DNA of 63,825 bases, counting the filler, from Phoronis australis (taxonomy: Eukaryota; Animalia; Phoronida), in assembly GCA_002633005.1 (NCBI GenBank). It is 8 parts of 8 records of this genome, joined end to end, with 100 filler letters (N's around TTAATTAATTAA, not from the genome) between each part and the next. Parts side by side here need not be neighbours in the genome. Positions count along the whole stretch, not along the records: positions 16,121 to 40,470 come from NMRA01000061.1; 7 more parts are not named here. The stretch is one strand, 5' to 3'. Below are positions 1 to 63,825 of the stretch, piece by piece. The translations under genes were made by a program, and so were the position numbers. Positions within the stretch are counted from its first letter, which is position 1, and every line of letters starts with the position of its first letter. The notes under the pieces are model-generated. The model saw nothing but the letters and a program-made list of their open reading frames with translations. It had not been told where the DNA came from and did no database searches.

Positions 1-516
1 ATTGCTTTATGATAATGATGGCGACGACGATAATGGTGACAGGACAACAGTGGCGTTAATTTGGACCTGATTCATAAAAATGTAAATTGACAAGTACCTT
101 GAGTTCATAGTCTAGATTTGAGCCAAACCTTATGACTGTTCGTAAGTCTCCGTTTAGACGGCGTGAAAAACGTTATGTAATGTTACGCGCCATCTTTACT
201 GAAGCTGGGCCATAGTGATGGAGGAGGACGTGGTGGTGGAGGGGAGGGGGTGAGGATGGCGACAGTGTTGAGTATGGTGACTGTGGTTATGTTCATGGTG
301 GTGACATTGATGATGAAGCTGGTGTTCATACTGATGGTCAATTAAGCTAAGTATGATATTGAATGACACCAGTATACGGTGTCTGCAGTAAGGTTATGTG
401 TAGATGTCTGGAGATGTCTGTTGGGCCTGTATCAAGCGTCTGCGCTAAATGATGTAGGAAACCTGCATCTAATGACTACTGTAGTCCTCTGAAAAATGGC
501 ACACTTTTCTCTTCAG

Positions 517-3500
517 GTACATCTTAGCTCAGAGTTTCACACCTGCCAACGGAGCACGCTCGGGTGTTCCACACATTGCCATCTTTTTGACCGATGGGCG
601 CTCTACTAACCCAAGTCTTACCATATCTGAAGCTGCGAAACTACATGCCAACAACATCAACGTTTTCGCAATTGGTAAGTTGTAGACATGGGCGTCATGA
701 GTGCTTCACGAGACGCGTAAGGGAACTAATGGGTGCGAAGTTTGTGATTAGCGTATCGTTGGGCCTGTGCCTCACAAAAACTGACACTGCTAAACTCCAT
801 GGTAACAAAATCAAGGTCTCATGATTGGTAGTTTACAAAAAGGGGTCGTGTGAGTGCTTCACAAGGCCTGTAGAGAACTTTTGGGTGCAATGTTTGTGCA
901 TAGTGTATCGCTGAGCCGACATTTCACAAAATCTGACATTGCACTATTTCATAACAAAATCAGCGTATGCCTTATGTTGGAAAAGTGGGCACATGTGAGT
1001 TGTATAAAGCCTTACACGGCTATATTTAGACGGGAATGCGAAATGTGATCATGGTGGAGATGTGATGCAGACAACGTACTAGGTTGAAAGGAGTGGCGTG
1101 CTTTTGTTACTTTCATTTTTCAAATTTCTGTTTTGCATAAACTAGGTATCGGATCTAACCTCAACTCTGCAGAACTCAATGCACTGGGCACGGATCCCGA
1201 CTCAGAAAGCGTTTTCAAGGTGGCCGACTTCAACGCGTTGAACGCCATTAAGAACAAATTAATGGAAAAAACGTGCAAAGGTGAGTTTTGAGTGAAATAA
1301 AACGATAGGGAGGTTCAAAATTTATTTACTGTAATTGTGGCGTGGCCTAGAAGAGGAATCTTCATAGAGAGAGGGAGAAGCACGTAAGAAATCATTGCTA
1401 TGGTTACATGTATGTCAACAAGGTAGAGGTTCCTGTTGTAACCGGGCACGTTGTTTGGCTTTGCACTGAAACTACTATTGAGTGGTGAAAATACTAAAAA
1501 AATTGATCCCATATTCGCGTGGCAAATTTCATTTCAGCTCCTGTAATTCCAACCAAGCCAGGGCCCGTTGTCGTCAAGCCAACACCACCTGTTCTACCAC
1601 CAACACTCAAGCCTTTCGTGCCTATGAAAGTTGTTGGAGCTCCGGACAATAAAGGAACAAGGTACGATTTCAAATACGTGCTTGCATTTTTGTTGCTAAA
1701 TGTATTCAATAAAAACAGCCCATTGAATTAGGAACGGCTAACTAAAAAGCTTAAGCCAAAACTGGGAGACTACCGGGAGTAAATAGCTAGCAATCAAATG
1801 CTTTGCTTCCGTGAAAGAAACAGGTTGTTATCAATTTAATTATGCCTAATTACAAATTCTACCATGTATGTGTGTCAAAGTAAAATAATGTGGGTTAAGC
1901 ATAAGACTTGTTACTTTCCTTTTCAGTGCTTGTAAACGCGGAATGCAAATTTTCATATTTTATCTACTGTAGATAACAAAATTAGCAATCGACGCAGCTG
2001 TATAGTTGTAGCAGACTAGCAGCAGCACCATGTGCCAATGAATAAGTAAAGAGAATTTACACATATTAAAAAGGATGAGATCAAATGTCTTGAGTCCATA
2101 CGACATTTGATGATATTTTAGATTCATCTTTGCCTTTGGAGAGAACTGGAGTTTCGGTGATATTAATGATTTGGAAGTATTCATCACGACTTTCGAGAAT
2201 GGACCAGTCAATGTTAAAGTCTCTTCGCCGCTTTACAATAATCCAAAAGTTTCAAAGTCGGTAGTTGTAAACAAAGGCGAGGTGAAGCAGGTAGGACTAA
2301 GCACTTGCGTATTATTTAACACCACCAAAGTGTAATATTTTGTAAATTTTGACTTGCATTTGTTGTTTACAAGAAAAATATTACCTGCTGTTTCTGACTA
2401 GTAGCGAGTGAATCTGAGGACCTGTGTTTAATGTACTGCACAGGGGATTGCCACTCGACGGTGTGCCTAACACATCTGCTTACAACGTCACAACTTTACA
2501 CAATTTTTTGTTCGACTTCCCAAGCAAGAAGCTATTATGACAATTATGTGACATCCTTACTCAACATCTGCGTGCGAAATGATGCTAACACCTACTCAAT
2601 AGAAAAGATTCATTATCGAGGTTTCTTCAAGTTGAGAACAATTTGGAAAAGTTTACAATTTCGCAGATTTCTGTTTGAGAAGTGGGCATTTCTCATCAAT
2701 TATAAACGCATTTTTCTAGCTGCTGATGTTTGTGTTACATTATATTTCTTCATAAGTAAGAAACTCTCTTGCTACTAAAATTTGGACCTAGCGTGTAATT
2801 TGCAAAAATAGATAACATTCAACTGACATTAAAGAACGTTTACTGTAAAGTGTGTATCATTATAAAATAGGTGAAGTTCTCCAACCTACTTCGGCTGAAG
2901 GAAACGAATAAAGAAAATAAGGCGATTTTGGTAGAATCGGACAAAGAGGTGGTCGTATATGCCTTCAATAAAGAAAAAGCCTCCGTGGACGGTTTCTTAG
3001 CTCTACCTGTTGATATCCTTGGCACTGAATACTTTACATCATCGTACAGTCCGGCTTTCAGGAAAACGGAGATTCAAATTGTTGGTAGGTTGCTGGCAAG
3101 CAATCTTAATAAGCTAAGTTTGCAAAAGAATACCAAACCAGGGTCTGATTAAATATTTAGAAGTCGTAATTTTGTTGTAAGGTTATGCATCCTTCAGAAC
3201 TGGTGGCGGGAATCGCCTTCGCTAGCAGCTAAACCTTCGCCTATGATATGGGAGCAGGCAAAACGCCAAAGTGAAAAAGACAGAAAGTCAACTTTTGGTA
3301 TAATTATAGACTTTTCGAAAAGCAGGTCCCTATTAAAATGGACTGTCATAAAACTGCTTAACAGAAGGATGTACAGATCAGAAACCGATTGCCCTATCTA
3401 GGTTTGCTGAGCACCTAACAATGTCTTTCTGATGTGGAGCGTCGGGTATGATTTGACAGCTATGTGTGAGTTTAGTTTTGGCCAGTATGCGTTTTATACC

Positions 3501-4613
3501 AATGAAGCGCCAAATGAGTACATTTCTACGTGTTGAAATGTGCTTCATCTACTCGTACGTTTCCTTACTCTATGCATACTCTTAATCATAGTCCAATCAC
3601 GCCCATTCTCAAATTAATTGATTAAGAGCGGAATGATGATCATTTAAGAACTAAAAGTACGCTCAGATTAAGCAATAGTATGCGTAAATTAAAAGTTTGT
3701 GTAGATTAAGCTAAAGCATTGGTAAATTACGCAAAAGTGCACGCAGGTTAAACAAAAGTGCGTGCAGATTAAACAAAAGTGCGTGCAGATTAAACAAAAG
3801 TATGTGTAGATTAAGCACATTTCAACAACATGTTAATGTAGTCGTTTAAGAACCCTTTGGCGCTTAATAAATACCTACTTTATCCAGGTGCGTACGACAA
3901 CACTAATGTAAAGATTCAGCTGTTGAATCCCAAGACGGGCACAGTCACGTGGAATGGGAAGACGTACAAGGCCGGTGACACCATTACTGTCCCTTTGAAC
4001 CAGTACCAGACGTTCCAGGTAGGAAAGTCTAATGATAAACAAAAATTGAGTTATTGGCTCCATTTTTATCACCAGTCAAGTGAGCACCACCATCTTGATA
4101 CATAGTCACATGTTTGGAATTCCGTGCCCACTATAAGCTATAATTGCGAGGTAAGTGAAATGATATCTTTTGACTGAGATATAGTTATGTTTTGCACTTT
4201 TTAAAAAATGTGCAAGAGACCCACTTTCAAAAAGATTAACGATGTAGGCTTAGACGTAGATGAGAGGTTTCTAAGTGCAAGTGATATTATTGTAGATTCT
4301 TGTCCATTTCATAATTAAGGAAATTATTTATCATAATTGTTAATACTTGTATGGGTCACCTGTCCCATGGCTGCTGTAATCCTATTTTGGCTTACAGCTT
4401 CAAAGCACCGGAGATTTAACCGGAACCCGAATCACGGCAGACAAGCCAATTGCAGTGCTCAGCGGAAACATCAAGACCAGCGTGAGCAGCAAGGGCTCGC
4501 AAGATCATTTGGTGGAAATGCTCCCGCCGACATCGACCTGGGGCAAAAACTTCGTCACCACGGCAACACCGGACAGAAATGACGGTGACGTTTTTAGGGT
4601 GATAGCTAGCAAG
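517..4613 (+). CDS. Partial multi-exon gene: vWA domain, Pro/Thr-rich linker, IgGFc-binding protein N-terminal domain (FCGBP-like secreted protein)
   Basis: Seven AG/GT-bounded, phase-compatible exons: 517-674 (GARSGVPHIAIFLTDGRS...VFAIG), 1146-1280 (IGSNLNSAELNALGTDPD...EKTCK), 1538-1661 (Pro-rich, ending PDNKGTR), 2122-2290 (FIFAFGEN...), 2871-3084 (ESDKEVVVYAFN...DGFLALPVDILGTEY), 3888-4018 and 4398-4613 (DLTGTRITADKPIAVLSGN...DHLVEMLPPTSTWGKNF). No internal stops; start and end lie outside the scaffold. Confidence 0.9.
3640..3820. repeat. Intronic minisatellite, ~21-bp unit
   Basis: Repeated (g)cagattaaacaaaagtgcgt-like units, degrading towards the left. Confidence 0.7.
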
Positions 4614-4751
4614 GTATGAATATTTCACGCGTGATTTTTATGCGCCAATACATATTGGTGCTTCTTGCTGTCATCTCTGTTTGGGCATCTGGGTGTCCAC
4701 TGCTGTATCTCCTGGCTAAACCCTTGCAGGATCTTAATGAGATCTGAAGGA

Positions 4752-4851
4752 NNNNNNNNNNNNNNNNNNNNNNNNNNNNNNNNNNNNNNNNNNNNTTAAT
4801 TAATTAANNNNNNNNNNNNNNNNNNNNNNNNNNNNNNNNNNNNNNNNNNNN
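4752..4851. other. Artificial scaffold spacer (N44-TTAATTAATTAA-N44); same at 9401-9500, 16021-16120, 40471-40570, 47473-47572, 51428-51527 and 55127-55226
   Basis: Identical 100-nt blocks whose central 12-mer puts stops in all six frames; genes are cut off at these points. Confidence 0.95.
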
Positions 4852-5456
4852 ATGGTTACCCTATGAGCGACACTAAATTTATGGAAAACACAATGATCAA
4901 GCACTATTGGGTGAAATTGTGTGACAAACCCAGGACCAAAATATACAGAGTCATTGTCCCAAAGTGTGACACGCACACTTCAACTATAACGAAGTAAGCA
5001 ATAGTCCAAGGATCCATAGGAATGTATACGCATAAGATTTTTACAAATTAACAAAAAGTGATATTCAAGCAACTTCCGCTGTGAAGTCTTTGTTTTTGTT
5101 GCCTGACTACAATATTCAATATGATTGATGCATGAGGCTAATTTTGTTTAACGATTTTTTTCACAAAATTGTATCCAGTTACGTAATAAGTCGTTTTAGG
5201 TTCTGATGTTGACAAAATGTCCATAAATCACAGAATTTCCAATCAATAAGGAAATAGACAAAAGAGTTCCAGTTTCATGGAGATAAGAGGCCTAATTCAA
5301 AAGCCGGAGGGCATTAATTTGAAAACTGAGCATACCACTGAACTGATATATAGAAGACGAGGCAGGTAATTCAGCAAATATGATCAAACCCACTGCTCAG
5401 AAATCAAGCAATTAGTCACACATGAAATGTCAGTTGTTCATCTGAGCTCTACATAC

Positions 5457-8400
5457 TTAAAGCATCCAACTTTTTATCACTGTCATGCAAAGGTCCTAGT
5501 TCAGCCAGTACATCCATCTGTTTTATGGCCTGTAAAATTGGCACATTAAATTGTTACAGTGTTCTGGAGACAACATTCATAGCCACCAAAGAATGTTCAT
5601 ACAGAAAATATCAGAAAACCTCTGTCCCAAGTGCAGAAGTGGGAAACTTGTTTTGAGCCACAGCCAAAACTAAATTGTCACAAGAGGACATCATAGCAAT
5701 CGGAACCATTCAAAACTTATCGTAAGACAACTGCAAAAGATCATCAGATGTGCTTTTTCTAGTAAGAACCCATAATTATGTCCATTTTCATAATGATCCT
5801 TAGAGTGGTTTGTCAGACAGAGAGATAGACACCAAAAATCGACTCAAAATATAATCGAAAAATGGCCACTATGTGGCTACAATACGTCAAATCTAACCAA
5901 AAATGTCTACCCACAATGAGCAGTAGGTGCTTAATAAAAAATTGTCAAAAGCAGTGGTTGCTTAGACAAGCAGTGGGTGCTGAAAGTTCACTCAAATGTA
6001 GTATTGACTTAAGACACACCTGAAAGAAGCCATTGACAGTTCTTGTGTAATACTTGAGAGAGGACCGACTGGTAAAGTAACCAGTCCAGAAACTGTGAGC
6101 ACTCTCAGCATACGGGAAGAAGTCATCACCCTTGGTCGTCCAGTTGAGGGCTGCCTTGTTCTTGGCGTATGTGTAACACGATGGTGTAGAGTAGAACACA
6201 TTCACCTTACTTTTGGTCTTTTGCTGCAACAAACACGTAGTCATGGAGATCATCTGGGGATGCTGTAGTCAAGGTGATCATTACTAATNGGAGGGGGGGA
6301 AGGCACCTTTTTTCGCACCCACCACCCATATTTTTCATTTATTTCTTCAGCCTACCACCCATAATTTTTTATAAGTTTGAAATGCAACCACCCGTAATTT
6401 TTTTTTGTTCTTGTGGTTGACTGCACAGGCGCTTGAGTTTATCTGTTCCTCCATCACCACTAACGTCATTCATTACCAAGAAAACATATGTTTCTTATAT
6501 ATGGTTATTAGCCATCGAGAAATTCAAGCACCTGTGGTTAAATGGTGTTATGGGCATGCCGATGAGGAGATCGGAGGGAGTGAAAAAGTCGGAGCTCTTT
6601 GCAAGTTGCATTTTTGATTCAGTTTTTGATTCTGTGCAGATTGTTTATAAAATTTACTAAATTACCCACCATCAAACATTTATGGCCCAATGAAACAACA
6701 ACGACCTGTAAATTTAAATTTTTTTGAAGTACGACCACCAGCCATTTTGAATTTAAGTCAAACGCAACCACCCATAAATTTTTATTTCAGTTGCCTTCCC
6801 CCCCCCTCCCAAACAGATTTTGCTGGAACAGCCCTAAGATTATGAAAAGCAATACCTGACAGAATAACATTCCAAAGCCTTAGAATTGATCTAACGCAAG
6901 CTCCGCCCCCTTGCAAAAGATCGACAAAATACAATTTTACCTGGCAATATGTTGTTTGTCAGGTAAAATGGTGGCCTGGACACAAAGGTGTGTCAATAAT
7001 TCGACGTTATGATTGGACAGTTAAGCCATCACTCAAAATCTTTGCGATAGGTCAATTATTAAATGCTGTAAACATGTGATGCTATTATTTAGTTTTTATT
7101 TTTTTACTGTCTTAAATGCTGTTAACGTGTTATGCTAATTCTATTCTCTCTCGTCTTAAATGTCGTAAACATGTGATGCTACTATTTAGCTTACTAGTTG
7201 TTAGCTCATAAGGTAAAATATTCAGTTAAGCTATATGTAGAATATGATAGGGTCCTTGTGTTGACCTACATACTACAAGGTGTGGCCCTATAGACAACAA
7301 GGTGCGACATATGTGTAGACCTATAAGCAACAAGATGGGGAGGCGTGTGTTGACCTACAGCCAGGACTTAAGACCATAAAGAAACAAATTGAAGCTAAAA
7401 GACATCAAATGTTTACATGAGAGCCTCTAAATAATAGCATCACGTGGTTACATCACATAACGTAGGAGCACAGAGAAACCTTCCAAGTATGGATAATCTT
7501 TAAAAATAAAAGCCAGGGCAGACTTGAAAAATTCTCTCAAGACAAAACTGATAGCAAAAAAGAGATTTCTCAGAATTCATTCTGTTAGTGAATGTAGTGA
7601 GCACTGGTCCCACGCTTGTGGCCCAGACGTGATTCATACACCAGAACATGTTGCCTGATCACCAGTTCTGTTTCAGATTACACATCACAAAGGTTAGTAT
7701 TATTAGTAGATGTGGAATTGAAAGAATTGTACAGAATACCTTGGCATTCACATACTGGATCAACTTATCCAGGTTTTTAAAGTACATTGCGGCATCTTGG
7801 TAGTTGAAGTCATCACCCATGGTTAGCATAATATGGTTGCTTCTATACGCTCTAGCCTACAATTACCACAAGGATAATTATGTAACACATACCTTGGCAT
7901 TCACATACTGTATGAGTTTATCAAGGTTTTTATACCAGCTACTGGCATCTTGGTAGTTAAAGTCCATCCCCATGGTCATCATAATGTGGCCAGCATTGTA
8001 TGCCTTGGCCTACAACAAAAGCAAAACTGGATGATGAATAAAATGGGCAAGTAGGGATGTGAACTGACAATCAGCTCATTGCCTTGCGTGTGTGTGTGTG
8101 TGCATGTGAGTGTGTGTGTGCATGTGAGTGCGTGTGTGTGCATAAATGATGGAATGTTGAACAGAAAAAAATTAGGTGGGACAGAGATCCCTGTCAGTAA
8201 TGCCATTACCTGTTCAGTAGCTGTGTTGATAAATGCATTCACTTTCTCGTCCACATTGTAGTCGTTCAGTCTGTCGTCATCCTGTTGGCAAGAACAAACT
8301 CCAGTATTGATAGAAACATGTTAAGGATAAAGGCACACAGGAATGTGATACGTGATACGGAAGGTCAAAGAAAGAACATTTTGTTTAGTTTTTGGAACCT

Positions 8401-9304
8401 CTTCTAAGTAGCAAGTTCCAAAAATTGTTTATCCGTTTCTGAAAACGTAACCGTCTGACAATAAGGTAATGGTCAGATGTAACGTGTCCGAATTTGTGAA
8501 AGGGCATCAAACTGGTTCTCAAAATATGGGTACATTATGTCCGACTATTGCCAACAATAGTGTAATGCATATAGTGGACGTGTGCTGACAGCTTACTTAC
8601 CATGATGGGTTCGTCACTGCACAGAATATCAAAACAGAAGCCCTTGGGTGCACTGTAACCATTCCAGAGAACTCCAGTGAAGAGGTCGCCAGTTGTACCT
8701 GGTCACGTGACAAATAGATGAGAACAGGGTACAGTTTTGTGAATGCAAGCATCTTGCTAAGGAAGCTGGTGTGGTTACAGGCTTCATTTGCAATATTTTA
8801 AAAACTCTTGCTAGTTCTTGTTTTGTTTTTAAAGAAACTAGGTCTACAGAATGCACACCTGGTCAACCGCATTACTTTATGATTAACTGCAAGTTACCTG
8901 ACATGGCTAACTATTTACTAACTTTTAATTAGCAGCTTTGATCATCAGTACTCAAAGTACTATTTTCATCAATTTCATAGGAAAACAAACTTGCTAATTC
9001 CACTCGTCCAAAAAGAAATGGATACCACAAGCCACATAATATTCAATCCGCATAAGATGCCCCTCATCAAACTTGATAATAGTACATGCCCCACAGAGGT
9101 CCTCCCAATACAAACAGATCTCACCCAAATCATCACAAGTGTATGATACACAGTATATGTCCCATAGAGGTCCTACCATTAATACAAAAAAACCTTACCT
9201 AAGTCATCACTTCCTCGCCACATCATTTCAAGAGTTCGCTTTTTGGTTCTGGTATTTTTGTCTTGGTAGTCCAAACGACCAAAGAATAGACTGTCAAATC
9301 CCAT
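5457..9304 (-). CDS. MAN2B1: Lysosomal alpha-mannosidase (GH38), internal exons
   Basis: Exons in transcript order: 9199-9304 ([16 protein letters not shown]...LEMMWRGS), 8601-8698 ([29 protein letters not shown]), 8210-8281 ([14 protein letters not shown]), 7893-8009 or 7740-7856 (HIMxTMGxDFNYQDA...[11 protein letters not shown]), 6020-6223 (YSTPSCY...DDFFPYA...FWTGYFTSR) and 5457-5529. Canonical splice sites and compatible phases. Confidence 0.95.
6290..6834. mobile_element. Harbinger/Tourist-like MITE (left tip lost at an N)
   Basis: Right end ...gattttgctggaacagccc|taa; both arms match the copy at 49693-50789. Confidence 0.75.
6884..7057. mobile_element. ~175-bp MITE
   Basis: TIRs aattgatctaacgcaag / tttgcgataggtcaatt; related partial copy at ~47575-47720. 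Confidence 0.65.
7740..7856 (-). CDS. MAN2B1: Alpha-mannosidase alternative exon B
   Basis: 117 nt, phase 0-0, tag/gtattc; [39 protein letters not shown]. Confidence 0.85.
7893..8009 (-). CDS. MAN2B1: Alpha-mannosidase alternative exon A
   Basis: 117 nt, phase 0-0, tag/gtatgt; [39 protein letters not shown]. Confidence 0.85.
8088..8141. repeat. (TG)n/(CA)n microsatellite
   Basis: Interrupted gtgtgt run in the intron upstream of the alternative exons. Confidence 0.9.
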
Positions 9305-9864
9305 CTGGAATCAAATCCACAATAAACAGATGCTATCAGAATATTGGATGGTAACAGGAGTAACAAAAGTGTTCACCAAAGCTAACTTTTGATTTAGATC
9401 NNNNNNNNNNNNNNNNNNNNNNNNNNNNNNNNNNNNNNNNNNNNTTAATTAATTAANNNNNNNNNNNNNNNNNNNNNNNNNNNNNNNNNNNNNNNNNNNN
9501 TGAATTCTGTAAATTACGTTTTAGCAACTAGTCTAGCTTACTGTGCATTTCAACACACTAAGCTTCGACCGTGAAAGTATCGTCTTCTAAAGTAGGTTAC
9601 CACTGCTTACTGTCAGTGAGTATAATGCCTAAGTCAAAGGATCCGCCCACCGACGCAGTACCCGCATTCAAATTGGAGATCAATGATTTACAAGTGAGAG
9701 AAAATGAGAGATAAATGTAACTGAATTAAAATGTTTTTTTTTGTGGAAATTATGCGTCGTACTTTTCATAGTGTATAAATGTCGATATAATGCCCTTTGT
9801 TGAACATGCGATTATTGCGTGTGCTCACTTATAAGTATTCTTTTTTCACGTTCGATGATGTCAG

Positions 9865-10210
9865 CTGCTGAGTGGTGCAGTGACCGTAAAGTCGACGACT
9901 CGAAACTTTTGTGGAGCGGGTTCGAAACTGGCCTGGGTGTCCCGCCAAAATGTTATGTTATGTCGTTTAATAAACTAAATGGGTTATTACACGGTTGTAT
10001 TGGTCATTCGAGGCTGATATTGTGGTATATTGGGTGTCCCGCCAAAATCTTATGTAACGTCGTTTAATAAACTAAATGTATTAGTCATTCGAGGCTGATA
10101 TTGTGGTATATTGGGTGTCCCGCCAAAATCTTATGTAACGTCGTTTAATAAACTAAATGGGTTATTAGACGGTTGTATTGGTCATTCGAGGCTGATATTG
10201 TGGTATAAAG
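9865..10210 (+). mobile_element. Possible tRNA-derived SINE with internal 81-97-bp tandem triplication
   Basis: A-box-like tggtgcagtga (9873) and B-box-like ggttcgaaac (9919); unit gggtgtcccgccaaaat... starts at 9935, 10032 and 10113. Confidence 0.45.
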
Positions 10211-10618
10211 TGTGTTGGGATAATTGTATTTTGGTTTGGTGTGGTATCCTAAGACTTGGCCCCACTTAGGTCAACTGCACACAAGTTGTCGTGGAGTGGA
10301 AGGTCAAGTCAGGAGGTCGAGTCAGCTTTATTGATCTTTGCTTGGAGACTTCTCATAAAGCTGAACAAGCTTGCAGATTCAGTGGTGAGAGTACGGCGGG
10401 GGTGTAGTGTTTGTAGTCGAAACTCAACTTGGAAATTGACATACTTTGAATTAACATACCAGCTTGTAATTACATGATGCAGTGTGATTGGCTGTTTTGA
10501 GTCTGAGATGATTTTGAATTTGGAGATTAGACCTTGATTCCTGGACAGTTAATGACATGTCATAGATGTTTGTAGGTCATTTCGCTGTGTGCCGAAAGAA
10601 GTAAGGAAAAGACAGGAG

Positions 10619-13136
10619 ATGTACGTAAGCTCAGTGGTAATTTTAAGCTATGCAGTTTTTCATTCGCAGCTGGGTAGATACTAAACCCTAAGCAGTTAAC
10701 CCAAACTGAATACGAGGTTAATTCCATCGAATCATTTCCATTTTATCACATTAGGGCGTTCTCCTGTTCAGTTGCTTTACCAGACACAGAGCAGTTGTGA
10801 GTGTGTGATGACACCTAACTCCTTTGTTAACTGCCGAGCACAGTCTTTTGTCTGGTATGACAACATGCAGGCCAGTTATCTACCAGGCTTGTTACCGGCC
10901 ACGTGTGAACACAGTCAAACCCAGTGCGTTGGTACATTAATCATCAGACATGATATATTGTCTTAACTTTGGTTGTAGTATGGGCATATGAGATACTGTT
11001 CCCAAGTTGAAGCCTAACTTCAACAGTATTTTGTTACTTTAGATGTATTGGGCTAACCAGAGATATAGCAAAGCTTTAGTAAAATAAGAAAACGCAAGTT
11101 CTATCATGCAAGTGTATAAGCCCGTCAAATGATAAGTGAAGCTGCCTTTTTGTGCCATGTTGCGTCACCGCGAGATCCCAGCACAAACAACAAAAGGTTG
11201 TATTGAATAGGGGTCTGAATAGAACACCATTGCGTGTGGGTGTTATTCGCAGTTGTTTGAATTAATAGGTGATTCTCGCGGTGACGTAGACAAAAGCGTG
11301 CCACTACGCCTAACAGTTTGTTACAGTTGGCAATTTATGGCACTAGTGGGTTCAGAGCGTTGCTCTTGACATACTGTAGGAACCAATTTTACATGTGTTA
11401 TAGTTGAAGATACTAGGCTTTGAACAGGAGTTTCTTCTCTATGGTCTTGTTGCTGGTTTCAGTGGGAATGTGTAGAGCACCGATCTCTGTGAGTTGCTGT
11501 TGTCCATTACTGCTTTAGGTGACTGTGAATTGAAATGATCGCTATGGATACTGAAAAATTGTGTAGTAAACTCATTCTGTTCTTTCCAGGTGTCTTCTTC
11601 ACTGCAGATTCCAATCGCAGCTGTTGTTGTTTGTGCTCTAGTAGGTGTGGGTCTTATTGTGACCATAGTCATCCTAGTAATCCTGCTCAAGAAGAAGAAT
11701 GGTGAGTTAATTGTTCCAATAGTTGTGGTGAGAACTGTAGAAATGGTCATTAGCTTTAAATATACATGGTAGAGACACTGTCTCGAGCGTTCGAAACCCC
11801 TGATGGTTGTAGTAATGGTAGTGGCAATGAGTAGGCCTTCTGCACAACCAGATGTGAACCACATTGAATGGTATGGCTTGTGGAAGACTCTGGTTCATAG
11901 ATATGTGCCCATGTGGATGTGGTAAATGTGGTGTAAATTGCCGTCTACTCTTCAGATGTTAAATGGACTTGCAGTTTAGCTTGTGGTGTACAAAGATAAA
12001 TTTGGTTGATCATGATTTATTGTAATGAGTTTTTATTAATGGTTTTTAATGGTATTAACCAAAAGGGGGATGTATCTTAATTGTCATATTTTAAAACCCC
12101 AAATGACTGTGGTACAGATGGTCGCAAGGACTACTCCCATTACAACAGGCTGTGAATTAGAAATTTAGGTAGTTTGTTTGCACTTCAATTGCTAAAGTTG
12201 GCAAGTAGCTGGTGTGCATTCTGCTACTTTAAAAGGTCTAGTTTAGGAAAGGTAGTCTTTGTAGAGTATGAATCAGGTGTTTTCACTGTTACTTTTTTCT
12301 GCTGAGAGTTCAAAATGTTCTTGGCAGAAAGAATTGTGGTTTGCGAGAAAAAACTGCAGCTTGTGATAGATGGATTGCCCTATAGTAGTGACATTATGTC
12401 AGACTACTTGTGGTACTTTTGAGAAGGAGTACTACCTACTGTGCGATTGGAGAAAACACCATCATGCTCATTGACAACGAATTTTGTTGAGCATCCAACA
12501 CGGTTTACAATGTTCAACAATATTCGCTCGAGCTCTCTCTATCTTTATCATTTGCAGTACAGCAATGAAGCAGACAGCTAAGAGACATAAGAAGACTACT
12601 GATTTATATGACAGCTCGTGTTCTTGTGTCATTGCCAGGCATAGATAAAATGACACAGGGTTGTGACCAAAGGTTGTGACCAAGGGTTGTGACCAACTTT
12701 GCTGCAAGCCAATAGCAGTGTTGAATTATACATATACTAGGAAAACAGAGCCAGCGTATGGTGCACCCCCATGGGCTGCTCATTCAACACAGGGTTTTTG
12801 AAAGTAATCACAAAAGACTGCATTCATCTCCAACATGTGGGTGTCATGTTTTGTATTCCAAATTACAGTGTTGTCAACGATCTAATGCCCAGTAGTTTAT
12901 CAGCCGTGGCAGTATAGGTCATGTATCTAACCACTCTGCTTCCTTGTGTGCTCCACAGATATTATCTACAAGAGAAGCTGTTGCCAAGTTATTGTCACTG
13001 ACAACAATCTACTTCTGTTGCAGTTGTGAAGGTGGGTGGGAACAGAATCCTAACTCAACCGAGCTCACTCTCAACACAGCATGCCACTCCTGTCGATCGT
13101 CAGAATGAGGCAGTGAAGAGAGTGACAGATGACTAA
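10619..13136 (+). CDS. Candidate ~70-aa single-pass membrane microprotein
   Basis: ATG TAC|gtaagc (10619-10624), exon 11608-11701 (IPIAAVVVCALVGVGLIVTIVILVILLKKKN, gtgagt donor) and exon 13024-13136 ending TAA. Phases agree; the TM exon is the best supported. Confidence 0.45.
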
Positions 13137-14329
13137 TGATGATATCGAAGAGCTATTCTTGAAGAATGGTATTTCCAGTCGCTGGCGTTAACCAAATGAT
13201 AGCAGTTTATGATTTATAATACATGTGCTGCTTGGGATTCATTTATAGTTAAATTAGCAATACATTAAACATTTACTTGCATTAAATTGTGTTTTTTTTT
13301 CTTTTTCCATACATACTGTGACTCCATAAAGAGAAATTGCTGTTTGTTTGTAACTCAAATTGAAAAATGTTAAAAACCAGCTTTATTGCCATTTTACAGA
13401 CGCTCTCTCTGATTCCATTAAGTTGAAAATTCACACAATTAGTCAAAATTTATTCCCAAATGATACTCTGTCAATAAGACATAAGGCATTTTTTATATTT
13501 AAGTTTATTTTTATGTTTCTCATAGTGCTCCAACAAAATTGCCACTATTATAGTTGAATGGCAATAAACATCTGTACTGAACCTGCTTTTTCCTACTTTT
13601 TAACTTCGTTAAGGAAACAAATCCGAAGAATAATGAAGTAAGAATGCAGATGACTTTGTTTTATTTGTTTTTCAGTAACAATGATTTGTTGTTGAGTATG
13701 CTTGGTATTGTCAGATGAAGATTTTCTTGTTACCCGGTCTTTTGAAATATTATTTTTTTCCCTAAACAACATTCATGAATGAGTTATTATCTCTGCGGCG
13801 AAAGATGTTACAGGTGTGTTTCCGATGATGTGCCAGCAGTCACTGGTATGGTGCGCCGCTGTAGACGCTCTGCGGCTGGGTTTAAGATCTTATAGGCTTA
13901 ACTATCCCCAATTCCTGTACCAGGAAGATTTTCAAAAAGATGTTGACTTGTTTGGGTCATTACCACACAAAATTTGGGTGTGATCATTGGCCTCCAAGGA
14001 AACTTGTCCTTGTTGTATCAAGATCATGGAGTCTTATCGGCTTCTGTCTAGGAATCAATTTGGTTTTTCTTTTACCAACAATATTTTTTACCTTATAACA
14101 TGTAAAAAATGCTCTATCCAATAGGTAGGACAAACTCAAGATAATCTACAAATTTGGTTTGGTAATCATAGATTTAATATAATTCATAAAAGCATTTCTG
14201 GCACTATAGGTAATTATTTCAATTCCAAAAACCATAATCTTCAAGATCTTTCTGTACAAATGAAAACTCCAATACCCCAGTACCCCTCACAGACTCAAAA
14301 GAGAACAATTTTGGATAGACAAACTCAAT

Positions 14330-14630
14330 ACACTAGAACTTCATGCATTAAACATAAAAACTTCTTAAGTTAAATTGTATCATTGGATTTTTTTCTGCAA
14401 CAATGTATGATATTCATTACCCCACATCTTAAATGTCAATTGTCATATAGTGTTTGATTTTACTTTATTTCTGTTTCTGTTGACCAAGGATGTTGTAATT
14501 CGAAAACATTTTTTAGTTGATCCGTTCTTGATTTTTTATTTACCTATATATATTCTACATTTCGTGAAACAGTAGTATCCTTGAGAGGATCTGGATCGCC
14601 TTATTTAGTTTCAGATTTATTTTCTACCTG
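14330..14630. repeat. Dispersed repeat, unclassified; inverted copy at ~23995-24285
   Basis: Shared tatccttgagaggatctggatcgccttatttagtttcagatttattttctac and about 250 bp of similar flank. Confidence 0.75.
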
Positions 14631-14839
14631 GTTTTTCTTTAAGGATTTTGCTTTAGTAACAATGTCAACAACAAGTCCTCGAATTGTTGCAACACATACT
14701 AGTACTAGAATCGCAAAAATGGAACTTGTGGAAGGCTTCCTGAATAAGCCATCAACTCAAGTAAAAGCCAATGCGTGCTGGTGCCATTTTTATGCACCCA
14801 AATTACATTTATTTTGTGATCGCATATTGTCATCACTTT

Positions 14840-15975
14840 GTCAGGGTGTCCCGCTCGATAACTCAAAACACCTGGCTGGATTTTGACGAAATTTGGCACA
14901 AGGGTGTCGGACATAACTAGGACAGTTAATGCCACTTTTCAATATATCCTGGGGTCAGGGGAGTGCGTGGCTTTTTTCTGTATTTTTGAGGTAAGAGTGT
15001 TTCTGGACGATAGAGAACATATTGACAGGTTTCAATGAAACGTGAAACAAAGGTGTGTGACATCAATGCGCCGACCTACTTAAATTTTGTGGTGGATTCA
15101 ACGACTGCAGCAGCTCCCAGTGGCCATTTTGTTCTCGACAAGCAGCTTTTCAGTTTTTGTTTTGGGGAGAAGAGGGTTTCCGGATGTGATATCTATAGAA
15201 CTGTTTTTGGCAGATTTCAATTAAACTTGACACAGAGGTATATCATGGGACTGTGCCGGAACCATTTGATTTTCGGGTGGATTCGGCCACTGGAGTGGCC
15301 ATTTTGTGTGAGAGCGTTCATTTTTCTGGATATGTAGAAAACTGATTGAAGGATTTCAATGAAATTTAACAGGGAGAGATGTGATGTCAATTTGCCAGCA
15401 CCATTAAATTTTTGGACAGATCCGACTTCTGCAGCACCTCCTAGTGGTCGTTTTGTTCTCTACATGGGCTTTAATTAGTCGTGTTGTTTGGGAGAAGAGC
15501 TTTTCTGGATTTGATTGACGGATTTAATTGAAACTTTGCGCAGAGGTATATCAGAGAGATTGCGTCAGTCAGCACCACTCAATTTTCATGCGGATTTGAC
15601 TACTGCAGTGCCTCTCAGTGGCCAGTTCATGTGAAAGTGTTTCCGGATAATATGTAGAGCCGCGGTGAACTGAAGGATTTCAGTGAAACTTGACGCAGAG
15701 GCACTAATGTCAATGCTCGGCTATCATGAAATGTTCACACAGATTTGGCCATTGGAGCACCTCCTAGTGCCCATTTTGTTCTTGTCAAGTGATGTTTGGG
15801 AGAAGAGTGTTTCCGGCTGATATCAAGAGAATGAACTCAGCGATGGATTTCGAAAAAAACTTGACACTGTGGTACACAATGTCAATCGACAGCACCATAT
15901 GCTTTTGGGTGGATTCGACCACTGCAGGACCTTCTAGTGACTATTTTGGGGTATAACATTTCCAGATGATGTCTT
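14840..15975 (+). repeat. Diverged tandem array (~120-180-bp units), resembling Helentron/HINE-type internal repeats
   Basis: About seven recurrences of gtttc(c/t)gga...gatttcaatgaaacttg...ggattcgaccactgcag...tagtggccattttg. Confidence 0.6.
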
Positions 15976-18282
15976 TTAAAGGCCTATGGTCCGAGTTATA
16001 GAAGAAAAAACCTCTTAACGNNNNNNNNNNNNNNNNNNNNNNNNNNNNNNNNNNNNNNNNNNNNTTAATTAATTAANNNNNNNNNNNNNNNNNNNNNNNN
16101 NNNNNNNNNNNNNNNNNNNNGCATATACTATCTGAAACTCGTCAGTCAAATTAAGTCACTAGCTTTCACTAAGCTTTTACATACATCAGCACTCAGATAA
16201 GGCTTCGCGCTTTTAGTTAAGTGAGGTTGAGTGTATTATGAACTTTGAAGATGAAAACTGAAATACCAACATCTTTAAATAAATTGGACAACAAACTTTC
16301 AACCAAAACACTTACTAAATATACTAAACTTTATTGAAAAAATTACAAGTGTTGCTACATTGTATTTTGCATTTACCTCAGTTTCTACAATATCAAATTA
16401 ATAACAACTCGTTAAATCACTCAAACACCCCAGCAGATTATACGGGCGAACATGAAGTCCGGAGTACTCCTGGACATCAGTGGCTTTCAACTTCATTATT
16501 TTCCTAATTTGACCATTTTCCAGCGCCCTTCAAGGCAGCCAAGCGTGAAAAGAAACCTTTATCCTGCTGTGGTGTCAGCCAGCCTTCCTCCCTGAGCTGT
16601 GAAGTTATTTCAGAGTCTGGTTTGTTGTTCCACTTTCTGAAAAATGACAGGTAGTTTGTAACACTCTCGAATTATACACTTTTTGCAGAGCTTCGCAGAG
16701 CCCAGCCGCTACACACTGTCATTGCCTCTGAGTGATCCAATGATTTTAGCTGAGATAATTCATTTGAACCATGGCGTGTAATATGTAAAACGACCCTAAG
16801 TACAACCAGAAAATAACACTGTGGGTATTTGATTAATTTTTGACATCAAGAGAATGTCATATCCAGATCCTAAATATCGACATAGTGGGTCTCCTAAAAC
16901 ATGACGACACACTATGATTGCAAGAATTACATGATTCACCGACAAACAAAGTGAAAATTCATTGTGGCATGCAGGTTGTCAGTTAAAATAGGAATTTATA
17001 TCGCTATGCCTACATTATTCATCAATATATGAATAGGAAAAATACTGCCAGTAACGAACTAAAAAGAAGACTCATAACAACAATAATCGTTGTTGAAAAG
17101 TGAAAGTCAATGAGATGTTGCATTTTCCTCTTGTAACACGTGGCCATAGATGCACATAATCTCGGACTTAACTTAAAACTAACACAAACGCTACTGGTAA
17201 GTGGACTGAATAGCTCTGGGCTAGCCTGCACTCTAACAACGGCGACAGGATAGGTATGTCATTTGACTTAGGAACTCAAAACTGCTCATCAGTTGTTTGC
17301 AATGATGCTGGCATAATACTTTTGAATTTCACAGGTGGGGTCAAAAAAGCTCTGTCTATACTGTCCGAAAACAAGTACTGTAGCTAAATTTTTATTATAC
17401 ATGCAAGGTCACTCAGTTTATGAATTTCCTGAAAGAGAATCAGTAACTTGCACTGCGGGGTACTGTATTAGACTAACAATTGTTTTTTCTTGGGGTGCTA
17501 ACTGGTTCTCGAATCAGGTATCCATAAAACTGACTATTACCCCCAAAATGCTACCGCGATCAATTCGTATTCAATCAAAGTAGGCCTAGTAGTTATACTC
17601 ACTAGATCCAACAGGAAAGAACACATGCATTGACATTGTTGAGTTCCAGTGGAAGTAAGTTGACGTTAGAAATTTCAGCAAGCATCCCCACTCCAAGCTT
17701 GGCACGCAAGTTACTGCTAATTAAATGGGTGTTTGTGCCTTCTACTTGGTTCCACAGAATTCCAAAACGAGCCCGGTGTCTTGCCCTTGCCTTAGACGCA
17801 GTCACACAGGCGTGTCACAGGTCCGGTGAACACGCATTTGTAAATTGCCCGACTCTCGCCAAAATCAGTTGCCGAATAGTCTGAAGGTGTAGTGGCTTGG
17901 TACTCACTTTATGCTGCACCAAGATTCCACACATGAGCAAAGGATATTGTTTTGAGGTCACACACACTTCATCATATTCCATCATAGCAGTTAATATTGC
18001 AAGTCATTGTAGTCAGCAATTGTGCCACCACTTAAGTGACACGCGGAATATTAATGGAAATTGAAAGAATACCTTAAAGAAATGCTCCTGACTTAATGAA
18101 ACTGAACTAAGCATTAATAAACCAACATTTGAATCAAAACTGCCCTCTACTGGTGTTGTAGTGTTCCAAACAGGTATCAGCATTGTAGGTAACTTTCACT
18201 CCGGTGGTTGTCAACATCTTGCGATTCCTGCAGCAAAATGCTCTGCGCCAGAAGATTTTATTGTACCAATCAACATCACTAA

Positions 18283-21200
18283 TAGGCCAAGGGCCGTGCG
18301 CCACAGGAGGCCTAGAAAACCACTTCTGTAACCACATTAAGGGGACAATGTCATTCAAGTACTTTTGATGTCACAAATCATTGTATTTTAGGAATTAAAA
18401 AAGTTCCCACGTTTAAACTTACACATGTTTGCGAAATTTGATGTTAAAATAGTGCCAATTCAGCAACTTCTACATGGAATTAAAAACCTAGAAAAGAAGA
18501 AAATTAAGTGTCCATAAAGGATGATACTGCAGATAATATTCCTACAGACTGTATTAAGTCATAATAAACACATACGTTGTTGTATTTTTCAATTAAAATG
18601 TAGAATTATAGAAAAAATATGAATTTATGGGTGCTACCTGTTGGCGAAATATGGAACTACCATCCATAGCGTTTTATGCTGTTTTTATTGTTGGTAAAAT
18701 TATAATTATCAAACTGACTATGCCTCACCTTTATTTCAAGACACATTTACTAATCGGTTATACAAAAACAATCAGTAACACAAATCCAAAGCATACATGT
18801 ACAATTTGTCAAAAAATGAAGGAAAAAGGTATAGAATAACAATTGCAATCGGATGAAGTACAAAAGGCCGACAAATTAACAAGATAAAAAGCCATTACTA
18901 GAGACTTGAATATGATAATAGAAAAATGTTTCACAAATCATCAGGCCCACTGGGCCAGTTAATAGCCTGGGTTCTGTCTCTTGGGAAGGTGTATTTCTAA
19001 GTTCCTCTGGCTGAGATGCAAGTCCATCAAACCGTTACTCATCATCTGACTCAACTTCATCACTCACTTTGACATTTCCACCGTTTTAGCAATTGCACAA
19101 TTTAGTGCATTTTAGTCCAACATTTACACAAGAACAAATGTTTGTTTAACAACAGTTCACTCTGAATCAGGGTAAGGGAGTGTAGAATCGGGTAAACTCT
19201 CTGCAATTTTGATTTCAGATTTCCAGTTCGGACACATACATTACAACCTCTTTTCAACAAAGTTTCCTCGAGGAGTGACTTTAACAGAGGAAAAACCAAT
19301 ATTTCCCTATGAGAGATTATTTGTTGCTCCACAAATTCAAAGCAGAACTCTTGAAATACATCTGTGAAAATTTCACTGCTTTCCCTATAGCCAGATTTCT
19401 GTTTTGTCAGTAGTCTTGTGAAGCTTTTGTTGCACGAACGATGGCATTTGGCTTGAGTGCTACCAGATCTCTTCCCTGTACTCTGGTCAAAGGTTCCATG
19501 CCTTTTTCTGCCGTAGTAGCATCCAAAAACAACCCTCCTACAACCAACCAAGTTAAAAATTAAAACCGTTGTCACAGTTTCAAAATATGGAAAACGTTGC
19601 AGGCCTGTACTACAAAACGATAGATGTTGACATGCACTCAATTCTTTACTGAATGGAAGCACAAAGAATGATCAAAAGACAGGTAGAAAACACTCAAAGA
19701 AGTCGTGCATATACAGGGCCTAGCCAGCTGTGCTAAAAAGTGAAAAAGATACTCATGGGTTTGTATGCAACATGGTTTAAAAACAAATTTTTGTTTGAAA
19801 ATTAGCGCACAACTTCAGATATGCACACAAATCCTTACAATCATGCAAGTATTCTAAATTGTGCTTTCACCATTATAAAATGTGTTTTATCAAAAAACAT
19901 AAAAATGGAGCTTGTGAAGACAGTGTTCCAACAACACTGCACAAAATTAATTAACAAACTATGTTGAATGGGTAGAAACTCAATACAAATGACTGTTCTC
20001 AAAACATTTGCTATTTACTTGATTATTCTACTGAAATTCAGGCATCTATGCGCCTTATAGCAAAACCTGTGAGTAAAAGTAACTTAAAATGTAAAGGTGG
20101 TACTCCAAATATAGGTGCATTCTGTAGTCAATAGTTAAATTGATGGGCAATCACCTGGGGCCAGGGTGTAATCTCCAAACTCAGGCTCACAGCCTAACTA
20201 TCCACACAGCACAATTCAAGTTTACTCGAATTGTGGCATGCAATTGGTCAATTTTCGAGTTGAGCTTTGAGTATGGAGATTAGCTCTCCCCATCCCTGGA
20301 CATTGCAAAAAGTATAATTTTGATAGATATCTTACACCATCCCTGAGTTATGGTTACAGAGAAAAGAGCAATGCCAACAGAAGAAAATGTTCATCTTGTT
20401 ATTGGGTTATGTGTCCTACCTGCATTTGAATGCCATCACAGGGGCCTATTATTCAGTGAATTACCTGGATGCTCGATTCAAACACAAGCAGGCCAGACAC
20501 CAAATACAGGGAACACTTTCTTTTTACCAGTTGTGCATATGTGGGCTTTCCAGTCAGTTCGCAACTTAGCCAACTCGCACACATTAAGTCAACTCGTAAC
20601 CGTGCTAAACACATAATTACTAAATTTTAATTTTCGTTCACTAAATAACGGGTAATATTGAGTCGTTTTGCATAAATATGACACGATTGTGTGATATTAA
20701 TCACTGCTTTGCCAAATTAAATAGTTTTGAAATACTTTTGAAATTTGACTTGGATACGAGTTGACTTGGGTTTGAATTGACCTGGTTCTCATTGATGAAC
20801 TTACTACGCTGTCACTGACTCAGTGAATTGGGTCAATTTATCTACTCCCACAAATAATTAACACTCACCATCATCTTGATAGAAATCAGAGCGTTTTGTT
20901 CTCGGCATACTTTACAGTTTCGCAATCTTTCCTCATTGCTCTTTCAATCTTTGTAACGTCAATAAGCTTGTATAACATGATTTCTGATACTACTGCCTGT
21001 AGCTAACGCCAATCCGTGAAGTTACTTGATGCAAATGCCAACTGGTGACACCCATTGTGCTCATTACTGTCCTCATCTCCAAGGGAAAGACATTCTTTTA
21101 CACATGCAATGTTTTTTGCCCATGTCATTTTCCAGAAACTCAACAGATCAGACGAATTTACTCCTTTAAATTGTATGCAGCATTCATTGACAGCATCTCC

Positions 21201-21492
21201 TAAGGAAGCCGCCATGTTAGAATAGGTCTGTAGTTAATTTCTGAGCTTGTGATTGGCTTAAGATGTCATCTTGTGTTAGTCATTTGTTGGATTTAGCGCC
21301 ATCTCTTGTTCAATAATTTAACATTTGTACTTGCTAAAATAGTGTTTTTCTGCAAAAAATGTGCAACTTAAAACGTGGGATGTTTTCAGTTATCAATTGC
21401 TCATTGGTATATCTAGCCATGCAGAAAAAAATCAAGTTGCCCCCATAAAATTGTCACAGGATGAAAAGACTGGAGCTACGGCCCATGGCCTA
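18283..21492 (-). mobile_element. Internally deleted Academ-like DNA transposon
   Basis: TIRs TAGGCCAAGGGCCGT / ACGGCCCATGGCCTA with a 3-bp TAA duplication on both sides. Decayed coding exons at 20869-21215 and ~19020-19610 (RVQGRDLVA/frameshift/QAKCHRSCNKSFTR...VRTGNLKSKLQ). Confidence 0.65.
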
Positions 21493-22289
21493 TAAGATAG
21501 AAACGTCTTGCGTAAAAGCGTGGTGTTGATCAGCGTTGTGCTAGCTGAGATATACGGGCTCAAAATGTAGCAAAATTGCAATGCTTTGTTAACCTCCGAC
21601 CCCTCTATACTTTATCCCTGAATTTTTTAACTTAGCGGCATTTATAATGAGTATTCTTTCACATTTTTGTGAAGCCGAAACTTGCTTTTTTAAAATTACA
21701 AACAAATAATGATCTTGAGCAACGGTATTCATTAATATGTATTGCAAATAAGGCATTTTCGGTTAGTCCATTGCATGGTTAACCCCCAAAATAGAGGCTC
21801 CATAATTTCTTCCCCTTAAACAAGGTAATATCAGATTGGACTTTACTTTTTTGTTTAGCATCATAAGATAACAAAAATGCATAGCATGGTTCAAATCCGT
21901 GACATTGGGTTTATCAGCCCTCTGGGCATTTTCGCCTGCTGTGCGACGTACTTGACTCTTAAAAGGTTTTGAGGAATGATATTTCAAAGATGGGAGAAAA
22001 ATCAAGGTAAGTGCACCAAGTGTTTAACTCGTGATATGAAGGGTGGAGCTTGCTTCGCGATCGTGTTGGGCGTTTTGATAAGGACATTGCTAGAATAAAT
22101 ATTGATTAAGTAATTAGTAAGAATAGATCCATTTTAAGTTGCCCAAAATTTGTGCATATGTACATTTAAATCATGGGGGTCAGACTTGTTGACATGTATT
22201 ATAACGTCAAAATCTTTTAGGTGGTGTTTACAACCTTGGGTTCAGGGGTCAAAGTACTCTAGAGATTCTAGAATATTCTGAGAACAAAT

Positions 22290-22850
22290 TGTAACAGCCA
22301 ATAATACGAGTGGATATGATCATGTGGTTTTCATTAGCCAATCACTAAATAAGTAGAATATTATATTATGGGCTGAAATCAACAAGATAATTGGATGAGC
22401 TATAGCAGTTGAAGCATTAAGACTTGCTACAGTGTACAGAGGGAATTGTACGACAGAGCCATCTCGTGGAAGATTCTAGAAAGGATCTTGGCAAGGGCAA
22501 GGGTTAACGAACAGGAAGTTAACTAAGAGCTTGTCACTTGCATTGTGGGTAGTAAGATACTACCTGAAGTGTTGCGTCATCAGCCTGAGACTGTGACCAG
22601 CAACAAGAGTCGCAGGTAGACAAAATTGCTTTGCAAGTGTTGCATCACCAGAGACGGTGACCAGCGAGTACACTGTTGCTATACAGTGTGTGTAGTTCGA
22701 AGATTCACCAACAGTATAGTCCTCCAACAAGTGGAGAGTCCTAGCTTGGATAGCAGATAAGACATTTGATCGTTTTGGCTGCTTGATTAAAGTAATCTTT
22801 AAAGAGTGCGCTAGCGTAGTTACTCTTTGTAGTTGATTACTTAATTAACA
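22290..22850 (+). mobile_element. Possible solo LTR
   Basis: tgtaaca...ttaaca ends, CCAAT box, short internal direct repeats; no convincing TSD. Confidence 0.25.
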
Positions 22851-23006
22851 ATAGGTTTCATTTGTCTAATTAGGGGTTACCATATAATAAATTAATTACT
22901 GGATTTGATTATTCACTCTCCATCTACGCACAATCTAAAAGCTTAGCTACCTTTTAAACAAACCCACAGTCAAACATCTGACAGATATTAAGCAACAAGC
23001 ACTCAC

Positions 23007-23252
23007 TTGTCTTCGTTTCATTCTGATGTGAAACTTCGTCTGTATGATTCTTCTTCAAAGCTGTTACGACAACAATATACTTAGTTCCAGGAATCAAGCC
23101 AACACATGTGTAATTCCTTGCTGTACCGCTTGTATTGAAGTGATTGTCACCGCAAGAAACTCTGAAGCTGTCACAAGGTACAGATTTTTGCCAACGGACA
23201 TTTATTGTCGTTTCTGTCGTCTTTAACTCATAAATTGAAGGTCTGTCGGTGG
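23007..23252 (-). CDS. Fibronectin type III domain exon
   Basis: 246 nt, phase 1-1, tag/gtgagt, open frame: TTETTINVRWQKSVPCDSFRVSC...NYTCVGLIPGTKYIVVVTALK. Confidence 0.8.
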
Positions 23253-24879
23253 CTATAAATGTAGAAATACAGATAAAATTACAAACACTGATTTAGATAA
23301 CAAGACCAACCAGAGCCTCGATACGTGCTCAACGTGTGAATCCTATATGTCACTTAAGAGTAATTAGTTTAAACATTTCCAGAATGCAGAGAAGTGCAAT
23401 TAAACAAACTTGCCTAAAAGTGAATTCCACAAATATCGATCAACTAGTTTGGTAGATGCCTAAGCTGACATCAAGAAACAAAAATAAATTACTAGTGCCT
23501 TTTCTCTGGAGGACGCTGTCTAATCTCCAAAAACAATTTCACAAAAACCGCTCAACTCGTTTGGCGGAAAGACCTGGTAACCAAAAACTTGTTGCTGCAT
23601 TGCAAATTTCTTCGAACACCGTGGGGTCGTAGGCATAGGAGGGCACGTTCTAGCCAAAAAAATACAGCGTGAGGGTACACCATGGCAACTGACATACAGG
23701 TACGGGTTGGAGCGACCAACGAATGAAAGACACTAAAACTTGGAGAAGAGGGAAAATTCAGAGTATATGCCAACTGCCAGCTGCTAATTTGTCATTTCAG
23801 GGTCTTGACCAGGACATTATTTTTAGAGGAGCCACTCTTTCAGAAAAGGTTGTCTAAGCTCACTTTAAAACGTGGACCTTTAAGGGTAATGCATTCACGT
23901 ATTTCGAAACAAGCGAGGAAAACTATTTAAAGCATCATATTATCAGAAAATAATGATTCACTGGATTTTGAAAACAAAACTGATAATTCCAGACGTAGAA
24001 AATAAATCTGAAACTAAATAAGGCGATCCAGATCCTCTCAAGGATAATATTGTTCCACGAAATGTAGAATATATATTGGTATATAAAACAACAAGAATGG
24101 ATCTCCTGAAATTCTCGGATATAATAACATCCTTCGTCAACAGAAACAGAAATAAAGTAAAATCAAACACTATATAACAATTGACATTTAAGATGTGGCG
24201 TAACGAATGTGATACATTGTTGCACAAAAATCAATGATAGAATTTAAGAAATGTTTATGTTTAATCCATAAGGCTCTAGTATTGCTTGACTTCAACTTAT
24301 CTCATCTGCAAATTCAGTAGCATTTGTTGTAATCCAGACAAATATTTTTTCTACACCCTGCGAAAAAATCCCGGGTAATGAAAACGATTAACATTGTTTA
24401 GTTACCTCACTGACATAATTTTGATCAGTTGAAATAGCCGCTAAAACGAGTACGCAGCACGTTGGTTCCTTTTCCACGCACCCCTCTTAGGGCACAGTGG
24501 GCTCAAGTTATATCAACAGACTGAAATACTGTATAAAAGAGATATAAATGACGCAATCTATATATCCACGTACTCCCTTTGCAACATACTTAATAACAAT
24601 ATCTCATCAACCATAAAAACAACAAGAACAAGGACAAACCGTGGTTTAACAACAGAAGTAAGTCTGAAGTAGACAAAAGAAATGAGCTGTACGCATGGTT
24701 CAGATAATCTAGGAACCCTTTCACGTTTAAGTGTTACAAAGAGCAGTGCAAACGTGTGGGAGAACATATTAAAAAACAAAACAGGAGAAAATCTAATTAA
24801 GCTTACACGTTTAAGTGTTACAAAAAGCAGTGCAAACGTGCGGGATAACTTTTTAAAAAACAGAATAAGGCTATAACAT

Positions 24880-25239
24880 CAAAATAGTGCATCATCAACA
24901 ATATCTCCAAAAATTCTAAGGAATAATGGGATATAGTTAATGCTATTCGAGGACTGTTAAAGCAATCATCATATCCCATCATTCACAGGACGCCAACACT
25001 CAAGTGTCAACCAAAGCTGAAAATTAAGCTATTTCTAGATTATTTCACCTCCAACAGTCACATTGCACCAACAATATTTTTTCCACGTACAAGTCCAACC
25101 ACCTAAGGTCCGAAAACTACTAGAAAACTTTGGCGTAAACAAACACGACGCTACCGATCTAATAACTATTAAAGTGATCAAGGTAACAGCAATAGAGCTT
25201 ACAGGTCCTCTGACAATGTTACACAACAAAACACTATCA
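24880..25239 (+). mobile_element. Decayed LINE ORF2, segment 1 (pre-RT)
   Basis: VRKLLENFGVNKHDATDLITIKVIKVTAIELTGPLTMLHNKTL; interrupted by the Harbinger element. Confidence 0.7.
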
Positions 25240-25631
25240 GGGGCCCGTTCCAAGACTGACTTAAGTTCATTTTTGACTTAACTTTAAGACTTTTCTTAAG
25301 TTTTTGACTTAAGACAAATCCTAAGTTTATTTTGCGTTCCAAGAAACAATCTTAGCTAAGACTGACTTAAGTTTTTGTCTTAACTTTAAGTCAACTCTCA
25401 CCTTGTCTTAACTCGATCTTAAGTTTGTCAAAATGGCCGTATTCCACATTCGTCAGCGAAGAAATGAAAACCTAGGCAGAGTTTATCGAGAGCGTCTTCA
25501 ATACGACTCGTATGTTGACTGGTACCGGATGAACAAGGATGCAGTTGACTTATTATGCTCTTTTTTAAAAGACGACCTCGAGCCAGAAACTCGCAGGTGA
25601 TATTCACTTACAACTGAGCAGCAAGTCTCAG

Positions 25632-25659
25632 CATAGATTATAGACAACTATAGTCTATG
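25632..25659. mobile_element. 28-bp palindromic micro-element with 7-bp TSD
   Basis: gtctcag|catagattatagacaactatagtctatg|gtctcag; removing it with one TSD restores the transposase frame. Confidence 0.85.
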
Positions 25660-26251
25660 GTCTCAGTTGCGTTGCGGTTCTACGCCACTGGAAGCTTTCA
25701 AGCGGTCGTAGGTGATAGCCAAGGGGTGACTAAGTCGACCGTTTCAAGAACGATCACAAAAGTAACAAATGCCATCAACAATTCACCCGACTTGTCGCTC
25801 CCCAACTTGATCGACAACATCGATCTGTACCAGCGGCAATTCCATCAAGTCGCTGGCATTCCCCGTGTTGTGGGATGCGTAGATGGGTCACTAGTAGCGA
25901 TTAGAGCACCACAGCATGATGAGCAAACATTTGTTTGCAGAAAAGGCTTCCATGCCATAAACGTTCAAGAGGTTGCAGACCCCTTTTTAAGGTAATTATC
26001 CCAAGTTAATGTCCTTGCTAGAACAACGGAGACGTCTTAAATAACAGTGTAGGCTACTACTCGACACTATATGAACCGTTCAGTCCACAACGTAATTATA
26101 AACTTAAGCTGTTTGATTGACCTCACGTGCGACCAAGCAGTCTCTGTTATTGTCTTTGGATACAATGTATTACTGACTTCTGTCGCACGGGCTGTCACAC
26201 CATGGTGTATTAAAGAGGTACTATCTGATATTTCTTGGATGAAAAATTTAA

Positions 26252-26561
26252 AGGTGCACTATCCCGAATTCTTTAGTTGAGAAAATGTGGCCACTGTGAA
26301 TTCATACATGTAGTTCCTCGTGATAACATGTAACATGCAAAGCCTGCTTTTCTGAATCCCAAAAACTACCTACTAATTTAAAAAGGGGCTTACGCCGCAA
26401 ATACATAACTTGTATTTTGGCATGGAATGTGGGATGAATTGCACTTTAAATGAAATTGTCTCGAATGACATTGCATTTTCAATTTCAATTGTGAAAGTTG
26501 GTACTTCGATGCAAGACTTCACATTTTTAAAATTTTTGACACAAAAGTGTGTGTAGTCCAC
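26252..26561. mobile_element. TTAA-flanked (Kolobok-like) non-autonomous element in the transposase intron
   Basis: ttaa|aggtgcacta...tagtccac|ttaa. Confidence 0.5.
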
Positions 26562-28269
26562 TTAATGACATCTTATTTACAACTGACAGTGGCAAATATG
26601 TGTGTGATTTTTTGACATAAATTTTTCAGATTTACAGACATAGTGGCAAAATGGCCAGGCTCCACACATGATTCGTTCATGTGGGCAAATTGTGGCCTTG
26701 AAGAAAAATTCTCGAGAGGCATAATCAGAGATGCCTGGTTACTTGGAGACTCTGGATACCCTCTGAAGCCCTACCTAATGACACCTCATTTAAAAGGACA
26801 CCTTGAAGTAACAGACAAAATGTTTAGAATATTAATTAATTTAAAATCTGGCAACATTCAGGTGTTCGGTGTAAACAAAGAATAAACACAAGGTGATCAT
26901 ATATATTACGTGATGTTTGTTTTGAAGTTCGTCTGCATGTGTGAGTGAGCGAGCGCGTGCGTGTCATCAGGTTTCATTTGCCAGAGTAAACGCGATGTAA
27001 CGATCGATGTGTGCAGTGTAACTACAAATATTAATGCAAGCAGTAAAGCAATACTTGTCTTTTTTAGCATTTGTTGATCTCATCTGCTAAAAACTTTCGA
27101 GAATTGTCTGGGTAAGGCCGATATTAAATGTCATTGAGTCGCCGGGTGACTGGATGCGTGACAGTCTAACAGTTATTTTCCGGGAGACTCAGGGGGTGTA
27201 CAGGTGTGGAAGGGTCCACTAGCAGTTCGTCATTTTGACTTTAATAACACCAGTTACGATTAAGTTAATAAATGCTCCTAAAAATAACGCGAACGTTTTT
27301 ACGGTATGAGAAACTTTCGGAAATAAGAGCCAATATCCATTTCCTGCCGATGCTATGCTACCCGCTTCGTGAATAGATAGTTACTTGTATGTAGCGCGCG
27401 CTCTTGGGTTGCTGCTTTAGAAGCTGGCCAAGTGTTTATTAGTCTTAGGTTCGCGGTTTTCACGTGCACACAGAATTTTGGACTCCTGTTGAGGGAGTAG
27501 ATGCAATACAATCCCTTTGACGAGTGTGCTGTGCCTATTCTGAAAGGCCACCACCGGCATAATCCGGAACACGTTCCTCGCAAGACCAGCCCAACTTATG
27601 GGTTCTTCATGAAGCACGGCAGAAGTTTGAAGTGTATAGTCACGGCTAAATACCAACATAGTGGCGAGGCTCGTGGTCTATGAATTCCGCGCACAATGAT
27701 TTTTTTGGGACTGTCGGATCTTATTGATGAATTGAAGACGTGACTATAGAGTTTTAGAACTGTAGGTAAGGCATTTTTCACATGAACACGCACGGGCTGG
27801 GTGCTTATTTTGGCGAAGTCTGGAAACGCGTGAAGGGGGGCTCTCATAGGGCGAATCTGGTATATAAAAATTGAAGACAGGAAAAAATATCCATAATTTC
27901 TCCACTGATTTATTTTTTCATTTGTCTTTGAATTAAAATCAAGCTATGGCATATATGAAATAGTCCAGTGATAATACTATGGCTAAAACTAACCCGACAG
28001 CTCACGCGCGTTTGTCAAGTAAGAAAGGCAAAGAGATACTTTGGAAGGCAAAAAAGATACTTAAAATGCAATCAGATTGCACGAGCTTTCATTTGGTCGT
28101 CGTCTGCACTGGTTCATAGACATAACGCATCGCTGTCATCAGAATATATGTGAGAGGTATTTTTGTTGCGAAGTGAGCTATTTTCTAGCACCAAATATAT
28201 CGTGGTGACAAGGCCAAAGGCAAGAAGGCCCGTGGCCGTGGTCTTGATGAGTGAGTTTAATACACTAAC

Positions 28270-28418
28270 CTTGACGCTATGTGAAGCCAAGCATCTCGCT
28301 TGGAGCTTTGTGTGACAGAGGATGAAAATTTGGAAGATAAAACGTCATTGTGCTCGGCCACACCAGCAACCAAGCGAGATAGCTCCGCTACCGAAAAGTT
28401 CGGCTTCCTTTTGTCCAT
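28270..28418 (-). CDS. Harbinger Myb/SANT-like protein, first exon only
   Basis: MDKRKPNFSVAELSRLVAGVAEHNDVLSSKFSSSVTQSSKRDAWLHIAS followed by a gttagt donor. Confidence 0.85.
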
Positions 28419-28554
28419 GTCGTCTGCTGCAAAAGCGCTTCTTTCTCCACCTCCAAGCTTTGAAACTTCCACATCCGGTAAGCTACGTCAAAACTTAAGT
28501 CAAAAACTTAAGACGAACTTAAGATCACTTTCTTGGAACGGACTTAAGACAAAC

Positions 28555-28960
28555 TTCTCAACACCTTATCCAAAGTTTTAGAATATATATTTCTCATCAC
28601 GTTTGATCCCCTTTCGGCTCAAAATCTCAACTATCGTTGCCAGTTTGGATTCATACCTGGAATTAGCACTAGTCCGAACTTACAGAAATTGTATATGAAA
28701 TCCATCTCCAGTTTGAGGAACGTGAAATCAGTGTTTTTAGACATTGCATCAGCATTTGAGGTCGTTCGTCATGGCCTGCTTGTACATATCTTACAATATT
28801 ACGCTTTCTCAGGCATTCTCTTCCTACTTTTAAATTCATGTATTGAATGCCGAACTTACAAAGTCAGAACTGAGAGTGACTTCGCACTCTGATCAACACC
28901 AGGTTACGTAAATGTTGGAGTACAACAACGTAGCGTAAAAGGCCCCGTATTCTTATTTGT
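28555..28960 (+). mobile_element. Decayed LINE reverse transcriptase, segment 2
   Basis: QFGFIPGIST...VFLDIASAFEVVRHGLL...GVQQRSVKGP. Confidence 0.8.
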
Positions 28961-29199
28961 ATGATTTTTTCATTATAGTGACGTGTTCAGATGGATTAAA
29001 CCAATAAACACGTGTCAAAACAGAAACACCCAGCCCACCGCGGGGCTTTTACGTCACCTTAAATATATGGAAAAACAAAATAGAAAAAACAATTGTACAC
29101 GCATTGCAAGATGACGAAAAAGAAAACACAGTCATGGAAGTGATTATATATCAATAAACATTTCCGTATTTCAAAACATTTTTGATGAAGACTACAATT

Positions 29200-30110
29200 T
29201 TGCTGATAATATAGTTTTGCATAATTGTAATTAATCTACTTTCCTAGCTTTTTGTCTCAACTTCAGAGTAAAATGCGCTTCTGGCATTTAAGAGACGAAC
29301 ACTCAAACTGAAATTGTATTTCAGTTTCAATCTGACCAGTGCGACAAATTCTATCATCAAATTCTAGAGAAGGAAAACGCCAAACCTCAACCAATAGCTG
29401 TAGGGTTTCGGTTCTAATTTGAGCAAGAATTTACCTACCTGACCGAGTTAAATTTAACTGCACGTAATATTCAACGTCATAAACATTCTTCATCAAAATA
29501 TATGTTCTTCTCTTTGGTTTCCATTCAAACAACCACCTATTACAGGCCAAATCATGCAAAATGTTCTTACAGTGAGAATGGTTATTAAATGTAAATCATG
29601 AAAAAAATCCAAATTCCCTAATTCTTCAAAAATGTTCAAAACTTCAGAAGACCAATCATTAGTACAGGTTGTGTAGTCCCACCAAAATATTCGATATGTT
29701 TGTCTATCTTCGTCGAAATTAAGAGCACGATTCCACATTCTCAAGAGCTCAATTTTCCGCCACACACTGGAAAATTCCCACCCTATGTCAACCACAACAA
29801 CATGATTAGAGACGATTTTGTGAACACCCAAGAAATAACGCGTGGCTCTATTCTGAATAACGTCATAATCCACTAAACTAGAGCCACCCCAGATTCATAC
29901 ACAATAGTCCCTAGCAGGCATAACGCATGCATTGAATAATAGTGACTTTTCTATACCTCATAAACATTCATTTTTTCTAATTTATTAATTAATGCGCCCA
30001 ACGCTCTTCCGGCAGATTCGGACAGAGATTTGCAGTTTCAGAAACCTTAAAATGTTCGTTTAGAATTTTTCTTACATATACATATATTTGGGCACAAAGT
30101 CTAGGTCTAA
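29200..30110 (-). mobile_element. 3' part of a second LINE inserted antisense
   Basis: IQNRATRYFLGVHK...DIGW...LLRMWNR, then a decayed C-terminal Cys/His knuckle region. Confidence 0.7.
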
Positions 30111-30139
30111 TCATCCTTAAAGAAACGAAAAAACTACGA

Positions 30140-30580
30140 TAGACGTGTTTGGATCTGAAGTGAACAATTTGGAGAGATAAAATTTAAACCTGGAAAAAGG
30201 GTTGGTCTTGTCTTCTCTAAGTTTGATAACACTACTTTTCAAACAAATCCAACGCTGGATCTGTCATTCAATGGCGAAGTTATTTCCCGAGGGCATACAC
30301 GTGAACAATGGGGCTTGCTTCTAGACAATAGCCTTCAATTTATTCCTCGCTATCAAGAACTCGTTCAAAAATTACAAAAATTTATTAACCATGTGACAAT
30401 CCTCTCTCTTCACCTTAACTCCATCCATGTTGAAACTATGTTGAAATATTTTGTCATTCCACATCTGGATTACTGTGACATCATCTACCAGTCAGCAAAG
30501 GCAGGCATACTTCTTCAATTAGAAAGACTACAATACCAAGCAGCTTTAGTTATAACAGGAGCTTACTCTAATGCAGAAGC
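30140..30580 (+). mobile_element. Decayed LINE ORF2, segment 3
   Basis: GLLLDNSLQF...YFVIPHLDYCDIIY...LERLQYQAALVITGA. Confidence 0.8.
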
Positions 30581-30585
30581 AGCTG

Positions 30586-30752
30586 TAATTATTAATCAGA
30601 GTTGAATTAACAAAACAGGGTTGCCTCTATTTTTCCATAATTTTTGCTCATTCTACCCCTCCCTCCTTATACGTATGAGCGGCGGAAAGGGCAAAAATTG
30701 TGAAAAAAGAAAATCAACTATGTTTTGTAAGTTCAACTATGTTGAATAAATT
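30586..30752. mobile_element. Old fold-back MITE
   Basis: Imperfect arms agttgaattaacaaaacagggttg / caactatgttttgtaagttcaact. Confidence 0.5.
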
Positions 30753-30859
30753 CCATCCTAAATATAGTTCAATCCTGTTTTTCAAATTCAATTCTAATTA
30801 ATTCATCCAAACGAATCCAATAAAAAATCAAACCTGTTTGAGATTTCATCTTAGTTTGA

Positions 30860-31100
30860 AGAGTCCCAGTGTTTTGGGATTAACTATATGCTGCTATTTG
30901 AAACCAAACGACAAAATCAGTCAGCACTGAAGCTTGAAATTGGCGATAACACGACCTGTAGCATTGTCAAAATGACTGCTGATGCCAACAGTTTTACTAT
31001 TGGAAAACTTTGGGTGCTGAAATTATTTTGTTTCGTTCTACTAGACGGTATAGTAGATGCAAAAATGTAGGAGTTGCGAATCTGTTGTTTACAATCTATG
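30860..31100 (-). mobile_element. Fragment of CATAGA-terminus transposon family; other fragments at ~31700-31980 and 34594-34980
   Basis: ggagttgcgaatctgttgtttacaatctatg is the reverse complement (2 mismatches) of catagattatagacaacagattcgcaactcc at 34594; internal sequence also shared. Confidence 0.65.
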
Positions 31101-32359
31101 AAGAGACCGATGGTTATGTAAAAAAATGGCGTTTACTAAACTTATATTGCTTTTAAAAACGGGTAAGGTGAGTTTTGCTTGACTCACAGATTTTGCAGGG
31201 ACCACGCCGGTCTTGTTTCTTAAGATTCACCACGACATGACAAGCATTTACCCTGAAACTGGAGATGAACACAATGTGGTGCCCTAATTATTTTGACGAT
31301 ACTCTCCATACAATTAGATTGCTGGCTACTTACTTTTCAGCTCGACCACCTGTGGCTTCGAAAACCAAAACAACATGAAGCTGATAATCATACATGAAAA
31401 TCTAGCTTCCATATTTTTAAGTGAAGTTGAAGTTGCGCGTGTGCGTTCACCATTTGACGCTCTTCGTGTGCACGGATATCAGTTCACAGTTGCAAAGTTG
31501 TAAAGCAACGTAGCACTATCTCGCATCACGTCGTCATTGTTGAACAATATGCCTATCGTCATGTAGCAATCAAACTTATCCAACGGATAACTTTAAAGTT
31601 TTATGCAATTGTGCCTTCGCAACTAATACATTTTCCTTTTGAATATCTCAGATTAGGCGCTATTCTATTCAACTGCGAATCTCACTTTCCAGATATTGTA
31701 TCGTGCATCTGTTTTGCTGTTAAGTACAACAAAACAAAACAATTTCGGCATTGAAAATCTGTTCAAAGTCTTTGAAGAGTAATTTTTTGGTGATCGTTAG
31801 TACTTTTGGCAATGCTAGATGTCGTGGTATTGCAAAATCAAACTTTATTCCTGATTGAATTTGTCGTCGGCTTGCATTTAGCAGAATACTTTACGATTAT
31901 TCCAAATAGTTTGGGGTTTTGGGTTCTTGTATTGAGAATATTACAGAATGGGTGTGAGCACAAATTTCAAAGAGTATCTGTAAAATATTGGTTTCATTAA
32001 TGCCCATGCACTTACGCTGCATTGTGTTGTTTGTCGCCACTTGTAATTACCCCCTCCCCTACCCCATTTTATCTGTTTTCCGGTAATATAAGACGGCTTT
32101 ACAAAAGATGTGGTTGTCTGTCTTTCTTATCGTTCACAATCCTACGACCCAGCACGGGCGACGAGGATGGGATTTCTTGTTTAAATCTTTCTAGTTCTTT
32201 TATTTTTGCCGTGGCTTGTCTCGTCGGACGTTTGGGATATTTGCTAATAAAACTGAACGTTTTTAGTTGTGGCATACTTGTTTCCAAAATTTTGTCAAGG
32301 CAAATGATGTGTCGGCTGATAGACAAAAAGCGACTTGACTTTCCTGGCAAATATTGATG

Positions 32360-32642
32360 CTTAGCCCTACGGTGTGTTGTCAAATCTTTCTTATCGAAGA
32401 AACTAGAGGACGTGGAATCATTACAAGTAGTATCAAAACTGCGTATACCGGGTACAATTGTGATGACCGAGCGGAATCGTTTTGCAAGGCGGGACAAACA
32501 CCGGAGGAGAAAATAGCTGATTTCATCGTAGGGTTGAAACAGTTGTCTAGATATTATTAACTCGGTGACTTTCTGGATCAGGATCTGCGGGACAAACTGG
32601 TATGTGGTTTATGTTCAGTTCCTATTCAGTAAAAGTTGTTGA
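32360..32642 (+). mobile_element. Gypsy-type gag remnant
   Basis: GQTPEEKIADFIVGLKQLSRYY*LGDFLDQDLRDKLVCGL. Confidence 0.7.
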
Positions 32643-34593
32643 CACATCACCATTTTTTGTCCGACCGGTCGGAAATTGGTCGACGACCGGCCGTCGACCG
32701 GTCGGCAAATTAGCAAACGGTCGGCTAAAAATTGGCCAACGGCATCCGCCGCAGTGTCGACTCATAAGGCGACCCACAGCTGGCCCTTCATCCGACCGGC
32801 CATCAGCCGACCAGCTGGTCGGCTGCTATTTTTAGGCGTCAAATAAATTAACTTAGTTTTACCGTCTCCGTTACATGAGTTCACATCGGCTGTATAACAC
32901 CACTAATTCGAAGGTTGAATATCATTGAATTATGGACAGTGCAACAAGTTTTGGATAAAAAACTTGAAAGTTTTTTCAACATTTGATCTTTAATTTGACT
33001 CCTGACGTTACCAAGCTGCATTAGATTGGTTGCTTCGAGGTCAATACAACGCTGTAGTCATTTTGTAAACGCAGCTATTTTTGACAGTCTTCACCCACGA
33101 TTGTTTTTTGTTTGTATTACGCCAAAGTGCATCTTTTTGCGTTATTAAAATTCTCCACGGGTCTCCTATCACGTGCCCATGATGATGGGATAGTGAGTGA
33201 GTTGTTACACCGAAGAGCTCTCACTCCGGGTTTTTTATTTTCATATGATTAACCCTTGCAGTACAGACGCGAACTAACTTCGAAATCATATGGTTACTAT
33301 TTTCACGAACTTAGACAGTGACATCAAACACGGAATAAACACTCCTGAGGCAACAACCAATTCTAGCTTTGCGCATTCCGTTTTTACTGCATCGGTGACG
33401 ATAAACTCTGCGCTAGTTACATGTATCAGTTCTTCGCTCACGTTGTTCCAAAAATAAATAGTTTCTGTCAACAAAATATTGACAAATTATATAACATAAA
33501 ACAATTTTGAACGGGAAGATGTGACTTCGTGGTGAAGAGGTATTTGTCTCTACACGGCATATTTGCGTGAATCTTTGGTAAAGCGATGTAGAAAAATGAT
33601 AGAAAATAAACCACGGTGCAGAATAATTCTTCTGTGTTCAGCTGTAAGAAGACTTACAACAATCTTAAAAAATCCCAGCATGAGAGCGATTCATCAGAAA
33701 TGTCAAGCACATACAGCGTAGTGAGACAGACACGTTGGCGTTTCCGTATGTCCACAAAAGTGCTTTGAGCAGTGTGTACAAATCTGTTAACTTCGCTTTT
33801 CTACACTGACGAATATGGCCAACACGGTGTTTTAAAAAAGTCCACTTTTGAGGCCATTTTCAACAATTAATATGTTTGGTTTAAGCATTCAGAGAGTCGG
33901 TGCACACGTCGTACATTAAATGTACTCGTGGGAAAAAAAGTATCCGCGTAAAGAAAGAGTTGCGTTTTCAAAACTCAGAGACGTGTGTTGTCAGGACCCT
34001 ACATTAATAAACCGAGGCCAAGTACAAAGCACGTCTTCAAAATTTAGATAAACAAAGTTTACGGCATACTGATTACAGGGTCACTGACTCGGAGCACGTT
34101 CTTAGGCACATGTATATTGTAATATCGATTGAATTATGAGTTATAACTGTGAATAGCACGTACGCGTACAATAAGCCATTCACATTTATATCTGATCACA
34201 ATTCACCCCCTGCTTTGAAAACAAAGAACCGTTTAGATAATTTTCGGAAAGAACGTGAACTAAAATGATAGGACAAACACTACATGCCATAGTCGAGATT
34301 CTACATTCGAAGACCGTTTTTGTGAGAAAGAAACTTTCAATAGGAGAAGTTTGTAATGACACCTAAATAAATATTCCTTAGAGTAGACGCGAAACGCTTA
34401 GTACATGTATTGTGTTCTTACTCCAAAGGGCTCGGCCTTGGTGGAAGATGTTTACTAAATTAAATACACAACTTTGCGCCGTTATGGGTAAGAACTGGCC
34501 GAATAAAACCTTCCTTGAGTAATCTAAATCATTTAACGACGTTCCAAAAACTACTTCACTACAGTTATCCTGCTGCTAAAACTGTGGTGTGAT

Positions 34594-34980
34594 CATAGAT
34601 TATAGACAACAGATTCGCAACTCCGGCATATCCTTACGTGCTGAGTTGAACTCTCCTGTCCTATCTGCTGCAGTTTCCGGTCAGTGTATTTTGACGAGAA
34701 ATACTTGCATCTACTTTACTGTCCAAAACAACGAAAAAAATATTAATTAATATTAATTTCGGCATTGAAACGCTTTTCAAAGTCTTTCAATAGTAGAAGT
34801 GTGGGTATTATGAGTACTTTTGGTTATGCTACTGGTAATTAATTACAAAATTCAAACTTCGGTGCCGACTGATTATGTCGTCTGCTTGCCCAATAGCAGC
34901 ATAGTTATCGGACAGTTTTTGATTTACGGTTCACATAGGCCTACTGAGAAAACTACAAAAGCGTGTTTATAAATCAACAT
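34594..34980 (+). mobile_element. Left end of CATAGA-terminus transposon family
   Basis: Begins catagattatagacaac, identical to the first 17 nt of the 28-bp micro-element. Confidence 0.65.
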
Positions 34981-34994
34981 TCTCAAGTGACCAG

Positions 34995-35040
34995 TTCTTC
35001 TGGAAAGTGTTGAGTGGCCCTTAAAAGGGCTGTTGGTTGT
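34995..35040 (-). terminator. Histone-type 3' stem-loop and putative histone downstream element
   Basis: Minus strand ACAACCAAC-AGCCCT-TTTA-AGGGCC-ACTCA (hairpin 35016-35031, basal pair mismatched), then CCAGAAGAAC. Confidence 0.7.
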
Positions 35041-35083
35041 AGGTATAGCGTGAAATGATTCTTAAAAAAAAACGTTGAATAAT

Positions 35084-35401
35084 TTAACATAAATCACACA
35101 GTATACCATGCTCACTCATGTACTGAAGATCCTCTTCATTCAAGTTTTCATCTGGGAAGGTTGGATGAAAACAGAGGAGATGACAATATCTATGACAGTT
35201 GTAACACCTTAGATAGATATTACCGTTCACCGACGTTGTCACGAACCCTGCATCGTTCAGTTCTTGTTCCTGTATCCACAAATAATCCTGAACTGTAGGA
35301 AAAAAATGACAAACAACACAACGAATCAAATTTCGAAAATCATCGCCTTCGTACGATTTCGTGTTGCTGTCACCAGACTGATGTTCTTCTCCAACATCCA
35401 T
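35084..35401 (-). CDS. Intronless 105-aa PHD-finger-only protein
   Basis: ATG at 35401; CVVC...CYNC-x4-H-x2-C...CDLC* gives complete C4HC3 spacing; acidic loops; open frame. Confidence 0.75.
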   Translation of the reverse strand: MDVGEEHQSGDSNTKSYEGDDFRNLIRCVVCHFFPTVQDYLWIQEQELNDAGFVTTSVNGNIYLRCYNCHRYCHLLCFHPTFPDENLNEEDLQYMSEHGILCDLC

Positions 35402-36216
35402 CGTGCGAAAAGGCCACGCTTCTTTTCCCAACTACACCCGGAAGAGCTGGGTTCTGTGCGCGCGCAGGGAGGTCAAGTAGGTGACCTCTACATTAACCTA
35501 TTTTATTACCGGATGCTCTATGTGACCTCTTTCTGGTTTCCGGCATTGCTGAGACAGAAACTCAACTGCGATTTCAAGCGATTATTTAGCGAAAATCTAC
35601 CTGCTTTACTACTTCTGCTGCAAAATCACTCGACTGTGCTCATTGTTAACGTGTTCAGGATTCCTGTTGTGTAGTTGTAATTACCTTGTTGTGCATAATC
35701 TTTCACTTTGAGCGTCATTTTTGGATCGTTTGTTTTAATAGTGTTAAAGGGCTAGAATAATTGTTTTGTTACCTTGGTAACTACTTATAAGTTATTTTTC
35801 CTTAGTATTCCTGGGTATTAGTTGATTCTAATATAAGTTTTAGATTTTCAGACATCAGGTCAGCTTTGAACNGATCGTTTGTTTTAATAGTGTTAAAGGG
35901 CTAGAATAATTGTTTTGTTACCTTGGTAACTACTTATAAGTTATTTTTCGTTAGTATTCCTGGGTATTAGTTGATTCTAATATAAGTTTTAGATTTTCAG
36001 ACATCAGGTCACCTTTGAACAATCAGGGAAGAATGAGGGTGAGTTCTTGGAACATTATTTTCTTAAATGATATCTTGTGTAGGCCTAGCTGTTACTACAT
36101 GCCCATTCATTTGTCCTAGGATAGAGTTTTGTAACGTCACTAGTCATTTCCTTGCGGCCATGTCAACATGACTTTATCCTTATACTCTTCCAGATATTTT
36201 TGTTATTTGGTTTCAG

Positions 36217-37593
36217 AGACGACGGACTTCACCCATCGAGGGAGGGTAACCGGGTCCTTCATGAACACTTAAACTCTACTCTGGCTGCAACGTTGGATAA
36301 CCGATACTTCATTTGGACGAAAGATGACTTTCCCACACTTTCAGATGAGCAGTGCGTATTCTTATTTGTACTCAGTCAAAGTTTCGAAATTTCCAAAAAA
36401 ATGCAAATAGTGTAACGTAGTATTGTATGTGTTCAGTACCTTTTATGATTTTGCCGCATTTTCTTCTAGTACCGAGCCCTTATGCCAGACAGGTGTTGCT
36501 TATCGAGATGCACTGCTGAGACTGCCAACAATAAGTCCAGTTGAAGTACAAGTTGAAGTAGAGGTTGATCGTGTGGAAGTTGGAAAAAGTGAAGATCAAA
36601 GTAATTCNTACAAGTACATTGAGAGCAGCCGCAACATCAGCATCGACTTGCAAGTACACAGTGGAAGATGTGTTAGTTTTTGCTTTGACTGAAATGACTG
36701 AAGAAAGCTATGACCCCTATTGCCCACTAGTGCCAATTGTTGAAAGGTCAAAGGGAACTTTTTGTGGACGAAAAATGAAGAGATCCACCAAAAGAAACAA
36801 TTTTCATGAAGTCGTACAATCGGGGATAAAAAGTTTGGGACAACATGCTCTGGCTTCCAAACAATCAAAACATAAGAGTTGTGCTAATGACAACCATCCT
36901 TTTGTTGTGCCAGAGATAAGTCCACTTGAAGTACAAGTTGAAGTAGAGGTTGATCGTGTAGAAGTTGGAAAAAGTGAAGATCAAAGTAATTCTATCACTA
37001 GTACTAGAACTAAAGTTCCGACTAAAGTTCTTCCTGAGTTACAGGGGTGCACAACATGCATTTTAGAAGGTGTTAAAAAGCCTTTCAAGTTTACCAATGA
37101 TAAAGCACTGGACAAGCACATACAATTGAAACATAGGAGTAGGTTTTGCGTGTATTGTCATGAAAATGGAAGAAGAGCAAATTTTAACAATTTAAAGGAA
37201 TTTCGTACACACCTAAAAGAACATTCTATTGCTAAGAACACCTTTGCAGTGAAGGACGCATGCATAACAAAAATTAAAAAACTTCCTCACAAACAACTTC
37301 AGAAGCTTGCTGACTAGAAGCATTCTGGGTTAGCAAATATAGCGCAGCATAAACTGGAGACAAATTTAAAGTCCAAGCGAAGGCAAAAGCCAATAACAAA
37401 ACTTGCACATTTTTTCTGTCCTATTTGTCAGTTGGAGTGTGCTGATCCAGATACTGATGACAGCGCTGAGCCATCTATACAGTGTGACAAGTGTTTCCAC
37501 TGGTACCATTTTAAATGCTGTAATGTAATAGTTGCACCTCCAAACAACCAGGAATGGTTTTGCTTTAGTTGCGATCCTATGCATTCGGATTAA
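36217..37593 (+). pseudogene. SGNH-motif / 2xC2H2 zinc finger / PHD finger gene with one in-frame TAG
   Basis: Exon 36217-36351 (DDGLHPSREGNRVL...DDFPTL). Exon from 36470 has a duplicated VEVQVEVEVDRVEVGKSEDQSN block, CTTC..H..H and CVYC..H..H, TAG at 37315, then in-frame CPIC...IQCDKCFHWYHFKC...WFCFSC and TAA at 37593. Frame across the N at 36608 is uncertain. Confidence 0.7.
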
Positions 37594-39284
37594 GTAATCA
37601 GTCTCAAAACATTACCAAATGTTTATCACATATTAACTAATTATCTAATGAGCCACCAAATCAACAAACAGTATATGAGCCATCAAATCAAAAAAAAATT
37701 AAATCCTTACGTTCATGTTTGTTCAACCTCTGTAAGCTCTGAAGTATCTTTTGAGTATGTTCATACAATTCCCACTCATTGTTGTGCAGCTGAGAAACTT
37801 TCAATCAATTGATATCATTCTGTTTTCTTCTAATTTCTGGTTTTTGTTTTTGGGATGCTGAATCCACGATGGCTTTGATATAAAACTGGAATGATACTGA
37901 CAATGTAGTCACTTGTGAAAACAAGGTAAATGGTGGTTTAAAGCTCTTGAAATGGAAATGGGAGTCCTGTCATAGTAAGCAATATTGCGAGACTGATTTT
38001 TGGGTGGAATTGTATCTATTAATTTTGGCAACTAATTGTTTAGGAAATGAAGTTATAAGATTAGAGTTTTTTTTTCTGAGAGTCATTGTGTCTAATCCAT
38101 TGTATTGATACTAGATAGAGTAATTTCAGTTATGTTTCAGTTGTCTACTGCAACATGTACGTTTTCTGATTTTGTTCCTTGTGCACATAGTGGGTTAGAA
38201 TTTTGTTGAAAGCTGTAAATCCTGAGTGTCATTCACACACAATTAAACATTTTGAAATTGACATACAAGTGTAGTGATAGCAGTTCTTTGCTATGTTCAT
38301 GGCTGAGAAGATAACTTTCTGATTGTTGGAATACCTGCAATGTCTTAAGTGCGGATATTCCTGAATGGATACAGGTGGAAAGAAGGTCTTTTTCACAAAT
38401 TTGACTCTTTCGGCATATACTGTATAAATTCCTGTCCACTTTATTATATATTTTAAAATGTATTATGAATATTTGATGAATTGAACAGAGTTGGTTTCAA
38501 AACTTACTTTCAAAAATGTACCAGTTATGTTTAGCATGTCTACTTGGAGCCACTTTAATGATTTTTCCTTTTCCAGGTTGGACCCCACCACGCCTAACTC
38601 CGCCAAGCTGCATCATACTGTATGTACAATCATGTGTTGCATCTTGCCAGTCCCAAGCCTGGAGAAAGGAGGAGGGGGCGTTTTTATGACTTACCCAACA
38701 AATGGTTTCAGTTTGCACAGCCGTATATAGGGGCACCCCTGTGGGTACTACAAACAAACTGTTGGTATGTTATTAATGTCTTAACAGACCTGTCATAAGT
38801 TGTGGTTGACCCCTTCTCACGACATCCACATTCTGCAGTTCACGAGCTCTAACAAGCATAGGTGTATGTACTTGTACAAGTGGGTGCATGCTAGGGTTGA
38901 TGAGTGAATGAGTGTGCTATTGGCTACTGACCCTTCAATTATTGGTGACCATAGTTATTTGTAATCACCCATATATGTTTATATATATAGATCTATATTT
39001 GTATGCACAGATGTGTTATAAATTAATAAATATACAGTTCTCAATGAATGTTTGAAACTGGAATGTCAAGAGTGTTTATTTATCTTGGAAGAACTTGGAC
39101 AGGGCAATTAAGCTGTTGAGTACATTATGTGGTAAGACAAAAAATGCTAAGCAATTCAGCTTGATTGCAACATATAGGGCCATCCCAGGTTACTTCAGTT
39201 TCAGCAAGAACTTTCCCATGTTATTTTTTCTTGTATGATTATTTAAAAGGTTTTCTCAGATGCATTACTTAATTTGTCCTTCCA

Positions 39285-39450
39285 ATGCCAGCAAATAATT
39301 ACTGCTGTGCTGTGGGCTGCAACTTGGACGCGAAAAAATTGATAAACTGGACAAACATTCGAAGATGCGTGATCTGAAATTCTTCACCTTCCTGATATAA
39401 TTGAGAAACACAAATATGTGCTTATTTCCAAAATTATGACGCCCGCTTTG
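39285..39450 (+). pseudogene. THAP-domain remnant
   Basis: MPANNYCCAVGC...LDKHSKMRDLKFFTF with a frameshift; related to 41250-41486. Confidence 0.55.
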
Positions 39451-40278
39451 ATATCTCAGACATAAAATTTTAAGAGGGGGCTCTAAATCTGCCACTGAAA
39501 TTCTCATTTGAAAAATGGCCACAATGATTGTTCTGGCTCTGATATCGTTGGTAAAAGCAAAAAAACTTACTGTGTAACGCTCTTTAGTCTGCTGTGCTTG
39601 AGATGAGATGTTTTCACCTGCGTTCACTGTTGAATTCGGTAATTAAATGGTAAAAATCGGTAACCGGTCGTCGATTGGCCGTGCACAACCCTCAATTTTT
39701 AAATTATGTGGGTATATATTATTCTGAAAGGGTAGCCAGATATTAGTGCAGAAAATAAAGTCTTGCGTCGTGTGTATATGTTAACAAAAATTAATCTAGC
39801 AATGCACCCGAGTTGTAAAACGATCTAATCGATGAACATGAAACGAACAGCTGAACTAGCAGAAGTAAACAAAGGTCACGTGGGTAGAGGTCACCTACAC
39901 TGACAAGAGTAAAGGTCACCTACTTGACCTCCCTGCACGCGCACAGACCCTAGCTCTTCCGGGTGTAGTGGGGAAAAGAAGCGTGGCCTTTTCGCGTTCA
40001 TCGTAAAAAATCGACGTTGCAAGTGAAGGAAACTTGTCTACGCTCTCGTCCTTTGTTTCTAACCTTTAACCCATTTTTAATAAAGGGGTGTACTGTTTTT
40101 GTCACATGTTGATAGTGCATAATCTATGGTTCTACAATGTATTAATCGTGTTAAATGCATATATATGAACTGGTCTCATTGAGGTGCACAGCAAATAAAT
40201 TAACTATAACAAATTAAAGTTTTGAAAATATAAAGAGCAGTAACAGACTCCCTAAAAATCAGGCTTGTTTTCGAAAGG

Positions 40279-40326
40279 TTTGCGCCATTGGTGATCCGAT
40301 TGGTTCAATCGCTTGCGGCGGGAAAA
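40279..40326 (-). promoter_or_regulatory. Cluster of E2F-like and CCAAT motifs
   Basis: TTTTCCCGCC (40317-40326, minus strand), ATTGG at 40287 and 40299, tttgcgcc; motif match only. Confidence 0.3.
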
Positions 40327-40964
40327 TGATAGACCCAGTTATTGTGCGCGTGTACACTGTATCAATGCTTTGTATCTTATTCTTATTTGTCTAATCTGTT
40401 GATACAGTAAATTTCCTTATTTATGCCCATCCTGATTTAACCCCGACTTGAGCTCCTTGGGTTCTACCATNNNNNNNNNNNNNNNNNNNNNNNNNNNNNN
40501 NNNNNNNNNNNNNNTTAATTAATTAANNNNNNNNNNNNNNNNNNNNNNNNNNNNNNNNNNNNNNNNNNNNGGGGTTACAATCCCTTAAAGTTCAAAGTCT
40601 GAGTCAGAGTCGAATCTTAGATTAGGCCCAACATGGCCCTGGAATACCTGAATGAGGATTTTGCATTTAGAGTGTTGTAAGCCATATCAAATAATAAAAC
40701 TTCTTGGGCAAATCAAACAACTTTAGTGTTACTGTACTGAAGTCCAGTAAAAAGCAATGGAAAGATGCCCAGGTACAAAAACAACCAAAAACGTTCTGCA
40801 GGACAATTTTCTATTTTTATATTTAAATGAAACACCATGGGAATTTGGATAGAAGAAAAATGGAATTTTACCGTGGTAACACATCTCTTAACTGAGGGTA
40901 CTACTCCCGGCCCCTAGATGTCACTTTGCAACAGTCACAGTACCATACTGTTTACTAGAATTAC

Positions 40965-41154
40965 CTTGGTCCTCATTGTCACTTGTTCCTCCTGAAGTAT
41001 CTTGCTTTTCTACTCTGACTAGTTTCCGAGGCAACCCCCTCATAAGTCGCCGCGTTGACCTCCAACAGGAGGGGTGCTGGCACAGCTGCTCGCATACTGC
41101 CTCATCCACCTCAAAAGGGGGCGCTGAGTACCCCCTCTTGTGCTTGATCATCAT
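40965..41154 (-). CDS. C9orf43: C9orf43/DUF4647-like protein, first coding exon
   Basis: DEAVCEQLCQHPSCWRSTRRLMRGLPRKL resembles the recalled DETTC..[21 protein letters not shown] motif; gtaatt donor. Confidence 0.65.
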
Positions 41155-41249
41155 GACATAAAAACTTCACAATCTACAAAACGAGTAATAAGCATGGGTA
41201 TTTTTCATAGCCTTTTGTGCAGTCATAATGTAATGTCGTTGGTTGTATG

Positions 41250-41486
41250 ACGTATATAGAGCTAACAGGGCAGTCCCAGATTACACGGCAGTAAAACAGT
41301 CCTTTATCCCAGAAATAAGAAAGGACGTGGCCTAGTTTTGAAAATCAGGCATATTTTCGTGTCTCTCATTGATGTCAAGAAGGTGAAGAATTTAAAATCC
41401 CGCATCCATGGGTATTTGTCCAGTTTAACAAACTTTTTCAAGTCAGACTTGTAGCCCACAGCACAGCAGTAGTACTTTGTTAACAT
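41250..41486 (-). pseudogene. THAP-domain remnant
   Basis: YYCCAVGYKSDLKKFVKLDKYPWMRDFKFFTF; decays downstream. Confidence 0.55.
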
Positions 41487-41768
41487 TGGAATGGTGAATA
41501 GAGTAATGCAACTGAGAAAACTTGTAAAGAATCAGACAACAACAAATAACACGTGATACTCCAGTGGCATGAAAATGAGGCAGCAAACATGCCTGACAAA
41601 GGTTTATTGCGAGATTCAAGTATCGCTGTGTAATCTAGGACAGCCCTATTGAATGACATAAGAATCATGCTGTATCAGAATTGGAGCCAACAACATCAAA
41701 GTAAGTAAAACACATGCAATGAAACCATTTATATACGCTAACACGGGATAAACAGTCATACATTTTGA

Positions 41769-42647
41769 TAGGCAATGACCATCGCCTCTGTTGGCCTGAA
41801 CCAGAGGCGATGCAGAGGCTATAGGCGCTCTGTACGCCGGAAGCTTTTCGGCGAATTATGCATCGCACCGACTAAACCATCAAAGTCACGTTATAAATAC
41901 CTTTTGCGCGTAGAGGAACACCTTAGGAGGTTGTTAATGTGTTTAATTCCTTCCAACTCGAACAAATACTCCCGTTATGAAACTTTTTCTTCGAGCAGTC
42001 TCTATTTCAGTTCCCAAAATCGTGAAATCAACTTTTTCATTTTTTTAACCAGGCCGAAGGTCAGAAGTTGCGGACCTACCGGCGAACTTTGAAAGCTGAA
42101 GTTCCCGCCCTTCGTGTACGTGCTGCCGGGAACCAGCCGTGCATTTGCCGTGTTGTTAAACATTAAAATGTCAAATATGTGCACAAAGACTATNNNNNNN
42201 NNNNNNNNNNNNNNNNNNNNNNNNNNNNNNNNNNNNNNNNNNNNNNNNNNNNNNNNNNNNNNNNNNNNNNNNNNNNNNNNNNNNNNNNNNNNNNNNNNNN
42301 NNNNNNNNNNNNNNNNNNNNNNNNNNNNNNNNNNNNNNNNNNNNNNNNNNNNNNNNNNNNNNNNNNNNNNNNNNNNNNNNNNNNNNNNNNNGATTTTGGG
42401 AACTGAAATAGGGACTGCTCGAAGAAAAAGTTTGATAATGGGAGTATTTGTTCGAGTTGGAAGGAATTAAACACATCGACAACCTCCTCAGGTGTTCCTC
42501 TATGCGCAAAAGGTATTTATAACAACGTGACTTTGATGGTTTAGTCGGTGCGAGGCATAATTCGCCGAAAAGCTTCCGGCGTACAGAGCGCCTATAGCCT
42601 CTGCATCGCCTCTGCTTCGGGCCAACAGAGGCGATGGTCATTGCCTA
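41769..42647. mobile_element. Non-autonomous long-TIR transposon with 9-bp TSD, copy 1 (spans an N gap)
   Basis: TAGGCAATGACC...GGTCATTGCCTA with ~250-bp arms; TSD acattttga / acattttaa. Confidence 0.85.
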
Positions 42648-44000
42648 ACATTTTAACTGCTACCGGAACACAAACATCTGTTAGAGACTCAATACATGAC
42701 ACAAGTCATGGCCAAAGTTTCGTCTCAGGGAAAGCTTCGTGCACTGGCTTTTCTTTAAACAGATTTGAATTATTAACCATTACATTATACATCTCTTTGT
42801 TCTGAGAAAGTTTTGACGTTTACAGATGATCGATACGTATTATCTACTATCTAGATGTAATGCACCAAATAGCAAGAGCTGCTTACCATGCCCATGGTAG
42901 GTTACCCGTCTGACGGGAGATTACTACGACTAGTACTGAATTTGGCTCAGACAGTTGCCATTGATACCAATAGTACACCCGAAGATTTTTTGCAAATTAA
43001 GACCCAAATTGGCTGAACTACAGTCTACACACATTCACATTGGTAAAAGTGCCAACCCAAGCAACTGTATAGGGGCACAACCACAGGAGTCTTTCAAAGA
43101 CAAAGGGGAATTTGAAATGTGTTTTGATGGGGGAGGAATACTTCTTGAAATGAACAGAGAGTGCAAGGCTCCATTGTTTTCTATCATCATCCATGTGTAC
43201 TCTAGTTTTCCAAAGGCCAATCCAGAAAAAAATGAGCCCACGTCTTTTTTAACAAGGCAAGTCAGTGTCGTCTGTCTGTGGTAGTACTAATTTTTGAAGG
43301 AAATAATCGAGTAGAGTAGTAAAACCAGGCAGAACAACCCAAGAAACGAACCCGTGTAGCGGAAGCGAAATGTGTAAACCTTAATCAGAACACCACCTGT
43401 GCCTGCACTGAACTTACCGGTAATTAGGTGCTACATAATCTCAAATAAATACGTTGAAACCACATACAAAGGCAAAAATGTACTTAAAAGTCCACCGACA
43501 TCGACCTAACCTAAGTCCACCATATTTGTTTTTAAATCCCTGGCAACTTTCACGATGTCCCAAAAAATGGTTACAAATTTTAATTTTAAAAGCTTTGTTT
43601 TGTTTGCTTTTAAGTTTATTTAAAAACACCGTTTTAATGACGAAAAATATAGTTGTGAAGGAAAACATACAGTCTAACTTATTCTTAAAACTGTCCGTTT
43701 GTTTAAAAAAAACCCTGTGTGCGAGACTGCTGCGTATTTCGTGTCAAGATCTGCGCACGCATCTCGAGCATTTCAATTTTATGGAGTGCAAGCTAAAATA
43801 AATCATATTTAGTCAATCATTATTTTTTCAATTACATTATTATAAACACGACAAAAATCATCTTTTTACATTTCATATGTTCAACTAAAAAGTAAAATGA
43901 TATGATAGTTTCTTTATTAAGATAAAAAAACAAGAAATCAAATGTTGTAGAAAATTTCTACTTCTCCCTAGGAATTTTGGAACTGATGTAAACGTTCAAC

Positions 44001-46615
44001 ATGGGAGACAGCAGTCGGGCCGAGAAGCTGGCTGCTGCCCGAAAAAAGGTAAACCTGTCTGATTGTACTTGTCCAATCATTTAAAACTGTTACTCAAATG
44101 AAGAAACAGTCTTTTTACCCAGTTCTTGTCCTTGGAAAGTTGCCTTATGCGGCTAGACGAACACTTTTCAGAAAATGTTTTGGTGTGTGGGTGGGACAAC
44201 TGTGGCATATGATATCGCCTTGGACTTCGTCGACACCGGAAAGTTCAATGCAGTCGACTGGTTCTTTGAATGTTCTAGTTAAGGGATTTCGCCTTCTCCA
44301 GTGAACCAGAGGTCAAAACTGTCAAACCTAACATTTTGTTATAAGATTTGGTCAGGGACCTCGATGTTTTGGTTTTTCGGGACGAATATCGGGTCCTTAC
44401 GGAATGTAGGCAATGACCATCGCCTCTGTTTGGCCCGAACCAGAGGCGATGCAGCTCCTATAGGCGCTCTGTACGCCGGAAGCTCGACTAAACCATCAAA
44501 GTCACGTTGTTATAAATACCTTTTGCGCATAGAGGAACACCTTAGGAGGTTGTCGATGTGTTTAATTCCTTCCAACTCGAACAAAGGTCATGAAGTCACA
44601 TCACCTAGCAAGCGCGGTAAAAATTGGAGCGTGCGCAGTATAAAAATGGTGAGTTCACGATTTTGGGAACTGAAATAGGGACTGCTCGAAGAAAAAGTTT
44701 GATAACGGGAGTATTTGTTCGAGTTGGAAGAAATTAAACACATCGACAACCTCCTGAGGTGTTCCTCTATGCGCAAAAGGTATTTATAACAACGTGACTT
44801 TGAGGGTTTAGTCGGTGCGAGGCATAATTCGCCGAAAAGCTTCCGGCGTACAGAGCGCCTATAGGAGCTGCATCGCCTCTGGTTCGGGCCAACAGAGGCG
44901 ATGGTCATTGCCTATACGGAATGTACCCTACCCTCTCTGCTTCTGACTGACAAAACATAAAAAACACCAAATTTCCCCCATGAGACCCCATAATTCCCCT
45001 CAAAGGATAACTTTTGTTTAGAGTCACTTTTAACTCACACAGAAAAATTAGTAGTAACGGGGTGATTTTTCCCTCGCCCAAAAAATTCCCCTCTGTGTGT
45101 GTGAAACAATTTAGAAAGCAGCCAAAGGCGCAGGCACGTTAAGTGCATGAGGAACCGGCTGATTATTTGTACATGGCTATGGATTCCCTAAATTTTCCAG
45201 ATTGAGGTTGCTCTTATATTCTGACCTGTTTGGATAAACTTATGTAACATTTCCTTTAAGCATTTGTATAGTTAGACATGCAATGACCAACATTTCTAGC
45301 TGGCAGTAGAGACAGTGAAGCTCCTATAGGTGCTTCATACGCCTGAAGATTTTCAGCAAATTATGCCTCACACTGATTGAAAAGGGGCACAATGTAAAAA
45401 TGGCCAGTTGCTGATTTGGGCAATTGAATGAAGGACTGCTCAAAGAAAAAAATTGATAACGGGAGTATTCATTTGAGTTGGAAGGAATTAAAGACATCAA
45501 CGGCCTCCTAAGGTGTCCCTCTATGTGCAAAAGGTACTCTTAACAACGTGACTTTCAGATATTTGAATCAGTGAGAGGCATGATTTTTGTGAAAACCTTA
45601 CGGCGTATGAAGCGCTTAGGTTCACCATCTCTACTGCCAGCTAGGGACAGTGGTCATTGTCTATTTTACTGTGAACACAGATAAAAGTGCTCATTGCTGT
45701 CCGAACGGTATTAAAATATTATTATTATTGTGAAAACCTGTCTTTTCATTGCTTCTTTCTCTTTAACAATTTCATCGTGTTGTGATTAACTTGTTTGGAA
45801 CTCTTGGTTCTATCTTCCTGTTATTGACCTTTGTTCTAACACTAGACTTATTAATCTTATCCCACCTTTTGTTGACTACTTTACAAGAAGTAGCAAAATT
45901 TTGTCAATTTGTTGCCCAATTTTTATAGCTAAATTATTCAACTCAATAGCTACATGGCTTGACTGATACCCTGTTGGTGACATACGACTCAACATCTAAT
46001 TTTGTACCTGTAACGATCATTTTTATCTAAAAGCAATTTGGTTATTAACCAAAAAGACTTTTTAATCTTCTCATTAGTACACCATTCGTCAAAGTGCAGT
46101 ATCTGATTTTAGTGCACGCTAAGGGTGCAGTAGACTGCTACCATTCTAACTTGTTTTCACTTCCATTGGCGCCATGTTCACCGGGCGCACCCTGAACGGT
46201 GCCAGGTCATCGTTGCTCTGCGATGGTCAGTAATGCAACCATCCCCATTATTTAGGTAAGGTCTGCAACCAGTCCAAGTATAATGATTGTTTCTTGACTT
46301 AACTGTGGTGGCGCTAGTTCTGTGAATTATGCGCAGATTGACTGGCCTTCCCTGTTCACTCTTTTGTGTCTGTCTGCAGCTAAAGTAGTTCCGGCCGCAC
46401 CCTGAACGGTGCCAGGCCACCATCACTCTGCTATGGTACATATAATGCAATCATCCCCATTATTTAGATAAGGTATGCAACCAGTCCAAGTATAACTCTT
46501 TTATGTCTATCTGCAGCTAAAGCAGTTCCAACAGAAGACGAGACGTACACCAGCCAGCTCCCCTGCGGGGTCTGGTAAGGGCAAGAAGTCGAAGAAAGAT
46601 GAACAGACAGAACAG
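44001..46615 (+). CDS. GOLGA2: Golgin GM130-like protein, first two coding exons
   Basis: 44001-44048 MGDSSRAEKLAAARKK and 46517-46615 LKQFQQKTRRTPASSPAGSGKGKKSKK match the basic GM130 N-terminus (RQSKLAAAKKKLREYQQ). Confidence 0.75.
44407..44914. mobile_element. Long-TIR transposon with 9-bp TSD, copy 2
   Basis: Same termini as copy 1; perfect TSD tacggaatg (44398-44406 and 44915-44923). Confidence 0.9.
45273..45663. mobile_element. Older relative of the same long-TIR family
   Basis: caatgacca...tggtcattgtcta ends; shares the gagttggaaggaattaaa...aacaacgtgacttt core. Confidence 0.7.
46186..46530 (+). repeat. Tandem duplication including the GM130 exon-2 acceptor
   Basis: Two copies of gcaccctgaacggtgccagg...caaccagtccaagtataa...tctgcagctaaag(t/c)agttcc. 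Confidence 0.85.
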
Positions 46616-48455
46616 GTTTGTGATACCTGTAGTATTTGGAACTGCTCAGTAACAGAGTGCAAATTTGATGGTCAAATTATGTTCCTATCATCCATACAAG
46701 ACTGGAAAATGTGCCACTTTCAAGTAAAAATAGTGAAAGGGACCAACATTAGTTGTTTTCATGGTTTCAAGAAAAAAGGGGGCATGGGGAGGAGCTATTA
46801 CAGCAATTTTGCGAACCAGATGGGTGTGTACGTCTTACTAGCATGGTGACGTCTTCGCTGAAATGCTTTCAAATTTGAAGCCCACAGGTATCGGACTGGA
46901 GTTACATAATTATTTCAATTGCTTGGCAGTTCTGTTTGTCTTGTAATTGAAGAAGTATTGATGAATAATTTCTTGTCTTGGGTAATGCTCATGTTCAAAT
47001 TATATTCCATCGCAGTCATTCAATGTGTGAAGTTGTGAAAGGTAGAAGTAGATGGGTAATGAACCCACCAAATTTAACTTGTAGTTTCCTCATTGTGCTG
47101 GCATTGGTTTCACTAAGCAGTATGGGTTCTTATTCTAAAAGGAAAATTACAATGGGAATCTTCAAATTATGACCTTTTTATTTTTCCCCAATCCAGTGTG
47201 AAACTTTACGAGTCATTTTAGGTCCTAACTTTTGCCAAGCTGTCAAAAGATGGATTTTCCCCGTAAGGTGTAAACAGTTATTGAATTGACCTGGCTAAGG
47301 TTTGGAAAGCAGGCCAGCCCTGTAATTTCCTGAAGCCTTCTTTTTACTCACAAATTTTCTGGATGGTCTGGCATCGAATAGGAGTTTATATCATGGCTTG
47401 AGACCAATATTGTAGGTGAAAGTGGTCTTCAAACTTAGACATAATGTCCTCAGACTAACTACTTGAGACCAANNNNNNNNNNNNNNNNNNNNNNNNNNNN
47501 NNNNNNNNNNNNNNNNTTAATTAATTAANNNNNNNNNNNNNNNNNNNNNNNNNNNNNNNNNNNNNNNNNNNNTGCAATGTCGACATACAAACAATAAGTT
47601 TTACCTAGTAACGTTTGTTTGTCGGGTAAAATGGCGACTTGGAAACGAAGGTGTGTCAAGAATGCTGCGTTCTGATTGGTCATTTAAGCCGTCACTCAAA
47701 ATCGTGGCGATAGATCAATTGCTGAATGACCCTCTATTGCAGGTGCCAGGTCTACTAATTCCCACCCCCTTTTGTAGGTTAGTTAAATTTTTCAGCTGAG
47801 GCCAATGCAATGGGCTTTTTGCAGGGGAAGAAATGGAAATTTAGGGGCCTATTGAACCCTGCGTGGGGCCCACAAAACTTGCTGAGAAAGTACCGCCTAC
47901 CCGTAATTTTTGATACACTCCTGCGGGCACCTTGTCAATATGAGTGAGCCCCGTGCTTATTCCTTAATTGCTTTACTGTTCAGTATAGATTGTGCAAAAA
48001 TCTCACCAATTTCAGGACACATGGCTGACAAGGGAAATTTCATCATTTTTTAAGAAAGATATGTCGCATGTGGAACTTGCATGCTAATTCCTTATCTCTG
48101 TGATTGCTTGGTCAAATTAGTTAAAAACACAACATATAGCAACAATGTAAATATGGAGTAGGTTAAAACTTGCCAAATGCTTTAAGAACAAGTTTGGTGT
48201 CGAAAATGATCCGTTGTAAATCACACAACCGTGTCCAGCAAGTATCGTGACGTGGTGTTGGGGAATAAGATCGCATGATGCGGGTTATGTGAGCCCCCAA
48301 GCTACGTCATTAGTGCAAAGGTCACCTATTTGCAGAATTTTTTGTTTTCACATTTACAAGTTGTCAATGAATACAACAGAACTGTACTTTGTTTAGCGTA
48401 GATTATGTTCAGATAGCATTGTTATTTAGTTCCAGCTATACATTAGCATAGTTAG

Positions 48456-48611
48456 CAGTGGCAGATTTAGAGGGGGACCAAGGGGGCCACGGCCCCCCCT
48501 AAAACTCTCTCAGATTCCATTTGGCAATTTGAGGGTGCGAATGTCTGACGGCCAAATCCTGGCTAATGTTCTGCCCTGCCCCCCCCTAACTAAAAATCCT
48601 GGAACCCCCTG
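48456..48611. mobile_element. Short CAGTGGC-terminus MITE (hAT-like)
   Basis: cagtggcagatttagag...aatcctggaaccccctg; exact reverse complement of its first 17 nt occurs at ~39481-39497. Confidence 0.55.
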
Positions 48612-49692
48612 GTTATCATGCAAATACATCTTTAAAAATGGGAATTACTTTTGTCAGACATTAAATAGATTTTTAGCATAGCATAGAGGAATGGAAGTGA
48701 AATTCTAGTTTGCTCTACATGAAGTGAATGGATTTTGAAGTCGCTTTCCCACTAAATTTTCATCAATTGCAAACAACTAAATGGAGAAGTTGGCACTTGT
48801 TTTGTTTTTCAATGACATCTTGCAATGCTGTTAATAAATAAAAGTCTAGAAACTTTCTAAAAATATTGTATGATTGTAGATGTGGTGCAGTGCGTTAAAA
48901 TTGTTAAGTATTAATTTGGTCATTCTATTTTCATGGAGAAAAGTGAAAAAATTTAAATTACACTTGTCCACTATAGCCAGCGAGACTTTTATTGTTACAA
49001 GTCTAGTCTGAGGTGTGTCATAGAAGTAGCTTAGGTAAAAGCCTGATACCCTAGCACACTGTGAAACTGCTTTGTGCAGATTCTACCAGTGTATACGCCG
49101 TTGATGTCTTTAAATCCTCATCACTGGAACCAGTATTTGGCTTTGGATATCATTTGACATTTTGACAGGTTTCAGCCTTAATGAAAAACAGTAAACCATA
49201 ATCAACTTGAGACATGAACTTGTTTAAGTTTACTTTTTATGTCAACTAGATGGACATAGATGCATACGGCAGTTATATTTCATCATTTTTTCATTGTGAA
49301 TCTGAGCAACCGCCACCAAACCTGATCAGTACAATGGATTGAGAATCATTGAGATCATGGTAATTGGTGGGTGTTTACTCAGAACTCGAACTGAAAAACA
49401 TTTGGGGATGTTTGGGTTAGTACATCCTCAGTAAAAATTTTGTCATTCATGGTGATTTTAGTATCTGTTTCTTGCATTGTTACATATGTAGCAGCATTTT
49501 CAGGTCCTAAAGCTACAATTTGCAAGTTATTGACAAAAACTTACCACCACTTGTATATCATCTCAAACTACTTCCTGAATAAAAAGCTGGTTGTCTGACC
49601 TATTACCAGATGGCGCTGTGTGATGTGTAATAGCGCCACCTATTGCATTGCTCCAAACACCAAAACACCAAGCTAACAACCTGTTCTGGTAA

Positions 49693-50789
49693 GGGCTGTT
49701 CCAGCAAAATCTGTATGGGAGGGGGGAAGGCACTTTTATTTCGTACCCACCGCCCATATTTTTCATTTATTTCTCCAACCCATGACCCATATTTTTTTAA
49801 TTATTTTTAATAGGTTAAAATATAAAATCCAACACTTGCAAACAAATTGCCTCCAGGAGGACCTGTTAAGAACTTAGATGACTGACAGACAAGAACTAGT
49901 TGTCTTGTCCAATATTGTCAAAAACTAAAGTAGCCTGTGAGCAATACTTTTGGCAACCACCAGGTGTCTCTGTTCACCATGTGTCTATAATTTCAATGNN
50001 NNNNNNNNNNNNNNNNNNNNNNNNNNNNNNNNNNNNNNNNNNNNNNNNNNNNNNNNNNNNNNNNNNNNNNNNNNNNNNNNNNNNNNNNNNNNNNNNNNNN
50101 NNNNNNNNNNNNNNNNNNNNNNNNNNNNNNNNNNNNNNNNNNNNNNNNNNNNNNNNNNNNNNNNNNNNNNNNNNNNNNNNNNNNNNNNNNNNNNNNNNNN
50201 NNNNNNNNNNNNNNNNNNNNNNNNNNNNNNNNNNNNNNNNNNNNNNNNNNNNNNNNNNNNNNNNNNNNNNNNNNNNNNNNNNNNNNNNNNNNNNNNNNNN
50301 NNNNNNNNNNNNNNNNNNNNNNNNNNNNNNNNNNNNNNTATACTTCTATGTCAAGTGAATATTGGAACTTTTTTATCTTACTCCTCATACTTTTTATTTA
50401 AAAATCATCAATTTTCTTATATGTGTTAACACCAGTTTAGTGTTGCATAACTTTTCAATTCAATAGGACTGCAGACAAACAGTTGGCTCAAATCAAGTTG
50501 CCCATGACTTGATTAATGGCTTAGTGAACATATTGCACTCTGTTCACTGGCAATATGGGCTTTTTGTATTGGGATAAGTTAGGATATATGCCAATTGCAT
50601 TTTTTTGAGTTTTGACAAGTAACCAACCTGTCAACATTAACAGGTCAAAAAATACCACCCATTTTTAATGCATCACTCCTTACAGGAACGACCACCCATA
50701 ATTTGAGTTTTTTTCTGAAGACCACCACCCATGAATTTTTATTTCTACTGCCGTCCCTCCCCTCCCACACGGATTTACTGGAACAGCCC
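49693..50789. mobile_element. Harbinger/Tourist-like MITE (spans an N gap)
   Basis: taa|gggctgttccagcaaaatc...gatttactggaacagccc|taa. Confidence 0.85.
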
Positions 50790-53700
50790 TAATAAAAATA
50801 CATAATAACAGGGGAAGTTTTATGATAAATTTATGATTGTCCTGAAACTTTGTAATCCATCCATAATCATGCTAGTTCTCTGTGAACAGGAACAATTTTT
50901 ATTTTCAGTCTTTGATGGTCTCCCAAGAAATAAACAACAGATCGATTCCGTTGCAGGAGGTTTAGCTGGGGAGGCAAGGCGAGAAGGTTATTCCTGTTTC
51001 ATTTTGTTTCTGTTTTGTAATGATTTTTAATATCAGTGAATTGTTTGTGTCAGATGTGGTTTCGTGGACTAGCTCTTGCTAATGTCACTTTAGATCTATG
51101 CTTCAGCTGCTAAGGTATTTTGAGTGCTGTTAAGATTTGCAGTGTGACTATTATTTTGGGACATCCCATTGCACACAGTGATGAGTGTTGAATGTTGAAT
51201 GGTTGGCTTAATTTGCGACGATCACAAAAATGTGTTTTGAAAGAGGTTGGCACTGATATTTTGATTTTAGGGCCCTCAATGTCTCAATTTTGGAGCCGAA
51301 TATCGGCCCCGTTACCCCTGTGAAAAAGTTTTTCGAAATCATGCAAAATTCTCATGTGGCTCAAAAATCCCCCTGCAATGATTATCCCCCCATGTTTACA
51401 TCATTTATGCAAAATCCTGTGCTTTCANNNNNNNNNNNNNNNNNNNNNNNNNNNNNNNNNNNNNNNNNNNNTTAATTAATTAANNNNNNNNNNNNNNNNN
51501 NNNNNNNNNNNNNNNNNNNNNNNNNNNTAGGCTTCACGATCACTCATTTTCTCCTTAACTGGAACTTGTGTCACAGAATCAGAGGAATATGTATATAGCC
51601 AAATCGTAGCCTCTCAGTTGGCAGGTTAGGGGTTACAATACTTCCCCTCGCTTTCTGTACTAATTTCGTCACGTGTATTTTAAAAGGGCGGTAGGTGGAA
51701 TCCGCTGACCCATTAAGAGTTTTCACCTCGTCAAAAATACATTCTACACTTAAAACTATCACTTATAAAGGCATTTACTTTCTTCAGTGATCCTTTCTGC
51801 TTCTACACATATCTCGGATGAAGCATAAGAATTAAGGTAACTTTGGCGAAGAAATCCAACTCCATTTTTTGGTAACTGTTAACTTTTTCACTGCGTGTGC
51901 GATAAGCACTTCAATTGAGTTACATGAGTTAGGCAAAGGCTAGTGCGAGACTGAGTAAAGCGCGAAACGTGGCACGTGACACTTGCAAAATACCTGGTGA
52001 AATTTGTTAGATTTGTGACCCTTGGATTTCACGTAACTTCCTCAAAATGGCACCTGGTGAGAGAAACTCGAGCGCACAGCAATCGGATTTTTATGGATAT
52101 GTTCAACTTATGTTGACTAAATTTTTTCCACAATCATGATATGTGTTACTTTTATTTGCTGTATTTTGAAATGAGTAATTTTATATGAGGAAGTAATATT
52201 GTCCCTGTAATTTGCCTGCAGTATGTGTTGTTGGTGTAATTCCCATGAATGGTTATCATTTTTGTTTGTTTGGTGAATAAAATCGCCAATAGTAGAAAGA
52301 GGTTGATTAAATTAACATTGTTTTATGAATATGCAGTGCAAATTTTTATCAACGTAAACGTAAATATTTGAGTGAACTTTCCAAATTCCATGTTGCATTC
52401 CAAGTTCACACATAGTGATCTTGAGATTAAGCCCGATTCCAAGTTCACGCACACCAGGATCACTTGCGACAGCAGCACTCGCCAGCACTGTAGTGAGACG
52501 TTATTTGACTTGTCTCGCTGTTGGCATCGGAAGACGACTGTTGGAGACTGCTGACATTGGCTGTCCGGCCCAAATGCCGGTAATGGCCAATGAGGGCGCA
52601 ACATGAATATTAATTAAGCGGACCTGCGGCCGATACACGTGCTGGGATGGCTGGGATGCAGAGCGGCATTCGATATCCAGACCGCACACCCAAGGCCAAG
52701 CAGCCCTATTGAGCTCGACCAAGGACAACTAAGGTAAGACACCTTTAGAACTTACTAATTACTGACTGAACCTAACAGACTCTCACATTGACTCATGAGC
52801 ATCTATAATGTGCAAGTTAAGACACTTTAGAATTTACTACTACAGCACTGTCTACAACTACAACCTAATCTCCGGATGGTGGAGTCAACACGCAGAGAGC
52901 CTAAAGAATCTTGGACAAACTAAGGCAAGGATTCGAGTCAGACACACGTACACAATAAGACAAGATTCTAGAAACCAAAGATACTCCTTACCCAATGAAA
53001 CAAGCCGGCTTGATGCTTTGATACTTCAGACAGTCAGTCTTTCCATTCGAATTTGTAAACAAATCGGCATGACTTTACATAAATAGAACAAACAGGGTTT
53101 TTACTAATATTATTTTCAATGTTTTTTCTGTTTATTTACATATTGTGGTCCAAAGTCATACAAAATATTATAAAAATATGAATTTAAGAATATAATATCA
53201 TTAAAATTTACATATCTTGGTACAACACTAACTAACGTTGTTGAATAAAACTCGATAAAATGCTCACTATGCTACTCGAACACGTGCATTTGACACATCC
53301 GTCAACAACAGAACAGAGGTGAGTGAGTCACAGCTGATAACAGGGTTTGATGGACAACGATTTGGACATTGTTAGAACGTTTGCTCATGGACAAATTTGT
53401 TTTGTGCCTTAGCATTAGGCGCAAGGTACATCGAGACTTCCGTGTAAAACTCTATTTCTATCCGCCATTCAAAGTCAGACTCAGGCATTCACTTAGCCAG
53501 CTAGCTGTATGAAGACTCGTCAAAATATAGCTAGGTACCACGACGCACTGTGTGTATTTCTTCCGTAGACCCCGAAATTGCACGCAGCCAGGGTAGTTCT
53601 GCTCGTCACCGTGCCTGCCGTGAAACTTATATCAAAATGTAAAGCTAAAGACTGGACGGGGTGCTTGCTGTGTTTACCTTCAATGGTCTAATTGTGAATG

Positions 53701-54789
53701 TTATTGAGGCTGAATGAGGTTACATGAAAGAAAGCCACGTGCTGAAACTGGACCTTTTTTACAAGCGCTTCTATAGGCCATTAAAACTAGAACCCAGTGA
53801 AATTAGGGACGTGACAAAAAATTTCAAATTCTTATTTAATATTTAAAAATGCATTGATTTAATAAAACATCAAAAACAGAGTCAAACAAAAAAAATTAAC
53901 AAAATCCATTAAGCCGTTGACATTTTATGAACGTTTGAAGAGCGATAATTAGCCCTTTTTTTAGTCCTCTGAATACATGGGAGTAAATGCGCATTCATGT
54001 GACCCAAAATTAGTTTTTTCACAATAACTTCCTCAATACTTTTAATAACAACATGAAAATTTCAGGACATGACAATCCTAGCATTTACTTGGTGAGAAAC
54101 ATTTTTAAGAAAACAAAAAATTCCAAATTCCAAAATGGCGGACAATATGGCCACCATTATGACTGCAAAAACGTCTTATTGTTTTACGTTAATGAACTAT
54201 ATGGTGTAATATACCATTAACAAACTATATGGTGTGATATACCACATGATAGGTCTTTTCATTGCTTTTTTGAAGAGAATGGAGAAAAACATGTTTAGGC
54301 AATATTTTCGACATTTCCGCANATTGATTCAGCAACCATGTAACCATGATGTACACGTAATAAATGAATATTAAATGTGTTTTTATGAACTGCACGGATA
54401 TCATACAATTGTGTTATGCATACATGTTTATTTTGTACAAAATGGCTGCCAAGATGGCTGCCACCCATAACAGAAAAGTAGTTTTAGTAATACAATTTTA
54501 CAAGATAAATGAAACCAAAACGAGATTCGTTCAACTTTAAGTAAGAACAAATTTTTGCTTGACCGGCAACAAGACTACCCAGAGGTTCAGAAGTCCATCT
54601 GTAACAAATACAAAGGCACACTAAGTGCATCGCACAGATACAAAGAATCGTCATTATTTTAATCCCACTAGGGCGTGCAATGCGGATGGAGCAAATGCAC
54701 TAGTCTCCTTAGTAGAAACCTAACTACCAAGTTTCATGAAAATCCATCAATGAACTCTAAAGATACACAAGAAAACACACAAAAAAGTT

Positions 54790-55126
54790 GCCCTTGGAGG
54801 CACACAAACCGATTCCTTTTTTCTTTTGTTCAGTGGTAATTTTCTGGCGCTTTATCTGCTGTGTCAAATGTTTGATCTGACATGCTTTTGCAGACTTCAG
54901 TGAAGATTTGAGATCATGAATGGTTTTCTTTTCCATCGAAACATACTGTAGCCGTCTCTTTAGTTTTTGTTTCCTAGGTGTCAGGGCTTCTCGCTTAGAG
55001 GATGGTGTTGAGGTGGATGGCTCTGATTCAACTGAAGGGACACCTTCAATCTCTGGTTGTCAGCTCAGGAAATACAGGTTCATGGTGAGGGTCAGCAACC
55101 GCGCAAGACACAGGTTCTTCACTGGG
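54790..55126 (-). pseudogene. Decayed basic coiled-coil coding fragment, probably transposon-derived
   Basis: EPSTSTPSSKREALTPRKQKLKRRLQY...IKHLTQQIKRQK, with a frameshift upstream. Confidence 0.35.
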
Positions 55127-55226
55127 NNNNNNNNNNNNNNNNNNNNNNNNNNNNNNNNNNNNNNNNNNNNTTAATTAATTAANNNNNNNNNNNNNNNNNN
55201 NNNNNNNNNNNNNNNNNNNNNNNNNN

Positions 55227-58200
55227 TGGAGGCAAGTGGCGGCCAGTGGAGGCCAGGGGAGGCCATTGGAGGCCATGGGAAGCCAGTGGAGGCCAGTGGA
55301 GGTAAGTGGAGGCCTGTGGAGGCCAATGGAGACCACAGGAAGCCAGTGGAGGCCAGTGGAAGCCAGTGGATTCCAGTGGAAGCCAGAAGAGACCAGAGAA
55401 GGCAGGTGGAGGACAGGGGAGACCAGTGGAGGCCAGTGGAGGGCAGTGGAGGCCATTGGAGGCCATTGGAGGACATTGGATGCCATTGGAGGCCATTGGA
55501 AGCCAGTGGAGGCCAGCGGAGGCCAGCGGAGGCCAGCGGAGGCCAGCGGAATAGAGCGAAGGCCAGTGGAGGCCACCCACTGGAAACCGCTGGAGGCCGC
55601 TGGAGGCGACTGGGGGTCACAGGAACCCTTTGGAGGCCACTGGAGGCCACTGGAAGCCACGAGTGGCCACGGGAGGCCACGATAAGCCACAGGAGGCCAG
55701 GGGAATCCAGTGGAGGACACAGGAGGCCACTCAAAGCCAATGTGGACAACTGGTGGCCACTGGATGCCACTGGTGGCTATTGGAGTCCACAGGAGGACAC
55801 TGGAGGCCACTGGAGGCCAATAGAGTCCACTGGAGGCCACTGAATTTAACTGGAGGCCACTGAAGGCCACAGAAGGACTCTGGACGCCACTGAAAGCCAC
55901 TGAATGCCACTGGAATACGCTGGAGTACACTGGAGGCCACGAGATGCAACTGGAGGCCACGGGAGGACACCGGAGGCCAAGGGAGGCCACTGGAGGCCAC
56001 GGGAAGCTGCTCAAAGCCACTGGAGTTCAGCTAAGGCTGTTGGAGTCCGCTGGAGGCCTTTGGAGTCCGCTGGAGGCCGCTGGAAGTCATTGTGGGACAC
56101 GGGTGGCCGCGGGAAGCCGTTGCAGGCCACTGGAGGCCAGGGGGGGCCACTGGATTTAACTGGAGGCCACTGAAGGCCACAGAAGGACTCTGGACGCCAC
56201 TGAAAGCCACTGGAGGCCACTGAATGCCACTGGAATACGCTGGAGTACACTGGAGGCCACGAGATGCAACTGGAGGCCACGGGAGGACACCGGAGGCCAA
56301 GGGAAGCCACTGGAGGCCACGGGAAGCTGCTCAAAGCCACTGGAGTTCAGCTAAGGCCGTTGGAGTCCGCTGGAGGCCTTTGGAGTCCGCTGGAGGCCGC
56401 TGGAAGCCATTGTGGGACACGGGTGGCCGCGGGAAGCCGCTGCAGGCCACTGGAGGCCAGGGGGGGGCCACTGGAGGCCACTGGAGGCCAAGAGAGACAA
56501 CTCAAAGCCGCTGCAGGCCGCTGAAGGCCATTGGAGGACACGGGTGGCCGTCGGAGGTCACTAGAGGCCAATGGAGGCCACTGGAGGAGACACTGGATGC
56601 CTCAGGAAGCCACTGGAATCCACTGAAGGTCAGTGAAAGCGACTGGAGGCCAGGAGAGGCCACTGCTGGCCACGGGAAGCCAGCGGAGGCCACCCAATTC
56701 TACTAAAAGCCACTGGACACAACTGGAGGCCACTGAAGGCCACTGGAGGCCACTGGAGTCCAAAGGAAGGCATTGGAGGCCAAAGGAAGCCACTGGAGGC
56801 CACGGAAGGCCAGTGAAGGACACGGCAGGCCACTCAAAGCCACTGTGGACAACTGGAGGCCACTTGACGCCACTGGTGGCCACGAGAAGCCACTGGAGGC
56901 CACGGAAAGTCAGTGGAGGATACGGGAGGCCACTCAAAGCCACTGTGGACAACTGCAGGCCACTGGTGGCCACTGAAGGCCACTGGAGGCCACTGAAGGC
57001 CACTGGAGGGCACGAGAGCCCACTGGAGGCCAAGGGATGACACTAGAGGCCACCTGAGGCCTCTCAAAGCCACTGGACACCACTGGAGACCACTGGAGGC
57101 CACTGGTGTCCACTGGAGTCAACTCGAGGACACTGGGAACCACTGGAGGCCAATGGAGGTCACTGAAGGCAACCGGAGCCCACTGGAGGCCACTGGATGC
57201 CACGGGAGGAGGCCACTGGAGTAAACGGGAGGATACTCAAAGCCACTGTGGAAAACTGTAGGCCACTGATACCCACTGGTGGCCACTGGAGTCCACTGGA
57301 GGACACTGGAGGGCACAGGAGGCCACTGGAAGCCACTGGGCAATTGGAGGCCACTGGACGTTACTGGCGGCCACGTTAGGCCACTAGAGGAAAATGGAGG
57401 TCACTGGAGGCCACTGGAGGACATTGGAAGGAACTGGAGGCCACTGGAGACCACTAGAGAAAACGGGAGGATAATCAAAGCCACTGTGGAAAACTGGAGG
57501 ACACTGGAGGGCACTGGAGGCCAATGGAAGCCACTCGAGGCCACAGAAGACCATTGGAGGCCACTGGACGCCACTGGAGGCCGCTGGAGGGCACTGGAGA
57601 CCACTGGAGGACACTAGAGGACACGGGAGGCCACTGGAGGCCACTGTATGCCCCTGGAGGCCACTTTAGGCAACTGGAGCCCAATGGCGGCCACTGGAGG
57701 CCACTGGAGAATACGAGAGGCCACTCTAGGCCAAGGCAGGCATCTCAAAGCCACTGGATGTAACTGGAGGCAACTGAAGGCCACTGTAGGCCTCTGGGCG
57801 CCACTGGAGGGCACTGGAGGTCACGGGATGCAAGTGGAGGCCACGGGAGGAACTGGAGGCCAAGCGAGGCCACTGGAGGCACGGGAGGCCGATGAAAGCC
57901 ACTGGAGGTCAGTGAAGGCCGTTGGAGTCCGCTGGAGGCCCCTGGACGCCGATGGAAGCCATTGGAGGACAATGATGGCCGTGAGAGGCCATTGCAGGCA
58001 AATGGAGGCCACGGAGGGCCATTGGAGGCCAAGAGAGGAAACTCAAAGCCACTGGATACCACTGAGGGCCACTAGAGTCCACTGGAGACCACTGGAGGTA
58101 ACTGGAGGCCACTGAAGGTCACTGGTGGCCTCTGGATGCCACTGAAAGCCACTGGAGGCCACTGATGGCCACTGGAATACACTGGAGGCCACTGGAGGCC

Positions 58201-60050
58201 ACTTGATGCCATTGGAGACCACGGGAGGACACTGGAAGCCATGCAAGGCCACTGGAACACACTGGAGGCCACTTGATGCAATTGGAGACCACGGGAGGAC
58301 ACTGGAAGCCACGCAAGGCCACGGGAGGCCACTCAAAGCCACTGGGGACCCCTGGAGGTCACTAGAGGCCACTGGAGGCCACCGGAGGCCACTGGAGGCT
58401 AATGGAGGCAAGTGGAGGCCACTGGAGGCTAATGGAGGCAAGTGGAGGCCACTGGAGGCCATAAGAGGCCTTTGGAGGCCAGTAGACGCCACTGGAGGCC
58501 ATTGGATATCATTGAAGGACACTGGAGGCCGCTGGATGCCGCTGGATGCCGCTTGAGGCCACTGGAGGCCCCTGGACGCTACTGGAGGCCACTGGATTTA
58601 ACTGGAGGCCAGTGAAGGCCACTGGAGACCTCTGGGCGCCACTGAAAGCCACTGGAGGCCACTGGAAGCCACTGGAGGTTTGTGAAGGCCGTTGGAGTCC
58701 GCTGGATGCCGTTGGAGGCCACTGGAAGCCATTAGAGGACACTGTAGGCCAATAGAGGCCACTGGAGGCCACAGGAGGCCACTGGAGGCCACTGGAGGAA
58801 ACTGGAGACCACGGATAGCCACTCAAATCCACTGGAGACCACTTTAGGCCACCGGGATTCACTGGAGGACACTGGATTCTCTTGGAGGCCAATGCAGGCC
58901 ACTGGAGGCCACTAAAGGCAATAAAGGTCACTCGAAGCCATCTGAGGCCACTGTAGGCCTTTGGATATCAGTGAAGGCTGCTCGAGGCCGCTGGTGGCCA
59001 CTGATTATCCGTGAAGGCCGCTGGTGGCCGCTGGAGGCCACCAGAGGCCCCTATATGACACTGGAATGCGCTGGAGGCCACTGACGGCCACTGAATTCCA
59101 TTGGAGGCTTTTGGAGGCTGATGGAGGCCACTGGAGGCAACTGGAGGCCATCGGATGCCAACGGAGGCCACTGGAGGCTACTGGAAGCCACCGGAGGTCA
59201 CTGGAGGCCGCTGGAGGCCACGAGAGGCTATTGGAGGCCACGAGTTATTACTGGATGACACTGGAGTCCACTGGAGGCCACTGGATGTCACTGGACGACG
59301 CTGGAGGACACTGGAGGCCTCTAGAGGCCATGGGAGACCACCTGAGGCCACGGGATGACACTGGAAGCCACGGAAGGTCACTGGAGGTCACTGGAGGCCG
59401 CTGGAGGCCACAGGAGGCCACTGGAGCCCACAGGAGGCCACTGGAGGACAGACACTGAAGGCCACTGGAAGCCATTGGAGGCCACTGCAGGCCACCGGAG
59501 GTCAACGGAGACCACTGGAGCCCACCAGAGGCCACTGGAGGCTACTGGAAGTCAGTGAAGGCCGCTGGAGGACAAAGGTGGCCGCGGGAGGCCACGGGAG
59601 GACACTGGAGGCCAAGGGAGGGCGCTGAAAGCCACTGGAGCCCACAGAAGGCCGCTGGAGGACAGACACTGAAGGCCACTGGAAGCCATTGGAGGCCACT
59701 GCAGGCCACCGGAGGCCAAGGGAGACCACTGCAAGACAAAGGTGGCCGCGGGATGCCACGGGAGGCCACTGAAGACCACGGGAGGTCACTGGAGGCTACT
59801 GGACTCCACTGGAAGCCACTGGAGGCCACTGCAGGTCAGTGAAACCCGCTGGTGGCCGCTGAACTGCACTGGAGGTCAATGGAGGCCACTTGAGGCCACT
59901 GGAGGATACTGGAGGCCACTGGAGGATACTGGAGGCCACCGGAGGCCACTAGATGTCAGTGAAGGCCGCTAGAGGCCACTGGAGGCCACTGGTGGCCAAT
60001 GGATTCCTCTGGAGGCCATTAGAGGTCAGTGAAGGCCACTGGAGGTGGCA
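55227..60050. repeat. 4.8-kb satellite, 10-bp unit TGGAGGCCAC with higher-order structure
   Basis: Roughly 480 diverged decamers; a 310-320-bp block is duplicated at ~55850-56470. Confidence 0.97.
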
Positions 60051-60413
60051 CAGAATAGTTAGGCTGTGGCCGCAGCCAATTTGCACTCCCAAAATGTTAA
60101 AATCTAGGGCTAGGCCGGGCTTGGGGGCATTTTTTAGTTAGGTATTGTGTGTAGGCCAAGTGAATGTGTTTTTTTTGTATTTGTGAACATAAGGAACTAA
60201 GTATTAATGAAACATATTCTCAGTTGACACTGCTGTGCTTCGTGCATTCACATATTTTTGATGTCTTATTTTCTTTGTGTGTTCATTCACCAGCTGATGT
60301 CTGAGCACTGCACTAGGTGACTTCAAAAGATTGCTGTACATAAGTGATGGCTTCTGTGGGTATTTTGAATAGTTTGCTGCAGGTGGTTAAATCATTCACT
60401 TTCACCTTTGTAG

Positions 60414-63168
60414 ATGCACGGAAATTTGTGGTGCTGGACTTTAGCCACCCCATCCTCCTGACAGATGTACTTATCCCGTCGTGTACCTACCTCGCATCAC
60501 TTTCAATGGACAACGACTGGTGATAGCCCAGGACATCAGTTCACGCTCGCTAGTCACGAAGAACCTACTACCGCCACCTATGTGCCGATATCTGAAGGTA
60601 GCGTCCAGTGAATGGAATTTTTGAACACCTGACCTTGCTACTGAATCTCCAAAAGGTTGAGTGACTAAATAGCCTTTACTCTGGCTGCCAACTGACATCA
60701 TTCGCATTTTTTCCTGGCTAGAACTTTTTTACTTCATCTGGTATAAATTGCTCAGTGATAAAGTCATTGCTGCTGTGTACGTCTGCCACTTCTTGGGATG
60801 TCATTTGCTGCAGAAAAGCATCTAATGTCAAAGAAGTAGTCTGGCACTGATATTCTATTGTCAGTAGAACTAATTTTTATGGTAGATTATTACATGGTTT
60901 TGTTGGCAAAACATTAACTAGCCAGTCAAATGTCTCGCTTCCTTGTTTTTTAGATCACTACTGTGGGCGATTATGGTGCTGGCACATCACGTTCCCGTAT
61001 CCCTGTTGGTTCATTCTACGGCCATTCTTTCATCTTACCATGGTAGGCTGGCCCATCAACCAATAAGCCATCAAGTTCTAGCCTGACCTTGCGACCCGAT
61101 GAGGAGTTACGGCTGTTATCCCAGCTGGGTCTCTTGATGGGTCTTCAAGAAGACATTCAATGCCGCTGCAACCTCGCCTGTAGTCGTGTGAACGCTCTCG
61201 TGAGCAGCATAGACTTGAACTCGACAACGTATGAGGGTGTTTCGCCAGCACAGCGAGAGAAGTCGAAAGAGGACAAGAGCATTTTGCTGGCACTGAACAG
61301 TTGTACAGCTCTGCAGCTGCAGTTTAATCAGGCCTCGAGAGCCATATAGAGAGGCTACAGGGTGCCTTGGGGATCCAATCCGAGGCCAACGTTGGCGAAT
61401 CCTCCAATTTGAGTGTGTTGCTCAGAAATGCCTCGTCTGATAAACTGCGTGTGCTCACGGAGCTTTTGCTGGACATACGCCATCAATACCTTGCATGCCC
61501 AAGTCATTGTACCTAACCTGCGACGGGCGTTTACTGAGCGCCTGTTCAAGAGTGTGTGCATCGTGGGTATCCGCCCAATACAGGTGAGCGGTAGCATGTT
61601 GTTACTCCGCGTCTGTCATGGCCAACCAGGGCTCAACATTAACTTTTAAACCACTTAGTAGTTGAAATTTTTACTTGCCCGAACAACAAACTCACATGCC
61701 CCAAGTACAATCTGAAATAGCACCGTGCATGTGTACAACTTCTTTTATTTTTGATTATGTCATGCTGTGTTGTGTGTAATAATGCAATATAGTGAAATAA
61801 AGTCAATGTTTTACTTTATTGGTGGCCATTCTCTATCAATTCAAGTATTTTAATTTTCTTCAAATAAATTCAAAATGCTTTAACCAAAAATTTCAATGTA
61901 AATGTTGAGCTCAATACTTTGTTTTGCAATAAAAAACAAGTGGAGAATATTTTGATGACCAAGGCGTGGGCCGAAACTGTTAAGCACCCAGCGTATTCCA
62001 TTTGTCTAGTACCTAACGTGCAGACGAGCACTCCAAATTGGAACGCTAAGTCCCGCGTGGCTGCGCTGCACGCGAAAGAAGATGGCGGACGACCTTTGGA
62101 GCCTGACGACGATAGGTATCCGGACTATACTTGGGGAAACGCCGTTATCCCTTGTTGACTGTCTCACAGGCCAGAAAACTTAATTTCCCATGCCGGAACC
62201 CACCCCCGGTACTATTTTCTTTTCATATTTTTGCTTTTATTCTCCCTAATGTTGTTTTTTAGCAACTAATCCAAGGAGGCCGTTCTTGTTTGGACATTTT
62301 GCTAGTGTGCAGACGATCAGTAGTATCACGTGACAACTTATTCAGAAACTGCAGGTCTCGTTTAGGGAATCGAAAGGATTTGACAGCGGGTGTCATGTGT
62401 GCACGCAGTATCAAAATCATTCAATTTTCCTTGCTGTGCTCATTCGAAGACGGGAGTTTCTTTGACGGCCACCGGGGTTTTTTCGACAATATTTAGGTTT
62501 GTGTCGGGGATCGTTACTTTGGAGCAAATGTCGAGAAGACAATCTTAGGATCTATTGGCCTATGCGGCCAGCTTTTTAACTTGCCCATCGGGCAGGTAAT
62601 TTTCAAATTCCACTTGCTTGACGCAAAATCTACATGTAGGCTACACGGGCAATCGGGCAACCGTTAGTGGCAGGTGGGGAGAGTTCCTCGGCAACGTCTT
62701 GCTGGACCTTTACAGCTCAGAACAAACCCTCGTCTTCCCCAAGGATAGGTAGGCAGTACAATGGATAACTTATATAACCATTCTTGAGGTGTTGATATGG
62801 CTAATGGTAAAAGGTGGAAAGTCTTGGAATGCTTGACACTGTTGAATTATGTATACTATTTGAACTTTCGCTGCCTTTAAACTGGTGCACACTCATGAAG
62901 TTGCTTTCCTTTAGTTGACATTTTTTTGTGATTTAAATTTTTCTTCCCTCATAATGTTCTCTTAGTTTAATCGTTCAATCTGCTCTTGCTGCTTGGTGTA
63001 TTTGCGTACACTCTGTTGTTTCTTTTGTAGAGTTTTCATTTGCTGTTCTAGGTCAAAGGTGACTTGTGAGCAACGGAGGATCTGCAATGATCGAGAGCTT
63101 GATGTCACACATGACCAGTCTGCTCACCCCCCTTCAGAATAACCAGCACAGTTATTACTGGCAGAATG
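60414..63168 (+). pseudogene. BIRC6: Unprocessed BIRC6/Bruce pseudogene fragment
   Basis: Exons 60414-60597 (ARKFVVLDFSHPILLTDVLIPSC...PPPMCRYLK), 60954-61626 plus 62674-62748 (FYGHSFILPW*...LQEDIQCRCNLAC...WGEFLGNVLLDLYSSEQTLVFPKDR) and 63031-63168. Several stops and frameshifts, and an exonic insertion. Confidence 0.9.
61627..62673. mobile_element. hAT-like non-autonomous element inside a BIRC6 exon
   Basis: Begins cagggctcaacattaac; acttgccc/cgggca subterminal motifs; right tip eroded; coding similarity resumes after it. Confidence 0.7.
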
Positions 63169-63451
63169 GTATGTTTGAATATTACTTTGGTGTGGTGTTA
63201 CTTATGCCTTAAGTTGTCAAGTTAAATGTAGTAAGCCAGTGAGGGGTTTTTGGTGGACACCTACCATGCTCAAAAAGAATTGAAAATTTGGTGTTCGATT
63301 GACTTGCATCCAATATGTTAGGTCAAACAGAGCTAAAAATTTTTGTAAAATAGACATCATGGACATCAATCTGACAGAAAAAACTCCCAGTGTTGGGCCA
63401 AAATAATAGTTGAGTGTAATTATAACAAAATCAAATTCCCGTATAGGTACT

Positions 63452-63825
63452 TACTCTGGAGTTCCGAATAGTAGTAGAGACAGTAATAATAGTATAGACT
63501 AGAAAATTTCACGATTTTTAATAATAGTGGAGACTCTAATAATAGTATAGGCCCAACATTTTTGCCACTAGAAAAGTAGAATAATAGTATAGACCGCAAA
63601 TTTGTCGGAAAAAATTAATAATAGTATAGAATGGAATAATGGTATAGACGGCAAATTTGTGGAAATTTAAACATAGTATAGACTGGAATAATAATATTGA
63701 TAATAAATTTAGGTAAAACCTATTAATGATATAGAAGGGAATAATAATGCAAAACAGCAAATTCTAGGGAATAATGGTACAGACGGGAAATTTGTGGAAA
63801 ATTAAAAAATAGTTTTGACTGGAAT
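63452..63825 (+). repeat. Transposon-end-like array of aataatagtatagac motifs, truncated by the window end
   Basis: Begins tactctggagttccgaatagtag; about ten spaced copies of the motif. Confidence 0.6.

Follow-up and report, generated by a model that had tools for sequence, protein, structure and literature searches.

A histone-type stem-loop behind the stop codon of a probably mobile PHD-like gene in Phoronis australis

We identified a short PHD-like gene in Phoronis australis (assembly GCA_002633005.1) that is followed by a histone-type stem-loop and that probably belongs to a repeated, mobile element. Gene and hairpin lie in the part taken from record NMRA01000061.1, which contributes positions 16,121 to 40,470 of the stretch of joined genome parts analysed here (the window; 63,825 nucleotides, filler included). 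Our favoured reading, held tentatively and with somewhat less than even confidence, is that the accessory gene of a transposon acquired a histone 3′ end and uses it. The initial annotation, which had described a PHD-finger gene borrowing the histone mRNA pathway, was as a whole partly supported.

The open reading frame occupies 35084–35401 on the minus strand and encodes 105 amino acids in a single exon, and the hairpin follows at 35031–35016, 52 nt past the stop codon. A stem-loop with AC-rich flanks had been noted about 50 nt after the stop, with a purine-rich stretch about 12 nt further on, and both proved to be where they had been placed: the flanks read as originally quoted, and the purine stretch starts at 35003, 12 nt behind the stem. 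Together with its AC-rich flanks, the stem-loop forms a 26-nt unit (35011–35036, minus strand) that lies 47 nt from the stop codon. This spacing is histone-like, the distance from stop codon to 26-nt unit in histone genes being given as 25–60 nt in the accessible part of bioRxiv 10.64898/2026.10.14.759114. The same part of that preprint names two stem and loop positions as diagnostic for SLBP binding, and the corresponding bases, a G-C pair at stem position 2 together with a U at loop position 3, are present even in the window copy. By the histone rule, the cleavage site is predicted to fall after 35011, 5 nt behind the stem.

In the window, the hairpin (35016–35031) has an A-C basal pair, which the initial annotation had entered as a reservation. 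To assess this base we used three raw RNA runs from one study (X7, X8 and X9), about one-fifth of each being read, and one run of contigs (X5), all under the same species label as the best-matching DNA runs (85% likeness). The minus strand carries G at 35031 in 93 of 107 RNA reads (45/50 in X7, 44/49 in X8 and 4/8 in X9) and in the sole X5 contig, all from individuals other than the window's, for which allele and paralogue are not separable; the position is absent from the 40 of 321 DNA differences listed. The A-C pair is thus the minority form. With G at 35031 a sixth base pair closes at the base of the stem, so that the reservation falls and the description of the hairpin as histone-type stands. 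Moreover, the majority 16-mer, GGCCCTTTTAAGGGCC, agrees at 16 of 16 bases with one of the human histone stem-loops in the list given in the methods of PMC7807067, as far as that source was accessible.

Scoring with the Rfam Histone3 model, a check that the initial annotation had proposed, gave a divided result for the A-C copy: the match was significant (E 1.3e-5 in 501 bases), but its 27.2 bits fell short of the gathering score of 34, and a scan at the gathering threshold left the hairpin without a match. It was nevertheless the sole Histone3 hit in positions 1–55000, with an E value of 0.0015 when all families scanned are counted. In the form found in the window, the hairpin closes just 5 pairs on folding (−7.7 kcal/mol, z −2.9, equalled by 4 of 200 shuffles), and z ranged from −1.9 to −2.9 across the hairpin tests. 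The candidate histone downstream element lies at 34994–35003 (minus strand), its core being GAAGA at 35000–34996, 15 nt behind the stem. According to the accessible part of PMC5054213, the histone-binding region of U7 has a universal UCUUU box, with which GAAGA could pair by using one G-U pair; a 5-mer is weak evidence when taken alone. Neither AATAAA nor ATTAAA occurs between the hairpin and the end of the element at 34594.

We then considered the encoded protein. All eight C4HC3 ligands are present (C28/C31/C66/C69/H74/C77/C102/C105), which bears out one half of its description as essentially one C4HC3 PHD finger. The other half needs correcting, in that the PHD finger is not a typical one: 34 residues separate the second and third cysteines, an atypical distance, and the match to the Pfam PHD family reaches 13.1 bits, under the cut-off of 24. 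The reading frame itself is intact and intronless, as had been claimed, but its setting is not, because an insertion sits over the ATG. No Pfam match was obtained in 44 stop-to-stop frames (of 57 listed) near the gene, and a sequence search of the PDB with the protein returned one PHD finger at E 0.29. Predicted models had a pLDDT of 69 for the window protein and 84 for the homologue P0012. The window model found its best Foldseek match in MLL3 PHD6 (E 0.028), and in a wide structure search with the P0012 model PHD fingers filled the top 13 rows, the best match having Z 4.7 and rmsd 3.0 over 64 aligned positions. A search of the Atlas gave nothing above 0.91 for the protein; the PHD clusters at 0.82–0.88 are leads only. 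Judged by these predicted models, we describe the protein as a PHD-like finger whose first loop is long and whose fold matches are weak.

Relatives of the protein numbered 2 and then 7 in the first search and 23 in a profile search. They make up a family without a name, about 95–110 aa in size, with most members at 106–111 aa. Two named members are hypothetical proteins of Dreissena polymorpha, and it is in this bivalve that the nearest named homologue is found. A common start point, an acidic SGxSDTES-like stretch and all eight ligands are found in most members, and each ligand is kept in most of the 23 aligned rows, the exceptions being broken or partial sequences. The shared start and the kept ligands make it likely that translation truly begins at this ATG and that the protein stands alone. 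Consistent with this, though as weak evidence, no fused longer form was scored among 4815 candidates. At E values up to 0.1, Pfam matched PF22908 in 17 of the 23 members and PF00628 in 14, and the matches of the window protein and of 22 aligned homologues included no histone family. Aromatic residues are conserved at positions 63 and 72, where we take them to have functional roles, possibly in a methyl-lysine cage.

Within the family, a tree placed the window protein on a long branch together with P0001 and P0002; the link from there to P0006 and P0022 is weak and affected by long branches, and we draw no origin from it. Both P0001 and P0002 are broken copies of the reading frame, and a loose read end at 35320 points the same way. 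Three homologues (P0006, P0022 and P0023) end at most 2 residues past the last cysteine, like the window protein; a tail of 7–9 residues follows that cysteine in most intact members. Read differences listed in the reading frame number 11, of which 5 are silent, 1 turns the stop into another stop and 5 change a residue; the rows listed are 40 of 234 and 40 of 321 (the latter from DNA), and this split is a hint of constraint only. Pieces of the reading frame were also present in a run that carries the label of a different organism, the closest piece differing at 4 of 113 bases. Two viral-contig loci were rejected as homologues because they matched off frame over 15 residues (one, L001, sits in a phage tape-measure-like ORF). 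A second search of viral contigs returned nothing, and the hairpin pattern had no instance there either. A single 14-residue match in a bacterium, from genome contigs, was likewise discarded.

The suggestion that the gene is probably carried by a mobile element gained support from its many copies, their dispersed and unlike flanks, and deletion derivatives. Contigs covering 33400–35420 numbered 1206, 257, 1534 and 22 in four DNA runs, which represent three samples at most and whose summed contig depth is not a copy number; in the same runs, 17, 6, 29 and 1 contigs carried a variant at position 35119 of the reading frame. Many unlike flanks precede 34592–34594, where the element starts with CATAGATTATAG, part of them belonging to a high-copy element of smaller size, which has no more than the first 30–45 bases of the terminus in common. 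The CATAGA-type terminus and its subterminal arm extend over 34594–34903 (plus strand), and related arm fragments are found at 30887–31100 and 31704–31888. Deletion derivatives were recognized by joints at 34635–35372, which ties the terminus to the start of the reading frame, at 34871–35253, and at 35010–35133, which marks a derivative without the hairpin. Taken together, these sequences show that the PHD unit is multi-copy, and it is probably mobile.

For this copy, we did not find in the window a second terminus flanked by the corresponding target duplication; the far end may lie in the gap at 40471. Position 40128 was rejected as the far end: 10 bases of the terminus match there, but the flanks are only 3/7 alike and a 643-nt contig from DNA run X2 continues, extending about 420 nt beyond 35404. 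We found no transposase remnant of the element in the window, nor an autonomous partner. A 28-bp palindromic mini-element at 25632–25659 consists of two CATAGA-type ends and is bordered by a perfect 7-bp target duplication; it has inserted into the remnant of a Harbinger-type transposase (DDE_Tnp_4, E 0.0045). The stretch adjoining the element, 33400–34590, is a separate high-copy repeat without a Pfam match in the scanned frames. Several assembly gaps hold a 12-base stop linker between runs of N.

The copy in the window is interrupted by a secondary 4.6-kb insertion at 35405–39995. Its 87-bp terminal inverted repeats (35405–35491 and 39909–39995) are 94% identical, and it is enclosed by a 9-bp target duplication (35396–35404 and 39996–40004, 7/9 alike) that contains the ATG. 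At 35404, reads and contigs depart from the window sequence and go on with that at 40005 (25 X8 reads and, from X1 and X4, a single contig each), so an uninterrupted site exists; the first 30 letters beyond this joint are shown, and the extent further upstream is drawn from colinearity. In uninterrupted copies the native upstream region corresponds to 40005–40470 (minus strand), which meets the assembly gap at 40471. It holds an E2F-like site at 40325–40318, CCAAT at 40303 and 40291 and a TATA-like motif at 40165, for which 0.04, 0.86 and 0.5 occurrences, respectively, are expected by chance per 466 bp. The E2F site, which was searched for after being noticed, is the only one of these motifs that is rare in the window. 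The copy in the window is likely in decay, its basal pair being broken and its promoter moved 4.6 kb away.

The insertion has features of its own. No transposase was found in 35405–39995, and from its inverted repeats and 9-bp duplication we take it to be Mutator-like. Beyond one stop, the frame of a plus-strand zinc-finger ORF at 36562–37317 continues into a PHD finger of canonical type (32.2 bits in Pfam), whose kinship with the 105-aa protein is not detectable (E 0.2). RNA reads over the left part of the insertion come nearly all from one direction. A Type-P1 twister ribozyme match at 38591–38680 (plus strand) reaches 58.1 bits (gathering 67.2; E 1.5e-10) with all model pairs. Duplications at 35724–36024 and 36523–36992 surround single Ns (35872 and 36608) and are probably assembly artefacts. 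Elsewhere in the window, a GC-rich unit of 10 bp is repeated in tandem about 480 times across 55227–60045, where both strands hold long open frames, and exon-like frames were seen by eye at 5945–8320 and 22954–23292, both on the minus strand. The former presumably resembles lysosomal alpha-mannosidase and the latter a fibronectin type III domain. Gene pieces split by introns, the Harbinger remnant and a nearest named homologue in Dreissena all fit an animal source for the window.

To look beyond this genome, we scanned metagenomes and obtained four loci (L003 to L006), of which L006 was dropped before counting as a chance match (29 residues, 41%, bacterial-looking context). The others all contain stops or frameshifts, and L004 and L005 are close copies from one assembly. 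In all three, a long ORF opens 2 nt past the PHD stop. That of L005 matches DUF7869 only (27.7 bits, cut-off 26), and from a reading of its motifs we take it to resemble a DDE transposase. In Dreissena, gene model P0020 has the PHD fused to a piece of this transposase-like ORF (60% over 40 aa). The expectation that homologues keep the hairpin was not borne out, since none of these three loci had an Rfam Histone3 match at E up to 1; with homologues about 35–40% identical, this is not decisive. The hairpin is therefore not family-wide, and the sequences suggest that it was likely acquired in the lineage of this genome. By eye, a reverse-transcriptase-like fragment at 1500–2115 of L003 seems to interrupt the 5′ part of its PHD homologue.

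Next, we compared RNA depth on the two sides of the hairpin, in reads that do not distinguish copies of the element. Mean depth over the reading frame versus the three bins behind the hairpin was 73.5 versus 66.1 in X7, 44.5 versus 63.8 in X8 and 12.3 versus 7.5 in X9. For first mates on the plus strand, the values were 45.5 versus 30.8 (X7) and 31.3 versus 44.5 (X8), and in X9, at low depth, they went from 4.9 to 0.7. Two of the three runs thus show no fall in depth behind the hairpin. No pile-up of read ends at 35011 is listed in the RNA runs, and reads cross the site. Both read directions occur over the PHD unit, and relative to 34500–34591 the RNA depth over the unit falls, roughly, about as the DNA depth does. 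Such a pattern is to be expected when a repeat is transcribed passively. The claim that transcripts end at the hairpin is contradicted by reads continuing past 35011, but not decisively: a stem-loop-ended mRNA is still compatible with the read-through because library selection is unrecorded, about one-fifth of the runs was read and histone genes are also read through. In the accessible part of PMC7807067, histone genes themselves yield read-through RNA, and nothing but such RNA would appear in a library selected for poly(A).

We weighed four explanations of these observations. That the hairpin merely resembles a histone signal by chance could draw on its score below the Histone3 gathering threshold, on the modest folding z and on a loose 3-mismatch pattern that is expected 3.9 times by chance; yet the E value over 55 kb and all families, and above all the 16-base identity of the majority form with a listed histone stem-loop, largely refute this, and we rate it as highly improbable. 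Alternatively, a domesticated host gene of the PHD family with a histone-style 3′ end could have been amplified by duplication, the terminus at 34594 belonging to a neighbouring miniature element. This would account for the missing second terminus with its target duplication, for the flank 33400–34590 being likewise repeated and for the promoter-like motifs upstream. It is at odds with the many unlike flanks before 34594, the internal-deletion derivatives that join terminus to reading frame and the transposase neighbours of the relatives, which leave it unlikely.

A less easily dismissed explanation is that a real histone 3′ end was captured by accident, amplified and left unused, the RNA stemming from copies in the introns or UTRs of other genes. 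Since the element was recently amplified, a captured sequence can persist without selection. The flat depth over the hairpin in two of three RNA runs, the two read directions and the rough agreement of RNA with DNA depth are what it predicts, and copies without the hairpin, broken copies of the reading frame and the three distant loci without a hairpin fit as well. It leaves unexplained why the signal is correctly oriented and spaced behind the stop of an intact reading frame, with stem, loop, flanks and downstream purine stretch all present. The first-mate depth in X9 also falls behind the hairpin, if at low depth, and a poly(A)-selected library would give only read-through even for a true stem-loop gene, according to the part of PMC7807067 that was accessible. 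We regard capture without use as a serious possibility, short of probable but only a little less likely than the favoured reading.

In our favoured reading, that the histone 3′ end is used, the PHD-like gene would descend from an accessory gene whose place in related elements is immediately upstream of a DDE-type transposase with DUF7869. The transposase would have been lost, and the histone 3′ end would then have taken its place. The hairpin would be recognized by SLBP and the downstream element by U7, the transcript would be cut near 35011, and intact copies would yield a short non-polyadenylated message, expressed in S phase or oocytes. The 105-aa protein would serve as a chromatin-binding adaptor, and the copy described here would be one of a repeated, probably non-autonomous DNA transposon. 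We infer every step of this scenario beyond the anatomy. The fuller version, in which a transposon-derived chromatin-reader microprotein is produced from many copies through SLBP and U7, with an E2F/CCAAT promoter and a histone 3′ end that would tie the mobile element's gene to the programme of S phase and oocytes, strikes us as rather doubtful.

In the accessible parts of PMC4604434 and PMC5054213, the mRNAs of histones are the sole known ones to be processed via the stem-loop and U7, and for HeLa cells the former reports no true targets of SLBP outside the histones. We found no literature report of a non-histone or transposon gene with a histone stem-loop among titles and the beginnings of abstracts, subscription papers and bioRxiv supplements being outside our view. 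If true, a non-histone client of SLBP and U7 would break the histone-only rule as these sources, in the parts accessible, state it. A mobile carrier, if true, would explain how non-histone clients originate and spread, and a transposon could match the timing of a chromatin-binding protein to that of replication or oogenesis. The PHD mRNA would then escape poly(A)-based transcriptomes. Copies with and without the hairpin, one of them with a broken basal pair, constitute a natural series in which selection on the signal, if there is any, could be seen.

Compared with known PHD fingers (PF00628, PF22908; MLL1 PHD3, MLL3/4 PHD6, Pygo, AL3), the family has the C4HC3 pattern in common, and such fingers occupy the top fold matches of its models. 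Unlike them, the window protein stands alone at ~105 aa, has a 34-residue helix-plus-hairpin first loop and scores below the Pfam cut-off. It also lacks a tryptophan ahead of the last CxxC and an aromatic residue directly preceding the first cysteine, two residues that presumably have roles of their own in PHD fingers. With regard to DDE-type transposons of the DUF7869 type (PF25273), a PHD homologue lies directly upstream in L003, L004, L005 and P0020, whereas the window element has no transposase and its hairpin stands where the transposase of the relatives begins. We take the motifs of the DUF7869-type ORFs to recall the Sola superfamily. Target duplications of Sola1 measure 4 bp in the accessible part of PMC3845634, in contrast to the 7-bp duplication that the window's CATAGA terminus type gives. 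From this difference, the carrier may belong to another superfamily. We assume that a P-like one is possible. The accessible parts of PMC4455052 and PMC3845634 do not settle the superfamily.

A precedent for one gene with both stem-loop-ended and read-through RNA is the dual 3′ processing of H2A.X, as described in the accessible part of PMC7807067, although H2A.X is a histone and the window gene has no AATAAA or ATTAAA between its hairpin and 34594. From replication-dependent histone genes, the gene differs in that its reading frame codes for no histone and that reads run through the hairpin. Its 3′ end is nonetheless built like the metazoan histone 3′ end (RF00032), with a stem of 6 bp in most reads (5 pairs in the window copy) and a 4-nt loop, a G-C pair second in the stem, a U third in the loop, flanks rich in A and C and a purine stretch with GAAGA 15 nt behind the stem, placed 47 nt from the stop codon of a short intronless gene.
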